Shown here piece by piece: positions 1-64,000 of a stretch of DNA of 64,000 bases (positions are counted from its first letter, which is position 1; each line of letters opens with the position of its first letter). Both the position numbers and the translations under genes were made by a program. The notes below the pieces were generated by a model. That model made no database searches, was not told the origin of the DNA, and saw only the letters and a program-made list of their open reading frames with translations. The DNA lies in contig JBBQZX010000014.1 in the NCBI GenBank assembly GCA_038207335.1, positions 65,186-129,185 of the forward strand, written 5' to 3'. This stretch comes from Chthoniobacterales bacterium (lineage in GTDB: Bacteria > Verrucomicrobiota > Verrucomicrobiia > Chthoniobacterales > Chthoniobacteraceae).

Positions 1-259
1 GTGCAGCGCTCCAGCGGCGGCGAAAAAACTCGATGCGCGACATCCACGCGACCCGCTCCGGCAGGATCGCGCCGATGCAAAACGGATCGAGATGACTGAC
101 GTGGCTGCACGCGAGAATGCAGCCGCCTTCCACCGCGCCGCGCGAAGCCGTGCGAATACGGATCGTCATCGAGAGCACCGCGCGGATCAGCACCCGCCCG
201 ATGCTGTAAAACACAGGGCTCGGCAGGCGCGTGCGTCTCGCGAGCGGTTGGATTTTCAC
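1..259 (-). CDS. 1-acyl-sn-glycerol-3-phosphate acyltransferase (PlsC/LPLAT family), 5' part only; runs off the window edge
   Basis: Manual translation of the minus strand from GTG at 259: MKIQPLARR...GCILACSHVSHLDPFCIGAILPERVAWMSRIEFF. Contains the HxxxxD acyltransferase motif. Not in the ORF track. Confidence 0.75.
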   Translation of the reverse strand, partial: MKIQPLARRTRLPSPVFYSIGRVLIRAVLSMTIRIRTASRGAVEGGCILACSHVSHLDPFCIGAILPERVAWMSRIEFFRRRWSAA

Positions 260-334
260 GCCCTCCCTCCAGTCGGAAAGTCCCGCCTGCTGCACCCCTC
301 CTCCGCTCGCCTGTGTTCCGTGCGACTCCATTTT

Positions 335-1108
335 TCAGATCAATTGTTCATCCGTCGGGATCACAAACGCATACCCGATTCGCTGCAATTCTTCGATCAC
401 GCGCAGGATGCCCTCCACGCTCCGCGGCCGGCCTTCATGCAGCACCACGATCGCGCCGGGATGCACCTGCCGCAGCACGCGCCGCACGACCGTCTCAGGG
501 TCGCTCGCCAGCCCGTCCCGCCCGCGCACGCTCCACGCGATGAGCCGCATGTCGCGCGCGGCGAGCTCGCGGTGGAGAAAGACGTGCTTCAATCCGACGG
601 GCGAGCGGAACCACCGGCGCACCGTCACACCCGCCCGCGAGAGCGCTTCATCGCAGGCATCCAGCTCGCGCCGAAGCATCGCCGGAAGCAGCCACCAGAA
701 GTGCGACGCCGGGTGCGTGTGCGTGTGATTCGCGAGCGTGTGGCCCGCCGCCTGGCACTGCTCGGCATGTCCCGGCTGCGCGTCGAGACTGCGTCCTTTC
801 ACAAAAAAAGTCGCCCTCACGCCGCGCCGCCGCAGCTCCTCCGCGAGGCCACCGCTCGCCTCGCCCGAGGGTCCGTCATCGATTGTCAGCCAGACCTGTT
901 TTCCCGTCGCCCGGAACCGCGTCACCACCGGCCCGAGCCAGCCGCAGCGCGGTGCAGTGAGCGCGTAAATTAGCGCCGCATGAGCGAGCGCCGCCCCAGC
1001 GATCAGCCCCCACACGTGAAAGCCGGTCGAGAAAACCGCCACCGGCGCGCCCAGATTTGCCAACAGCAGGCCGCGTCGGAGCAAGGTGGGGTGGACAGTA
1101 AGGGCCAT
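335..1108 (-). CDS. Polysaccharide deacetylase (NodB/CE4 family) with N-terminal membrane segments
   Basis: Motifs LTIDDGP, NHTHTH, FRSPVG and VVLHEG; hydrophobic N-terminus. ATG at 1108 chosen over GTG at 1129. Confidence 0.9.
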   Translation of the reverse strand: MALTVHPTLLRRGLLLANLGAPVAVFSTGFHVWGLIAGAALAHAALIYALTAPRCGWLGPVVTRFRATGKQVWLTIDDGPSGEASGGLAEELRRRGVRATFFVKGRSLDAQPGHAEQCQAAGHTLANHTHTHPASHFWWLLPAMLRRELDACDEALSRAGVTVRRWFRSPVGLKHVFLHRELAARDMRLIAWSVRGRDGLASDPETVVRRVLRQVHPGAIVVLHEGRPRSVEGILRVIEELQRIGYAFVIPTDEQLI

Positions 1109-1273
1109 GAACGCGGCGACGTGTACCACGCACTCCGCAACCGCCGCAGCAATTTTTGAAGATCGCCGCGGGTTCAGCGAAAGTGAGGCGCAAGGATTTG
1201 CAGAGGTGCGGTGCTGCGATAGGCTGGCGGGATTTCGGAGGACTCTCGTCCCTCGTCTGAAACGGACACGCCT

Positions 1274-3847
1274 ATGAAAACCATCGTCCTCTTTGCCTCC
1301 GCCCTACTCGCTACGCTCGAGCCGGTTCTGGCGCGGCCGTATTATACTTTCAGCAAGGTCGCCGACAGTGGCGACGGGACGATCACGAATTCGGAATTTC
1401 CCGGCGCGCCCGCGATCAATGCCAGCGGGGTGGTGACCTTTCGAGCGAAGGTGCCGGGGGTGGGCGTGGAAATTTTATCTGGAAGCAGCGCGGATGGAGG
1501 GACGGTCACGACGCTGGCGCAAGTGGGAGCCCAATTCGATGAGCTGGGCGTGCCCGCGATCAATGCGAGCGGGACGGTGGCCTTTCGCGCCACCGATTTG
1601 TCCGCGGCGAACTTTGGCATTTTCACGGTGCCGAGCACGGGCGGAGCGCTCACGACCATCGCGGACAATGCCACCAACTTCGTCAGCTCCGATGACCCGG
1701 CGATCGATGACGCCGGGACGCTTGCCTTCTCGGGTGCCGAGCGGAATGGGGCCGGCGGGGCCAAGTTGACGGGCTTGTATGAAAGCACTGCGCCCGGCAC
1801 GCGGGCGTTGCTTTTTGATACTGATGAGCCGACGGGGGCCTTCAGCGCGGTGGGCATCCGGGCGCTGGAGAATGGTCGGCTTCTTTTCTCCGGCACGCTT
1901 CGGGCGAGCGGTGTGAACGGGACTTACTCGAGCGCGGGCGGCAACCCGACGCGGGTAGCTGGGACCGGCTACGGGTCGGTCAACGCCTCCGGAAAGATCG
2001 CGCTGGTGGAGCCATTGAGCGGCTTCAAGTTCAACGTGGTGACGATCGAGCCGGGGAGAGGCGCGAAGATCTTTACGCAATCGGCGGCGATGGGGCTCTC
2101 AGGCTCACCCAGCACTCCTGCAATTAATGCGGGCGGCGACGTCATTTTCAGCGGGCCGGTGGTGAAAGCCGGAACGTTCCGCTACGGAGTTTTTCGCGGC
2201 CCGCGTTCCGTCGGGGATCGGCTTTTTGGCACCGGGACGCCGCTGTTCGGATCGAAGATCGTCTTTGTGCAGGTATCGAAAGACGCGCTGAACGACAGCG
2301 GGCAGATTGCTTTCGCCTACGGGCTCGTGAACAACCAACTCGGCGTGGCCATCGCGACGCCGACGACGCCCCCCGCACCGCCAGTGCCGGTCGTCGTCGC
2401 GACGAAAGGCGCGACCGTCACGGCGCAGGCGGACGGCTCGACGTATGCGAGTTTCGGTCGGGCGCAGACCGGGGATTTTTCCGGCAAGATCAAGACCGGC
2501 GCGGTCAGCTCCACGGCGATCTTCGGCGATGATGGCCGACTCCTGCTGAAGTCCGGCGCGACCGGCTCGCAACTCATCGGCACCACGCCCGCCAAGCTCG
2601 GCGAGCCGAGCGGCGACTCGGCGCTCGTCGGCTTGAAACCGAATGCCGCGGCTGGCGTGACCACCTCGAATAGCACGCTGCTGCTCACCGGCCTCGCGAG
2701 CGGATGGCCATCATTGAGCGCACGGACCGGGACGATGCAGACCGGCCTGCCCTCCGGCGTGACGATTAAAACTTTCGGCGCGCTCGACGCCCGCGGGACG
2801 GCCGCATTTTTCCTTGCGACGCTGCAAGGCACCGGCATCACCGCGAAAAACAACCTAGCACTCTGCGCATCGCCCGGCGACGGCAGCGTGCGTGTGCTCG
2901 TGAAAAAAGGCGACCTGGTGGATGGAAAAACCGTCTCGCTCATCGGCACTTTGGTCGCCAGCAAAGGCACGCTCGCCGAGGGCCGCTGGCGCGCCGACGA
3001 CACGGACTTCGTCGTGCGCCTGAGCTTCGCCGACAAGAGCCAAGCCGTCTGCCTCATCCCCGCGACCGCCACGGGCCCGGCGGATTGGACGATGGCATTT
3101 GCGAGCGGCGCGGTCAGCAATCTCGCCGCGCTCAACGGCACGACGATTACGAGCTTCGGCCTCCCCGGCTTCGGCCCCGGCGGCACTTGCGCGACGCTCG
3201 CCAATCTCGCCACAGCGACCGCAGGCCCGACCGCCGCCAACAAAGTTGCGCTCATCACCCGCCGCGGCACCGCCACGCCGACGCTGCTCGCGCGCACCGG
3301 CGATACGATCCCTGCAGACGCCGACGGCACGCCTTTGAGCGTCGTGAAAATCAAAACCCTCAGCGACCCCATCGTCGGCGCGAACGGCTCCATCGCCTTC
3401 CTCCTCACCGCCACCGATTCGCACCTCGGAACCTGCATCGCCTATTCCGCAAACGGCCTCACCTGGAGCATCCTCGCCAACACCGGCGCGCTCGCGCCCT
3501 TCGACGGCGCATGGCTCGCATTTAAGTCCCTCGTCCTACCCGACGGCGCGGCTGGCCGGCCCGTCTTTCTTGCGACCTTGAAGCCCGACAAACTCGAAAA
3601 CATCACCACGAAAAACAACCTCAGCCTCTGCGGCATCGACAGCACCGGCCTGCTGCGAAATCTGATGCATACGGGTCAGGAAGTCGTTACCTCCGGCGGC
3701 ACGAAGACGATCAAAACGTTCACGACTTTGCTCCCTGCGACCGGCACCATCGGCGCAGCCAGCGGTCACGATTCCACCGGGAAAGTGAGCGCGCTGGCCA
3801 CCTTCACCGACAACTCGCAAGCGCTCCTGCGCATCACAATTCCGTAG
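1274..3847 (+). CDS. Large secreted protein with NxxGxxAF-type tandem repeats (probable beta-propeller) and a second repetitive C-terminal domain
   Basis: Signal peptide MKTIVLFASALLATLEPVLA; repeats INASGVVTF, INASGTVAF, INAGGDVIF, LNDSGQIAF; Pro-rich linker PTTPPAPPVP. Confidence 0.75.
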   Translation: MKTIVLFASALLATLEPVLARPYYTFSKVADSGDGTITNSEFPGAPAINASGVVTFRAKVPGVGVEILSGSSADGGTVTTLAQVGAQFDELGVPAINASGTVAFRATDLSAANFGIFTVPSTGGALTTIADNATNFVSSDDPAIDDAGTLAFSGAERNGAGGAKLTGLYESTAPGTRALLFDTDEPTGAFSAVGIRALENGRLLFSGTLRASGVNGTYSSAGGNPTRVAGTGYGSVNASGKIALVEPLSGFKFNVVTIEPGRGAKIFTQSAAMGLSGSPSTPAINAGGDVIFSGPVVKAGTFRYGVFRGPRSVGDRLFGTGTPLFGSKIVFVQVSKDALNDSGQIAFAYGLVNNQLGVAIATPTTPPAPPVPVVVATKGATVTAQADGSTYASFGRAQTGDFSGKIKTGAVSSTAIFGDDGRLLLKSGATGSQLIGTTPAKLGEPSGDSALVGLKPNAAAGVTTSNSTLLLTGLASGWPSLSARTGTMQTGLPSGVTIKTFGALDARGTAAFFLATLQGTGITAKNNLALCASPGDGSVRVLVKKGDLVDGKTVSLIGTLVASKGTLAEGRWRADDTDFVVRLSFADKSQAVCLIPATATGPADWTMAFASGAVSNLAALNGTTITSFGLPGFGPGGTCATLANLATATAGPTAANKVALITRRGTATPTLLARTGDTIPADADGTPLSVVKIKTLSDPIVGANGSIAFLLTATDSHLGTCIAYSANGLTWSILANTGALAPFDGAWLAFKSLVLPDGAAGRPVFLATLKPDKLENITTKNNLSLCGIDSTGLLRNLMHTGQEVVTSGGTKTIKTFTTLLPATGTIGAASGHDSTGKVSALATFTDNSQALLRITIP

Positions 3848-3935
3848 GTGGAGAATGCCAGTCGGTTTTATTGCGAAAGGGGCCGCCCTGCTGAGTTGTC
3901 CCCGTCCTGTCGGCGTGTAGTGTCCCGCACCGTTC

Positions 3936-5225
3936 ATGGAAAAAATCTACGACACCGCGATCATCGGCGGCGGGCCTGCGGGCAGCACCGCGGCAGCGCT
4001 TCTCTCTCGCGCGGGCCGCTCGGTCATCGTCCTTGAGCGGGAGAGATTCCCGCGCTTCCACATCGGCGAATCGCTCCTGCCTTATAGTATGCCGATCTTC
4101 GAGCGCCTCGGCCTCCGCGAAGTCCTCGACCGCACCTTTCTTCACAAGCAGGGCGCCGAACTCGCCACCGCATGCGGCGAGCGACGTGTGAAGTTTTTCT
4201 TCAAGAACGGCTTCCGCCTCGACCACGTCTATTCCTACCAGGTCGAGCGCGCGACTTTCGACAAAATGCTCCTCGATCACGCCGCCACAAACGGTGCCGA
4301 AGTGCGCGAAGAAACTGCCGTCGAGGCCGTCGATTTCGACTCCGACGGCGCCACCCTGCAGCTCCGCGGCACGGGCGAAAATCGCACCATCCGCGCCCGA
4401 TATGTCATCGACGCGAGCGGCCGGAACACCCTCCTCGGCTCCCAGTTCAAGCTCAAGCGCAGCTACCCGCACCTCAATAAATTCTCCGTCTTCGCGCACT
4501 TCGACGGCGTCACGCGCGACCCAGGCCCGGACGCCACGCTCACCCGCATGATCCGCGGCGCGGATCGCTGGTTCTGGATGATCCCGCTCGGCGAAAATCG
4601 CATGAGCATCGGCCTCGTCATGGACACTGCGGACTTCAAAAATCTCCGCCGATCGCCCGAGGAAGCCCTCACCGCCGCGCTCGCCGAGCAGCCCACCATC
4701 GCCGCGCGCATGGAAAACGCCGAGCGCGTCTCGCCCGTTCACTCCACCGGCGACTACTCGTATCGCAGCGACAAATTCGCCGGAGACCGATGGCTCCTCG
4801 CTGGCGACGCCGCCGGTTTCATCGACCCCGTTTTCAGCACCGGCGTCTATCTCGCGCTCCTCTCCGGCGAAGGCGCCGCCGACGCCATCGACCTCGCGCT
4901 CCGCAAGCCCCACCGCCGCGCCAGCCGCTTCGCCGCATACGAGCAACGCCTCCTCGGCGCGATGAAACTCTACCTCCGCTTCGTCGATTCCTGGTACACG
5001 CCCGAGTTCGCCGAAGTCATCTCGCAGCCCACTGCGCGCTTCCAGCTCCCCGGCGCGATCAATGCAATCCTCGCCGGAAACATCTCTGGCGGCTTCGCCA
5101 TCTGGTGGCGCATGCAGCTCTTCTATCTCGTGATTTTTCTCCAGCGTTTCTACCCGCTCTGCCCGCGCCTCAGCCTCCGCCCGCAGCCCATCGCCGAGCC
5201 ATCCCCCACCGCGTGCACACATTGA
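3936..5225 (+). CDS. Flavin-dependent halogenase-family NAD(P)/FAD oxidoreductase
   Basis: GGGPAG FAD motif, FPRFHIGESL, candidate catalytic Lys in FLHKQGA, WFWMIP (WxWxIP), GDAAGFIDPVFSTG. Confidence 0.88.
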   Translation: MEKIYDTAIIGGGPAGSTAAALLSRAGRSVIVLERERFPRFHIGESLLPYSMPIFERLGLREVLDRTFLHKQGAELATACGERRVKFFFKNGFRLDHVYSYQVERATFDKMLLDHAATNGAEVREETAVEAVDFDSDGATLQLRGTGENRTIRARYVIDASGRNTLLGSQFKLKRSYPHLNKFSVFAHFDGVTRDPGPDATLTRMIRGADRWFWMIPLGENRMSIGLVMDTADFKNLRRSPEEALTAALAEQPTIAARMENAERVSPVHSTGDYSYRSDKFAGDRWLLAGDAAGFIDPVFSTGVYLALLSGEGAADAIDLALRKPHRRASRFAAYEQRLLGAMKLYLRFVDSWYTPEFAEVISQPTARFQLPGAINAILAGNISGGFAIWWRMQLFYLVIFLQRFYPLCPRLSLRPQPIAEPSPTACTH

Positions 5226-5638
5226 TTTCCCGACTCCTTGCCGCCCTCGCGCTGCTGCTCGCCGGGTGCCAGACGCCGCTCGCATTCCCCACGCCCGACG
5301 CGCAGTGGCGGACCCGCGTCGGCCAGCTCCAATACGTCACGCCCACCCGCTCCATCATCGGCGATTGCGTCGTTTCGCGGCACGGCACCGACTTCCAGCT
5401 CGACTTCCGCACCGGCCCCGGATTCCCGCTTTTGCGCCTCTGGAGTTCGGGGGGAAAAGCGCGCGCTGAGGGTGTCATTGCGCGTGGCTCGTGGCAGGGA
5501 GACCCATCGCATCCTCCGCAAAAGCTCGTCGGTTTCCTCAAGCTCCCGGCCGCGCTCGCCGCGCAAAATCACACCTCGCGAGTCACCGTAAATTCCGCCG
5601 AAACCGGCGAGCGATTCACTTTCGTCTTCTCGAAATAA
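5213..5638 (+). CDS. Small lipoprotein of unknown function
   Basis: 3' part of ORF 4790..5638 from GTG 5213: hydrophobic signal with lipobox LLAGC. Overlaps the halogenase stop codon (operon). Confidence 0.7.
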   Translation: MHTLISRLLAALALLLAGCQTPLAFPTPDAQWRTRVGQLQYVTPTRSIIGDCVVSRHGTDFQLDFRTGPGFPLLRLWSSGGKARAEGVIARGSWQGDPSHPPQKLVGFLKLPAALAAQNHTSRVTVNSAETGERFTFVFSK

Positions 5639-5654
5639 CAGACTCATCGGCCGC

Positions 5655-8147
5655 ATGAGTCTGGATCGCACCGTCGCCCATTTCGTCACCCACCGCCGCC
5701 GCCTCATCGGCGTCGGCGTCGCGCTGCTCGTCGTCGCCTCGCTGCTCCTCATCGTCCTCCGGGGCGAGCTCGCATCCGACATTCTCGACCTCCTTCCGCA
5801 GCACTTCGACTCAGTTCAAACCTTCAAGATCTACGACCGCGAATTCAGCCAGGGACGCGAACTCACATTCGTCATCGAGGACGAAACCGGCGCCGCCGAC
5901 CTCGACGCGTTCGCCTCGTTTTTTGGAGAAATGCTCGGCCACGAGCCGGGCATCGTCCGCGTCATGGATCACGCGCTCACCGACAGCGAAGACGGCGTGC
6001 ACGAAGTCCAATCCATCGCCGCCCCGCTGCTGCTAAATCTCGAACCCGCCGAATTCTCCACCGCCATCACAGCGCTGGCTCCCGCCGCAATCGAGGCGCG
6101 ACTGAAGCGCCTGCGCGAGTCACTCGAAGCCGGTTCGCCGAAAGCCGAAATGGAACTCGAGCTCGACCCACTCGGCCTCGTCACGCCTGCATTGAAGCCA
6201 CTCTCCGGCTCATTCTCGCTCGAAAAAGCGCAGCCCCTCGCCTCGCCCGACGGCACGCTGCGGCTCGTCCTCGCCATCACCGACCAAACCGATCTTGGCG
6301 CGCACGCGTGCCAGGCCACCATGCGACGCATTCACGAGTTCACCGCCCGTGCGCTCGCTGCTTGGAGCGCCGCCGGCCACGACGAGCCACCTCCGCGCGT
6401 CCTCGTCACCGGCCGCACCGCATACGTCGCGGAACTCTCGTTGAAGATGCGCAGCGACATCGTCTGGACGCTCCTCAGCTCCATTGTACTCGTCGCGTTT
6501 ACATTTTACGCCGGCTTCCGCCAGCTCCGTCCGCTGCTCGCGATCATGCACGTTCTGCTTCTCTGCTGCATCGTCGGCATCGCCGCGGGCGTCCTCATTT
6601 TCCACTCGCTGAATATGATCACGATCGGCCTCTGCTCGATCCTCATCGGCCTCGGCGTCGATTTCGGAATGCTCCTTTTCGGCATCTACCAGATCGAGCG
6701 CAACGCCGGGCACGACCACGAGACAGCCGTCGCATCCGCGCTCAAACACCACGGCAGCGGCATCATCTTTGGCGCGCTCACCAGCGCCGCAGCATTCCTC
6801 TGCCTCGTGCTCAGCGAATGCGCGGGCTTCATCCAGCTCGGCGTCCTCATCGCGTTCGGCATCCTCTTCGCCGCGCTGTTCATGATGACGGTTTTCTTTG
6901 TCCTCCTCCCGCGCAAACACCGCCCGCGCAGCGACGACTGGATGCGCACCGGCAGCCACAAATTCGTTCGCGCCGTCCTCGCCTCGCCGCGCGCATTTGT
7001 TCTCGCCGGCGCAGCGCTCCTCGTCGCCCTCACCGCCTTCTGCTTCACCCCGGCGGGTCGGGTAAAATTCGAGGCAAACCCCAAATCGCTCGAGCCGCGA
7101 AACAGCCGCGCCGGCGAGGCCATGCGCCTCATTCAGTCGAAGATGCCAGCCGTCGGCGAACCGCTCATCGCGCTCGTCAGCGCACCCGACGCCGAGCGTT
7201 TCCACGACGACTGGAGCCGGGTCAACACGGCTTGGGCGTCACTCGCCTCCGCGCAGAAAATTCGTAGCGTCGCGACGCCGTCCGCCTTCGCCCTCTCCCC
7301 AGAGCGCGCGCGCGCCAATGCTGCATCCATCGGCCTTCCGCAGCTTTCCGCCGCCCGCGACGCGCTCACAAAGACTCTCACCCGCGAGGGGCTCAGCCCC
7401 GCTTCCTTCGCCTCGGCATTCACCCTCCTCGACTCGCTCGAAGCCGCCGTCCACGGCAACTTCGACCTCCTCGACTGGCACAAATCCCTGCCCATCAATT
7501 CGAGCTGGTGGTTCATCCTCGACCGCTTCCTCGGCGACAGCCCAAACGTCGGGATGGCCTACGTCACGCCCCTCCAGCCCCTCACCTCCTTCGAGCAAAA
7601 AGAAACCCTCCGCCGCCTCCTCGAGGTCCCCGGCGTCGAGACCCACATCTCCGGCTGGACGTACACGCTCGCCGATTTGCTCCCGTGGTCGAAAGGCAAA
7701 GTCGTCCTCCTCACCAGCGTCATGCTCGGCCTGAATGTCCTTCTTTTGCTCTTCCTCTACCGCAGCTTTTTCCCGCTCGCGATCCTCATGCTCAGCCTCG
7801 CGCTCTCTGTCGGCGCCATGCTCGCCACGCTGCAAATCTGCGGAGTCGCGCTCAATCTTTTCAACGTCCTCGCACTCCCGCTCGTGCTCGGCGTTGGCGT
7901 CGATTACGGCATCTACATCGTCATCGCCATGCGCGCACCGGGCGACATCGACCGCTCACTTTCCACCATCGTGAAGCCCGTCCTGCTCAGCGGCCTCACC
8001 ACCGCGGTCGGCTTCGGCTCCCTCGCCACCGCGCAGAATCCCGCGCTCCGCGGCCTCGGCTTCGTCTGCGCCACCGGAGTCGCATGGTGCCTTTTCTCCA
8101 CCCTCTTTTTCATCCTCCCCGCCTACGTCTGGCGGCAGAAAAAGTAA
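5655..8147 (+). CDS. MMPL/RND-family lipid exporter
   Basis: Two repeats of TM + periplasmic domain + TM bundle; GLGVDFG and GVGVDYG motifs; LTSAAAF and LTTAVGFGSL. Confidence 0.9.
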   Translation: MSLDRTVAHFVTHRRRLIGVGVALLVVASLLLIVLRGELASDILDLLPQHFDSVQTFKIYDREFSQGRELTFVIEDETGAADLDAFASFFGEMLGHEPGIVRVMDHALTDSEDGVHEVQSIAAPLLLNLEPAEFSTAITALAPAAIEARLKRLRESLEAGSPKAEMELELDPLGLVTPALKPLSGSFSLEKAQPLASPDGTLRLVLAITDQTDLGAHACQATMRRIHEFTARALAAWSAAGHDEPPPRVLVTGRTAYVAELSLKMRSDIVWTLLSSIVLVAFTFYAGFRQLRPLLAIMHVLLLCCIVGIAAGVLIFHSLNMITIGLCSILIGLGVDFGMLLFGIYQIERNAGHDHETAVASALKHHGSGIIFGALTSAAAFLCLVLSECAGFIQLGVLIAFGILFAALFMMTVFFVLLPRKHRPRSDDWMRTGSHKFVRAVLASPRAFVLAGAALLVALTAFCFTPAGRVKFEANPKSLEPRNSRAGEAMRLIQSKMPAVGEPLIALVSAPDAERFHDDWSRVNTAWASLASAQKIRSVATPSAFALSPERARANAASIGLPQLSAARDALTKTLTREGLSPASFASAFTLLDSLEAAVHGNFDLLDWHKSLPINSSWWFILDRFLGDSPNVGMAYVTPLQPLTSFEQKETLRRLLEVPGVETHISGWTYTLADLLPWSKGKVVLLTSVMLGLNVLLLLFLYRSFFPLAILMLSLALSVGAMLATLQICGVALNLFNVLALPLVLGVGVDYGIYIVIAMRAPGDIDRSLSTIVKPVLLSGLTTAVGFGSLATAQNPALRGLGFVCATGVAWCLFSTLFFILPAYVWRQKK

Positions 8148-9031
8148 TGCTCCGCGCGCTCTACAGCCTCGGCGCATTCAAGATCGCCCTCGCGCTCGCG
8201 CGCTACCTGCCGCGCGCTCTTAACCACGAAATCGCGCCGCTCGCCGGGCGCATCGGATACTGGCGCAACCCCGCCGGACGCGCCGCACTCCGCGCAAATC
8301 TCAGCCGCGTCACCGATCGCACCGGCCCGGATTTCGATGCCCTCTGCGCGCTCAACGTGCGTCGATTCAGCCAAATGATGGCCGACTACTTTGTCTGCGC
8401 AAACGACGACAAACGCGCCGAACAACTGCTCGGGGAATGGCGCGGCTGGGATAATATCGAGGCCGCGCGAGCCCGTGGAAAAGGCGTGATCCTCGTCACC
8501 GCCCATCTCGGAAACTGGGAACTCGGCGGCACCCTGCTCGCGCTCCGCGGCCTCCCGATGAGCATCATCACGCTCGAAGAACCCACCGGCGAACTCCAGC
8601 GCTGGCGCGCCGAGCGGCGCCGCAGGCTTGGCATCAAAACGATCACCGTCGGCCCCGGGCACGATTTTGCGTTCGTCGAAATGATCCAGGCCCTCAAGCG
8701 CAACGAAGTCCTCGCGATGCTCGTCGATCGCCCCTACCCCGGCACCGGCACGCCAGTAAAACTCTTCGGCGACACCACCGAATTTTCAACCGGCCCCGCG
8801 CTCCTCTGGCAGCACACCGACGCCGCAGTCGTCCCCGCGTTCGTCCTGCGAAACGAGCGCACAAAATACGTCTCTTTCGCCGACCCGATGCTCCCCCTCA
8901 CCTCCGCCGAAGACCCCCGCACCGCACAACTTTCCAACACCCAACTCATTGCCACCTATTTTGAAAACATCATCCGCCAACACCCCGACCAGTGGTTCAA
9001 CTACGTCCCAGTTTTCACGTCCGACCTGTAA
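8147..9031 (+). CDS. Lipid A lauroyl/myristoyl (LpxL-like) lysophospholipid acyltransferase
   Basis: ATG at 8147 overlaps the MMPL stop (TAATG); motifs GVILVTAHLGNWE, MLVDR, IRQHPDQW. Confidence 0.88.
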   Translation: MLRALYSLGAFKIALALARYLPRALNHEIAPLAGRIGYWRNPAGRAALRANLSRVTDRTGPDFDALCALNVRRFSQMMADYFVCANDDKRAEQLLGEWRGWDNIEAARARGKGVILVTAHLGNWELGGTLLALRGLPMSIITLEEPTGELQRWRAERRRRLGIKTITVGPGHDFAFVEMIQALKRNEVLAMLVDRPYPGTGTPVKLFGDTTEFSTGPALLWQHTDAAVVPAFVLRNERTKYVSFADPMLPLTSAEDPRTAQLSNTQLIATYFENIIRQHPDQWFNYVPVFTSDL

Positions 9032-9035
9032 TTTC

Positions 9036-9698
9036 GTGAAATCCCTCACCGCAATTTTCGCGACACTTCTCTTCGCTCCGCTCGCGCACGCCGCCGAACT
9101 AACCCCGGCCGACACCACCGAAGTCCTCCAAAAACTCGAGCAACGCCGCGCCAAAGCCCCCTCCCTAACCGCCGATTTTTCCGAGGAAAAAACGACGCAC
9201 CTGCTGAACAAACCGCTCGTCAGTAACGGCACGCTTTCCTTCCTCGCCCCGGGCAAATTCCGCCGCGAAGTCAAAGGATCAAATCCCAGCCTCACCGTCA
9301 GCAACGGCGAGAAGCTTTGGATTTTCTACCCCAACTTCAACGAGGTCGAACTCTACCAACTCGGCGAGCGTGCCTTTTTCGACGACGCCATCGCCGCGCT
9401 CACCGCCGGTCTGAATTTCAACCGCGTCGCCGACTTCTACAAACTCCACGCCTTCGCCGAAAACGGCGGATACCGCTTCGTCCTCACCCCCCGCGCCAGC
9501 GGCGCCAAACGCGTCGTCCGCGAAATCACCGTCTGGCTGGACGACGACTTCAAGATCCAGCGCACCGAGGCCACGCTCCCCAAAGGCGACCACGTCACCA
9601 CCACCTACCGCAACCAGCGCACCACCCCCGTCCCCCCCACCGCCTTCGAGTTCACCCCACCCCCCGCCGCCCACCTCACCCAACCACTCGGAAAGTAA
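9036..9698 (+). CDS. lolA: LolA-family outer-membrane lipoprotein carrier
   Basis: GTG start with signal peptide; LTADFSEEK, GTLSFLAPGKFRRE, VSNGEKLWIFYP, C-terminal FEFTPP. Confidence 0.8.
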   Translation: MKSLTAIFATLLFAPLAHAAELTPADTTEVLQKLEQRRAKAPSLTADFSEEKTTHLLNKPLVSNGTLSFLAPGKFRREVKGSNPSLTVSNGEKLWIFYPNFNEVELYQLGERAFFDDAIAALTAGLNFNRVADFYKLHAFAENGGYRFVLTPRASGAKRVVREITVWLDDDFKIQRTEATLPKGDHVTTTYRNQRTTPVPPTAFEFTPPPAAHLTQPLGK

Positions 9699-9825
9699 GC
9701 GCCCATCGGCATCCCCAGCCATCGCCCCTCTCGCGTTACCCAAAATTCAACCTCCCGCCAACCACACCCGGCAGAAAATGAATTTACAACCGCGTCCAAA
9801 AACCTACCTTCTGCCCTCCGCTTTT

Positions 9826-9896
9826 TGCCAGATGGTGTAACGGTAGCACAAACGACTCTGACTCGTTTTGTCTAGGTTCGAATCCTAGTCTGGCAG
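9826..9896 (+). tRNA. tRNA-Gln: tRNA-Gln (anticodon CTG)
   Basis: Acceptor stem TGCCAGA/TCTGGCA; anticodon arm AACGA-CTCTGAC-TCGTT with CTG at 9858-9860; T arm CTAGG-TTCGAAT-CCTAG. CCA is not encoded. Confidence 0.95.
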
Positions 9897-10279
9897 CTCT
9901 TTTTTTTGGAGAACACACTCTGGAATGCTGATGGATACAAGTTTTTCGGGCGATGGATCGTGTTCTCATTCATGCTCATTCGTTGCCATTTTCTACCATT
10001 AAACGCCGTAATTTTGGCACTCACCTGGAACTGACTCGGAAGTGCGGGAGCGGGCTTGGCGTTCGTTCGTCTCGCCTGCACGATGGATTAAGATTGTCCG
10101 AGGGTGTGCTCGTGCTCGGTCTGCAAATCGCGCACACGCACGTATTTCTCCACTAAGTCTGGCGAACCTTCGACGCTGAGGCTCGCATGGGCGCGTGAGG
10201 ATGTAAGTTGGTGTCACCCTGATCGGGAAAGGTTCACAAGCGGCGAAGCCGAGAGATTGACGAAGAGGACAAGAACTGA

Positions 10280-10640
10280 ACATGCCAATAATCAGGAACG
10301 CGCGCAGGTGGCGGACCTTTCCCCCACCCGTGCAGGAAGCAACTGGCGCGCGGATCGAACTCGCGTTCGTGGACCAGGGCTACACTGGCGGAGACGCAGC
10401 CACCCAGGCCGCCGCGCACTCCGATAAGGCTCGCGGTGGTCCAAACTCCCGGAGAGCAAACGTGGCTTTGTGCTCCTGCCCAAACGCAGGGTGATCGAAC
10501 GCTCCTTCGCCTGGTCCGCGCGCTTCCGCTGCCTCGCCCGCCTCCCTTTCTCCCTCGCCGCAATCCACTGGCTCGCCTTTGCCTCCTTCATGCTCAAGTC
10601 CCTCTTCTCTCACTCTCAAAAGCACCTAACATCCTCTAGG
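10280..10640 (+). pseudogene. IS5-family transposase C-terminal remnant (frameshifted) with probable right end
   Basis: Fragments in three frames: ANNQERAQVA, VQEATGARIELAFVDQGYTG, GFVLLPKRRVIERSFAWSARFRCLAR. Ends in ...CACCTAACATCCTCTAG, resembling IS5 termini. Confidence 0.8.
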
Positions 10641-10645
10641 GTATT

Positions 10646-11767
10646 TTAGTTATTCTCGAACTCAAACAAATCCATTAAATCATGCGCCACCGCATCCCGA
10701 TTTCCCAAAGGCGGGATGTCGAAACGCTTCTCGATAAATCTCAAAACTGAAGTGTGATCGGCGATTTCGTGCGAAACATAGTGGGTTTTCGAAAATGGCG
10801 AGATGGCCATAAAAGGGACCCTAAACCCGTAACGATTGAAATCCCAACCGTATCTATCCCTAAGGGCCGCGTAATATTTCAACATAGGGCTATCATCAGG
10901 TATGACAGCCGAAGGCACCTTTACATGATCGTAGAAGCCGCCGCATTCGTCATAAGTGAGGAAAATCACCGAACTGTCCCAAGTGGCCGAATTTTGAATA
11001 CTCGCGATCCTAGATTGAACCCAGCTTGAGCCCGTAATCGGGTCTGCCGTAGGATGTTCATCGGTTATGCCTAAAACGGCGTCCAAAAAAACCACATCTG
11101 GGAGCGTGCTTGAACTTAACGCCTCGTTAAATTGCGCAATGCTCTTTTTCACATACTTCGCCCCAAATAGCTTATTTATGAAGGCTTTGCCGTCGGTGTA
11201 GTATCCCCAAGTGAGTCCGCGCGCATCTAAAGCATCTAGGATGAGATATGGCTGAATTCCATACCTCTGAAGCACGGCGATTGAAAAATTTGTGCAGAGT
11301 CCATAAGAAGTTCCAGCCAAAAGAAATGAACGGTTTGGGTGGGTTGGCCCCATAACCGACGAGAAGTAGCGGTCCGAGATTGCGTATGTGTTGGCTAAAT
11401 CGTAATAGTACGGCAAATCATCTTTCGTGTAATACACCATACTTCTTTGGCTAAAACGATTTTGATCGCCATTATTATAATACCGCCACATAGGACCCCA
11501 CCCATGAGCGGGGTCAGGCCTTCGGCCTGCGGGCTGAGGGTAGGGAATAAGAGGTGGCGAGCTCCTTGAATTGACGGCGATGGGCTGACGATCGTAGACA
11601 TCTACTTCGTCACCATAGAATTCTTCATTACCTAAGTCCGCAAAGTAATGATCAAATGACCGATTTTCCTGCATGATTACGATGACATGCTTTATGTCTT
11701 CGAGGCTGGCGGCAGGTCCAGAATTTATCAAAAGTAAGCAAAAAATCGAGGCAAAAAATAATCTCAT
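10646..11767 (-). CDS. Secreted phospholipase C / acid phosphatase (phosphoesterase family)
   Basis: IKHVIVIMQENRSFDHYF, GPTHPNR, DEHP, TYDECGGFYDHV, GFRVP, DHTSVLRFIE; signal peptide from ATG 11767; visibly AT-richer than the flanks. Confidence 0.92.
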   Translation of the reverse strand: MRLFFASIFCLLLINSGPAASLEDIKHVIVIMQENRSFDHYFADLGNEEFYGDEVDVYDRQPIAVNSRSSPPLIPYPQPAGRRPDPAHGWGPMWRYYNNGDQNRFSQRSMVYYTKDDLPYYYDLANTYAISDRYFSSVMGPTHPNRSFLLAGTSYGLCTNFSIAVLQRYGIQPYLILDALDARGLTWGYYTDGKAFINKLFGAKYVKKSIAQFNEALSSSTLPDVVFLDAVLGITDEHPTADPITGSSWVQSRIASIQNSATWDSSVIFLTYDECGGFYDHVKVPSAVIPDDSPMLKYYAALRDRYGWDFNRYGFRVPFMAISPFSKTHYVSHEIADHTSVLRFIEKRFDIPPLGNRDAVAHDLMDLFEFENN

Positions 11768-11864
11768 TCGAATTTGCCTAACTGTTCTGGATTCTCCATG
11801 CCGGAGCGGAGCCGAGCGAGGCTTGATTGGCAACGTTTTTCTACGACACGTCCGGAAATAGGGG

Positions 11865-12083
11865 TCAGGCGAGATTTCTTGACAGAAAATTCGGTGTCAC
11901 GGGCTTGAGGATGCCCCGTCCGCGCTTGATGAGAGCAGCGGTCACCGGCTTGAGGGGAATCCCTTCGAGCGTCGCTTGGGCAACAGCCTTGGTGCCATCT
12001 TCAATATTGAAGTGTCTGCGAAGCCAGGCGGGAACGACGACTTGGCCTTTGGTGGTGAACCAAACGGAATCTGTTTTTGTCAT
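11865..12083 (-). CDS. AbrB/MazE/SpoVT-family antitoxin-type DNA-binding protein, C-terminus probably truncated
   Basis: TTKGQVVVPAWLRRHFNIEDG...EGIPLKPV; no toxin ORF downstream. Confidence 0.75.
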   Translation of the reverse strand: MTKTDSVWFTTKGQVVVPAWLRRHFNIEDGTKAVAQATLEGIPLKPVTAALIKRGRGILKPVTPNFLSRNLA

Positions 12084-12349
12084 CGCGCTCGCGGTTAAAA
12101 CTTCGATCTATGACTCCGTGTAAGTCAAGATAGATAAAGTAGAACAGAGGGTTACACGGCGGACTCCATCGAGACGAGCCGACTCGTGCGGGACGAGAGA
12201 GCGACCGAGCGAGATTTTCATGGGGCGGTGAAAGACCGGATGCCTGCATGAGAACCGTTCACCCACATCGCGTTTTCACCGCCGGAAGGATCTCTCAGAT
12301 GGCGCTTCAAGCGGGAGAGCGGTCAGGTCGGGAGGCTGGCGAAGGGGCG

Positions 12350-15136
12350 TCAATAGCGCTTTTGCCCGCCGTGAAACTCGGCCTGCGGTTCATCGGGAGC
12401 GGCCTGCACACCGCCGCGGCCGAGGACGACTAAGCTGCTGAAGTCGAGCCCGAGCCGCCGCGCGCACTGATCGCGGAGCTGCTTGGAAGCGTCGATCAGC
12501 GAGCCGTTGACGTCCTCGATCGCGTTTGCCAAATCGATCTGCGGCGCGTCGATCAGCAGCACTCCTTGCACTCCCTGCTCGCTCGAAGCGGTGATCCTGC
12601 TCGCCGCGTCCTGGCTCACAAATTCCGAGACGATGACGAAATTACGCGCGTCACCGAGCACTCCAGTCGCGGGGATTTCGAGCGTGATCAAGCCGCCGTT
12701 TCCAGCGACCGCGCTCGCGGTGAGCAGGCTCGCTTCGAGGCTGAGGAAGCGCGCGCCCAGCACGATGTTTCCACCCGTCCCGGCGGCCTGCGCGGTGATC
12801 GCGCTGTCGCGCAAAGTGACGCGATTTGCGTGAAGCGCGAGATTGCCCGCATCGGCGTTCAACGCTCGTACGGTAAGGCTCGCGGAGTCGAGCGCGACGT
12901 TGCCGACGGCGGCAATCTGCAGGCTGCCTGCGCGGCCGAGGCCGAGGTTGTTGCTGGAAATTTCCGCGCGCTTCGCGAGGCGCAAATTGCCCGCGATGTC
13001 CAGCCGTACATCGCCCGCAGCGCCAGTCGAACCGGCAGCGCCGCGGGCCAGGACGCCGCTAGGGAAGCCGAAGCTCGAGCCCGTCGCACTGAGGTTACCG
13101 GCGCGCACACGGACATCGCCGCCGCGGCCGCTCCCCTCGGTCGCGGATTCGATCTCGCCGCCCTCGCGCAGCGTGATCGCACCGCGTGCGGTGACGACCA
13201 CATTTCCGCCCTCGCCAGTCGCACCCTCGACCGTGCGCGCGGAGATCGCGGTGGCGAGGGGGAGGCCGCCCGGCAGCAGCCGCGCGCCGTGACCATCGAG
13301 CAGGATTTCATCGGCGACGACGCTGATCGAACCGCCCGGATTGGCGCCGCCGGTCGTCGCTTCGATGATGCCGCCGCCGAGCAGCGTGACGCGGCCCGCC
13401 TCGACGGAGATCGAGCCTGCTGGCCCATCGCCGAGGTTTTTCGATTGCGCGACGAAGCCGGTCGGCGCGGCCTCCGCGGAGTCGCGACCGTCGATGAGGA
13501 GGAGTGACGTCTGGACGAAAAGCGAGCCACCGCGCCCGGTGCCTTGAGTGCCGACGGTGAACGCGGCGCGGTCGCTGAGCGTGAGCCCGCCCATCGCAAC
13601 GACACTCACTTTGCCGCCGTTGCCCGGCCCAAACGTGCTCGCCGAGACGAAACTCGCGCGAGTCGCGAGCAACTCCCCACGCGTGAAGATTTCCACGTCG
13701 CCACTCGCCCCGTGCGCCGGCGCGCCGGTGGCGGGATCGCGCTCGCTGTCGCTCACAATGCGCGATCCGTCGAGCGATACGGAACCGGCGGCGATGCGCA
13801 CATTCCCCCCGCGCCCGAACCCAAAAGTGCTGGCGGTGACGAGGGCGCCGCGGGTGAGCGCGAGCTCCTCGCGGAGGTCGAGCGTGACATCGCCCGCGCG
13901 GCCGGTGGTATCGAGTTCGGCACGTGTGCCAAGGACGCCGGAGTCGAGGGACAGCACGCGCGCTTTGACGAAAACATCACCGCCCCGCGCGCTCGAAGAA
14001 GTGCGTGAAAAAACCGAGCCATTCGCGCGAATGCCGACCGCATCCGCGACGATGCGGAGGTCGCCCGCGCGGCCGACATCGAGCGCGAGCGTGGCGACGA
14101 GGCTGTCGTCGCCAGCCACGTCGAGCCGTCCGGCTTTGATCGCGACGCTGCCACCGGGCGCATCTGAGAGCGCGTAGCTGGCGATGCTGCCGGCGTGGAA
14201 GACGGCGAGAGCGCGCGCGGTGAGTTCGAGGTTGGTTCGGGGCACGCCGCTGCCGGTCACAGAGGTGCTGATGCTCGATGCATCGACCGTGAGTTTCCCG
14301 GCGCGAATCACGACCCGCCCGCCCGCCTCGCCGCTGACGTCGATCGACGCTCCGTTGCGCAACGCGACCTTGCCATTCGCCGCGAATTTCGCCGATGAAT
14401 AACCGGCGCCCGGCTGTGCCAGCGAGAACGGCACGACGCCCTGCGAGGCGGCGCTGAAGATGCTCACGGAGTCCTTTGTCGGGGCGCTGGCAAATGTCGA
14501 AATGCTCGCACCGTCGAGCGTCACACCGCCCGCGATGACGTGAAGGCTCGCACCGTCGTGAGTGCTGATTTTCGTCCTCTGGAACTCGACGCTAGCCGCC
14601 TTGCCACTCGCGAATCCGAACGCGGAAATCGGCGAGCTGACGAGCGAGTCGGCCTGCCCAAGCGCGGCGAAAAATTTCCCCGAACTCCCGAGACTGACGT
14701 AGCTCGCGGTCGAGACTGTGAACGAACCCGTGACATCCGCGATCGAGGCATTCGGGCCGAAGACGACACCCGCTTGGTTCACGAGAAAAAGATTCGCGGC
14801 GCACGAAAGCCGGCCGTCGATCGATGAGACAGAGCCGCCGGTGACGCGCGCGATCACGTTGTCGATGCCGCCGAGATCCTTGAAAAGCGCGGTCTCGTTT
14901 TGGAGCAGGCTGAACTGCGAGAAGCTGTGGAAAAGGTTCCCGCCAACGCGCGTGCCCGTGTCGCCGGGGATGGTGTAAATGCCCGCCCCGAAGCCGACCG
15001 TGCCCGCCCCGAGACTGCCGTCGGAGACGATCCCGCCGGCGCCGTACGTCGCGAGCGTCCCGACTGCGAAGCCAACGGCGATGAGCATCTGAAGCGATTT
15101 TCGCCATTGCCTGGAAGTGTCGCCCGGGTTAAGCAT
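12350..15136 (-). CDS. Filamentous haemagglutinin N-terminal (TPS) domain exoprotein, TpsA-like
   Basis: GGNLFHSFSQFSL, NVIARVTGG.SSIDG, NLFLVNQAGVVFGPNA; many G.GG.V.I.A beta-helix repeats; C-terminal CARR..SSLVVLGRGG. Start codon uncertain. Confidence 0.88.
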   Translation of the reverse strand: MLNPGDTSRQWRKSLQMLIAVGFAVGTLATYGAGGIVSDGSLGAGTVGFGAGIYTIPGDTGTRVGGNLFHSFSQFSLLQNETALFKDLGGIDNVIARVTGGSVSSIDGRLSCAANLFLVNQAGVVFGPNASIADVTGSFTVSTASYVSLGSSGKFFAALGQADSLVSSPISAFGFASGKAASVEFQRTKISTHDGASLHVIAGGVTLDGASISTFASAPTKDSVSIFSAASQGVVPFSLAQPGAGYSSAKFAANGKVALRNGASIDVSGEAGGRVVIRAGKLTVDASSISTSVTGSGVPRTNLELTARALAVFHAGSIASYALSDAPGGSVAIKAGRLDVAGDDSLVATLALDVGRAGDLRIVADAVGIRANGSVFSRTSSSARGGDVFVKARVLSLDSGVLGTRAELDTTGRAGDVTLDLREELALTRGALVTASTFGFGRGGNVRIAAGSVSLDGSRIVSDSERDPATGAPAHGASGDVEIFTRGELLATRASFVSASTFGPGNGGKVSVVAMGGLTLSDRAAFTVGTQGTGRGGSLFVQTSLLLIDGRDSAEAAPTGFVAQSKNLGDGPAGSISVEAGRVTLLGGGIIEATTGGANPGGSISVVADEILLDGHGARLLPGGLPLATAISARTVEGATGEGGNVVVTARGAITLREGGEIESATEGSGRGGDVRVRAGNLSATGSSFGFPSGVLARGAAGSTGAAGDVRLDIAGNLRLAKRAEISSNNLGLGRAGSLQIAAVGNVALDSASLTVRALNADAGNLALHANRVTLRDSAITAQAAGTGGNIVLGARFLSLEASLLTASAVAGNGGLITLEIPATGVLGDARNFVIVSEFVSQDAASRITASSEQGVQGVLLIDAPQIDLANAIEDVNGSLIDASKQLRDQCARRLGLDFSSLVVLGRGGVQAAPDEPQAEFHGGQKRY

Positions 15137-15178
15137 CGCGGAGGAAGTTAGCCGCAAAACGGCGACGAACGTCGAGCC

Positions 15179-16543
15179 ATGAAATCAACCGCCCTCCTCG
15201 CCGCTCTTGCGATTTTCGCGCCATTCACCACCGCACTGGCCGATCCGCCGATCCTAGTCTCGTCGAAGGCGAAGCGGACCACGACCGGGTTCACTTTCAC
15301 CGCGAAGTGGAATCCGAACACGCCCGACGACGTCTTCCCGCTTTTCTTTTTCAAGCCCGCAAATGATCCGGGCGCCAATGAGGAAATCGTCACGGCGATC
15401 CCCTCGACGATTCGTGGCATCAAGCCCACCGGCATCACGGTGACCGGCAGGGCCAGCGGGTTGAAGAAAGGCGTGGTTTATAAATGGCGCGCTTTGGCGG
15501 GCGGAAATGAGACGACGAGCGTCGATATGCCTGATCAATTTGTCGGCGATTTCGTCCCAGCCGGGACGTATCGCGGCGCGGCGAAAGACGCCAACAGCGT
15601 GCCGCGCGGCGTGGCGACGGTGAGCGTGACGGGCAGCGGTGCGATCACCGGATCGATCCTGGTGAAAGGCTTCAAACTCACGCTGAGGGGGCATTTCGAC
15701 AACGCGGGCACCTTGACGCTCCACCCGAAAGCCAGCGGTGGCGCGATCTTCGACGTGACGCTGACGAGCGACTCGCTGAACAACGTGGTGAAAGTGCATA
15801 TCGAATCCGGGCTCGGGATCTTTTCGTCGGACTTCGATCTGCACGCGAAGCAGGCAGACCTGTCGCTCACCACGCCGCATGCGGGGCACTACACCGTCGT
15901 TTTCACGGTCGATCCCGCGCACAAATCGGACACGAAATACCCTCGCGGCGATTCGATCGCGACGCTCACTTTAAAGAATACCGGGCGCGTCAGTGGAAGC
16001 GTGAATCTGGCAGACGGAAAGACGGTCGCTGTCGCTTCGTTTTTGGACGATACGGGTTTCGTGAACCTTGGCGGCAACCTCAGTTCGCCCGCGGGCGCGC
16101 CCAATCCCAGCTACTTCGCCGCGTCGCTTTTCATCCATCCGAATGGCGGCGGACTCGACGGAAGCTGGAGCTGGCGGCGTGCGGGCAATCCCGCCAAGGC
16201 CGTTTACCCGGATGGCTTCGAGACGAATAACTCCGCGACCGGCGCCCTCTACACGCCCCCCAGTGCCGATCTAGGCGCGAGCCAAATCACCCTTAGCGGT
16301 GGGAACTTCGGCGCCGATGAAGTCCGCACCTTCGGCCTCACCGCAAAGACCGGAAAAATCTCCATCACCATCGACCACGGGGATTCGCTGAAGCTCCGCC
16401 TTTCCCTCGCGACCGGCATCGTTAATGGCACCTTTATCCCGCATCCGCTGGCGGACGTTGCCAAGGTGCAAACGCTCAGATTCGTGCTCGGTGGCAGCGG
16501 CTTTTTCTTAGACGGCTCGCTCAGTGGACACGTCGGGAACTGA
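15179..16543 (+). CDS. Secreted protein with a short FN3-like N-terminal domain and a beta-rich C-terminal domain of a kind common in verrucomicrobial surface proteins
   Basis: Signal peptide MKSTALLAALAIFAPFTTALA; ASGLKKGVVYKWRA; PRGDSIATLTLKNTGRVSGSVNLADG. Confidence 0.65.
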   Translation: MKSTALLAALAIFAPFTTALADPPILVSSKAKRTTTGFTFTAKWNPNTPDDVFPLFFFKPANDPGANEEIVTAIPSTIRGIKPTGITVTGRASGLKKGVVYKWRALAGGNETTSVDMPDQFVGDFVPAGTYRGAAKDANSVPRGVATVSVTGSGAITGSILVKGFKLTLRGHFDNAGTLTLHPKASGGAIFDVTLTSDSLNNVVKVHIESGLGIFSSDFDLHAKQADLSLTTPHAGHYTVVFTVDPAHKSDTKYPRGDSIATLTLKNTGRVSGSVNLADGKTVAVASFLDDTGFVNLGGNLSSPAGAPNPSYFAASLFIHPNGGGLDGSWSWRRAGNPAKAVYPDGFETNNSATGALYTPPSADLGASQITLSGGNFGADEVRTFGLTAKTGKISITIDHGDSLKLRLSLATGIVNGTFIPHPLADVAKVQTLRFVLGGSGFFLDGSLSGHVGN

Positions 16544-16825
16544 CCGACTGACTGCGCCGGCTTTTCAGCAAGTCCGCGGCGGGCGGAGCACGTTTGTCAG
16601 CTCAGGAGGGCGGCAGGTGAGCCCGGTTTAGATCATCCGACGCCCGCGAATACGCGTAGCAGCGGGATGAATTTCAATCAACTGTTCGGGACAAAATTCA
16701 CCATTGGGATCTCGTGAGACTTTCGCGGGTATGGCTCGGAAAGAAACAAGCCACTGAGTCAAAGAAGCCGTGAAACCGCGCTGACAAGACGATGTTCTCC
16801 TAGATCGGCGATCCAGGCTGCAGCT

Positions 16826-17974
16826 TCAGAATTTCGACAGCATTTTCGAGCTGCGGAACGCGACTGCGGTCTGCCGGGTGGCGATCTGCGTGAGGCGTTG
16901 ATCGAGGTAGTCGGCAGCTCCGCGGGCGGCGCGGCCGAGTTCGCTGCTGGCGCCGAGTTCGTCGGTGAGCTGGCGCAGGATCGGGAGCGCCTCCATGCGC
17001 TGCGTGTCGGCGAGCGCCTGGAGTGCGGCGAGGCGATAGACGGCGTTGGTCTTGGGCTCGCGCGCCCATTTTGGCAGCATCTCGAGCGCGATCTCGGGGT
17101 AGAAGCGGGCGATGCCGTAGAGCGCGTAATGCCGAGTGGCGGGTGCGCCACTGAGGAGCTCTGCTTTCCAGAAATCCCACTCCTTCTCCGAAGTGATGCC
17201 GTAATACTGCATCGCCGCTGCGCGCGAGAGCGGCTCGATCATGGCCTCGATTTTGAGCTGTGGGTCGATGGTCATGGCGACCGAGGACTCCTCGACGTGC
17301 ATCTGCCGAAGCGCGTTCAGCGCGGCGATGATGTCGTTGGTCTCGACGCGAAATCCGTCGGTGTTGAAGCGGCTGGGCAGTTCGCCGGTCGCGGGCGTGA
17401 ATTTCGCGACGGCGCTCAGCGGCAGATTCTCGCAAAGCGCCAGAGCTGCGGTCTGGAGTGCGCCGATGGAAAGCTCGAGGTGCTTTTGTGCGTAAGCAAG
17501 GATCCCGTCAAGGCGCGGCGCCCTAGTGTAGCTCAGCGTGTAGGCGGCTTCGGAGACTTTGTTCGTGGAGCGTGTCGCGACGGTCTGGAGCTGGGCCTCG
17601 GAGGTTTTGCCCACGGCGATTTCGACCATCGCCTCGCGCACTACGACGACGGCGTTCTTTCCGCTTTCAAGAACCTGGCCCGCGTCGATCTGCACTTTCA
17701 GCGGCGCGGCGCCGGTATTGGTCAAAGTCGCGCGCACTTTGTCGCGCCCATTGCCCGAGAATTTCGCCTTCAAAAGCCCCTGCTCGACGCCTGCCTGAAG
17801 TTCGACGAATTCGATCTGCGCCGGGATGGGAACCGGGGTCGCCGCTGCGGCCACGGGGACCGGGGCTTCGAGCGCGATGGCAGGCGCGGCGGACTTCGAG
17901 GAGTGCGGCCAGAGGAGAAATCCACCGACCGCGAGCACTGGGGTGATGACGGCGCAGAGAGCTTTCGTGTTCAT
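16826..17974 (-). CDS. Membrane-anchored hypothetical protein with C-terminal HEAT-like helical repeats
   Basis: N-terminal TM from ATG 17974; TRHYALYGIARF, YRLAALQALAD, LGRAARGAAD. Confidence 0.65.
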   Translation of the reverse strand: MNTKALCAVITPVLAVGGFLLWPHSSKSAAPAIALEAPVPVAAAATPVPIPAQIEFVELQAGVEQGLLKAKFSGNGRDKVRATLTNTGAAPLKVQIDAGQVLESGKNAVVVVREAMVEIAVGKTSEAQLQTVATRSTNKVSEAAYTLSYTRAPRLDGILAYAQKHLELSIGALQTAALALCENLPLSAVAKFTPATGELPSRFNTDGFRVETNDIIAALNALRQMHVEESSVAMTIDPQLKIEAMIEPLSRAAAMQYYGITSEKEWDFWKAELLSGAPATRHYALYGIARFYPEIALEMLPKWAREPKTNAVYRLAALQALADTQRMEALPILRQLTDELGASSELGRAARGAADYLDQRLTQIATRQTAVAFRSSKMLSKF

Positions 17975-18100
17975 AGGTGGCAACCTCAAAAGCATCGCGC
18001 ACGCCAACCGCGGAAAATTTGTGCATCCACGCCTTCGTAGTAAAAATCTCCGTCGGTGCACTCTCGATTTGCGGGTGCGGTTTCGTGCAATGCTCCCGCG

Positions 18101-18640
18101 ATGAAGACCTACTCCGACCTCGCCGAGCGCGTACTCGCGGACGACGCACTTTTACAAAAGCTCATCCCGACCGAGCCGCTGAATCGCGAACTGCTGTGGC
18201 TCATCCGCGATGCGACCGATGCAGACCTGAGCGGCGGAAAGGCGATCGGCGATGCGAAGATGTTCCGCCTCGTGCGCGGCGGACTGCTTTACGCGATCGA
18301 TGCGATCGAGGAGGCGCACGCGATTTTTCAGGAAGCCAGCGGCGACCTTGGCTCCTACTGGCACGGCATGATCCATCGGCGCGAAGGCGATTTCGACAAT
18401 GCGCGGTACTGGTTTCGACGCGCAGGCGTGCTGCCTGTCTTCGAGGAGATGAAGCGCGCCGCGTGTGAGCACTCCGCCGACATGGCGAGGCAGTCGGGCT
18501 GGGACCCTTATCTTTTCACCGGCCAATGCGAGCAGGCGCGCTTCGGCGCGGATGAATCGCTGCGCGAACTCACGGCGCTCCAGCGCGCTGAGTTCGAGGT
18601 GCTTCTCGATTATTGCTGGCGCAAAAGCGGGCTCGTATGA
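18101..18640 (+). CDS. Conserved hypothetical protein (helical, TPR-like)
   Basis: AHAIFQ..GSYWHGMIHRREGDFDNARYWFRR motif; typical codon usage; directly upstream of cinA. Confidence 0.75.
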   Translation: MKTYSDLAERVLADDALLQKLIPTEPLNRELLWLIRDATDADLSGGKAIGDAKMFRLVRGGLLYAIDAIEEAHAIFQEASGDLGSYWHGMIHRREGDFDNARYWFRRAGVLPVFEEMKRAACEHSADMARQSGWDPYLFTGQCEQARFGADESLRELTALQRAEFEVLLDYCWRKSGLV

Positions 18641-18689
18641 ACACGGCGGATTGCTCGCCGAGCCGCATGAAATCAGGCATCGTGCGCCT

Positions 18690-19955
18690 ATGAATCCTCG
18701 CGTCGAACTCATCAACACCGGCACCGAACTCCTGCTCGGCAGCGTGGTGAATACGCATCTCAAATTTCTCGCAGAGGCGCTTTTCCCGCTCGGTCTGAGG
18801 ATCGAGCGGCAGGTCACCGTCCCCGACGGCGCCGCGATTGCCGACGCGCTGCGCGAGACTTTTGGCCGCACGGATATCGTGCTCGTAACGGGCGGACTCG
18901 GCCCGACGACAGACGACCTCACGCGAGACGTGGTCGCTGAAATGCTCGGCCTGGAAATGATCCACGACGCATCCGTGATGACATCAATCGAGGAGCGCTT
19001 CATCCGGCGTGGGCTCACGATCGGCGACCGCGTGCGGCTCCAGGCGCTGCGTCCGCGGGAATCGGCGGTGCTGCGCAACGAGCATGGCACGGCACCGGGG
19101 CTTCATCTGTCACCGAAGCGGTTACATTCCGGCGTCGTCTCCCCTCACCTGTTTCTACTGCCCGGCCCGCCTCGCGAACTGAAGCCAATGTTCACCGATT
19201 CTGTCGTACCAATTCTGCGAGACCTCGCGCCCAACGGACCGTTCGAACTCAAACGAAACTACCGCGTCGCCGGCCTCGGCGAGTCGCACGTCGAGGAACT
19301 CGTGGGCGCCGAACTGCTCGCACTCGGCCTCGAGCTGGGATACTGCGCGCGCCCCGGCGAGGTCGATGTGCGCTTGATTGGCAGCCCGGATGCGCTGGAC
19401 CGAGCTGCCGGGATTCTTCTGGAAAAGCTCGGGCGTCACATCGTTTCGAGCGACGAGCGATCGCTCGAAAATGTGGTCATCGATCTTCTTGCGAACCGCA
19501 GCGAAACGCTCGCTACCGCGGAATCCTGCACAGGCGGCCACGTCGCCGACCGGCTCACAAATGTCCCTGGCGCGTCGCAGGTTTTCATCGCTGGATTCGT
19601 CACCTACGCGAACGAATCCAAGACGCGCGAACTCCGCGTGGATCCTGCGCTCATCGAGAAACACGGTGCGGTCAGCAGCCAGGTCGCCGCCGCGATGGCG
19701 CACGGCGCGCTTCGCGTTACCGAGGCTTCTCACGCGCTCGCCACGACAGGCATCGCTGGCCCCGGCGGCGGCTCCGCGGACAAGCCGGTTGGCACCGTCT
19801 ATGTCGCGCTTGCGAGCAAAAGCGGCGTCGCAAAAGTGCAACGCCTCCAATTCCCAACCGACCGCGAAACCTTCAAATTCCTGGCATCCCAAGCCGCACT
19901 CGATCTCGTGCGCCGCAGCCTTGCACCCGAGCCAGCGGCTACGGCTCGATCGTGA
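18690..19955 (+). CDS. cinA: Competence/damage-inducible protein CinA (MoCF-like domain + NMN deamidase PncC)
   Basis: INTGTELLLG, TGGLGPTTDDLT, LPGPPRE, AESCTGG, TGIAGPGGGS..KPVGTV. Confidence 0.93.
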   Translation: MNPRVELINTGTELLLGSVVNTHLKFLAEALFPLGLRIERQVTVPDGAAIADALRETFGRTDIVLVTGGLGPTTDDLTRDVVAEMLGLEMIHDASVMTSIEERFIRRGLTIGDRVRLQALRPRESAVLRNEHGTAPGLHLSPKRLHSGVVSPHLFLLPGPPRELKPMFTDSVVPILRDLAPNGPFELKRNYRVAGLGESHVEELVGAELLALGLELGYCARPGEVDVRLIGSPDALDRAAGILLEKLGRHIVSSDERSLENVVIDLLANRSETLATAESCTGGHVADRLTNVPGASQVFIAGFVTYANESKTRELRVDPALIEKHGAVSSQVAAAMAHGALRVTEASHALATTGIAGPGGGSADKPVGTVYVALASKSGVAKVQRLQFPTDRETFKFLASQAALDLVRRSLAPEPAATARS

Positions 19956-20547
19956 CCGGCGTGCCGACCCGCACCTTCTGATAAATCAGCCCCGCAATAT
20001 CCGCCGGCAACCGCACGCAACCGTGCGAGGCCGCATAGCCCGGCAGGATGCCGACGTGCATCCCGACACCCCCGCTTGTCAGCCGCATAAACCACTTCAT
20101 CGGCGCGCCGACGTAATGCGTCCCGCTCGGCGCCGAGTCGATTTTCGAGCTGACCCCCTCGCGCACGATGCGCCCTCGCGAATCGCAAAACGCACCGTAG
20201 ATATTCGAGCGATGGTCCGCGTCTTTTTCCATGACCGAGAAGCTTCCCGTCGGAGTCGCGTGCCCGCTCTTCCCGGATGAAATCGGCGTGTCGATATAGA
20301 CTTGGTCGCCGGTCATCAGCCGCGCCCGCTGCGTCCCGAGCGAGACGACCACACGCGAGTTCCCGGCATTGATGAGTGGCTCCACGTCTTTGTTGATCTT
20401 CGCGCCTTCCTGCCGCCGAAGTAGCTCATTCGCGCTGCGCATTTTCGGAGCGGGCCTGCCAAAAAAATCGGCGGTCGCGCGTTCGCTCGTGAGGGCGAGC
20501 GCGAGGATCGTCCCGATGAGCAGCGAGTAGTGGCGCGGAGTTCTCAT
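19939..20547 (-). CDS. L,D-transpeptidase family protein (YkuD/ErfK)
   Basis: ISSGKSGHATPTG, MKWFMRL, GMHVG, ASHGCVRL catalytic motif; signal peptide. Confidence 0.9.
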   Translation of the reverse strand: MRTPRHYSLLIGTILALALTSERATADFFGRPAPKMRSANELLRRQEGAKINKDVEPLINAGNSRVVVSLGTQRARLMTGDQVYIDTPISSGKSGHATPTGSFSVMEKDADHRSNIYGAFCDSRGRIVREGVSSKIDSAPSGTHYVGAPMKWFMRLTSGGVGMHVGILPGYAASHGCVRLPADIAGLIYQKVRVGTPVTIEP

Positions 20548-20730
20548 GGTGAAAAAGCGAGGCGTTCAATAACTGGGTGCATCGAACCGCCGCAAACAGT
20601 TTGTGCGGAATCGAAACTCGCATCCCACTCGCATCGCCCATCCGATTGCTCCATGCTCAGTCCGGCTTTTTCGCCCAAGATGTCCGTCGTTCACCCATCA
20701 TTTCCTTCCGTCCGGCATCGCGTTTTCGCC

Positions 20731-22470
20731 ATGCTCCTCGTCGTGCTTTTTCCGCTTCTTTTTTCATCCGCGGCTGCAGTTGGTAAATCTCCGGCGCTCG
20801 CCCCAGCTCCGCCAGAGCCCGTCCCGCAATCGCTCAAAGTCAACCGCGGCGAGACGATCGACGTGCCGCTCGGCATCTACGGCTCGCGGAATCAGACGCT
20901 CGAATTTCGCATCCAAACGCATCCCGGTGCTGGCAAACTTTCCGCTATCAAAACCGTCGCGCCGGAGCGCGCCACCGTGCGTTACACACCTCCCGCGGAC
21001 CTCGCGGTCACCTCCGCAAAATTCAGCTACGCCGTTCGAAGCAATGAAGGCGTCTCCGGCGCAGTCGAGGTGTCAATCAAGATCATCGACGCACCACCGA
21101 AACTCGATGCACCGGCCGAATCCAACTTCCCGCGGACCCTGATCGGCGCTGAATCCGCGCGCGAAATCGTTGTCACAAACGCGGGCGGCGGCATAGCCGA
21201 AGGCATGCTGGAGACGAGCAACCCTTGGCGCCTCGAAGGCTCGCGGACATACCGCCTCGGCGCTGGCGAAAAGCGGACGTTCAAGATCGTCTTCGCGCCC
21301 GAACTTAGCGGCAAAGAATCCGGCCATGCGCAATTCACGTCGCAACCCGAACGTCCAATTTCACTCACCGGCGAGGCGGTTTTTCCAATCGCATTTTCGC
21401 CCGACGCCGTCGAGTTGCGGCACGAGGCTGCTGAGCCCGTTCGCGCCGGTTCGTTTGAAGTGAAGAACAACACCGGCGATCAGCAGACCCTCAAATTCGT
21501 GGCAGACGATCGTCTCCAATTTCCACGCGAGCTACCCCTAGCCGCGGACGCGACAGCCACCATCACCGTGCGCACCGCGCCCGACGACGTCGCGCCGCTG
21601 GACGCGGAAATTCATCTCAATCCCGCGCGCGCGGGTGCGTCCATCGCCGTGCGCTTCGCAGCCGTCGGGCCGATCTTTCGAGTCGCACAAAAGAGCGTCA
21701 ATTTCGGCACTGCAAGCGCCGGCGTGACGGCTCGCAATTTCATAGAAATCGCCAATGTAGGCGGCACTGCCGGCACCGCCTCGCTTGAAGCCGACCCGCC
21801 ATTTTTCGTCGTTGAAAAATCAGTTTTCCTCGACGCCACAAAGACTACCAAAGTCGCCGTCGCGTTCGACGCGCAGAGCCCAGGCTCGTATCATTCCGAA
21901 TTAAGACTCCAGGCCCATTCCGGACCGATCGCCGTGCCGCTCACGGCAGTAGTTTCCATCGCAGGCGCAGATGCTCGGATACCAAAGCTCATCCCCATTT
22001 CCGGATCACCGCGACGCAGCGACGACGCAGCCGAATCCGCGCCCATCGGAATCGAACACGCCCCCGCCGTGCACATTGCAAATCTGACCCCGACCTCCAC
22101 GGAAATCACATGGCCAAAAGCCGGCCTTGGTTCGGCGCGATACATCGCCGAATGGCGACAACTCGCGCTCACCGACGGCGAACTAGGAATCGCTTGGCGG
22201 GCATTTCCAAACACCGCGTTCGATATCAAAGACACCACCGTCACCGCCACATTTTCCGGCCTTCAGCCGCAGACGCTTTACATCCTGCGCGTCCGCAGCG
22301 TGAACGCCGCCGGAGACATCTCGGACCTCGCGATCCCGGTGCAATTTGCAACGCCAGCTAAGCCGCCGTTCATCAAAATCACGCTCCTCCGCGTGCTGAT
22401 GTTCGCGCTCATCCTGTGCATCACCGGGGCTGTCTGGCAGAAGATGCGAAGCCCCCGCGCGCTTGGTTGA
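20731..22470 (+). CDS. Single-pass cell-surface protein with Ig-like repeats, an FN3 domain and a C-terminal TM anchor
   Basis: Signal peptide; repeated V.N.GG...F.P beta-sandwich motifs; FSGLQPQTLYILRVRSVN (FN3); C-terminal TM followed by basic residues. Start uncertain (20653/20680/20731). Confidence 0.7.
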   Translation: MLLVVLFPLLFSSAAAVGKSPALAPAPPEPVPQSLKVNRGETIDVPLGIYGSRNQTLEFRIQTHPGAGKLSAIKTVAPERATVRYTPPADLAVTSAKFSYAVRSNEGVSGAVEVSIKIIDAPPKLDAPAESNFPRTLIGAESAREIVVTNAGGGIAEGMLETSNPWRLEGSRTYRLGAGEKRTFKIVFAPELSGKESGHAQFTSQPERPISLTGEAVFPIAFSPDAVELRHEAAEPVRAGSFEVKNNTGDQQTLKFVADDRLQFPRELPLAADATATITVRTAPDDVAPLDAEIHLNPARAGASIAVRFAAVGPIFRVAQKSVNFGTASAGVTARNFIEIANVGGTAGTASLEADPPFFVVEKSVFLDATKTTKVAVAFDAQSPGSYHSELRLQAHSGPIAVPLTAVVSIAGADARIPKLIPISGSPRRSDDAAESAPIGIEHAPAVHIANLTPTSTEITWPKAGLGSARYIAEWRQLALTDGELGIAWRAFPNTAFDIKDTTVTATFSGLQPQTLYILRVRSVNAAGDISDLAIPVQFATPAKPPFIKITLLRVLMFALILCITGAVWQKMRSPRALG

Positions 22471-22555
22471 CGCTCACCCATCGAGCGCCGCTCCCGCGCT
22501 CGCCAAATCACAAAAGCGTGATTTCCTAACCTTCCCGCAGCCGTCCCAACTACCC

Positions 22556-23842
22556 GTGCCCACACCCCGAAAACTCCTCGTCGTCGATATTGCCGCGCTT
22601 GGCTGGAACATGGTTTCCCATTTGCCCGACTTCCAGCCCGCGCAAACCGTTTTCCCTGCCGTCACCAGCGTCTTCCAAGCCTCCTTCCGCACGGCCGCCG
22701 AGCCCGGAGCGCACGGCCTCGTCGCGAATGGGCTCTACTTTCGCGACCTGCGAAAAGTGCTCTTCTGGGAGCAGTCGTCAGCGCTCGTTGAAGGGCCGCG
22801 AATTTGGGAGAAGTTCCGCGCACGCGGCGGCACCGTAGGGATGATGTTCTGGCAGCAGAGTATGGGCGAAAATGTGGATTTCATCGCGACTCCAGCGCCG
22901 ATTCACAAGCACAGCGGCGGCATGATCCAAGCCTGCTACACACAGCCCGCGAGTCTCGAAGCACGGCTCACCGAAGTCATCGGACGCCCGTTCAATTTGA
23001 TGAATTACTGGGGCCCGCTCGCGAACTACAAATCGACCGACTGGATCGTCGATGCGACCTGCGCGGCGATGGGTATGCCGGACGTCGCGCCCGATCTCCT
23101 GCTCACGTATCTGCCTCATCTCGACTACGATTTGCAGCGCCACGGCCCCGACAGCGAGGCGGCGAAAAAGGCGCTCGATCTCCTGCTTGGATACCTCACC
23201 CGACTAAAGGCGGCGTGCCAGGATTTCGGCTACGACTGGCTCTTCGTCGGTGACTACGCGATCGAGCCCGTGAAGCGCGGCGCGATTTTTCCCAACCGAG
23301 TTTTGCGCGAAGCGGGGTTGTTCAATGTGCGAGACATTCGCGAGATGGATTACACCGATTTTCACACCAGCCGCGCCTTCGCCGTCGTCGATCACCAGGT
23401 CGCGCACGTCTATTGCCGCGACGACGCCTCCGCCCGCGAAGCTGCTTCAGCGCTTGAAACGACGCCGGGCATCGCCGCGGTGCTCGACAAAAAGGCGCAG
23501 GCTGAGCGCGGCCTCGCACACGCCCGCAGCGGTGAACTCATGATCGTTGCCGAAGATGGGGCGTGGTTCGCCTATCCGTGGTTCGAGCGGGAAAATGCGC
23601 CGGATTACGCGAGCCACGTCGATATTCACAACAAGCCCGGCTACGACCCGTGCGAGCTGTTTTTCGGCTGGCCTCCGATGAGCGTCAGCTTCGATACGAG
23701 CAAGATTCACGGCTCACACGGCAGCGTCGGAAAAGGATATGAAATCGCGTGGTCGTCCTCCCTCGACTTTGCACAAAAGCCCGTGACCGCGCTTGATCTC
23801 GCACGCGCCACTCGGTCGTGGCTGGAGGCGTGGGAGCGATGA
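22556..23842 (+). CDS. eboF: Alkaline phosphatase / nucleotide pyrophosphatase family protein (EboF-like)
   Basis: VFPAVT, HGLVANG, WEQS, YLPHLDYDLQRHGP, VDHQVAHVY, VDIHNKPGYDPCELF, GSHG; adjacent to eboD/eboE-like genes. Confidence 0.82.
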   Translation: MPTPRKLLVVDIAALGWNMVSHLPDFQPAQTVFPAVTSVFQASFRTAAEPGAHGLVANGLYFRDLRKVLFWEQSSALVEGPRIWEKFRARGGTVGMMFWQQSMGENVDFIATPAPIHKHSGGMIQACYTQPASLEARLTEVIGRPFNLMNYWGPLANYKSTDWIVDATCAAMGMPDVAPDLLLTYLPHLDYDLQRHGPDSEAAKKALDLLLGYLTRLKAACQDFGYDWLFVGDYAIEPVKRGAIFPNRVLREAGLFNVRDIREMDYTDFHTSRAFAVVDHQVAHVYCRDDASAREAASALETTPGIAAVLDKKAQAERGLAHARSGELMIVAEDGAWFAYPWFERENAPDYASHVDIHNKPGYDPCELFFGWPPMSVSFDTSKIHGSHGSVGKGYEIAWSSSLDFAQKPVTALDLARATRSWLEAWER

Positions 23843-25038
23843 ATGCCGCACCCCCGTTTCTCGCAAACGCCTCACACGAAGTACGCCAGCAAATCACAGT
23901 CGAGTGGGACTTTCCCGTCGTCTTCACGCACGCGATCTTCTCCACCGAAAATCCGACGCTGCTCGACACTCTGAACCGGCTCAACGAGCATCGCCGACAT
24001 CGCGCGATGGTCTTCATCGACTCGCAAGTCGCGAATACGAAGCCCGAACTTTCGGCGCAAATCACCGCGTATTTCGACGCCAATCCGCGCCAGCTTGAAC
24101 TCGCCGCGTCGCCGCAAATCGTCCCCGGTGGCGAGGCCGTAAAAAATGACTTTTCGCTCGTCGAGAGCTTCATGCGATTGCTCCTCGGCGCGCGCATGGA
24201 TCGGCACGCATTCGTCATCATCGTCGGCGGCGGCGCGGTGATGGATGCCGTCGGCCTCGCCGCCGCGCTCGTGCATCGCGGACTGCGGCAGGTGCGCGTG
24301 CCGACAACCGTTCTTGGCCAAAACGACGCGGGCGTCGGAGTTAAAAACGGAGTCAATTTCGCCGGAGGCAAAAACGCGATCGGCACATTCGCGCCACCGT
24401 TCGCGGTGCTGAACGACTTCGATTTCCTCCTCTCACTTGGTCAGCGCGACTGGCTTTGCGGCGTGGCCGAGGCGTTCAAAGTCGCGATCATCCGCGACCG
24501 CGATTTCTTCGACTGGCTCACCGCTCACGCGTCCGCGTTTCCCGCGCGCGATTTTTCGGCGATGCAGACACTCGTCGAGCGGTGCGCCGTGATGCATCTT
24601 GAGCACATTCGCACGAACGGCGACCCATTCGAATACGGGCGCGCGCGCCCGCTCGATTTCGGACACTGGTCGGCACACAAGCTCGAGCTCATCTCCGGCT
24701 TTCGCATCTCGCACGGCGAGGCGGTGGCGGCGGGCGTGCTACTCGATTCCATTTACGCGGCGATGCTCGGCTGGATCACCGCCGACGAACTCACGCTCAT
24801 CCGCGAGGGGCTGAAACAGAGCGGCTTCGCGCTGTGGTTCGATGAGATTGAAAAGCGCGACCCAAGCGGCGATCGCGCCGTGTTCGCGGGCCTCCGCGAA
24901 TTCCAAGAGCATCTCGGCGGCGAACTGTGCGTGACCTATCCGCGCGGCATCGGCGCACGGCACGAGGTGCATGAAATCGACCTTGCCAAGATGGAACTCG
25001 CGATTCAGGAACTGCGTCGTTTTTCCGCCGCGCCATGA
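23839..25038 (+). CDS. eboD: 3-dehydroquinate synthase-like sugar-phosphate cyclase (EboD-like)
   Basis: PGGEAVKN, GGGAVMD, HRG..RVPTTVLGQNDAGVGVKNG, GDPFE.G.ARPLDFGHWSAHKLE, HGEAVA. Confidence 0.85.
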   Translation: MNAAPPFLANASHEVRQQITVEWDFPVVFTHAIFSTENPTLLDTLNRLNEHRRHRAMVFIDSQVANTKPELSAQITAYFDANPRQLELAASPQIVPGGEAVKNDFSLVESFMRLLLGARMDRHAFVIIVGGGAVMDAVGLAAALVHRGLRQVRVPTTVLGQNDAGVGVKNGVNFAGGKNAIGTFAPPFAVLNDFDFLLSLGQRDWLCGVAEAFKVAIIRDRDFFDWLTAHASAFPARDFSAMQTLVERCAVMHLEHIRTNGDPFEYGRARPLDFGHWSAHKLELISGFRISHGEAVAAGVLLDSIYAAMLGWITADELTLIREGLKQSGFALWFDEIEKRDPSGDRAVFAGLREFQEHLGGELCVTYPRGIGARHEVHEIDLAKMELAIQELRRFSAAP

Positions 25039-26231
25039 TCCTGCAGCATCGGCCACCGCTTCATCTCACCTATTGCCTCAATATTCACCCCGGCGAAAGC
25101 TGGGCGGATAACTTCGCGGCCATCCGCGACAAGGCAGTCGCGGTGAAGCAGCGCGTCGCCCCGGATCAATGGTTTGGCCTCGGTCTGCGGATCGCGCATC
25201 ACGCCGCCGCGCGGCTCGCATCGGATCATGCGCTCATCGACGAAGCGCGTGATTTTTTCGCCGAGCACCAGCTCTATCCCTTCACGATCAATGGCTTTCC
25301 CTACGGCCGCTTTCATCAGGGGCCGGTGAAAGAGCGCGTCTATCAGCCCGACTGGCGCACGCCGGAACGGCGCGATTACACGATCCAGCTAGCCGATATT
25401 TTCACGCACTTCCTGCCGGGCGAAGTCGATGGATCGATCAGCACCGTGCCGTGCTCCTTCAAGCCGTGGATCACGAGCGATGACGACAAGTTCGTGATGG
25501 CGCGCAACTTCGCCGCCGTCGTCGCATATCTCGCCGCGATCCGAGACGACACGGGCCAGGAGATTCATCTGGGCATCGAGCCGGAGCCGGACTGCTATCT
25601 CGAGACGACGAGCGAGACGATCGACTTTTTCAAGGACGCACTGCTCACCGTCGGCGTCGAAGAAGTGGCACGCATCATGGGCTGTCCGCGAGGGCAGGCG
25701 GAAACGCTGCTGCGGCGGCACCTCGGCGTCTGCTTCGATACGTGCCACGTCTCGCTGCAATATGAGGATCTCGTCGAGTCGTATCGACGTTACGTGTCGG
25801 AAGGCATTCGCATCTCAAAAGTACAGATCAGTGCGGCGCTCCGCGGCGCCTCGAACTCCGAGACGTGGGAAGCGCTGCGCGCATTCGATGAGCCGGTCTA
25901 TTTGCACCAAGTCAAAGGCGTCACGGATGCGGGTGCGAAAATCGCGTGGTATGACCTGCCGGAGATGCTTCAGGAAGTCGCGACCTTCCCGGAAATCGAA
26001 GAGTTGCGAGTGCATTTTCACGTCCCACTTTTCATGTCGTCATCCGGCCCGCTGAGTTCCACCGCATCGGAACTGACGCCCGATTTTTTCCATGAACTCC
26101 GCACCGGCTCGTGCTCGCACCTCGAGATCGAGACCTACACCTTCGACGTGCTCCCCGCGGAATTCACCCCAGGCGATGTCGTGAAGAGCATCGCCCGCGA
26201 ATACTCGTGGGTGCTCTCACGACTGCACTGA
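25035..26231 (+). CDS. eboE: Metabolite traffic protein EboE (xylose-isomerase-like TIM barrel)
   Basis: LTYCLNIHPGE, TINGFPYG.FH..VKE.VY.PDW, EPEPDC, CFDTCH, EPVYLHQ, RVHFHVP, HLEIETYT. Confidence 0.9.
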   Translation: MILQHRPPLHLTYCLNIHPGESWADNFAAIRDKAVAVKQRVAPDQWFGLGLRIAHHAAARLASDHALIDEARDFFAEHQLYPFTINGFPYGRFHQGPVKERVYQPDWRTPERRDYTIQLADIFTHFLPGEVDGSISTVPCSFKPWITSDDDKFVMARNFAAVVAYLAAIRDDTGQEIHLGIEPEPDCYLETTSETIDFFKDALLTVGVEEVARIMGCPRGQAETLLRRHLGVCFDTCHVSLQYEDLVESYRRYVSEGIRISKVQISAALRGASNSETWEALRAFDEPVYLHQVKGVTDAGAKIAWYDLPEMLQEVATFPEIEELRVHFHVPLFMSSSGPLSSTASELTPDFFHELRTGSCSHLEIETYTFDVLPAEFTPGDVVKSIAREYSWVLSRLH

Positions 26232-26260
26232 CCGCCAAACGGTCGGCGATTCCATAAACG

Positions 26261-26292
26261 AAAACGGGCGTGACCGGAGTCACGCCCGCTTT
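26261..26292. terminator. Hairpin between convergent genes, probable bidirectional intrinsic terminator
   Basis: CGGGCGTGAC-CGGA-GTCACGCCCG (10-bp stem) with an A run on the left and a short T run on the right. Confidence 0.75.
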
Positions 26293-26316
26293 GAGTTTTT
26301 CTGATGAACGGTGAGC

Positions 26317-26886
26317 TTACTTCGCTTTCGCGACAGCCTTTTCCGCGGTGTTCGTCTCGTCGTCGATCGACTTCAACGTCGGCTCCCACGTCATCGCGAG
26401 CGCCTTGAGTTCTGCGTTCTGCGCCGACTTCCCGGCAGTAAAAGCCGTCGCAAGATGCTTCGTCTCCTTGCCCACGAGTTTGATCCACTCCTTGTCGAAC
26501 TTGTCCCCAGGCGCCTTGTTCAGCCTTTCGATCTTCGACTTGTCCGAATTCGGCACCGCTTCCGGTAGCTTGTCGCCATTTGCTGTCGCCATCGGCGCGA
26601 GCTGCTCCCACAGCTTCGTCATTTCCGTGCTGATCTTTTCACCAACCGCATTCGCCTCGGTCACCTTCAAGGATTCGCGCTTCTTTTTGTCGCTGAGATT
26701 CATCAGGAGATACATGCTTTCGAGCGAGTTCTTGACGAAGCTCTTGTCCTGAGAAGAGAGAGGTTTCGCCTTCTCGGCGGGCTTTGCGGGAGTGGTTGCC
26801 CCGGGAGCGGCGTCTTGGGCGAAAATCGGTGTCGCTGCGAGGAGCACGATGGAGAGTGCGAGGCGTGGGAACATGGGAGTTTTCAT
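26317..26886 (-). CDS. Secreted DUF4142-like (ferritin-like) protein
   Basis: Signal peptide; LSSQDKSFV, GDKFDKEW, QNAELKALA pattern. Confidence 0.65.
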   Translation of the reverse strand: MKTPMFPRLALSIVLLAATPIFAQDAAPGATTPAKPAEKAKPLSSQDKSFVKNSLESMYLLMNLSDKKKRESLKVTEANAVGEKISTEMTKLWEQLAPMATANGDKLPEAVPNSDKSKIERLNKAPGDKFDKEWIKLVGKETKHLATAFTAGKSAQNAELKALAMTWEPTLKSIDDETNTAEKAVAKAK

Positions 26887-27066
26887 GGGTATTTGGGATT
26901 GTGTAACAGCAGCAACTTATGCCGGAAATCAAGCCCCGACAGCAAGACACAATGCGGTTTCCGGTCAACAATCAGTTCGGCGTTGACAGCTCGAAAAGTG
27001 CCCGCTGTCATGGCGCGCCTTTTCCCCGGAGGCACCTTCCCACTTTTCGTTTCCCCTCACGTTTCT

Positions 27067-28197
27067 ATGGCCAAAAAGAAAATCAACGTCGCGATCGTCG
27101 GTCTTGGGTTCGGCGCGGAGTTCATCCCGATCTACCAGCTTCACCCCGATGCAAACATGGCGGCGATCTGCCAGCGCACGCAGAAGAAACTCGACGCCGT
27201 CGGCGACGCGTTCGGAGTCGAAAAGCGATACACGGATTTCGAGAAACTGCTGAAGGACCCGGACATCGACGTCATCCACATCAACTCGCCGATCCCCGAT
27301 CACGGCTGGCAGACGATAGCCGCGCTGAAGGCCGGGAAGCATGTTGCCTGCACCGTGCCAATGGCCACCTCGATCGACGAGTGCAAGCAGATCGTCCAGC
27401 TCTGCCAAAAGACCGGGCTGAAATACATGATGATGGAGACCGTCGTGTATGCCCGCGAATACCTCTACGTGAAGGAACTCTACGAAAAGGGAGAGCTCGG
27501 GAAGATTCAGTTTTTGCAGGCGAGCCACCAGCAGGACATGGATGGCTGGCCGAATTACTGGCCCGGCCTCCCACCGATGTGGTACGCCATGCACTGCGTC
27601 GGCCCCATGCTCGCGCTCACCGACGCGAGCGCGGAATACGTGAGCTGCTTCGGCTCCGGTCAAGTGCGGCCCGAACTCGAAAAGGCCTACGGCAGTCCGT
27701 TCGCCGTCGAGACCGCGCACATCAAGCTCAAGGACTCGAACCTCACCGCGCGAATCATTCGCTCGCTCTTCGACACGGCGCGGCAGTATCGCGAATCGAT
27801 CGACGTGTATGGCTCTAAGAAATCGTTCGAATGGTCGCTCATCGAGCACGAGGAGCATGTTCTCCACACCGCAAAATTGCCCGAGCACAAGATCCCGAAA
27901 AAGGTTCGCGTCCCCGACTTTGCAAAGCGCCTCCCAAAAGCAATCCGCGGCTTCACCACCGGCGGAGTCTATGGAAAAGGCAGCGGCAAAAAGAGCCACG
28001 TTTCTTTTGTCCAAGGCTCCGGCCACGGCGGTTCGCACCCGCACCTCGCGCACGAGTTCATCACCGCGCTCGTTGAAAATCGCGACCCAATGCCGAACGC
28101 GAAGCAATCCGCCAACTGGACCTGCGTCGGCCTCTGCGCCCACGAGTCCGCGATGAATGGCGGCAAAATCGTGAAGCTCCCGGCCTTTACCGTCTGA
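27067..28197 (+). CDS. Gfo/Idh/MocA-family oxidoreductase
   Basis: INVAIVGLGFG Rossmann motif, AGKHVACTVPMA, GHGGSHPHL; ATG at 27067. Confidence 0.92.
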   Translation: MAKKKINVAIVGLGFGAEFIPIYQLHPDANMAAICQRTQKKLDAVGDAFGVEKRYTDFEKLLKDPDIDVIHINSPIPDHGWQTIAALKAGKHVACTVPMATSIDECKQIVQLCQKTGLKYMMMETVVYAREYLYVKELYEKGELGKIQFLQASHQQDMDGWPNYWPGLPPMWYAMHCVGPMLALTDASAEYVSCFGSGQVRPELEKAYGSPFAVETAHIKLKDSNLTARIIRSLFDTARQYRESIDVYGSKKSFEWSLIEHEEHVLHTAKLPEHKIPKKVRVPDFAKRLPKAIRGFTTGGVYGKGSGKKSHVSFVQGSGHGGSHPHLAHEFITALVENRDPMPNAKQSANWTCVGLCAHESAMNGGKIVKLPAFTV

Positions 28198-28230
28198 CCC
28201 AATCCCCTCCCCAACCCAACCCAACCCTAA

Positions 28231-29913
28231 ATGAGCACAATCGATAACATCGCAGACACCAACGACCCAGGCATCGCGCCGAACGCGAAGCGCCTCCTCT
28301 GGGCCGGCTTCATGGCCATCCTCGCCGCCGGCGTCGGCTTCGCGCTGCGAGGCGGCATCTTCGATAACTGGGGGAAGGAGTTCGGCTTCACCGGCGCGCA
28401 GCTCGGCGCCATCGGTGGCGCGGGCTTCTCTGGCTTCTGCTTCGGCATCATCATCGGTGGCGTCATCGTCGATAAAATCGGATACGGCAAACTGGTCTGC
28501 GTGGCGCTCGTCTGCCACATCCTTTCCGCGTTCGTGACCTTTGGCGCGAGCACACCGTCGAACGCCTACAACATGCTCTTCTGGGGCATGTTTATCTTCG
28601 CCTTTGCCAACGGCACTTTGGAAGCCGTTGCCAATCCGCTCGTCGCGACGCTCTTCCCGCACAACCGCACACATTACCTCAACATTCTCCACGCGAGCTG
28701 GCCAGCCGGCATGATCCTCGGTTCCGCCGCCGGTTGGATCCTCGACGACAAGATGCAGGTGCATTGGAAATATCAACTCGCCCTCTATCTCATCCCGACC
28801 GCGCTCTACGGATTAATGTTCCTCGGCCAGAAATTCCCCCGCTCCGAGGCGGCGGCGAAAGGCGCGACCTTCGTACAAATGTTCAAGAGCGTCGGCATCC
28901 TGGGCGCACTCGTCGCCTGCTACCTGCTGGCGCTGTTCTTCGGCGACATTTTCAAAGGCGTGTCCCCCGAAAATGCGAAGCTCATCGGCTACGGCATCGG
29001 CGGCGCGCTACTGATTACGGTCGGCATCATCACCCGGTTTTCGATCGGCTCGTTTTTGCTGTTCGTCCTCTTCATCACCCACGTCTTGGTCGGCGCTGTC
29101 GAACTCGGTACGGACGGATGGATTCAGAATATCACCGGCAATCTCTTCACCTCCGAGCAGGGCAAATACCTATTCATCTGGACCTCGGCGATCATGTTCA
29201 GCCTCCGGTTCTGCGCGCATTTCATCGAGCGCACTTTGAAGCTCTCGCCGATCGGCTTGCTCTTCATCTGCGCGGTCATTGCCTGCATCGGGCTGAATCT
29301 CGCAAGCGGCATGGCCACCTTCGGCGCAGCTCTGTTGGCGCTCGGCATCTACGCCGTCGGCAAGACGTTCTTCTGGCCAACCATGCTCGCGGTCGTCGGC
29401 GATCGCTTCCCGCAGACCGGTGCAGTCGCGATGTCCATCATGGGAGGCATCGGAATGCTCTCCGCCGGCCTCATCGGCGGCCCTGGCCTCGGCTACGCGA
29501 AAGATCGTTTCGCGGGCGAGGAGTTGAACAAGGCGGATTCCGCGCTCTTCGCAGAGTACAAGGCGGCGCAGCCGTCCGAATTCCTCAACATCGACTCCAC
29601 TGCTGCCACGGGGCTCGACGGCAAGAAGCTCGGTGAAGCCAATGATCGCCTCGCCGCGATCCGCAAGGAAGTCGAAGCGGCTGGCGGCGATCCGAAGTCG
29701 GCTCTTGAGAAGCTCGACGTCAAGGATCGGACGGTGATCCAAGCAAGCATCAACGGCGACCGTCGCACGTTGAAAGCCGACTCCTTCATTCCAGCCGCGA
29801 TGGCGTGCATCTATCTCCTGCTCTTCCTGTATTTCAAAGCGATCGGCGGCTACAAGCCGGTGCATATCGCCGAGGATTTCACGGGCGGAACGCAGGGGCC
29901 GATGCAGGCTTAA
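28231..29913 (+). CDS. MFS transporter (probable sugar/cyclitol)
   Basis: About 12 or more TM helices; [38 protein letters not shown]. Confidence 0.9.
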
Positions 29914-29943
29914 AACCGCGCACCGACCACGCAAAAGTTTGAA

Positions 29944-29980
29944 AGGGACAGGGGTTTGAACCCCCTGTCCCTCTTTTTTT
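29944..29980 (+). terminator. Rho-independent terminator
   Basis: AGGGACAGGGG-loop-CCCCTGTCCCT followed by CTTTTTTT downstream of the MFS gene. Confidence 0.85.
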
Positions 29981-30066
29981 GTGTCCAGAGCAGCCGAACT
30001 GACTGCCGTGTCACAGGTTTGGCCTGACACTTGCGATAAGCCGTCGACTCGTCCAACTGTAACTCA

Positions 30067-30816
30067 ATGACCACCCCTGTATCTCAGCTTCCATCTGGAC
30101 CCGAACTCGCGGAGTCAATGCTCCAGAATGTTCGCGATGCCGTGCCGCTGGGGATCGAGCAAATCGAGATGATGCTCGGACTGCTTGCGGTGGATGGCAG
30201 ACCGCTACGGAGCTTCCTTGAAGTCGGATGCGAGCACGGCTTGCTTGCTTCCGCGCTGCTTGGAGAACATCGAGAAGCGAAGGGTGTAATCGTGGACGCT
30301 TCCGCAAAATCGCTCGCATCGGTTCGCTCTCCGCTGAAGCCCTATCTTGATCAACTTGAACTGCTTTCAATCGATTTTACGCAGGATACGTGGATTGATT
30401 CTTTAAGGGGCAGAGCGCCTTTCGATGCTGTCGTGACTGCATTTGCGACACACGCACTCAGCGAAAAAGCCAAGCGCCGTATCTTCGCGGAGTTCCTCTC
30501 GCTGCTGCGTCCCGACGGAATTCTGATCATCTTTGAACACGTCTCTTCCGCCACCCGCTGGACTGAATCGGTGTGGGACGACACGATGATTCAGGCCATC
30601 TTCGGCGAGGAACTGAAGGAGCAGCCAAGTCTGCCACGGGCCGAAGTAGCACGCGAATATTACGAACGAAATGCGAAACAGGGAGCGACGAATGCCCCGC
30701 TCGAAGTGCAGTGCGAATGGCTCCGCGAAATCGGATTCGAGAGTGTCGAGTGTTTTTTGAAAGTGAGCGAGCTCGCAATGTTTGGAGGACAAAAGCCGGG
30801 TGCGAGCCACAAGTAG
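30067..30816 (+). CDS. Class I SAM-dependent methyltransferase
   Basis: FLEVGCEHG (degenerate motif I), VDAS, FDAVVTAFATHAL, LRPDG, WLREIGF. Confidence 0.8.
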   Translation: MTTPVSQLPSGPELAESMLQNVRDAVPLGIEQIEMMLGLLAVDGRPLRSFLEVGCEHGLLASALLGEHREAKGVIVDASAKSLASVRSPLKPYLDQLELLSIDFTQDTWIDSLRGRAPFDAVVTAFATHALSEKAKRRIFAEFLSLLRPDGILIIFEHVSSATRWTESVWDDTMIQAIFGEELKEQPSLPRAEVAREYYERNAKQGATNAPLEVQCEWLREIGFESVECFLKVSELAMFGGQKPGASHK

Positions 30817-30886
30817 GCGTTCCCACGGAGGCTCGCTCCGCCCCCGCTCGCCGTCTCCAGCGCCGAGGCAAAATCATGACCGCGCT

Positions 30887-32395
30887 TCAAAACTGAAAAT
30901 AGATGAACGCCTGAAAAACCTCGGGGGCGAAGAAAAGTGCGAGAGCGGTGCCGCAGCCGAGTAGCGCGGCGAAGACGTGAGCGGGAATTCCTCTCCACCA
31001 AGTCGCGAAGAAGCCGCGCGATGCCAGCCAGTGCAGGACGGCGAGCGCGACAAAGAGCCAGAGGCAATTGAGAGTGAAGCTGCGCTTGCCCGATGCGTGG
31101 AATCCCGTGAACGAACGCAGAATCGTGCTCGAGATCTCGAATCCCGTGGCTTTCAATTCGTGCGTCTTTTGATCGAAGACCGGCTGCGCACGGAAGAAAA
31201 TCCACGTAATGCAAATCCAGTAGAAACAGAGAGGCGGGCCGAGCCAGCGCATCGCGATCTTGAACCACTCTGCGGCTCCGACGGTGAGCCGCGTCCACTC
31301 GCGATGCGCGATGAGCGCGAAGCCGTGGAGGCCGCCCCAGATCACGAAATTCCACGACGCGCCGTGCCACAGCCCGCCGAGCAACATGGTGAGCATGAGG
31401 TTGCGATACGTGAAAATGTTCGAACCGCGATTTCCGCCGAGCGAAATGTAGAGGTAATCTCGCAGCCATGTGCTGAGCGAGATGTGCCAGCGCCGCCAGA
31501 AGTCGGTGATATTCGCGGCGAAATACGGGAAGTCGAAATTGACCGTAAGGTCGTATCCGAGCAGGCGCGCGGTCGCGATCGCCATGTCGGTGTAGCCGCT
31601 GAAATCACAGTAGATTTGCACCGCATAAAACAGGACGCCGATGAATGCGCTGTAGAGATTGTATTTCTCCGGCGAGGCGAAAAAGAGGTCAGCGACAGGC
31701 GCCACATTTTCGGAGATGCACGCCTTTTTCACGAAGCCGATGAAGAAGAGAACGAGGCAGTGGCGCACATCGACATTTGACCAGACGCGCGTGACGAAAA
31801 CCTGCGGGAGGAAGGTCATCGCGCGGACGATGGGGCCGGCAACGAGCTGCGGGAAAAACGAGATAAAAAACGCGAGGTCGAGGAAGCTGCGGACCGGCTC
31901 GATGCGGCGGCGATAGACGTCGATCGAGTAGCTCATCGACTGGAACGTGTAGAAGCTGACGCCGTACGGAAGGATGATGCGGAGCGTCCAATCCGACGTG
32001 TGGAGGCCGAGCCACGACAGGAAGCCGGAGGCCGAGCCAATGAAGAAATTGTAGTATTTAAATAGGACGAGGACGCCGAGATTCACGCAAAGGCTCAGAA
32101 GCAGCCATGCCCGGCGACGAATCTCCACGCTTGACCCGCCGATGCCGAAGCCGACGGCGTAGTCGAGGCAGGTGGAGCCCATTAGGACGAATGGGAACCA
32201 CCAGCCATCGGGCAGTGGCTGATGCGCGGCGACCTTTTGAATGAAGCTCCACGGATCGCCAACGAAGAAGCAGGCGTAGAAAAAATGGCTGGCGGCGAGA
32301 AGCCAGATTTTCCGCGGCGCATTCCCTCGCAGCGCCCAATGCACGCTGAAAACGACAAGAAAAAAAATCAGGAATCGGAACTCGACGAAGAGCAT
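30887..32395 (-). CDS. MBOAT-family O-acyltransferase (AlgI/DltB-like)
   Basis: FKYYNFF, SFYTFQSMSY, FFPQLVAGPI, QIYCDFSGYTDMA, FWRRWHISLSTWLRDYLYI, GLWHGA. Confidence 0.93.
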   Translation of the reverse strand: MLFVEFRFLIFFLVVFSVHWALRGNAPRKIWLLAASHFFYACFFVGDPWSFIQKVAAHQPLPDGWWFPFVLMGSTCLDYAVGFGIGGSSVEIRRRAWLLLSLCVNLGVLVLFKYYNFFIGSASGFLSWLGLHTSDWTLRIILPYGVSFYTFQSMSYSIDVYRRRIEPVRSFLDLAFFISFFPQLVAGPIVRAMTFLPQVFVTRVWSNVDVRHCLVLFFIGFVKKACISENVAPVADLFFASPEKYNLYSAFIGVLFYAVQIYCDFSGYTDMAIATARLLGYDLTVNFDFPYFAANITDFWRRWHISLSTWLRDYLYISLGGNRGSNIFTYRNLMLTMLLGGLWHGASWNFVIWGGLHGFALIAHREWTRLTVGAAEWFKIAMRWLGPPLCFYWICITWIFFRAQPVFDQKTHELKATGFEISSTILRSFTGFHASGKRSFTLNCLWLFVALAVLHWLASRGFFATWWRGIPAHVFAALLGCGTALALFFAPEVFQAFIYFQF

Positions 32396-32545
32396 TGGGC
32401 CCGGAGGCTTTACTGCAATGGTCGGCGTTGCCGCGAGTTATTTGGCACCCCGCCTGGTGCCGCGCTCCGATGGCGCTTTACAAGGCCAACGCGCTATTTT
32501 CTAACTCTCCGCGGCCTCCAACGGTCGGACCAATACTCGAAAAAT

Positions 32546-32998
32546 ATGCGGCAACTTCTCATGCTCATCGTCGTCGCGGCGGCGATTTACCTCGGCTACA
32601 CCTATTACCAACAACGCGTCGCTGCGCCGGTGGAGGTGGCCGATGACGCGCCGGCAGAGACGATCCCGTCTGAGTCCCAGCCGATCATCCCCGCGACACC
32701 CGCGCCTGCGATTTTTAAATCGAAAATCCAAATCGCCGATACTGCCACTGGGGAAAAGCATCTCGCGCCTCCCGGCATTTTCTACATGCGCGAGCGAGTC
32801 AGCGCGGAGACGCAGACGGGCATTCACGCGGTGGTGCCCGGCGAGAAGGTGTTGCTGCTCAAGCGCAATGGCGACGGCACGCTACGGCTCTCGCACGAGC
32901 TCGTGGAATTCACGGTGAAGGACTCGCAGGTCACCAACGATCTCGACGAGGCGCAGGAAGCGGAGAAGCAGGAATTCCTCAAGCGCACGAAGCGCTGA
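32546..32998 (+). CDS. Hypothetical membrane-anchored protein
   Basis: ATG 32546, N-terminal TM (LLMLIVVAAAIYLGYTYY), typical codon usage; precedes dprA. Confidence 0.65.
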   Translation: MRQLLMLIVVAAAIYLGYTYYQQRVAAPVEVADDAPAETIPSESQPIIPATPAPAIFKSKIQIADTATGEKHLAPPGIFYMRERVSAETQTGIHAVVPGEKVLLLKRNGDGTLRLSHELVEFTVKDSQVTNDLDEAQEAEKQEFLKRTKR

Positions 32999-33025
32999 AA
33001 ATCGTGCGGCCGGCGTGGATCCGCC

Positions 33026-34126
33026 ATGACTGAAACCGAGGCGTGCATCGCGCTCAACATGGTGCCGAATCTCGGCCCCGTGCGTCTGCGAAAGCTCCTC
33101 GGCGTTTTTGAAACTCCCGAGCGCGTACTTGTCGCTCGGGCTTCCGAATTGCGCGCGGTCGATGGCATCGGCGCGGAGGTGGCGGGCGCGATTTCCGAAT
33201 GGGAAAAGCACGTCGATCTCGCGGCGGAGCTGGCGCGCATAGCGGAGTTTGGCGCGAAAGTGATCACGCGCTCGTCGCCGGAATATCCGCGCGATCTTCT
33301 CGAAATCTACAACCCGCCCATCGTGCTCTACGTCTGGGGCGCGCTAACCGACCGAGATCATCATGCGGTCGGCATTGTCGGCTCGCGCAAGACGAGCCAC
33401 TACGGCCTCGAGTCGTCGAAGAAGCTCGCGTATCAGCTCGCATTCGCGGGGCTTACGGTCGTGAGCGGACTCGCGCGCGGGATCGACACTGCGGCTCATC
33501 AGGGCGCGCTTGCGGCGCAGGGGCGCACAGTCGCGGTGATCGGCTCCGGTCTCCTTCAGCTCTATCCTCCGGAAAATCTCGGCCTCGCGGAAAAGATCAC
33601 GGCCTCTGGCGCAGTCGTCAGCGAGTATCCGATGGGCTTCCCGCCCAGCCCACAAAGCTTTCCGTATCGCAATCGCATCGTCGCCGGATGGGGCCGCGGA
33701 CTGCTCGTCGTGGAGGCGGGGCTAAACAGCGGCGCGCTCATCACGGCAGGCCAGGCAATCGAGCACAACCGGCTCGTCTATGCCGTGCCGGGACAAATCG
33801 ACCGACCGAGTTCCGCTGGCTCGAATCGTCTGATCCAGCAAGGCGCGAAGCTCGTCACGAGCGCAGGTGACATCCTCGACGACATGCAGAGCCTCTTCCC
33901 CGAGCGCGCTCCCGCAACGCCCGAGGCGCAGAAAGAGACCCTCCTTTCACCAGACGAACGCCTCGTGCTCGGACGTCTCACGAGCACCGAGAGCGACCTC
34001 GACATGCTGGTCGAAAGCACACTGCTACCCGCACAAAAAATCTCGGCTGCGCTCTTCGGCTTGGAAATGAAGCGGCTCGTGAAACAGCTCCCGGGCCAGC
34101 AGTTCGTACGGCTTGGTGAATATTGA
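33026..34126 (+). CDS. dprA: DNA-processing protein DprA
   Basis: YP..L..I.NPP.VLY, IVGSR, VVSGLARGIDTAAH, FPYRNRIVAG, VEAG..SGALITA; C-terminal winged helix. Confidence 0.95.
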   Translation: MTETEACIALNMVPNLGPVRLRKLLGVFETPERVLVARASELRAVDGIGAEVAGAISEWEKHVDLAAELARIAEFGAKVITRSSPEYPRDLLEIYNPPIVLYVWGALTDRDHHAVGIVGSRKTSHYGLESSKKLAYQLAFAGLTVVSGLARGIDTAAHQGALAAQGRTVAVIGSGLLQLYPPENLGLAEKITASGAVVSEYPMGFPPSPQSFPYRNRIVAGWGRGLLVVEAGLNSGALITAGQAIEHNRLVYAVPGQIDRPSSAGSNRLIQQGAKLVTSAGDILDDMQSLFPERAPATPEAQKETLLSPDERLVLGRLTSTESDLDMLVESTLLPAQKISAALFGLEMKRLVKQLPGQQFVRLGEY

Positions 34127-34133
34127 CGTCACC

Positions 34134-35036
34134 ATGGCCCACGACCACAACCACGACCACGCCCCGCGCGACTACAACGCCGCATTCGCCATCGGGATCG
34201 GGCTGAATGTCTTCTACATCGTGCTCGAGGTCGTCTTCGGGCTGCTCGGCGACTCTCTCGCGCTGCTCGCCGATGCCGGGCACAATCTCACCGACGTGCT
34301 CGGCCTGCTGCTCGCGTGGGGCGCGCATCGTCTCGCCTCGGCCGCGGCGACTCCGAGGCGCACGTACGGATGGCGGCGCGCATCGATCCTCGCGGCGCTC
34401 GCAAATGCACTTCTGCTCATCGGCGCGGTTGTCGCGATCTCGTGGGAAGCGTCACAGCGATTCGCGCATCCGCAGACAGCGGCGGGTGCGACCATTATGT
34501 GGGTCGCAGGCGCGGGCGTGCTCGTGAATGCGGTCACCGCATGGCTTTTCATGGCCGGACGAAAAGACGACATCAACGTGCGTGGTGCATTCGTCCACAT
34601 GGCGGCGGATGCCGGCGTGTCCCTAGCCGTGGTGCTCGCAGGTGCCGCGATCCAGTTCACCGGCGTTCTCTGGATCGATCCGGTGATGAGTCTCCTCGTC
34701 GCCGCGGTGATCCTCGTCACCACATGGTCGCTCCTGCGCGACTCCGTGAATCTCGCGGTCGATGCCGTGCCCGAGGACATCGACCCCACCGCGGTCGAAA
34801 GTTTTCTCACGCAACTTCCCGGCGTAGTCGAAGTCCACGACCTCCACATCTGGCCGCTTAGCACGACGGAGACAGCACTTACCGCGCATCTCGTGCGCCC
34901 CGGTGCGGGGCTGGATGACGACTTTCTCGCCCACATCTGCGACGCGCTGCACGACCGCTTTCACATCGGACACACCACCATTCAAATCGAGCACCGCAAA
35001 GCGGCCGATTCCTGCGGCCACGCCGATCACGAATGA
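34134..35036 (+). CDS. Cation diffusion facilitator (CzcD/ZitB-like) metal efflux transporter
   Basis: His-rich N-terminus, SLALLADAGHNLTD, HMAADA, VHDLHIW, HTTIQIE. Confidence 0.93.
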   Translation: MAHDHNHDHAPRDYNAAFAIGIGLNVFYIVLEVVFGLLGDSLALLADAGHNLTDVLGLLLAWGAHRLASAAATPRRTYGWRRASILAALANALLLIGAVVAISWEASQRFAHPQTAAGATIMWVAGAGVLVNAVTAWLFMAGRKDDINVRGAFVHMAADAGVSLAVVLAGAAIQFTGVLWIDPVMSLLVAAVILVTTWSLLRDSVNLAVDAVPEDIDPTAVESFLTQLPGVVEVHDLHIWPLSTTETALTAHLVRPGAGLDDDFLAHICDALHDRFHIGHTTIQIEHRKAADSCGHADHE

Positions 35037-35040
35037 GCCG

Positions 35041-36264
35041 ATGAACTTCGAACCGCCGACCGCTGAACACATGCACACCCGCTGCTGCATCGTCGGCGGC
35101 GGGCCAGCCGGCATGATGCTCGGCTTCCTCCTCGCTCGCGCTGGCGTCGAAGTCGTCGTGCTCGAAAAGCACAAAGATTTCCTCCGCGATTTCAGAGGCG
35201 ACACGATCCATCCTTCAACGCTTGAGGTGATCTACGAACTCGGCCTGCTCGACGAATTTCTGCAGCAGCCGCATCAGGAAGTCCGGCAGGTCGAGGCGCA
35301 CTTTGGCGACCACGTCATCACGCTCGCGGACTTTTCACACCTCCCGTCGCACTGCCAGTTTCTCGCATTCATGCCGCAGTGGGATTTTCTCAATTTCATC
35401 GCAACCCACGCGCGGCGCCTGCCCTGTTTTCATCTCCGCATGGAGGCCGAGGCCGTCGAACTTTTGTGGGAAAAAGAGCGCGTCACCGGGATCAAAGCGC
35501 GCATTCCGAATGGCGAACTCCACGTCCACGCGAGCCTCGTCGTCGGAGCGGATGGACGCGCCTCGACCGTGCGCGACTGCGCGCAACTCAAGGTGCTCGA
35601 TCTCGGCGCGCCGATCGACGTGCTTTGGTTTCGTCTCTCAAAAAAATCGAACGATCCCGAGCAGTCGTTCGGACACGTCGGCACGCGCCAATTCATGGTT
35701 CTGCTCGATCGCGGCGACTACTGGCAATGCGCATACGTCATCGAGAAGGGCACGTTTCAAGAAAAACGCGAAAGTGGGATCGCGGCATTCCACAACGAGA
35801 TCGCGCGTTGCACGCCGTTCTTTCATGACCGTACCGGCGAGTTAAAGAGCTGGGACGACGTGAAACTGCTCACGGTCAAAGTCGATAGACTGGAGTCCTG
35901 GGCTCGCGACGGTTTGCTGTGCATCGGCGACTGCGCGCACGCCATGTCGCCCATCGGTGGAGTCGGCATCAATCTCGCGATCCAGGACGCGGTTGCAGCC
36001 GCACGCTTACTTGCGGAAAGGCTCCGCACCAACAACTTCAACACGTCCGATCTGCGCGAAGTCCAGCACCGGCGGGAGTTGCCGACGCGCCTCACGCAGC
36101 GCCTTCAAATCTTTCTGCACCAGCATTTCCTCACGCCGATTTTCCACGCCACCGAGCAGCCCGATCCGCCTTGGCCGATACGCCTCATCGGCAGACTCCC
36201 GCTCCTCCGCCGCATCCCGGCGCGCATGATCGGGCTCGGCTTCCGCCCCGAGCACATCGTGTGA
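35041..36264 (+). CDS. FAD-dependent oxidoreductase (UbiH/monooxygenase-like)
   Basis: GGGPAG, EKHKDFLRDFRGDTIHPST, GADGRAS, GDCAHAMSPIGGVGINLAIQD. Confidence 0.9.
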   Translation: MNFEPPTAEHMHTRCCIVGGGPAGMMLGFLLARAGVEVVVLEKHKDFLRDFRGDTIHPSTLEVIYELGLLDEFLQQPHQEVRQVEAHFGDHVITLADFSHLPSHCQFLAFMPQWDFLNFIATHARRLPCFHLRMEAEAVELLWEKERVTGIKARIPNGELHVHASLVVGADGRASTVRDCAQLKVLDLGAPIDVLWFRLSKKSNDPEQSFGHVGTRQFMVLLDRGDYWQCAYVIEKGTFQEKRESGIAAFHNEIARCTPFFHDRTGELKSWDDVKLLTVKVDRLESWARDGLLCIGDCAHAMSPIGGVGINLAIQDAVAAARLLAERLRTNNFNTSDLREVQHRRELPTRLTQRLQIFLHQHFLTPIFHATEQPDPPWPIRLIGRLPLLRRIPARMIGLGFRPEHIV

Positions 36265-36352
36265 TCGTGGTAGGTGGAATCACCGATTCCGCCGAACGTT
36301 CCGGCGCGGAAACCCTGCCAGAATCAGCGATCCCGGCCACAACTCCGCAGCC

Positions 36353-37528
36353 ATGACCATTCTCCTCGTTTTCGCTGTCACGCTTTTCGCCGCTGTCATC
36401 ATCTCGGAACTCGCCGAGCGCAGCGTGCTCTCGACCGCCGTGCTGTTTCTCGTCGCCGGCTTTTTTGCCGGTGCGGGAATGCTGAATTTCCTGCATTTCA
36501 AACCCGCGGATCCCGTCGTCACCGGCGTTGCGAATATCGCGCTGCTCAGCGTGCTTTTCACCGACGGAATGCGAGTCGGCGTGCGCGATCTTACGACCGC
36601 GTGGCATCTGCCCGGCCGTGCGTTGCTACTCGGCATGCCGCTGACAGCGGCGATCACTGCCGTGATCGGGCACTTCGTCGCGGGGTTGCCGTGGCTGGAG
36701 GCCGCACTCGTTGGAGCTGTGCTCAGTCCCACCGATCCTGTTTTTGCGGCGGCGATTATCGGCCGGGAGGAAATCCCGCACCGCCTCCGCCATCTGCTGA
36801 ATGTGGAAAGCGGTGTGAACGACGGGCTCGCTCTGCCGGTTGTCATCGCGCTGCTCGCCATGCTCGGCGGGTGGAAAATGAGCACTGGCGAACTGCTCCT
36901 CGAGCTGGCTCTCGGACTCGCGCTCGGCGCGCTCATTCCGTGGCTCGGTGCGCTGGTCGTGCGCCGGAAATTTGTCACTGTCGCCGTTGCATACCAACCG
37001 CTTTACGCGCTTTCGGTAGGCCTGCTTGTGATCTCCCTCGCGACGATCATCCACGCCAACGAATACCTCGCCGCGTTTGCCGCGGGTATGACGCTCGCGA
37101 GCGTGACGCCGAAAGCGCGCGAACATTTTCAGCACTTCGGCGAGACTGTCGCCGAGCTTGCCAAGCTCGCCGCGCTGCTCGTTTTTGGCGGACTCATCTC
37201 ACCGAAGTTCCTTGGCGAGATCTCGCTGACCGGCTATGGCTTCGCGGTCCTCGCGCTCTTCGTCGCGAGACCCGCGGCGCTTCTGCTGGCGCTAATCCGC
37301 ACGGAACTCGACTGGCGGGAGAGGCTCGTCGCCGCGTGGTTTGGGCCGAAGGGATTTGCGTCGGTGGTGTATGGGCTTTTCGCGCTCTACAGCCTCGGAG
37401 ACGCGCGCGGCAGCGGGATGTTTCACCTCATCGCGCTCACCATCGCGCTCTCGATCCTCGCGCATTCTTCAACCGACGTTCCGGTTGCGCGGTGGTTTCG
37501 CAAATGCGAGCAGCCCGGCGGGGCGTGA
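36353..37528 (+). CDS. CPA1/NhaP-type cation:proton antiporter
   Basis: LSPTDPV, VESGVNDG, WFGPKG; many TM helices. Confidence 0.9.
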   Translation: MTILLVFAVTLFAAVIISELAERSVLSTAVLFLVAGFFAGAGMLNFLHFKPADPVVTGVANIALLSVLFTDGMRVGVRDLTTAWHLPGRALLLGMPLTAAITAVIGHFVAGLPWLEAALVGAVLSPTDPVFAAAIIGREEIPHRLRHLLNVESGVNDGLALPVVIALLAMLGGWKMSTGELLLELALGLALGALIPWLGALVVRRKFVTVAVAYQPLYALSVGLLVISLATIIHANEYLAAFAAGMTLASVTPKAREHFQHFGETVAELAKLAALLVFGGLISPKFLGEISLTGYGFAVLALFVARPAALLLALIRTELDWRERLVAAWFGPKGFASVVYGLFALYSLGDARGSGMFHLIALTIALSILAHSSTDVPVARWFRKCEQPGGA

Positions 37529-37550
37529 CCTGGAAATCTTCGCAGGATAA

Positions 37551-38615
37551 CTACCGCACGCAGCGGAAGCCGGTGTTTGCGAGGCCAGTGTCCGGCGAGG
37601 TCTTCATCCGCGCGCTCGGCCGGTAGCCTTTGCAATACATGTCGCTGCACATGAATGAGCCTCCACGCGTGACGCGCTTCATCACGCCGGGCTCGTTGGG
37701 ATCGGAACTCGTCGTCGGGCCGGGCGGATTTGTGTGGGGACTGTGCAGGTAGTAGTCGGGTTCATACCAGTCGGCGCACCATTCCCACACGTTGCCCGCC
37801 ATGTCGTAGAGACCGTATCCATTCGGCGGAAAGCTGCCGACTGGTGCCGTCTCCATGAACCCATCGTCAGCGGTATTTTCAGTGGGAAATGCGCCCTCCC
37901 AAATGTTCGCCATCCATTTGCCGCCGGGCACCTTTTCTTTACCCCAGACGAATGCCTGATGATCGAGCCCGCCGCGCGCTGCGAATTCCCATTCCGCCTC
38001 GGTCGGCAGCCGCTTCTTTGCCCACCGGCAGTAGGCCATCGCGTCGTCCCAGCAAACCTGCACGACTGGATATTTTTCTTTCCCGACGATTGTGGAATCC
38101 GGTCCGCTCGGGTGCCGCCAGTTTGCGCCCGGTGTGTAGCTCCACCATTGCATGTGATCTTCGAGCGAATCGACATGCGCGGGCGGTGTAAAAGTAATCG
38201 ATCCTGCCTTCAAATTTTCCACTGGAACGCCTGGGAAATCTTTCGGGTCTGGGTTTCGCTCGGCGACGGTGACGTATCCGGTGGCCTCGACGAAATGCGC
38301 GAATTGCCCATTCGTCACCTCGGTCTTATCCATCCAGAAACCGTCGATCTTCACGTCGTGCAGCGGCTGCTCATCGTTCTGCCCGTCATTGGCACCCATG
38401 ATGAATTTTCCGGGCACAATCCAGATCATATCGCCGGTGAGCAGACTGCTCGCCGCCGCTGTAGCATCTCGTTGCTTCTTGATCCGAAGCGCCTCGCGGC
38501 TGACCCAAAATGTCGTCAAAAGGATGCCCGCAAGCAAAATCCCGCCGATAATCAGTGCGCTGCGGGTTGCGGGTTTTAAAGTCGGAATAGGATCGGCAGG
38601 CGCGGCAGTTTTCAC
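37551..38615 (-). CDS. Formylglycine-generating enzyme (SUMF1) family protein with N-terminal membrane anchor
   Basis: F.MG..E.P.H, TEVTNGQF, RLPTEAEWEFAARGG, NGYGLYDMAGNVWEW, RGGSFMCSDMYC, GFRC. Confidence 0.92.
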   Translation of the reverse strand: MKTAAPADPIPTLKPATRSALIIGGILLAGILLTTFWVSREALRIKKQRDATAAASSLLTGDMIWIVPGKFIMGANDGQNDEQPLHDVKIDGFWMDKTEVTNGQFAHFVEATGYVTVAERNPDPKDFPGVPVENLKAGSITFTPPAHVDSLEDHMQWWSYTPGANWRHPSGPDSTIVGKEKYPVVQVCWDDAMAYCRWAKKRLPTEAEWEFAARGGLDHQAFVWGKEKVPGGKWMANIWEGAFPTENTADDGFMETAPVGSFPPNGYGLYDMAGNVWEWCADWYEPDYYLHSPHTNPPGPTTSSDPNEPGVMKRVTRGGSFMCSDMYCKGYRPSARMKTSPDTGLANTGFRCVR

Positions 38616-38685
38616 GGGACGTCAAACTTCCGGGAACGAAGGAAGGGACGCAAGGGACTTAACGGATTCGGGAACTTTCACGATG

Positions 38686-40386
38686 TCAGCGCTCACCGCC
38701 CGTGCTCTTCGAAATCGCCGCGCGCAGTGTGGCGATCGTGAACGGCTTGCTCACCACCAAGTCGATCCCGGGAGGCTGCTCCCCTGCCCCCGTCATCAGA
38801 TCGCCGAATCCCGTGAGCAAAATCAGCGGCTGCTTCGGCTTCAGTTTCTTCACCTCCACCGCGAGCTGGTCGCCGTTCATTTCCGGCATCGCGCGATCCG
38901 TCATCACCAGGTCGAATTCGCCCGCCTGAAATTTCTCGAGTCCCTCGCGACCGTTGCACGCCGTTGTGACTTCGTGATGATCTTCGCTCAGGTAAACGCT
39001 CAACACCTCGCGAACGAGCGGCTCATCCTCGACGACGAGGATTCGCAGCGACTGGGAAACCGGAGCTGGCAGCTTCGGCTGCGGACGCGATTTTTCCGTC
39101 CCTCGCTCGAGCGGCAGCGAGATAGCTACGGATGTCCCGCGCCCCTGCTCGGTTTGAATGTCGATCTGCCCCTCGTGCCGGGTGACGATGCCGTAAACGC
39201 TGCCGAGCCCGAGCCCCGTCCCCTGGTCGTCCTTCGTTGTGAAAAACGGCTCGAGGCAGCGCGCCTTCACCTCATCGCTCATTCCGAGCCCGTCGTCCGA
39301 AACCGTGAGGACGACCCAACGCCCCTGCTGCTCCGTGCGGATCGTGATGGTCCCACGCCGGGGGATCGCATCAATTGAATTGAAAATCAAATTGACGAGC
39401 ACTTCCCGCAGCTCGCCTTCATTTCCAGCGACAGAAGGAACGTTGCCGAGTTCAGTGAGGACTTCGATGTTCACCCCGACGGCGAGCGCCTGGTCTTTCC
39501 ATCGCGGCTGCGTGAGCAGGACGACCTGCGGCACGAGATCGTTCAGCACGACCGGCGTGAAAATTTCGCTCTCGCCGCGATCACGGTAAAATTCACGCAA
39601 GCGGCTGACGACGCTGGCGCTGTCTTTGGCGGCACTGTTGATCATGTCGATGTAACTTTTCACCTTCGCCGGGTCGGCTCGCAGCTCAGGTTTCATCCCG
39701 AGTAATTCGCTGAAACCGAGGATGGGCGCGAGTGCGTTGTTGAGGTCGTGTGCGATGCCGTTTGCCATGCGCCCGAGCGCGTGCATCCGTTCGCGCTGGA
39801 TGATCTGCTGTTGAGTCGCGCGGAGCTGCCCGAGCGCCTCGGCGAGTTGGCGGTTGCTGCTCAGCGTCGCTTCCTCCGCCCGCTTGCGCTCAGCGATTTC
39901 GGTCTGAAGCCGCGTGTTCGCTTGCTGTAGCATGGCCGTCCGTTCGCGCACGCGGTTCTCGAGTTCGTCGTACGCGCGCTTGAGCTGCGACTGCACGCGC
40001 TTGCGCTCGATCGCATACTGCATGGAACGGACGAGCAGATGATTATCGACGTGGCCTTTCACCAGATAATCCTGTGCCCCGAGCTGCACGGTTTCGATCG
40101 CCAGCGCCACGTCGTTGATCCCGCTGAGCACGACGATCGCCACGTCCGGCAGTGCCTCGATCACGCGGATAAATGTCTCGATCCCGTCGCTATCCGGCAG
40201 CGTCAGATCGAGCAGGACGAGATGAATATCTCCGCGCTCCGCCCGGCGGAGCCCTTCCGCAAGCGAGCCCGCGGTGCTCAGGTGGAAGTGAGCGACGGCC
40301 GCCGAATTCGCAAGCAGTTGAGTGAAGAACTCAACATGCTCCGAGTTGTCTTCGACGAGCAGGGCGTTGACGAGCGACTGTTCCAT
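38686..40386 (-). CDS. Hybrid sensor histidine kinase / response regulator (REC-HisKA-HATPase-REC)
   Basis: LLVED..LLDLTLPD; GIAHDLNNAL; NLIFNSIDA; GTGLGL; C-terminal ILVVEDE..MTDRAMPEMNG. Confidence 0.92.
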   Translation of the reverse strand: MEQSLVNALLVEDNSEHVEFFTQLLANSAAVAHFHLSTAGSLAEGLRRAERGDIHLVLLDLTLPDSDGIETFIRVIEALPDVAIVVLSGINDVALAIETVQLGAQDYLVKGHVDNHLLVRSMQYAIERKRVQSQLKRAYDELENRVRERTAMLQQANTRLQTEIAERKRAEEATLSSNRQLAEALGQLRATQQQIIQRERMHALGRMANGIAHDLNNALAPILGFSELLGMKPELRADPAKVKSYIDMINSAAKDSASVVSRLREFYRDRGESEIFTPVVLNDLVPQVVLLTQPRWKDQALAVGVNIEVLTELGNVPSVAGNEGELREVLVNLIFNSIDAIPRRGTITIRTEQQGRWVVLTVSDDGLGMSDEVKARCLEPFFTTKDDQGTGLGLGSVYGIVTRHEGQIDIQTEQGRGTSVAISLPLERGTEKSRPQPKLPAPVSQSLRILVVEDEPLVREVLSVYLSEDHHEVTTACNGREGLEKFQAGEFDLVMTDRAMPEMNGDQLAVEVKKLKPKQPLILLTGFGDLMTGAGEQPPGIDLVVSKPFTIATLRAAISKSTGGER

Positions 40387-40490
40387 TTATGGCGGGGTGG
40401 TCGACAGTCCGCGAACTCTCGGAGCAAATGAGGAAATCAGGCCGCGCATATCAAAGAAGAGAGTAGCAAAAAGCCTTCCAGCCGCAGGAT

Positions 40491-42161
40491 TCACGGCGAT
40501 TTTTCGCTCACCTCGAAATTTTCCTCCCGAACAACCGGTCCGATCCGCCGCACCTCGACCGAGACGAGACAGACATCGTCGATGAATCCGCCGCTCCCGG
40601 AAAAGCGGCGCACCTCCTCCAGCGTCTCGTCGAAGATCGCCTCGGGCTCAAGTTGGACACGACGCCGGATTCCGGTCAGGAGCATGGTTTGGTCGAAGTA
40701 TTCTCCGTCGGAGTTCTCCACCTCGTAAAGGCCATCCGTGTAAAGCAGGATCAGGTCTCGCGCCGCCACGCTCGTTTCTCCGGTGGTATAGTGAGATTCG
40801 TCAAAGACTCCGAGCGCCGGCCCCGGCAGCATCGCTGTCGCACTTAGAGGCGCAGCAGAGTCGCCTCCCCGCCGTAGATGCAGCGGCATGGGATGCCCGG
40901 CATTCGCGCAGCGCAAAATCCCGCGCTCCGCATCGATCACGAGATAAAAGGCGGACGCGAACATCGGGCTGCGCGTCCGCCGCAAAATCGACAGCAGCGA
41001 GGCATTCATCCGCGTGAGAAACTCTCCGGGGTCATCTGCGAATTCCGACAACTCCTCGACGAGCGCGCGCTGAATCGCAGTCACCAGCGCGGCCCGCACG
41101 CCGTGCCCCATCACGTCGCAAATGAACACCCCTGCCCGCGTGTCCGAGATCGGCACAACGTAGAAAAAATCGCCCCCGAGCGCTGTGGTCGGGATATACC
41201 GGCTGTAGAATGCGAGAACGCTTTCTCCCGGCGCTGCATCACGCGGGAATGCTGGAAACTGCTGCGGCAGAAACGCCTGCTGCACTTCGCGCGCAAGATT
41301 CATGTCGTCTTGGAGTTCAGCGTTTTTGCCCCGCAATTCCTCCGTGTATCTCGCGAGCTGCCGCTCCGCGTCTTTCCGTGCCGTGATGTCGTGCCCGATC
41401 CCGATCACCCCGATGATTTTCCCGTGTAAATCGCGCAGCGGCACCTTGGTCGTGGAGAGCCAGCGCCCGACCCCGGGGGTCTCCTCGGTCAGTTCGTGGC
41501 GATTCAAGATCGGCTCGCCGGTGCGAACGACCGATTCGTCGTCCGCGAGAAATTTCGCAGCGACCTCGGGCGGAAAAAAATCGCTCGTGTGCTTGCCGAT
41601 CACGTCCTCCAGCGACGCCGCTCCTACTTGCCGCATGTGCGCGCTGTTATCGAGAAGATAGCGTCCGTCCGCATCTTTCACGTAGATCGAATCCGGCAGG
41701 TTATCGATGACGTCGCGCAGCAGCGTCCGCTCCTCCTGCAAGCGCCGATCGGCCTCTGCGCGCTTGATTGCATAACGAATCGCTCGCACGAGCAAGGGCT
41801 GATCGAGCAGCCCTTTCACGAGATAATCCTGTGCGCCCTCCTGCACCGTCTGCAGCGCCAGGGCCTCATCGTTCATCCCGCTCAGCACCACGATCGGCGC
41901 TCGCGCGGGATGCACCGCAAGGCGGTGAAATGTCTCGAGTCCGCTGCTGTCCGGCAGCGTGAGATCACTGAGCACCACATCGATCCCGCCGGAATCGAGC
42001 CGCTCCAGCGCGGCGCTCATGCGCGCGACAATCTCGACCGAAAAGAGAATCGGCGCATCCGCGAGCATTTCCTGAATCAAGAAAACGTCGCCCGGATTAT
42101 CCTCCACGAGCAGCACCCGGATCGGCTGCACTCCTTCCGCGCTGTCGTCTTCCTCGCTCAT
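40491..42161 (-). CDS. REC-PAS-SpoIIE (RsbU-like PP2C phosphatase) regulator
   Basis: N-terminal REC; PAS (IYVKDADGRY); GGDFF, CDVMGHGV.AAL, ANAGHP, YTDGL, DDV. Confidence 0.92.
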   Translation of the reverse strand: MSEEDDSAEGVQPIRVLLVEDNPGDVFLIQEMLADAPILFSVEIVARMSAALERLDSGGIDVVLSDLTLPDSSGLETFHRLAVHPARAPIVVLSGMNDEALALQTVQEGAQDYLVKGLLDQPLLVRAIRYAIKRAEADRRLQEERTLLRDVIDNLPDSIYVKDADGRYLLDNSAHMRQVGAASLEDVIGKHTSDFFPPEVAAKFLADDESVVRTGEPILNRHELTEETPGVGRWLSTTKVPLRDLHGKIIGVIGIGHDITARKDAERQLARYTEELRGKNAELQDDMNLAREVQQAFLPQQFPAFPRDAAPGESVLAFYSRYIPTTALGGDFFYVVPISDTRAGVFICDVMGHGVRAALVTAIQRALVEELSEFADDPGEFLTRMNASLLSILRRTRSPMFASAFYLVIDAERGILRCANAGHPMPLHLRRGGDSAAPLSATAMLPGPALGVFDESHYTTGETSVAARDLILLYTDGLYEVENSDGEYFDQTMLLTGIRRRVQLEPEAIFDETLEEVRRFSGSGGFIDDVCLVSVEVRRIGPVVREENFEVSEKSP

Positions 42162-45100
42162 TCTTTCAACCCCGCCGCCAGCTCCACATCGAAAACATCG
42201 CGCACTTTCCTCGCGAGTTCAGACGGCGTGAAAGGCTTTTGTAAAAACGGAGAGTCGCTTTCGAGCCCATGCCGCCGCAGGATAACTTCATCCACATACC
42301 CCGAGGTGAAGAGTACCTTCGTCCGTGCGCTCCGCGTCCGCATCCAGTCGGAAAGCGCCTTTCCACCGAGGTCCGGCAGCACCACATCCGAGAAAAGCAA
42401 ATCGATGGGACGACTCGTTTCGGCCTCCACGATCTCGCGCGCCGAGGTCGCATCGCCCGCCTCGATCACGGTGTATCCGAGACGCCGCAGCACGTGCGTC
42501 GTCAGGCTGCGCACCGAGATTTCATCCTCGACGTAGAGGATGGTTTCCGCACCGCCGGGCAGCTCGCCGGCGTCCTTTTTTACGTTCGCCTTCACGCCCG
42601 ATTCATCCACGCGCGGCATGTAGATCGAGAATGAACTTCCGACCTCCGGCGTGCTCTCCACATGGATGTAGCCGCCGCTTTGCTTGACGATCCCATAGCA
42701 CGTCGCGAGACCGAGCCCGGTCCCCTGTCCCTTTTCTTTCGTCGTAAAAAACGGCTCGAAAATGTGCTTCATCACCTCTGGCGACATTCCCGTGCCGGTG
42801 TCGGTCACAGTAAGCTTCACGTATTCACCCGCCGGCATCTCATTCACCGAAAAACCGTCGTCGAGGACGTAACTCATCTCTTCGGTATGAATGGTGATCG
42901 AGCCGCCATTCGGCATCGCGTCGCGGGCATTCACGCACAGGTTCAACAGCACCTGCTCAAGCTGGCTCGGGTCTGCTTTCAGACGCCCAGCCTGCGAAGT
43001 CAGCGCTGTCTTGATTTCGATATGCTCGCCGATCACACGCTGCAGCATCTTCTGCAAATTTCGCACGCTCTCGTTCACATCGAAGACCCGCAGATACAGT
43101 GGCTGCCGCCGACTGAACGCCAGCAACTGATGCGTCAGCGCCGCAGCGAAATCCGCCGCCTTCCGTATCTCTGCGAGATGTTTGTACATCCACTGGCGCT
43201 CATCGATCTGCCCCATGATGAGGTCGCTGTAGCCGAGGATCGCCGTGAGGATGTTGTTGAAATCATGCGCGATCCCGCCGGCAAGCCGCCCGACCGCGTC
43301 CATTTTCTGCGACTGCAAAAGCTCTTCCTCCAGTCGCTTGCGCTCCGTGATGTCGCGAGCGATCGAAGAGAGCCCGGTCACTTTCCCCTCGTCGCCGCGC
43401 ATCGGCGAATCGGTGAGCGACACTGAGATTTTCTTTCCGTCTTTGCGCAGTCGCACCGTCTCGTAATCGGCCATGCTTTCGCCACGCTTCACCGCCGTCA
43501 GGATTCGCGGAAATTCATCGAGACGATCTGGCGGCAAAAGCATGTGCAGCGGCCGACCCACCGCCTCCTCCGCGGCGTAGCCGTAGATGCGCTCCGCAGC
43601 GACGTTCCAGCTTCGGATTAGCCCGTCCAGCGTGCAGGCGATGATCGCGTCGTTGCTGTTCGCAACGACTGCCGCGAGTTCCGAGGTGATCCGCTGAGTG
43701 TCTCGCCGATAGGTGATGTCGCGCAGATACGCCGTAAAGACTGGCGTCCCACCCAGCACGATCCGGCTGATGGACATTTCGACCGGCACCTCCGATCCAT
43801 CGCTGCGCATCGCCGAGAGTTCCATGCGCCGCCCGATCGTCGGTCCGATCTCACTCGCCGCGTCCTTGAGTTGAAGGCCGCGCCGGTGACTTTCCCGCAG
43901 CGTCTCCGGGATGATGAGTTCCACCATGTCGCGCCCCAGCGCATCGTCCTGACTGTATCCAAAGAGCCGTTCCGCCGCGGGGTTGAACTCCGTGATCTTT
44001 CCCTCGCTGTCGAAGCTGATGATGCAATCCAGCGACGATTTCAAAATCGCGGCCTTTCTCATCTCGCTCGTTCGCAGCGCTTCCTCCGCGCCTTTCCTCT
44101 CGAGCAGATGCCCGAGTTGGCTGCCGATCACCCCCAGCGTTTGCAAAAGTTCGGGATCGGGCAGCGAGATTTTTGGGCTGAAAAACTCGAGCACATGCAG
44201 CACCTCGCCGCCGACTTTGATCGGCACGCCAAACGCAGACCCCATCCCCGCCGTGATCGCAATCGCAACATTTGGATACTGTGCATCGGGCACCATGTCC
44301 GCAATCCACTTTGGCTCGCCTGTCTTCCACACCTCACCCGAAAGCCCTTCCCCCACGGCATAGGTCGTCCGCGAATTTGCCTCCTCGAACGCCGCCACAT
44401 CCACGTCCGGCGTATGCCATATCTCCACGCATCGCAGCAGCATCCGCTCGGCATCCACATCCCAGACAGCTCCCATGTCCCATTCCAAAATCTCGCAGAT
44501 TGTCTGCAAGATTTTCGGCCGGGCCTCCGCCACCGTCGCCGTCTCGCTCAGCGCGCGCGTCGTCGCGTATTGCAGCCGCCGCCTCTGCTCACCCCACCAG
44601 CGATCCGACACGTCCTCCACCGTTCCCTGAAGGTAAAGCAACTCCCCTTTCTCATCCCGCACGGCTCTCACATTTTCCCGCAGCCAAACCGTGCGTCCAT
44701 CCGCTCGCATCGCCTCGAACTCGAAATTCGACACGACATCCTCCTCCGCCAAGGCTTCAAGTAGCGCTGCCCGCTGCTCGGGGTCGACGTAAAGCTGCGT
44801 GCCGATATCCGACAAACTCTCCATCAAATGCGCCGGCGAGCGATAGCCGTACATTTGCGCGAGCGCCGCGTTCGCGGTGATGAAACGCCCCTCCGGCGTC
44901 GTCTGGAAAATCCCCTCGATCGCACTGTCGAAAATTGACCGATATTTTGCATCCGTGTCGGAGAGTTGTGACACGAGCGCCGCCTTGTGCCGCACGTCCG
45001 CGCGCATCTGCCGCGCGAGCCGATAGAGGAAAAACGTCGTGCAGCCGATCGCCACGAGCAGCAGTCCCTGCACGACATCCTCGAGCGACTCGAGCCGGTT

Positions 45101-45703
45101 CGCCGCCTCCGAGTGAGCCTTCGCGCGCGCCATTTGCACGTCTCGCGTTTTCTCCCGGAGCCGCTCGTACGAGCCCAGCGCGGAATGAAATCGATCCGAC
45201 AGCGCGCCGAAACGATCGCGCAACGGCGGGCTTTCACCCGAATCGGAAGGCGACGGTCGTTGGAACTCGGCCGCGAAATCAGCCACATCTCCGCGAAATC
45301 TTTGAATCCCATCCTCGAGCGGAGCACGCTCGTCTCCCAAAGCCTGCGTCCGCGTCTCCGACTCATATTCTCCGAGCTCCCGATCAAACTCCGCCAGCAT
45401 TCCGCGAAAATGCAGCGCTCGTGCTTCCGGGGCCGCCGGCGGCTCGAACGCTGCCTCGTAAATCATCGTCAGCGAATGCGACATCTCGGAACAGCGCCGG
45501 AGCACTTCCGACCATGCATTTGAACGCGCCGAAGAGACCGCCGCAGACTGCGTGAACTCGTGCCGCAACCACAGGCTGAGGACGATGATCACGGCGTACA
45601 GCGCCGTAAGAATATAGCCACCCGCGCTTCTGAATCGCGTTGGCGCAGACGGGATTTGCGATCGAGAAATTTCGCTCACTTTTGAAGGGGACACGCGTGG
45701 CAC
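42158..45703 (-). CDS. Membrane-bound hybrid histidine kinase (periplasmic sensor-PAS-GAF-PAS-PAS-HisKA-HATPase-REC)
   Basis: Two TM helices; EGIFQTTPEGRF (PAS); GAF; AGGIAHDFNNIL; NARDAM; GTGLGL; C-terminal REC. Start codon uncertain. Confidence 0.92.
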   Translation of the reverse strand: MPRVSPSKVSEISRSQIPSAPTRFRSAGGYILTALYAVIIVLSLWLRHEFTQSAAVSSARSNAWSEVLRRCSEMSHSLTMIYEAAFEPPAAPEARALHFRGMLAEFDRELGEYESETRTQALGDERAPLEDGIQRFRGDVADFAAEFQRPSPSDSGESPPLRDRFGALSDRFHSALGSYERLREKTRDVQMARAKAHSEAANRLESLEDVVQGLLLVAIGCTTFFLYRLARQMRADVRHKAALVSQLSDTDAKYRSIFDSAIEGIFQTTPEGRFITANAALAQMYGYRSPAHLMESLSDIGTQLYVDPEQRAALLEALAEEDVVSNFEFEAMRADGRTVWLRENVRAVRDEKGELLYLQGTVEDVSDRWWGEQRRRLQYATTRALSETATVAEARPKILQTICEILEWDMGAVWDVDAERMLLRCVEIWHTPDVDVAAFEEANSRTTYAVGEGLSGEVWKTGEPKWIADMVPDAQYPNVAIAITAGMGSAFGVPIKVGGEVLHVLEFFSPKISLPDPELLQTLGVIGSQLGHLLERKGAEEALRTSEMRKAAILKSSLDCIISFDSEGKITEFNPAAERLFGYSQDDALGRDMVELIIPETLRESHRRGLQLKDAASEIGPTIGRRMELSAMRSDGSEVPVEMSISRIVLGGTPVFTAYLRDITYRRDTQRITSELAAVVANSNDAIIACTLDGLIRSWNVAAERIYGYAAEEAVGRPLHMLLPPDRLDEFPRILTAVKRGESMADYETVRLRKDGKKISVSLTDSPMRGDEGKVTGLSSIARDITERKRLEEELLQSQKMDAVGRLAGGIAHDFNNILTAILGYSDLIMGQIDERQWMYKHLAEIRKAADFAAALTHQLLAFSRRQPLYLRVFDVNESVRNLQKMLQRVIGEHIEIKTALTSQAGRLKADPSQLEQVLLNLCVNARDAMPNGGSITIHTEEMSYVLDDGFSVNEMPAGEYVKLTVTDTGTGMSPEVMKHIFEPFFTTKEKGQGTGLGLATCYGIVKQSGGYIHVESTPEVGSSFSIYMPRVDESGVKANVKKDAGELPGGAETILYVEDEISVRSLTTHVLRRLGYTVIEAGDATSAREIVEAETSRPIDLLFSDVVLPDLGGKALSDWMRTRSARTKVLFTSGYVDEVILRRHGLESDSPFLQKPFTPSELARKVRDVFDVELAAGLKE

Positions 45704-45863
45704 GCTGTCGCGGCACAGTTAAATCCAACTTTCCCATCTCTCCAGCACAATTCCCCGGCCTTCGGAATCGAAACCGGCGTCCCAAAAACCGGCAAGTTGT
45801 GTGCGCTCGAATGAAGAAAATCTTTCCCATCCCGCCCATCAGACGATCCGCTAGACTTCGTCC

Positions 45864-46757
45864 ATGAGCCAAACCGCCGATTCTTTTTCTCGCTGGCAAA
45901 TCCCGGGCCGTATCGAATTTCACGACACTCCCGACATGCTCGTGCGCCTCGAAATCCAAACCGCACGCGCCCAAGCAGCGATCTATTTGCACGGTGCGCA
46001 CGTAACACATTTCCAGCCAGTCGATTCCGCGCCGATTCTCTTCCTGAGCGAGTCCAGCGCCTTCGCTCCCGGCAAGGCCATCCGTGGCGGGGTGCCCGTG
46101 ATCTTCCCGTGGTTCGGCCCGCGCGCCGGGCATTCGTGCGCACCCATGCACGGCTTCGCACGCACGAGCGAATGGGACATTGAGTCGATCGCCGACGCCG
46201 ATGAAACCGTAACCGTCACTCTCCGCCTCAACGCGAGTGGTGTCACAAGCGCTCAGTGGCCGCACGACTTTATCCTGCGCCACCGCATGACCATCGGCGC
46301 GAAACTCACGATGGAACTCGAAGTCGAGAACACCGGCACCGAGTCGTTCGAGTTCGAGGAAGCGCTACACACTTACTTCGCAGTCGGCGACGTCCGAGAA
46401 GTCTCCGTGACCGGCCTCGCTGACGTTGATTTCATCGACAAAACCGACGCATTCACTCGCAAAACGCAAAGCTCCGACCCGATCCGAATCACCGCCGAAA
46501 CCGACCGCGTTTATCTCAACACTGACTCGACCTGCGAACTCCACGACCCCTCGCGTCCCACCCCGATCGTCGTCGAAAAAAGCGGTTCGCACACCACCGT
46601 CGTCTGGAATCCGTGGATCGAAAAAGCGAAAGCGATGACCGACTTCGCCGATGACGAATGGCCCAAGATGCTCTGCATCGAAACCGCCAACACCGGACAA
46701 AACGCCATCACCCTCGCCTCCGGAGAAACCCACATCATGCGCGCGACGGTCGGATAG
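45864..46757 (+). CDS. D-hexose-6-phosphate mutarotase (aldose 1-epimerase, YeaD-like)
   Basis: GAHVTHF, AIRGGVPVIFPWFG, HGFAR, ALHTYF, VVWNPW, MLCIE. Confidence 0.92.
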   Translation: MSQTADSFSRWQIPGRIEFHDTPDMLVRLEIQTARAQAAIYLHGAHVTHFQPVDSAPILFLSESSAFAPGKAIRGGVPVIFPWFGPRAGHSCAPMHGFARTSEWDIESIADADETVTVTLRLNASGVTSAQWPHDFILRHRMTIGAKLTMELEVENTGTESFEFEEALHTYFAVGDVREVSVTGLADVDFIDKTDAFTRKTQSSDPIRITAETDRVYLNTDSTCELHDPSRPTPIVVEKSGSHTTVVWNPWIEKAKAMTDFADDEWPKMLCIETANTGQNAITLASGETHIMRATVG

Positions 46758-46787
46758 CGGAGCGTCGTCGGATCTTCCTGGAGGAAT

Positions 46788-48566
46788 TTATCCCAGCCGC
46801 GCCGCCAGTCCGCGCTCCGCGTCCTCGACCGTTCGCCCCTCCACGAGCACACGCTTCATCTGCCGCTTCCCGTCCTTCATCGCGAAGACGATCTCGAACG
46901 CCGCGGTCGATTCCTCCATCGCGGTGCTCCACGACTTCGACTCCACCTTCTCCGCGTTCTTCGCGAGCCACTCGCCGAGTTCCGCCTCGCTGCTCGCCGA
47001 CTCGCGCCAGAATGCCAGCCCGTCGCAGGCCAATTCCCGGAACCGCGCGACCACGAAATCGCGCTCCAAAAACGCCAGCAGGTTGCCCGCCTTCGGCCCC
47101 GCCTCGCGATCCAGCAGCACGCGATAAATCGCCTTGAACCCAAGCCCCTGATCGATCGGCGTCATCCGCGCCACCTCGAAAATCTTCGACTGCAGCGCGT
47201 CATCCTCCCACGTCGTGTCGCCGAGTTCATCCGCGAGCTTTTGTAAAAATGCGCGCTGCGTCTGCGACAGCTCACTCGCGCGCGCCGGCAGCGTTTCCTG
47301 AAGCCGCGTCTTCTCTTCCTCGCCCGCGTAATTTTCCACCCACAGCTTCGCCGACGCGATCCGCCGGTCGAGATGCCGTCGCTCGATTTCCGTCAGCGGC
47401 GAGCCTTTGCGCTTCTCGATTTGCTCCACCACATCGAGATGGGGCATCTGCACGAGCGCGGCGACGAGTTGGAAGTTCGCGGTGAAATACGCGCCCTCCG
47501 GCGTCAGCTCGCAGAGCCGATAGACACAGGCTTCGTCGGCATTCGCGAGACCCGTCGTCGCGCGCAATTGATACCGGTCGAACTCATTGAACAGCTTGAT
47601 GATCCCCTCCTCATGCACGTCGAAATTCACCGGCGAATTCGGCTTTGTGCGAATCATCAAAAACCGCAGCACCTCCGGCGGCAGCAAATCCGCCATGTCG
47701 CGCGCGCTCGCGCCGACGCCGCGCGAAGAACTCATCTTCGCGCCGCCGACGAGGAAAAACTCGTAAGGCACATTCAGCGGCGGCTCCTTTTGAAAAATCG
47801 CGCGCACACAAGCCGCCGACACATCGCGAGAACCGCCCTTTGTCGAATGGTCTTTCCCCGCGCCCTCGATCGTCACTGGGAAGCTCACCCACTTCGCCAC
47901 CCATTCGAGTTTCCACGGCAGCTTTCCGCGCCCGTCGAACGGCGAAACTTTCCCCTCATGTCCGCAGCCGCGCGCCCACTTCACCATGTCCGGCCGGCAG
48001 CGATAGGACACCTCGCACCCGTCGTACGCGAAGACCTCCGTCGTCCCGATGCGCCCGCACTTCTCACACACCGTCTGGAATGGAAACCAAGTCTCCGCCC
48101 GCTCCGAATTGCTCACCTCCTTGTAAACGCGACGCACCGTCGGTGCCGCGCGCAGGATCGTGTCGATCGCCTCGTTGAACTTCCCGCTGCGATAAATATC
48201 CCGCATCCGATACTTCTCCACGCGCACGCCGAGTTCCTCGAAAACCTCGAAGAACTCCGCGATGTAATGCTCCGCCATGTCGCTCGCGGTCGAGCCATCC
48301 GGCGGCGGCACATTGCAAAGCGGCTGCCCGAGATACTGCTCGAAATGCGCCCCCTTCCCCGCCGGAATTTCATCGAGCGGATCGAAGTCATCGACCCCGA
48401 AAAGGTAACGCGCCTCGATGCCTTTCTCCCGCAGCGTGCGGAAGATCGCATCGTGAATGAGCACCCCGCGCATCGCGCCGACATGCACGCGGCCCGACGG
48501 CGTCTTCGAGTCATTGATGATCTGCGCGCCGGTGCAGCGCCCGGCGATTTCTTCAGTCCAGAACAT
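46788..48566 (-). CDS. lysS: Lysine--tRNA ligase, class I
   Basis: MFW..., KTPSGRVHVG (HIGH-type), DDFDPL, CEKCG zinc motif, GKLPWKLEW, EGAGKDH, KMSSS, GPKAG. Confidence 0.93.
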   Translation of the reverse strand: MFWTEEIAGRCTGAQIINDSKTPSGRVHVGAMRGVLIHDAIFRTLREKGIEARYLFGVDDFDPLDEIPAGKGAHFEQYLGQPLCNVPPPDGSTASDMAEHYIAEFFEVFEELGVRVEKYRMRDIYRSGKFNEAIDTILRAAPTVRRVYKEVSNSERAETWFPFQTVCEKCGRIGTTEVFAYDGCEVSYRCRPDMVKWARGCGHEGKVSPFDGRGKLPWKLEWVAKWVSFPVTIEGAGKDHSTKGGSRDVSAACVRAIFQKEPPLNVPYEFFLVGGAKMSSSRGVGASARDMADLLPPEVLRFLMIRTKPNSPVNFDVHEEGIIKLFNEFDRYQLRATTGLANADEACVYRLCELTPEGAYFTANFQLVAALVQMPHLDVVEQIEKRKGSPLTEIERRHLDRRIASAKLWVENYAGEEEKTRLQETLPARASELSQTQRAFLQKLADELGDTTWEDDALQSKIFEVARMTPIDQGLGFKAIYRVLLDREAGPKAGNLLAFLERDFVVARFRELACDGLAFWRESASSEAELGEWLAKNAEKVESKSWSTAMEESTAAFEIVFAMKDGKRQMKRVLVEGRTVEDAERGLAARLG

Positions 48567-48571
48567 CCTCG

Positions 48572-49435
48572 CTACTCCTTCGGGATCGTCCACATCCGCT
48601 TCGACACGACTTCCTGCACCACCACCTGATCCGCGCGCAGATCGATCACTTTATACGTCGCCCCTTTTTCGCTCGGCCAGGTGAATTCCTCGCCCTGCCG
48701 CACCGTCATCGTCGTGCCGTCCGCGGAGGTCAGCACCGCGCTCGTCGCCGCGCTTTTCGACGTCAGGTCTTTCACCAAAACAACCTTTTCCTTCGTCGTC
48801 GGATTCTCCAGTTCCACCCGCGAGAGGTCCACCGGCGTCCCCGTCTTATCGATCACCGCGTGGCGCTCCGTCACCTTCTCCACCTTCATCCCGCCGATGC
48901 TGTCGCCGACAGACAAGCTCTCCACTTTTTCCTCACCGTCTGTGGTCCGAATTTTCGCCGTGCGTCCCGACACCGATTGCAGGACGAGCGGCACGCGCAC
49001 CTCCGCGTATTTCTTCAGTCGCATGACTTTGTGAATTCCAGGTCGCGAATTCGGATCGAGCGGGTTCGTGTCCGCCATGAATTCATCGCGATTCGTCGCT
49101 CCATCGCCGTCGGGGTCGGCGTCGAGCATCGTCGGGTCGTTGAGGTCGAGGCTGTATTTCTTGAACCACGATTCGTAAGCGCGATCCGACGCGAGCAATT
49201 CCGCGGGAACGTCCGACACAGCAGGATCGACAGCAGCCGCCTCCCTCGCCGCGACGGTCGTGGGTTGATCGGTGGAAGGTGCCGCATCGGCAACCGGTGC
49301 AGACGTCACGGCGGGCTCATCTGCTGCCGCCGTCGCATCCGCATTCGCAGGCTCTACGGCAGGCTTTTTGTGGCACGCGGAGAGCGAGGCAGCGGCGAGA
49401 AAAAGTGCGGTGAAACGGCAGGCGAACGAATTCAT
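48572..49435 (-). CDS. Lipoprotein with a thrombospondin-type-3-like Ca-binding motif
   Basis: Lipobox SLSAC; DPDGDGATNRDEFMADTNPLDPNS; beta-rich C-terminal region. Confidence 0.7.
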   Translation of the reverse strand: MNSFACRFTALFLAAASLSACHKKPAVEPANADATAAADEPAVTSAPVADAAPSTDQPTTVAAREAAAVDPAVSDVPAELLASDRAYESWFKKYSLDLNDPTMLDADPDGDGATNRDEFMADTNPLDPNSRPGIHKVMRLKKYAEVRVPLVLQSVSGRTAKIRTTDGEEKVESLSVGDSIGGMKVEKVTERHAVIDKTGTPVDLSRVELENPTTKEKVVLVKDLTSKSAATSAVLTSADGTTMTVRQGEEFTWPSEKGATYKVIDLRADQVVVQEVVSKRMWTIPKE

Positions 49436-49468
49436 GAAGCGCGGAGTGTAGGCGGCAGACGCCGATGT

Positions 49469-52189
49469 TCAACTCCCGCCCAAGGGCTCACCGGACTTGA
49501 TTTTTTCGAGGTCGAAAAGCTGTGCTTCGATTCCGAGATATCGTTCCGGGTGGCACGTCAAAATCACGATTTGCAGGCGCTGCGAGAGTTCGACGAGAAG
49601 CTGCAAAATGCGCGTCAGCCGCGCGGCATCTGTCGCGATCAACACGTCATCGAGCACGACCAATTGCCGCTCCCCGGCGGCGAGCACCTGTGCCAGCGCG
49701 AGCCGCACCGCGAGATGCACCTGCTCCTGCTCGCCACCGGAGAGATTGTCGAGATCGACGCGGTCCGAATGCGATACAGGCGAGACATGTCCGAGCTGAA
49801 ACGACGGTCCGAGATGAAGCCCACTGAAACGCCGCCCCGCGACACGCTCCACAATCGCCAGCGCGCGCGCCTCCACCGGCGCGCTTACGCTCGCGAGGGT
49901 CTGCGCACGATGCCGCGCGACAGTCTCGTGCAGCAGCTTGATCGCATCGGTCTTCGCCCGCTCGCGCGCAACTTCCGCCTCGATTCGCGCGACGGTTTCA
50001 TCGAGTTCCGCGAGCACCCGATACGGCGCTCCTGCCGCGAGCGTTTGCAGTCGGCCTTTCTCGAACATCTCGTCCCGCGCGCACCGCCCGGCGCTCTCTC
50101 GGATGCCAGCGATCTGCCGCTCGAGATTCTGCACGAGCGGCGCGGGATCGGACGGGATCGCGGTGAGCTTTTCCTCCGCGTTTGCGAGCGCGCCGCCTGC
50201 CGCATCCCACTGTAGCGCGGTTCGCTGGATCGCCGCCGCGCGTGCCGTGTCGTCTAGCCCGTCGGCGGTGAGCAGATCGAGCTGCCGCCGCGTGGAAAGC
50301 AGATGCGTTTTCGCATTCTGCAAATTGTTTTGGCCAAGCGCGACGGACTGCCTCGCCGCGGCGGATTTGAGCTGCGCGTCGTCTCGCGCCAGTTCGGCGG
50401 CGCGGATCGCAGGAGTCGCAGCCTGCCGCACCCTCAGGGTCACGCCGAGCGCGAGCGGATCGGGTGCAACGCTCTCCCACAAAGGATTCGCGGCCAGCGC
50501 GATCTCGACCGTGCGGCGAAGTTTTGCATCGTCTCGAAGCCATTCGTCGCGGCTGCGCGCGCCGAGTTTCGCTGCCAGCGCACCCTCCGCGAGCGCGACG
50601 TTCTGCGTCTGCTGCTTGAGCCGGTCGTGCATTTCCTCCAGCTCCGCGAGATGTGTCGTGCCAAATGCGCGCGTCAATTCCGCAAGATTGCCCACTGCAT
50701 TCTGAACGTCGCGCCTCAGGCTCTCGACTGACCCCGCCGGTCCGCGCGCCTTGATCGTGCCAAAGCCGGGCACCCGGACGACGACCTCCGGCGCGCCCTT
50801 GATTTCCCAGCGTTTACCAGCCGAGAGAGCGCGCTCTCCCGTCTGCTCGGCAGCCTCGACGTGAATCGCTCCGCCGTTCTCTGGCACGAGCGATAGCGTG
50901 ATGAGCGACGCATCGAGCAGGGCCGCCGTCTCAACCTTTTTCGCCACAGCCGTGCGAATCGCTTTCAGCGTTTTCGCATCCGGTGCCACGAGTTTCGCGA
51001 ATTCGGATTTCGCGGATTCATGCGCTGCTGTCGCTGCGTCGATCGCCGCAAGAATCTCACCGCTGCGCTGCAACTCCGTGCGCGCATGCAGGAACCGCTC
51101 GGCGCTCTCGACTCCCGCCCGCAACTCCTCGATTTCCTCGTGCTGCTGTCGCGCCGCGTTCAACGCCGCACCCGCGCCCTCCTCCGCCGCCGTGAGTTCC
51201 GTTGACTGCCTCACCAGCTCTGGGAGTTGCACCGCGAGACGCGCGATCTCCTCCTCGCGGCTCGCCAGCTCGGCGCGTCGTTCGCGGATTTGCGCCAGCC
51301 GCGAATCGAGCTGCGCATGCTCCGCTTGCACGCGCGCCACTTCGCTCACGCGGCGCTCTTTTTCCGCGAGCAGCTCGCGATACTGCACGCCCGCAACGCG
51401 TGCATTTTCGAGCTGCACGGCGGCGGCGCTCTCATCGTGCGCAGCCCGCTGGCAGCGCGCGCGCAGGTCGTCGATGCGGCGGCTTCCTTCTTCAAAATCC
51501 AACAACTTTTGCTCCAAAGCGGGCCGCTCCTGACGCAGACGCTGCAACTCCTCATCGAGTGCGAGCCACGCTGGCGCGCTCGCGCCGCCCCGCATTTTTC
51601 CGCTCTCAGTGAAGCTCTCCAAGTATCGGGCACGAATCGCCAGCTCGACTTCGCCGGATGCCGTATCCGCTGCCTGCACATCCAGCGCGCCGCGGATGCT
51701 CTGGAGCAATCCGCCCGACAGTTCGGCACTCGCGAGCCGGCCCTGCGGCGCCCACAAAATCTGCGCGAGACCCCAATGCTCTTCGCCGCTCAATCCCCGC
51801 CCCGGCTTGGCTCCGCCGAAGATCGCACGCGCCGCCGCATCCGCCGCTTCGCCCTCCGCATGCCGCACAAAAATCCCGTTCTCCATTCTCAAAACCTCCG
51901 CCGCACGGTCACTGTGAAACCGCTTCACGACACGATAATCCGCGCCGCCGTGCGTGAACTCGATCGTCACCGACGGCGCGAGATCGCGCCCCCACGAGCG
52001 GATGCGATCGATCCCTTCGCCCGTCACTTTATACCCATCGAAAAGCCCGCGCCGCAGCGCCTCGAACACCGTCGACTTCCCCGCGCCATTCGGGGCGTGG
52101 ATCACATTCAGGCGCTCGGCGAAAGGGCCGAGCCGGCACGGATTCGCGATGCTGCGCCAGCCCTGGAGTTCGATCGACCTGAGGATCAT
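49469..52189 (-). CDS. SMC/Rad50-like ABC ATPase (YhaN/SbcC-like)
   Basis: Walker A APNGAGKST; long coiled coils; signature LSGGEQEQ; Walker B VVLDD; H-loop TCH. ATG 52189 overlaps the upstream stop codon. Confidence 0.9.
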   Translation of the reverse strand: MILRSIELQGWRSIANPCRLGPFAERLNVIHAPNGAGKSTVFEALRRGLFDGYKVTGEGIDRIRSWGRDLAPSVTIEFTHGGADYRVVKRFHSDRAAEVLRMENGIFVRHAEGEAADAAARAIFGGAKPGRGLSGEEHWGLAQILWAPQGRLASAELSGGLLQSIRGALDVQAADTASGEVELAIRARYLESFTESGKMRGGASAPAWLALDEELQRLRQERPALEQKLLDFEEGSRRIDDLRARCQRAAHDESAAAVQLENARVAGVQYRELLAEKERRVSEVARVQAEHAQLDSRLAQIRERRAELASREEEIARLAVQLPELVRQSTELTAAEEGAGAALNAARQQHEEIEELRAGVESAERFLHARTELQRSGEILAAIDAATAAHESAKSEFAKLVAPDAKTLKAIRTAVAKKVETAALLDASLITLSLVPENGGAIHVEAAEQTGERALSAGKRWEIKGAPEVVVRVPGFGTIKARGPAGSVESLRRDVQNAVGNLAELTRAFGTTHLAELEEMHDRLKQQTQNVALAEGALAAKLGARSRDEWLRDDAKLRRTVEIALAANPLWESVAPDPLALGVTLRVRQAATPAIRAAELARDDAQLKSAAARQSVALGQNNLQNAKTHLLSTRRQLDLLTADGLDDTARAAAIQRTALQWDAAGGALANAEEKLTAIPSDPAPLVQNLERQIAGIRESAGRCARDEMFEKGRLQTLAAGAPYRVLAELDETVARIEAEVARERAKTDAIKLLHETVARHRAQTLASVSAPVEARALAIVERVAGRRFSGLHLGPSFQLGHVSPVSHSDRVDLDNLSGGEQEQVHLAVRLALAQVLAAGERQLVVLDDVLIATDAARLTRILQLLVELSQRLQIVILTCHPERYLGIEAQLFDLEKIKSGEPLGGS

Positions 52190-53277
52190 TTGCCGGCGAA
52201 ATGATAAAGCGCGAGCAGCGCTTGCGTTGCGTTTTCGCAGGCCGGGCCTTCGGCAAGCTGCCGCAACTCGCGCGCCGCTTCTCGCACCGGACCGGACGGC
52301 AGGCTGTCGATCCACGCGTCATCGCTCGGGCTCGGGCGCAGCGTGGCTGTGTCCATTTTCGAGAAAAGAAAACGCGCGCGGGCAATCTCATCGATGCGTG
52401 AAAGCTCACCCATTTCCTCCGCCAAAAGCAGGCCGCCGATGCGCAGGTCGAGCAGCCGTGCCTCGGGGCGGTCGAGAGCTTCGATCTCCTCCCGCAGTCG
52501 TCTCAAATCGCCGGGCTGCGCGATTTCGACCTCGCGCTTTTCCCATACGAGCCCGCCAGTCTGGAGCGGCGTGATGCGCGGCACGGCGCCGGGCGCGTCG
52601 ATCTCCACCACCAGCGCGTGACCACTGTCGCGTTCCCCAAATTTTGTGGGCTCATGTGAACCGCAGTAGGCCATGCGCACCGCGCCTCCGGCGTCGGGAT
52701 AGCTCGCGAATGAATGCCAGTGGCCGATCGCGAGGTAGTCGAGTCCCCCGCGCGCAGCAGCGTCGCGCGCGATCGGGTAATCCGGCTCCTCGACCGGCAC
52801 GCCCTGTACGGTGCCGTGCGCGAGCCCGATGCGGATTCCCGCGGCAGTGCGCGCGTCGATCCAGAGCGTCGGGTCTTCAAAGGAATGCTTCTCTCGCAGC
52901 GGGCTAGGGAAAAGCGTGCCACCAGGAATTTCGAGCGGACCCGCCTCCGCGCAGAGCGTGATATTTTTTCGCGAAGCCCACGCCGGATGCTCCCACACCG
53001 AGCCTGGTCCGAGCGGATCGTGATTGCCGGGGATCACGAAAATCGGGCCATTGAAACTGCCCGCGATATCCGCGACCTGCTGCACCAGCACGCGATCGAC
53101 GCCATGATGCTCGAACGAATCGCCCGCGACCAAAATGAACTCCGCGCAGTGCTCACCCGCGAGCGCGATGACCCGCCGCAAAGCAGCAAGCCGCGCGGCT
53201 CGCACCGCGGCTCCCGCGGCGCCGACGTGGGCGGCTTTCATGCCCATCTGCCAGTCACCGGTATGGAGAAATTTCAT
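52186..53277 (-). CDS. Mre11/SbcD-like metallophosphoesterase nuclease (YhaO-like)
   Basis: HTGDWQMG, AGDSFE, PGNHD, AHG, GHWH. Confidence 0.92.
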   Translation of the reverse strand: MKFLHTGDWQMGMKAAHVGAAGAAVRAARLAALRRVIALAGEHCAEFILVAGDSFEHHGVDRVLVQQVADIAGSFNGPIFVIPGNHDPLGPGSVWEHPAWASRKNITLCAEAGPLEIPGGTLFPSPLREKHSFEDPTLWIDARTAAGIRIGLAHGTVQGVPVEEPDYPIARDAAARGGLDYLAIGHWHSFASYPDAGGAVRMAYCGSHEPTKFGERDSGHALVVEIDAPGAVPRITPLQTGGLVWEKREVEIAQPGDLRRLREEIEALDRPEARLLDLRIGGLLLAEEMGELSRIDEIARARFLFSKMDTATLRPSPSDDAWIDSLPSGPVREAARELRQLAEGPACENATQALLALYHFAGK

Positions 53278-53334
53278 CGTGTGCGGCGATGGTAAAGCAG
53301 CTTGTCAACCGTCCGATCCCCACCCACTCAACTT

Positions 53335-56300
53335 TTAAAAATGCGGAATGAACTGAAGCAGCGAGCCAAGCCCGAGACTGCCGGTCGAGTAGAGGATCGC
53401 GCGGACAAATGGCTGCTCCCAGATCGGCGCGAGCGCACCTTTTCTCATCCCCTCCACCTCCCCGATCGTCTGGTCATACATCTCGAGCTTTGTTTTCACC
53501 CAATCTTTTCCACCCCGCTTCGCGCCGCTTTCATCGAACGGCCCGGCGGCATTTTCGCCCTCGATCGACAGGCTGCCGGCCGCTCCGACCGCGGCCATTT
53601 CATCGACCGGCGCGAGCGCCTGGATCTCCTCGAGTCGCTCGCGGCGCAGCCCCTTCAGCACGATCTCGCGCGCATCGTCGGCGGCACGCGCCAGAGTCAG
53701 CGCGCAGTAGAGCGCGCACGCGAAATTCACGCTGTAGAGCACGATGATCCCGACCGGAAGCGACCAGTCGTCGAAGTAGCTGCTCATTGACCCGACGAGC
53801 AGCGCCGATGTGATGAATGGGTAGTAGATCAGTTTCGACACCGGTTCGCTGCGCATCCCGATCAGCCGGATATCCAGCAGGTGCGCCAGGGCGTTCGGTG
53901 AGAGGAGATTCTTTCGGCGGCTGCGCTCCCGCGATTTAGCCGGCCACTCCGTCCGGTATCGGCTGAATAGCCGGATGAAATCGCGCTGGAGCCGGATCGC
54001 ATCGACGCAGACAAATGAAAGGAGTGTGCAGAGAAATGTGCAGACCACGAATGTGCAGCCCATCGCGCGGATGACGCCGACGCCGCGCACCGGCGGAAGT
54101 CCGTGGGGGAACCACGGCCCCAGCGCCAGGGCGCATGCAAATACGAGGACTGTGATGGGGAATGAACGAAGGAGCCGCATCAATGGACTGAGACGCGCCA
54201 AATATTCGGCCCAGATGACGCGTGCATCGATCTTCTGCGAGCGCCCGCGCACGCGCAGCGCATGGGTCTTCCACCGCATCCCGGCCCGGAGTGTTTTCCA
54301 AAAACCGCGGTTTTTGGGCGGGATGCGGACAGCGAGGTCGAACTCCTCTTTCACCTTGCGCAGATTCTTCCGCAGCGTCGCGTGCGCCCGGAAGCCGAAG
54401 TGGACACACAACAGCCCGACGACGATTTGCAGCCCCATGCTCGGCCATGCGCTCACGCCGTCCATCAGCGCAAAAACCTCGCCATCCTCCGACGTCATCC
54501 GGCTCCCGATCCACACCGCCGCGGCCGCTGTCGCCACGATCACCGGTACCGCGACCACGCTGCGCTCCCGCGCGACTCGCAGATTTCTCCGCGCCGTCTC
54601 GCCAAAACCCGCCCGCCGCGTCGCACGATAATCCATCGCCTCCACTCGCTCCGGAGGGAGCCGTGCGCCGCATTTGTAGAAAAAGTAGAGCGTCAGGATC
54701 AGCAGGCAAGCGAGCACGAGGCCGGCAACGATCCGTGGCGCATCCCGCCAGCTTCCCGCCCATTCCGGCCGCCACCACCCGGCCCGATCCGGCCGCACCG
54801 GCTGCAGTACGCGCGCGTCGGTCGGATCGCCTCCGTCGCAGCTCAGATCCACGGCGCCCGAGCGGCCGATCTCGAAAATGCGCGGTTTCGTCCGCTCGAA
54901 AAAATCCGCCGGAATCAACCGCGGCGCGCTATCGAGCCGCAGCAGATGCTGTGTGCCGACGAACACCGCCGATTGGTATCCATCTCGAAAAGGCGCGATC
55001 TTTCCCTGGAGCGAGGGCGCAACCGACAGGCCAAATGGCGACGCCACGATCAGGTTGTGGCACGCCGGCCACTCCTCTCGCATCGTCATTCGCGCGTCGA
55101 GATTCGTCGTGAAAAACAGCACGCCCGGGAATGCCTTCCGCAGCGCGCGCAGCACCATGAGCTTGTCGTACATGTCGCTTCCCAGCACGCCGATCGCCTT
55201 GAATCCGCCGCGCCCGTCCCGCTTCAGTTCCTCATTTTGCGCCAGCAGCGAGACGCTGAGCCGCCGCAGGTAATCCGACTGATCCTCTCCCTCCGTACGC
55301 TCCTCCGGCGCCGATTTCTTCGATCCGTCTCCCGCCTCGCCGCCGCCCGATTTTTCCCCCTCCGCCGAGCGCTTCGGCTGGTCCTCCACGCGCGATTCCG
55401 GCGTGCGGCCATCGATCCCGCGGAGGTAAAAAAATCGCTTCACCCACTGCGTCGGCAGCACCCCGGGCGTGTATTCCAAATCGTCGTAAAATGGATTGCC
55501 GGGCAGCTTGAGTTGATGCGCGAAGGAAAGCGGCAGCGAACGACCGAAAAGCGAGTCCCACTCCGAGACGAGCGCGATCGCTCCCTCCCGCCCGTCGTAC
55601 GGTCCGTTCGGGTTCGCCGTTGGGGACTTGAAATTTCGCCTCCCCAATTCCTCGATGAGTTCACCCAGCATCTGGTCGTCCCGAAAAATCGTTCGCTCGA
55701 AAGTCGCCCCCTCGATTTTGCCCTCGAACTGCGCCTTCAAAGTCGGGCCAAGCTGCACCCGCGGACCCACGCCGATATCCGGCGCACTCCAGAACTCGAA
55801 CAGCCCATCCGGGATCGTCGCCAAGGGCGAAATGAAGTTCGTATTTTTCAGCGGCTTCCCGTCGAAATTCGCAGCTCGCAGTTCTCTCGACATCTTGAGC
55901 AGCCCGTCCGAACTGCTCGGCCCGAGCACGCGCACGTTCACCTTGTCTGGATCCCATTGAAGGCTCGCCGCCAGCTTTTTCAGCGTCGCCAGCGGCGGGT
56001 GATCCGGCAAATCGTCCCGCACCCACAGCACGATCACTTCGCTGATCCCGCCCGCGCGCATCTCCGTCGGCTTTCTCAAAAATTCGCGCCACTGCTCGAA
56101 CGGCACGATGAAGTCCGACGCAGCCTTTTCCACGTCGTCCGGCGTTTTCGCCTCCTCCGCCCCGGGGCACGGTGGGCCTGGGAGGTAGAAGTAACCGATT
56201 CGCTCGCCATCTTGGGGCGCAAAGCGATTCTCCCCGAGCGCGGAAATGACAGCGTGCCGCGTGCGGATTCGTCGCTCCGTGTTCTCGGCATACGGCCCGC

Positions 56301-56655
56301 CGGAGATCAGCACCGGCAGGATTAAGAGCTTACCCCGCGTGTCATTTCCCGACGGCTCGGAGTATTCCTGAATCCGTCTCACAAGCTCAGCTCGCACGTC
56401 CTCCGCCGCCTCGTCGGCATGTCCCTGGCTGCGCTGCTCCGCCGCGTCCGCTGCGGCCCGAAGCGGGTCCTGCCACAGCCGCGCATTCACATTTTGCGAG
56501 GCAAACGTGCGCTGCGAGCGGTTTGGCTTCAGCGCCGGCCGCGAACTCACGATCGGCTCCACGAGCGCCGTGATCCCGCCTGCGATCACCGCGAAAATCG
56601 CCGCGAGATTCATCCACGGGAGATTGAATCCGCCCTTCGAGTCTTGTTCAGCCAT
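53335..56655 (-). CDS. Large hypothetical membrane protein: N-terminal anchor, periplasmic-binding-protein-like domain and about 8 C-terminal TM helices
   Basis: 1106-aa ORF with consistent codon bias; motifs ARLWQDP, VLGPSSS, ISPLAT, FERT...D, IALVSEWDSLFG, YLRGIDG, IGVLGSDMYDKL; hydrophobic segments in the C-terminal 45%. Confidence 0.8.
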   Translation of the reverse strand: MAEQDSKGGFNLPWMNLAAIFAVIAGGITALVEPIVSSRPALKPNRSQRTFASQNVNARLWQDPLRAAADAAEQRSQGHADEAAEDVRAELVRRIQEYSEPSGNDTRGKLLILPVLISGGPYAENTERRIRTRHAVISALGENRFAPQDGERIGYFYLPGPPCPGAEEAKTPDDVEKAASDFIVPFEQWREFLRKPTEMRAGGISEVIVLWVRDDLPDHPPLATLKKLAASLQWDPDKVNVRVLGPSSSDGLLKMSRELRAANFDGKPLKNTNFISPLATIPDGLFEFWSAPDIGVGPRVQLGPTLKAQFEGKIEGATFERTIFRDDQMLGELIEELGRRNFKSPTANPNGPYDGREGAIALVSEWDSLFGRSLPLSFAHQLKLPGNPFYDDLEYTPGVLPTQWVKRFFYLRGIDGRTPESRVEDQPKRSAEGEKSGGGEAGDGSKKSAPEERTEGEDQSDYLRRLSVSLLAQNEELKRDGRGGFKAIGVLGSDMYDKLMVLRALRKAFPGVLFFTTNLDARMTMREEWPACHNLIVASPFGLSVAPSLQGKIAPFRDGYQSAVFVGTQHLLRLDSAPRLIPADFFERTKPRIFEIGRSGAVDLSCDGGDPTDARVLQPVRPDRAGWWRPEWAGSWRDAPRIVAGLVLACLLILTLYFFYKCGARLPPERVEAMDYRATRRAGFGETARRNLRVARERSVVAVPVIVATAAAAVWIGSRMTSEDGEVFALMDGVSAWPSMGLQIVVGLLCVHFGFRAHATLRKNLRKVKEEFDLAVRIPPKNRGFWKTLRAGMRWKTHALRVRGRSQKIDARVIWAEYLARLSPLMRLLRSFPITVLVFACALALGPWFPHGLPPVRGVGVIRAMGCTFVVCTFLCTLLSFVCVDAIRLQRDFIRLFSRYRTEWPAKSRERSRRKNLLSPNALAHLLDIRLIGMRSEPVSKLIYYPFITSALLVGSMSSYFDDWSLPVGIIVLYSVNFACALYCALTLARAADDAREIVLKGLRRERLEEIQALAPVDEMAAVGAAGSLSIEGENAAGPFDESGAKRGGKDWVKTKLEMYDQTIGEVEGMRKGALAPIWEQPFVRAILYSTGSLGLGSLLQFIPHF

Positions 56656-56820
56656 GGCTCATTTCCTCTGGTTCGCTGCATTTCTCCGGCAGGAAGCCGA
56701 GCCCACGTCAACCGGACTTTGTCCCACCGACCCTCGTGTGTAGGCACATCCCTGCCCGATTGGCAAGACCGCAACAAAGCCAGGCAGCGCGCAGCGCGAG
56801 GGCGCGCCGCCCGCCCGTTT

Positions 56821-59800
56821 CTACAGCGTGTGAAAGCTGGCGTCCGCCGTGATGCCGATCGGACGGAACGCGGCGCCGAGCGTCAGCTTCGTGCCGCCGA
56901 TTTTGAGCGCGCCGATTTCGCCAGAGACGAAGCCGAACTGGTCCATGCCGCCAACCGTGCCCCGCACTTGCCCACCGATCGTGATGCTCGCGATGCGTGC
57001 GACGATGCCTCCAGCCGCGCCGATCGCGGCGTCGTGGCTGTCGCCAAAGTTCACGTTATCGGCGTTCGCGCCCATGCCGCCCGGCAGATCGTCCGCGCCG
57101 AGATTCTGTTTGCCGGCGACGAGATTGCTGGCGATCCACTCGCGTCCGACGCTGACTGCACCGATCTGCGCGTGCCCGTCGGTCGGTTGCAGGAAAAAGT
57201 CGAACCCGCCGAGGATATTCCCGTATTCCACACTGCCGCCGATCTTGATGCTCTGGATGACCAAATCGTTCGCGCCGACAGAAGTAGTAACACCTTTCGC
57301 CGCAATGCTGACGGCATGACCCGCGGTGCCGACGATGCTTCCGCCGATGACGACTGGGCCGAGCGCGCTGCCCGAGGTGATGAAGCCGCTTCGGTCACCC
57401 ACGCCAGAGCGAATGGAGCCGCCGATCGTGACTTTCCTGATCTCTTGAGTGTTGCTGATGATCGACCCGGAGACAGTGCCCGCGCCGCCGACCAAGTCAC
57501 CATGGATGCTTACATTCCCAATCGCCAACCCTGCTGCGATTTGCCCGTCGAGCACTGCAGAGCCACCTCGCACGGAGCCGCCGACCGATACACCGATGAG
57601 ATTCGCAGATGCGAAAATGGTCGCGGTTTCGCTTCCAGATCCTCCGACGATATCGCCCCCGATGCTCACGGGACCGATCGAGCCGCTGAGACTGAAGATC
57701 GCACCGGCGCGATTCGCCGAGCCGCCGCGCAGCGAGCCGCCGATCGTAACGGATTTGATCGGTGCCGCACCGACGTCGATGAACCCGCTATTGAGCCCCG
57801 AGCCACCGATGAGGTCGCCGCCAATCTTGACGGCACCGAGGCCCGTGCCGCCGGTGATCTGCCCGGCAAGCGTTGCGCCCCCGCCGACGAAATTGCGGCC
57901 AATGCTTACCGAGTCGATTTGCGCGTTCGTCAAAATCGACGCGGAGGAAGCGCCGGTGCCGCCGCGCACATCGACCACGATTTTCACCGCGCCGATGTCG
58001 CCCACCGAAAGAAGCGAGCCGGAAAATTCATTCGATCCACCGATGATCGAACCGCCGACCGTGACCGCTCCAGTGGTGCCGTTGCTGCGAACGACACCCG
58101 AGAACTGGTCGGTCAAAATCCCGCTGCCGCCGCGAATGTCGTGCCCGATTTTCACCGCGCCGAAGCTCGCGCCGTTGGCGGAAATTTCGCCGCTGTCCGG
58201 CCCCGTCCCGCCGAGCAGTGAACCGCCGATGCTGACTGCGCCGATCTTCCCGGTCGCCAGGACGACGCCGGAGAAATTGCCCGCGCTGTTCCCGCCGATC
58301 ACGCTGCCGCCAATTTTGACGTTGCCGATGCCGCCATTCGAGAAGACCTCGCCGGTGAATCCGCCAGTGCTCCCGCTGCCGCCGCGGATCGAGCCGCCGA
58401 CGCTGATATTGCCGATATCGGTCATCATGCTGCGTGAGTCGATCAGGCCGGAATTCAATCCACTGCTGCCGACGACGTCACCGCCGATCACGATGGAGCC
58501 GATGCCGTTGGCAGAAATGCGACCACTGTTGTCGCTCGCGCCTCCGATCACGGAGCCTCCGATTTTCAGCGAACCGAGCGTCCCGGCGATATCGATCGAG
58601 GTGCCTCGCACATCGGTCTGGATCGTTGCCGAGCCGACCGCACCTCCGAGCGAACTGCTCAAATCCGGCGCGCCAGTGTCGAGCCCAAATGCGCCGAGCG
58701 ATGCGACACTGAGGCTTTTCAAAGCCACGTCCGAAGGTGAGCCAACTGCCACATCCACCGAGCCAAGGTCACCGTGAATCATGATGGTACCTAACGCGGC
58801 GGTCGCCTGAATCGAGCCGACGCTTGCGAAGCCGTCGCCGTTGCCCGCGCGTTTTGCGGCCACGGAAATATTCGTCCCGGCGGCGTCCGCGACGCCCGTG
58901 AGGTCGATCGTCCGAAGCAAGCCGTTCGTCTGAACGAGGATGGTGGAGACGTTTGCGGCGGTCAGAATGGGCCGGGAAAATTTCACCGTCACGAGGTCGC
59001 CGTCTGCGTCGGTGTAGGTCGCGGTGGTCGTGTTCACAAACTCAGCGGGCGCGAAAGTCGGCGCGTCCGGCATGTTCACCGAACCCGCATCGACGATGTG
59101 GAAATCGCCGGTGATCCCGAGCGGCGCGATGTCCGTGGCGACGATCGCGATGGAGCTGCCGCCGACTTTGATCGACTTGATTTGCTCCGCCATGAAGCGG
59201 AACGAATCCGTCCCGCCAAACGTCCCGCGCACCTGTCCGCCGATCGTGATGTTGCCGATCGCGCTGTCGAGATTCGGAGCACCCGCGCCGGATGTGGAAA
59301 AGGTGTCGTCGTCCGTCCCCGCCATGCCGTCCGCGCCTAGGACCGTGCCAGCAGCAATGCGGCTCGTGATCCAGTCGCCGCCGATCTTCACGCTGCCGAT
59401 TCCCGCGTCGGGATTCCCTGCTGTGATCGCGGTGGAGTAGTTGTAACCCGCGAGGATTTGCGCGAATTCCGCACGTCCGCCGACCGCGATCGACTTGATC
59501 GCCGTGTCCGTCTTGCGCTGCACTTCGTTGCCGAAAGCAAGGATCGTCGCGGAATTTGTGGCGTTGCCGACGAGGCTGCCGCCGATCTTCACGGAGCCGA
59601 TTTCAAACATCGAAGTGATCGAGCCGCTTTTCAGCAGCGGATTCGCGCCGACCTTCGTCCCGGCGAAGACCGACCCGCCGACCACGACACTGCCGATGTG
59701 CTGCGCATCGATCGCGCCGGTGAGCTCCACGACCAGTCCCGCGCGACCGTCGCCACCGAGGATGTCGCCCCCGATCGTCACGGAGCCCAGCCCCATCGTG

Positions 59801-61356
59801 GTTTCAATGGCCCCGCTGGATGAGCCCAGACCGCCCACGAGCGAGCCGCCGATGCTCACCGAGCTCACGCGCCCCTGTGAGCGAATCTCCCCCGAATTGT
59901 CGCCCGATCCCCCGCGAAGATCGCCGCTGATTTTCACGGAACCGAGTCCATTCGGCGCATAAATCTGTCCTGCCCGATCGTTCGAGCCGCCGACCACCGA
60001 GCCGCCGATCGTGATGCTCTTGAAAACATCCGAACTCCGAATCTGCGCGTTGTGCGAGCCACTGTCGCCGCGCACGTCGCCGCCGATTTTCACCGAGCCC
60101 GCATTGCCCAGCGCGAACGCCGCCGAGTAGTCGCCGGACGAGCCCACGACCGAACCGCCGACACTCAGCGATTTCACCGTGCCGTCCACTTTCACCGCCG
60201 CCGAATAGCTGCCGCTGGCACCGGTGACATCGCCGCCGACCTTGATCCCACCGACGTTCCCAGTCACGAGGATCATCCCGCTGTTGCCATTCGATCCGCC
60301 GATGAGCGACCCGCCGACCGTGATCGATTTGATCGGTCCATGGCTGTCGATGATGCCTGAAAATGTCGCGCTATTTGCGCCAGTGCCGCCGACCACATCG
60401 TGCGCGATTTTCACCGAGCCGATCCCGCCCGCGCCGAATGCGATGATCTCGCCGCTGTCCGGTCCGGTGCCGCCGATCAGCGAGCCGCCGACCGTGACCG
60501 ATTTGATCTTCCCGTCGCTGTCGATCACCCCGGAAAAGGCATCCGTGCCCGTGCCGCCGATCACGTCACCGCCGACCTTCACCGAGCCGATGTCGCCAAA
60601 TGCGATCACCTCGCCGCTATCCGCACCCGTGCCGCCGATGATCGAGCCACCGATCGTCACCGAGCCGATGCCAGCTTGGGCGAGGGGATTCGACGCCTCA
60701 ATCATGCCCGACTCCGCACCACTGCCACCGCGCAGATCGCCGCCGATCTTCACCGAGCCGATCGCGAGCGCGGAAACGCACCCGCTCTCGCTATAACTGC
60801 CGCCGATCACCGAGCCGCCGACCGCGAGCGATTTGAGCATCCCACCGACCGCGATCTGAGCATCGCGGATGTCACCTGCGATTGCGATCTTCCCCACCCG
60901 CCCGCCGAGGCTGCTGACGAGAGTCGTCGCGCCCGTCGAAAGCCCAAACGCCCCGAGGGACGCCACGCTCAGGTTTTTCAGGCCGGTATTGCCATCCCCC
61001 GCGATGACCGCGCCGAGATCGCCGCGGACCTTCACCGTCCCGAGCGCGAGGAGCGGTGCGGAGATTTGCCCCACATTCGCAAACCCATCGCCATCCCCCG
61101 CCAGCTTTGCAGTCACCGAGATATTCGTGCCCGCCGCCGCAGCGATCCCCGTCAAATTGATCTGCGCCAGCCCAGCGCCATTTTCCACGAGCACCGTCCC
61201 CACGTTCGCCGCAGTCAGGATTCCCTTTGAAAATTTCACCGTCACGAGATCGCCGTCCGCGTCCGTGTAAGTGCCCGTCGTCGCGCTGACAAACACCGCC
61301 GCCGGAGCGATCCGAGCTTCGAGGATTTCGATCGATGAACCGGAGCGAAGTTTCAT
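56821..61356 (-). CDS. Giant secreted Gly-rich repeat protein with an LEPR-XLL-like leader and an internal duplication
   Basis: Leader IEILEARIAPA; two units starting T.TYTDADGDLVTVKFS; dozens of (I/V)GSV.IGG(S/D)..GG.G..SG.I repeats. Confidence 0.85.
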   Translation of the reverse strand: MKLRSGSSIEILEARIAPAAVFVSATTGTYTDADGDLVTVKFSKGILTAANVGTVLVENGAGLAQINLTGIAAAAGTNISVTAKLAGDGDGFANVGQISAPLLALGTVKVRGDLGAVIAGDGNTGLKNLSVASLGAFGLSTGATTLVSSLGGRVGKIAIAGDIRDAQIAVGGMLKSLAVGGSVIGGSYSESGCVSALAIGSVKIGGDLRGGSGAESGMIEASNPLAQAGIGSVTIGGSIIGGTGADSGEVIAFGDIGSVKVGGDVIGGTGTDAFSGVIDSDGKIKSVTVGGSLIGGTGPDSGEIIAFGAGGIGSVKIAHDVVGGTGANSATFSGIIDSHGPIKSITVGGSLIGGSNGNSGMILVTGNVGGIKVGGDVTGASGSYSAAVKVDGTVKSLSVGGSVVGSSGDYSAAFALGNAGSVKIGGDVRGDSGSHNAQIRSSDVFKSITIGGSVVGGSNDRAGQIYAPNGLGSVKISGDLRGGSGDNSGEIRSQGRVSSVSIGGSLVGGLGSSSGAIETTMGLGSVTIGGDILGGDGRAGLVVELTGAIDAQHIGSVVVGGSVFAGTKVGANPLLKSGSITSMFEIGSVKIGGSLVGNATNSATILAFGNEVQRKTDTAIKSIAVGGRAEFAQILAGYNYSTAITAGNPDAGIGSVKIGGDWITSRIAAGTVLGADGMAGTDDDTFSTSGAGAPNLDSAIGNITIGGQVRGTFGGTDSFRFMAEQIKSIKVGGSSIAIVATDIAPLGITGDFHIVDAGSVNMPDAPTFAPAEFVNTTTATYTDADGDLVTVKFSRPILTAANVSTILVQTNGLLRTIDLTGVADAAGTNISVAAKRAGNGDGFASVGSIQATAALGTIMIHGDLGSVDVAVGSPSDVALKSLSVASLGAFGLDTGAPDLSSSLGGAVGSATIQTDVRGTSIDIAGTLGSLKIGGSVIGGASDNSGRISANGIGSIVIGGDVVGSSGLNSGLIDSRSMMTDIGNISVGGSIRGGSGSTGGFTGEVFSNGGIGNVKIGGSVIGGNSAGNFSGVVLATGKIGAVSIGGSLLGGTGPDSGEISANGASFGAVKIGHDIRGGSGILTDQFSGVVRSNGTTGAVTVGGSIIGGSNEFSGSLLSVGDIGAVKIVVDVRGGTGASSASILTNAQIDSVSIGRNFVGGGATLAGQITGGTGLGAVKIGGDLIGGSGLNSGFIDVGAAPIKSVTIGGSLRGGSANRAGAIFSLSGSIGPVSIGGDIVGGSGSETATIFASANLIGVSVGGSVRGGSAVLDGQIAAGLAIGNVSIHGDLVGGAGTVSGSIISNTQEIRKVTIGGSIRSGVGDRSGFITSGSALGPVVIGGSIVGTAGHAVSIAAKGVTTSVGANDLVIQSIKIGGSVEYGNILGGFDFFLQPTDGHAQIGAVSVGREWIASNLVAGKQNLGADDLPGGMGANADNVNFGDSHDAAIGAAGGIVARIASITIGGQVRGTVGGMDQFGFVSGEIGALKIGGTKLTLGAAFRPIGITADASFHTL

Positions 61357-61493
61357 AGCCGCGGACCCTGCGACGCCCAACACGCCCCGTCAAATTCCGC
61401 AACGTGAATTTTTCAGACGTCCGCTCGAAGCCCACGCGCGAGTCGCCTCACTTCTCGGGGTGCCGGGAAAATTTGGAGCTTCCGGGACACCGG

Positions 61494-61521
61494 CGTTCCC
61501 AAGCGGGAGGTGGGGAACGAG
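61494..61521. repeat. REP-like palindrome
   Basis: CGTTCCC-AAGCGGGAGGTG-GGGAACG-AG hairpin directly after the stop codon of the last cassette gene. Confidence 0.5.
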
Positions 61522-61531
61522 GGAGGAAAGG

Positions 61532-61873
61532 TCAATGCAGACAACAGTGGACGCTGGCGAACGGCAACGTGAGGGCCACCGCTGCGAATGTGAATAAGAA
61601 TGCGACAGCGAGCGTGGAGATGCCTGAAAACGCGAACACGCGACTCTGTGTAGCGGCATCGCGGCGACTGAACCAGATAGCTACCAACACCCACGGGAGA
61701 GGAACAGCGAAGGTCCACCAATGAAAATCGATCAGGAGCTGTGTGATCGCTGGCAGTGGCTTATCGCCCAACCAGCGGTAAAAGATGCTGCCGAACATTC
61801 CGCCGAGCGCCGCGACCGCGAGCGAAGCGAATCCCACGGCTGCGGTGTAGCTCCAGATCGCAATTCTCATCAT
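61532..61873 (-). CDS. Integron cassette gene: small membrane protein (about 3 TM)
   Basis: ATG 61873 just downstream of the degenerate attC; three hydrophobic segments. Confidence 0.7.
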   Translation of the reverse strand: MMRIAIWSYTAAVGFASLAVAALGGMFGSIFYRWLGDKPLPAITQLLIDFHWWTFAVPLPWVLVAIWFSRRDAATQSRVFAFSGISTLAVAFLFTFAAVALTLPFASVHCCLH

Positions 61874-61899
61874 GTGAAGCTCAGTGAAGGTATAGCGGG

Positions 61900-62014
61900 G
61901 CCTGGCTGCCACAAGCTCAGCGACAGGCGGAGCGGGCGCGGCTCCTGCGCGGCGGTTCTGCGGGAAGCAGCTCCCGTGACGCCCGGAGCAGTTCGCTGCA
62001 GCGCATGGTTAGGC
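61900..62014 (-). repeat. attC site, degenerate (R' core GTTAGGC changed to GCCAGGC)
   Basis: 115 bp; minus strand GCCTAACCATGCGCTGCAGCGAAC...GTCGCTGAGCTTGTGGCAGCCAGGC, aligning without gaps to the ends of the other copies. Confidence 0.8.
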
Positions 62015-62046
62015 ATTGCGGTCATTTGCGAATTCGTAGCCAGGAC

Positions 62047-62214
62047 TCAATCATCCGCTTGCAGTCCGAAGAACCATTTCAGGAAGAAAAATGGCTCGCC
62101 TGTGTAGAAGCCGAACGCGACGAGGAGCACGGCGGCAACAGCCAGAGATAGAATTGCGTATCGGACCGGCTTCATCCGAGCTTGCGCAAAGTTCATGTGT
62201 GCGATGGGGTTCAT
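62047..62214 (-). CDS. Integron cassette gene: 55-aa single-TM peptide
   Basis: Manual translation MNPIAHMNFAQARMKPVRYAILSLAVAAVLLVAFGFYTGEPFFFLKWFFGLQADD*; fills the space between two attC sites; below the ORF-track length cutoff. Confidence 0.6.
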   Translation of the reverse strand: MNPIAHMNFAQARMKPVRYAILSLAVAAVLLVAFGFYTGEPFFFLKWFFGLQADD

Positions 62215-62251
62215 GTTTTATTGTTTTGTCGTCTCGGCAGGCGCGAGCGAC

Positions 62252-62366
62252 GCCTAACGACCCCAAGCTCAGCGACTGCGGAGGGCGGCGCGGCTCCTGC
62301 GCGGCGGGTCTGCGGGGAGCAAGTGCCGTGACGCCCGGAGCAGTTCGTTGCTCCGCATGGTTAGGC
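62252..62366 (-). repeat. attC site (L'' box degenerate)
   Basis: 115 bp; GCCTAAC...GTTAGGC ends; L'' reads GGAGCAAC instead of GCTGCAGC. Confidence 0.88.
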
Positions 62367-62372
62367 CACGGT

Positions 62373-62852
62373 TCATTCCTCGCCATCGTAATAATCCAGC
62401 GCATCCGAACGGATAAGTCTTCGCTCGGGTATCGGCACGCTCCACTTGTTGCTGTCTGGATAGTGGTATGACTCGCCAATCGGATTGTCCGCCACGACAT
62501 AAAGAACCAAGTCCTGCGTGCCGTCATTGAAAACCTGGTGCGGCTCGCCCGGCCTGAAAATGAATGCGTCGCCAACCTCAATCTGAGCAGTTCCGTCTTG
62601 ATGCCGGACGACGCCAGTGCCGGAAATCACATGGTAGAACTCCCACTGCGCGCTATGCGAATGATACGGATACGGAGTCTTCCCCGGTGGGATGCGGCAA
62701 ATCTCAACATCAAAGGGATGGCGCTCGTTCAAGTCGGTGGAGTCGGGCTTGCGTCCCAACTCCTCTGAAATCTCCTTGCCAGCGCCGACAAACTTACCCT
62801 TCGGCGAGGACCAAGGAATCTCAGCAATATTTGCAGTGTTGACCTTGTGCAT
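62373..62852 (-). CDS. Integron cassette gene: cupin-domain protein
   Basis: PYHSHSAQWEFYHVISGTG and FRPGEPHQVFN cupin motifs; YHYPDSNK. Confidence 0.9.
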   Translation of the reverse strand: MHKVNTANIAEIPWSSPKGKFVGAGKEISEELGRKPDSTDLNERHPFDVEICRIPPGKTPYPYHSHSAQWEFYHVISGTGVVRHQDGTAQIEVGDAFIFRPGEPHQVFNDGTQDLVLYVVADNPIGESYHYPDSNKWSVPIPERRLIRSDALDYYDGEE

Positions 62853-62867
62853 GACGTGCGGCTAGTC

Positions 62868-62991
62868 GCCTAACGACCCCAAGCTCAGCGACGGCGGAGC
62901 ACGGCGCGGGAGCTGCATGGTGGGTGGCAAGGCGGCGGCGGAAGCAGCTCCCGTGACGCCCGGAGCAGTTCGCTGCAGCGCATGGTTAGGC
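62868..62991 (-). repeat. attC site
   Basis: 124 bp; R'' GCCTAAC, L'' GCTGCAGC, L' GCTGAGC, R' GTTAGGC. Confidence 0.9.
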
Positions 62992-63010
62992 GGCATGGTT
63001 TTTGACTCGC

Positions 63011-63238
63011 TCATTTCATTCTCCGAAAACCTGAAATGAGTAGATAGCGCAAAACACCGATGCCGCCAATCGAAAGAATCAAACCTAAAACCACCAACCC
63101 CTTTCGGAACACGCTATCGTGCCCATCACCCAACCAAAGCAAAAGCACCCCGATCAAGCGCACGGCTAGCCCTATCCCAAACCACTTCCACTTCCGCCGT
63201 TTTTCCATCGCGGTGAGATGACAAGGTGCTGCTTCCAT
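63011..63238 (-). CDS. Integron cassette gene: small 2-TM membrane protein
   Basis: KWKWFGIGLAVRLIGVLLLWLG...GLVVLGLILSIGGIGVLRYLL; start at ATG 63238 or 63208; lies between attC sites. Confidence 0.7.
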   Translation of the reverse strand: MEAAPCHLTAMEKRRKWKWFGIGLAVRLIGVLLLWLGDGHDSVFRKGLVVLGLILSIGGIGVLRYLLISGFRRMK

Positions 63239-63253
63239 ATTGAGTGTAATGCC

Positions 63254-63369
63254 GCCTAACGACCTCAAGCTCAGCGACTGCGGAGGGCGGCGCGGCTCCT
63301 GGCGTGGCGGGTCTGCGGGGAGCAGGAGCCGTGACGCACGGAGCGGTTCGCTGCAGCGCATGGTTAGGC
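63254..63369 (-). repeat. attC site
   Basis: 116 bp; same R''/L''/L'/R' boxes. Confidence 0.9.
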
Positions 63370-63391
63370 GCTTCGGTTGTTGGAGTTTGAT

Positions 63392-63829
63392 TCATCCGGT
63401 GTCGCTACGGACACGGTCTCGAACTCGCTGGTCGATCTCGCGAGTAATCTGTTCGAGTCGCTGAAGTTGTTGGTCGGCAGGTAAATCGTGAGGAAGCGAG
63501 GAAAGCGTTTCGGTGGTGAACTCGTGAAGCAACTCGGCGCAACGAAGGCAAGTGAAGTGATAACGCTGCTGGCGGCTGGAAACCTCCCAACTCTGATTCA
63601 TGCCACCGCCCATCGCCTCGCCGCCGCAATAGAAACAGCGCGCGCCGTCTAAAGTCGGAAGGTCGAAGCCGGATTGCGTGGCATGGGTGCGGATGCAAAC
63701 CTCGCAAAGGTCGAGAGTGGTTTGCTGGCCGTTGATGATCTGGCACAGATGGTTGTTCGCTGGTCTCGTGCCACACATCTGGCAGAGCCGATCCGAACTC
63801 GGGGAAGATGAGAAAGTAGAGGCAGCCAT
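63392..63829 (-). CDS. Integron cassette gene: McsA-like multi-CxxC zinc-binding protein
   Basis: LCQMCGTRPANNHLCQIINGQQTTLDLCEVC, CFYC, CLRC and a C-terminal helical segment. Confidence 0.7.
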   Translation of the reverse strand: MAASTFSSSPSSDRLCQMCGTRPANNHLCQIINGQQTTLDLCEVCIRTHATQSGFDLPTLDGARCFYCGGEAMGGGMNQSWEVSSRQQRYHFTCLRCAELLHEFTTETLSSLPHDLPADQQLQRLEQITREIDQRVRDRVRSDTG

Positions 63830-63860
63830 TTTCGTTCGTTCACGGGAGACGCGCAGAAGC

Positions 63861-64000
63861 GCCTAACGACCCCAAGCTCAGCGACAGCGGAGGGCGGCGC
63901 GCTGGCTGCGGAAAGGTGGCTGGGGCAGGATGGGCGAAGGCGGCGGGATGGTGAGCAGCAGCCAGCGTGACGCCCGGAGCAGTTCGCTGCAGCGCATGGT
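63861..64000 (-). repeat. attC site, cut by the window edge
   Basis: GCCTAACGACCCCAAGCTCAGCGAC...GCAGTTCGCTGCAGCGCATGGT at the end of the window. Confidence 0.88.

What the first reader, a model, noticed from the sequence alone, without database searches (positions are those of the whole stretch)
53335..56655. Possible bacterial Venus-flytrap plus multi-TM receptor (class C GPCR-like architecture)
Seen: after an N-terminal anchor, a roughly 600-aa soluble region contains, in order, VRVLGPSSSDG, FISPLAT, FERTIFRDDQM and IALVSEWDSLFGRSL, followed by about 8 hydrophobic helices with basic loops and no recognisable kinase, cyclase or ATPase output domain. Known: GPxSS, ISxxAT, FxRTxxxD and (V/I)AxxxxxDxxG in this order are hallmarks of type I periplasmic binding proteins (LivJ/ANF-receptor family), which are also the ligand domain of class C GPCRs and the iGluR N-terminal domain. 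Inferred: an uncharacterised ligand-gated receptor, channel or transporter family. The GPCR comparison concerns architecture only, not homology.
Basis: partly seen in the sequence, partly recalled or inferred. Interest (0 to 1): 0.72.

Follow-up and report, generated by a model that had tools for sequence, protein, structure and literature searches.

The report
Flytrap sensor on insect-receptor-like channel
This intact bacterial gene belongs to a widespread unnamed family whose protein is predicted to join an outward-facing 'Venus-flytrap' ligand-binding domain to a membrane domain shaped most like insect smell and taste receptor channels, so it is likely a new kind of bacterial ligand-gated channel or sensor rather than a GPCR look-alike.

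The parts
53335..56655 (-). Whole gene, 1106 aa: anchor helix + periplasmic type I flytrap + linker helix + 7TMIC-like membrane domain
   Evidence: model pLDDT 80.2, pTM 0.79; single copy in the genome
56560..56622 (-). N-terminal hydrophobic helix TM0 (res 12-32), predicted membrane anchor
   Evidence: family hydropathy; helix 14-31 in the model at pLDDT 55-62; that it is uncleaved is inferred
56464..56484 (-). Conserved ARLWQDP element (res 58-64) between anchor and flytrap
   Evidence: R59 and P64 77 of 77, D63 76 of 77, W61 77 of 77; role unknown
54823..56328 (-). Type I periplasmic-binding-protein (Venus flytrap) domain, res 110-611, with family-specific insertions
55903..55935 (-). Motif 1 (res 241-251), lobe-1 Ser249
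55816..55836 (-). Motif 2 (res 274-280), lobe-1 Thr280
55669..55701 (-). Motif 3 (res 319-329), hinge-region Arg321/Asp326
55534..55578 (-). Motif 4 (res 360-374), lobe-2 Glu365/Asp367 and aromatic 370
54667..54738 (-). Extra linker helix TMx (res 640-663), predicted to return the chain from periplasm to cytoplasm; lies outside every OR/GR alignment
   Evidence: OR/GR alignments start at model residue 48-57 = protein 683-692
53344..54600 (-). 7TMIC-like domain, res 686-1104: S0 686-697, S1 699-720, S2 737-772, S3 824-848, S4 859-899, S5 920-955, S6 968-1026, S7a 1050-1068, S7b 1082-1104
   Evidence: helices; fold matches; the S-names are my assignment by order and by comparison with the BmGr9 boundaries in PMC11100771
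53344..53412 (-). Predicted pore helix S7b (res 1082-1104) ending in Q1101-F1102
   Evidence: Q/E/D at 1101 in 68 of 69; pLDDT only 47-57

Best explanation
The gene encodes a membrane protein predicted to carry a periplasmic type I Venus-flytrap domain on a seven-helix domain folded like insect odorant/gustatory receptor channels, and it likely works as a ligand-gated ion channel. Shown by calls: the gene, the family, the fixed two-domain fusion and the conserved residues. Predicted by models: both folds and the topology. Inferred steps: (1) a small ligand, most likely an amino acid or similar, binds between the lobes at S249/T280/D326/Y370-type positions and closes the flytrap; (2) because the flytrap is tied to the membrane at both ends (TM0 and TMx) and sits over three short conserved outer loops, closure moves the S5-S7 bundle; (3) four subunits, joined through the cytoplasmic S4-S7a anchor as in insect receptors, surround a pore lined by S7b, and the outer gate at Q1101/F1102 opens; (4) the output is ion flux, which would explain why there is no enzyme output domain and no conserved partner gene.
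Confidence: 0.45

Rival explanations
1. Same two folds, but a non-conducting receptor: flytrap closure changes the cytoplasmic anchor surface and signals to a soluble partner encoded elsewhere.
For: Conserved basic residues on the cytoplasmic parts of S4-S6 (R935, R990 at 90% or more in A1); the GR pore motif is only partly kept; function is unknown for all non-insect 7TMICs.
Against: No neighbour recurs across phyla in 81 loci; the S7a-S7b linker and S7b are among the most conserved segments and end in the gate-like Q/E/D.
Confidence: 0.25
2. The membrane domain is an unrelated helical bundle that only resembles OR/GR by convergence; the protein is a flytrap receptor or permease of a new fold.
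For: TM-score under 0.4, rmsd about 6 A, E 0.1; designed repeats at similar Z; no sequence link.
Against: Two programs rank OR/GR first over the whole seven-helix span; topology, loop asymmetry, split last helix, linker length and terminal Q/E/D agree without use of the fold search.
Confidence: 0.15
3. A single-gene uptake system: the flytrap captures a solute and hands it to its own membrane domain for transport.
For: The closest flytrap structures are ABC-transporter binding proteins; binding-protein/permease fusions exist (general knowledge).
Against: No transporter family in more than one of 69 members, none convincing; no conserved ATPase or permease neighbour; the ATPase downstream is SbcC/Rad50-like and lies beside 0 of 170 homologue loci.
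Confidence: 0.12
4. A bacterial counterpart or ancestor of class C GPCRs (flytrap plus GPCR-type 7TM).
For: Flytrap before a multi-helix domain; mGlu receptors top the whole-protein Foldseek list at E 6e-7; if 1082-1104 is not membrane-spanning, seven helices follow the flytrap.
Against: Those hits have TM-score about 0.21 and rmsd above 30 A and rest on the flytrap; the two GPCR chains listed for the membrane model score probability 0.06-0.08, TMq 0.10-0.11; no cysteine-rich linker; bacteria lack heterotrimeric G proteins (general knowledge).
Confidence: 0.03

Closest known systems
7TMIC superfamily: insect gustatory receptors (BmGr9 8uvu/8vc1, Gr43a 8jm9/8zdz, Gr64a), odorant receptors (Orco 6c70, MhOr5 7lic, AaegOR10, AgamOR28)
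   Different: A 500-residue periplasmic flytrap and two extra helices (TM0, TMx) are fused in front; insect receptors bind ligand inside the membrane bundle. TM-score under 0.4, identity 5-13%, TY of the motif not kept, long first inner loop.
Prokaryotic Bac7TMIC/Arch7TMIC (Himmel, Moi, Benton 2023, 10.1101/2023.08.30.555482)
   Different: Their structure screen kept only prokaryotic hits with exactly 7 predicted TM segments; this protein has 9. The preprint's main text has no 'fusion', 'periplasmic' or 'ligand-binding'. Their Dryad sequence set and the final journal version were not seen, so a family member could sit there unremarked.
Trypanosome GRL1 (MORN repeats + 7TMIC; PMC9998090)
   Same: A 7TMIC fold fused to a second domain; called there the first such fusion.
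   Different: That partner domain is cytoplasmic and not a ligand-binding flytrap.
LivJ/LivK-type binding proteins and the flytraps of mGluR, GABA-B, T1R, ANP receptor and iGluR N-terminal domains
   Different: No Pfam hit; about 150 residues of insertions; tethered to the membrane at both ends; 9-15% identity.
Class C GPCRs
   Same: Flytrap outside, multi-helix domain in the membrane.
   Different: Membrane domain matches OR/GR channels instead; no cysteine-rich linker; N-terminal anchor helix; predicted C-terminus outside.
Ionotropic glutamate receptors and bacterial GluR0
   Same: Design principle: a periplasmic-binding-protein module gating a channel (works-like analogy).
   Different: There the gating module is a type II binding protein split by a potassium-channel-like pore (general knowledge); here a continuous type I domain precedes an unrelated pore fold.

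Membership tests
Type I periplasmic binding protein (LivJ/ANF-receptor-like flytrap) | Two-lobed alpha/beta type I fold | tested here: met
Type I periplasmic binding protein (LivJ/ANF-receptor-like flytrap) | Pocket motifs in register | tested here: met
   four motifs align with 13 PF13458 proteins (hhalign 49%, E 1.7e-4) and are conserved in 72-77 of 77; weak alignment
Type I periplasmic binding protein (LivJ/ANF-receptor-like flytrap) | Hit to the Pfam families of the group (PF13458, PF01094) | tested here: not met
   0 Pfam families at E<=1: same fold, not a member of those sequence families
Type I periplasmic binding protein (LivJ/ANF-receptor-like flytrap) | Binds a ligand between the lobes | not testable with these tools
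   needs a binding assay
7TMIC superfamily | Seven membrane helices in the domain | tested here: met
   S1-S7b in residues 699-1104; the whole protein has two more
7TMIC superfamily | Domain N-terminus inside, C-terminus outside | tested here: met
   positive-inside bias supports this topology in 69 of 69; a prediction, and the last helix has the weakest signal (1.1 against 0.43)
7TMIC superfamily | Inner loops longer than outer loops | tested here: met
   medians 67/53/55 against 22/16/13
7TMIC superfamily | Long S4, S5, S6 reaching into the cytoplasm | tested here: met
   helices of 41, 36 and 59 residues, each with one hydrophobic and one charged part
7TMIC superfamily | Split S7 (cytoplasmic S7a, membrane S7b) | tested here: met
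   charged helix 1050-1068, 13-residue linker, hydrophobic helix 1082-1104; S7b pLDDT 47-57
7TMIC superfamily | TM-score about 0.5 or more to known members | tested here: not met
   Foldseek TMt 0.35-0.39 against 0.47 or more for accepted members; so I call the domain 7TMIC-like and do not file it as a member
7TMIC superfamily | Linked to other 7TMICs by iterated sequence profiles | tested here: inconclusive
   one-round profile finds no OR/GR in PDB sequences and no DUF3537/7tm Pfam; Bac7TMIC sequences were not at hand
7TMIC superfamily | GR pore motif TYhhhhhQF in S7b | tested here: inconclusive
   hhhhh+Q/E/D in 56 of 69; with T/S at the first and F/Y/W at the last place 23 of 69 (0 of 212 controls); Tyr replaced by Gly. 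The motif is poorly kept outside insects anyway
7TMIC superfamily | Tetramer with S7b-lined pore that conducts ions | not testable with these tools
   four whole membrane domains exceed the size limit; needs structure and electrophysiology
Class C GPCR | Extracellular Venus flytrap | tested here: met
Class C GPCR | Cysteine-rich domain between flytrap and first helix (absent in GABA-B; recalled) | tested here: not met
   no column with 30% or more Cys between residues 612 and 640
Class C GPCR | GPCR-type 7TM fold | tested here: inconclusive
   two class A GPCR chains listed at probability 0.06-0.08; OR/GR rank far higher; no direct pairwise alignment to a class C 7TM was run
Class C GPCR | G-protein coupling | not testable with these tools
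   bacteria have no heterotrimeric G proteins (general knowledge)
iGluR / GluR0 | Binding domain interrupted by an M1-P-M3 pore | tested here: not met
   the flytrap is continuous (110-611) with no hydrophobic segment inside it
ABC / TRAP / TTT uptake systems | Recognised permease domain and ATPase or partner genes | tested here: not met

The most novel reading that the evidence does not exclude
Probability: 0.4. Interest if true: 0.9.

Novelty: new variant of a known kind. Interest (0 to 1): 0.72.

Why it matters
Function in the 7TMIC superfamily is known almost only for insect receptors; whether the prokaryotic relatives are channels, and what gates them, is open. A fused, soluble flytrap makes that directly testable: screen ligands on the isolated domain, then record from the full protein. 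If true, bacteria hold a second binding-protein-gated channel design beside GluR0, common in soil Chthoniobacterales and in nitrifying Nitrospira (35 of 121 genomes of that class sample), and the insect receptor pore could be driven by an external sensor domain, which is of use for biosensor design. If the fold match is convergent, it remains a large conserved orphan receptor family.

Tried and rejected
Four-copy complex of residues 858-1106 (S4-S7b): no answer, score 0.00, the fragment's own fold uncertain, outside the tool's calibration; no evidence either way. Sequencing runs: no RNA holder listed; says nothing on expression. No GPCR chain appears among the 50 rows of the VIA searches of the membrane model; absence from a list does not exclude a family. 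Sequence searches of PDB with the protein and two profiles gave only chance rows (the GPCR-lysozyme fusion rows have E 0.25-0.5 and match the lysozyme junction). ESM Atlas: nearest clusters are unnamed hypothetical proteins; the membrane part alone gave about 410-aa Actinomycetota clusters at 0.75-0.77, a lead below the tool's mark, not followed. Stand-alone membrane domains: one 333-aa protein on a 2.5-kb contig in two searches limited to 8000 candidates; none in viral contigs. The profile search of 50%-cluster representatives could not be run, so very distant stand-alone relatives remain untested. Conserved partner genes: an apparent link to downstream genes came from one N-bridged and one read-through ORF; the SbcD/SbcC-like pair behind the gene is beside 0 of 170 homologue loci. 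Defence role: no PADLOC hit for the protein. Riboswitch: none in the window or in 18 homologue loci, none of them from Brocadia. No promoter-like site and no terminator excess. The careful tree did not finish; only the quick tree on 47 of 78 rows was read. Look-up of earlier findings by sequence gave nothing, so that the five earlier notes are this same family rests on their wording.

Full report
Observation. The interval is one intact reading frame on the minus strand, 1106 aa from ATG at 56655 to the stop at 53335, with GC like its surroundings. The protein has no Pfam, NCBIfam or PADLOC family and no PDB sequence relative. It is single-copy in its 5.17-Mb, 94.7% complete genome.

Family. 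A protein search gave 458 relatives at E<=0.001 among 8000 scored candidates; the 120 listed carry no Pfam domain, and those with a name are called hypothetical. I aligned 114 of the 120 (six left out as likely near-copies; A1). In the genome collection 513 of 583 pattern matches were relatives; the 80 returned come from Chthoniobacterales and other Verrucomicrobiota, Nitrospira, Tepidisphaeraceae/Phycisphaerae, Burkholderiales-type betaproteobacteria, Methylococcales, a Zetaproteobacterium, a delta proteobacterium and Leptospirales. The closest (54%) is a Chthoniobacteraceae bin, so the window is probably from that group (inference). Distribution is patchy: 5 of 401 genomes in the own phylum (one is the own genome, one a weak 88-aa frame), 8 of 61 relatives, 5 of 400 in the class of Rugamonas (includes one unpublished genome, G730), 35 of 121 in the class of Nitrospira. 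Only a few candidates per genome were scored, so these are floors. Some genomes hold two or three paralogues. A quick tree of 47 of 78 membrane domains groups mostly by phylum (5 label changes against a shuffled mean of 17.9), which fits an old family with losses and duplications; deep branches are poorly resolved.

The fusion is constant. All ten regions fetched around diverse members hold both domains in one frame. Of 80 metagenome loci retrieved with the membrane domain alone, 69 are fused in frame, 9 are cut by the contig end, 2 are frame-broken and none is membrane-only. One Zetaproteobacterium has the two domains as adjacent frames (L076). Neighbour genes recur only within Nitrospira or within Chthoniobacterales. 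The gene therefore behaves as a self-contained unit.

GPCR comparison. mGlu receptors head the whole-protein Foldseek list (E 6e-7) with TM-score 0.21 and rmsd 32 A; VIA aligns mGlu4 and GABA-B only over residues 108-624. For the membrane model the two GPCR chains listed score probability 0.06-0.08, and there is no cysteine-rich linker. The analogy is one of outline only.

Mechanism. Most likely (0.45) a ligand-gated ion channel: ligand closes the flytrap, which is tied to the membrane by TM0 and TMx and lies above the conserved outer loops; the motion reaches S5-S7b; four S7b helices open at Q1101/F1102. Gene, fusion and conservation are shown; folds and topology are predicted; ligand, coupling, four-fold assembly and conduction are inferred by analogy. 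Rivals: non-conducting receptor with an unknown partner (0.25), convergent bundle of a new fold (0.15), one-gene transporter (0.12), class C GPCR counterpart (0.03).

Novelty. Both folds are known; the pairing was not found in print in eight full-text searches (listings and abstracts seen, plus passages of PMC12635824 and PMC13466386). The only 7TMIC fusion I found described is the trypanosome MORN fusion. The 2023 prokaryotic structure screen kept only hits with exactly seven segments, which would drop this nine-helix protein; its Dryad data, bioRxiv supplements and final journal version were not seen and could list members. The library lacks most subscription journals. This scan's own notes report what reads as the same family in five other genomes; they agree with my reading but are not independent support, and I did not confirm their sequences. 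Verdict: a real, conserved, undescribed architecture; new variant of a known kind; interest 0.72, rising to 0.9 if flytrap-gated conduction is shown.

Noticed in passing
window 61894-64000: Five copies of a roughly 120-nt repeat (cores 75-94% alike) separate short unrelated genes. The ends look like integron attC sites, so this may be a gene-cassette array (recalled pattern, not tested).
   Followed up: partly
window 56821-61383 (-): 1520-aa Gly/Ser-rich repeat protein just upstream, no convincing Pfam or NCBIfam family; a homologue lies near a paralogue of the gene in a genome of the same genus (L107), the only such case in 170 loci.
   Followed up: partly
window 49469-53277 (-): Metallophosphoesterase plus SbcC/Rad50-like ATPase pair starting 58 nt behind the gene; weak MADS3/LmuB hits for the ATPase; not conserved beside homologues.
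   Followed up: yes
window 46788-48593 (-): Class I lysyl-tRNA synthetase (PF01921, E 3e-88), the less common type in bacteria.
   Followed up: no
L076:7968-12340 (+): In a Zetaproteobacterium the flytrap (1094 aa, with insertions) and the membrane domain (362 aa) are two abutting frames; natural split or assembly error not resolved.
   Followed up: partly
L006:9314-11491 (+) and about 12 other Chthoniobacterales loci: A 725-aa lipoprotein-like di-heme cytochrome c peroxidase/RoxA-like gene follows the family gene in Udaeobacter-type genomes; lineage-specific.
   Followed up: partly
L106:5808-9038 (-): Nitrospira defluvii has a second, divergent paralogue with a shortened S7b region; several Nitrospira genomes hold two copies.
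   Followed up: partly
ESM Atlas hits of residues 695-1106: Two clusters of about 410-aa hypothetical proteins, mostly Actinomycetota, score 0.75-0.77; they could be stand-alone relatives of the membrane domain, but the score is only a lead.
   Followed up: no
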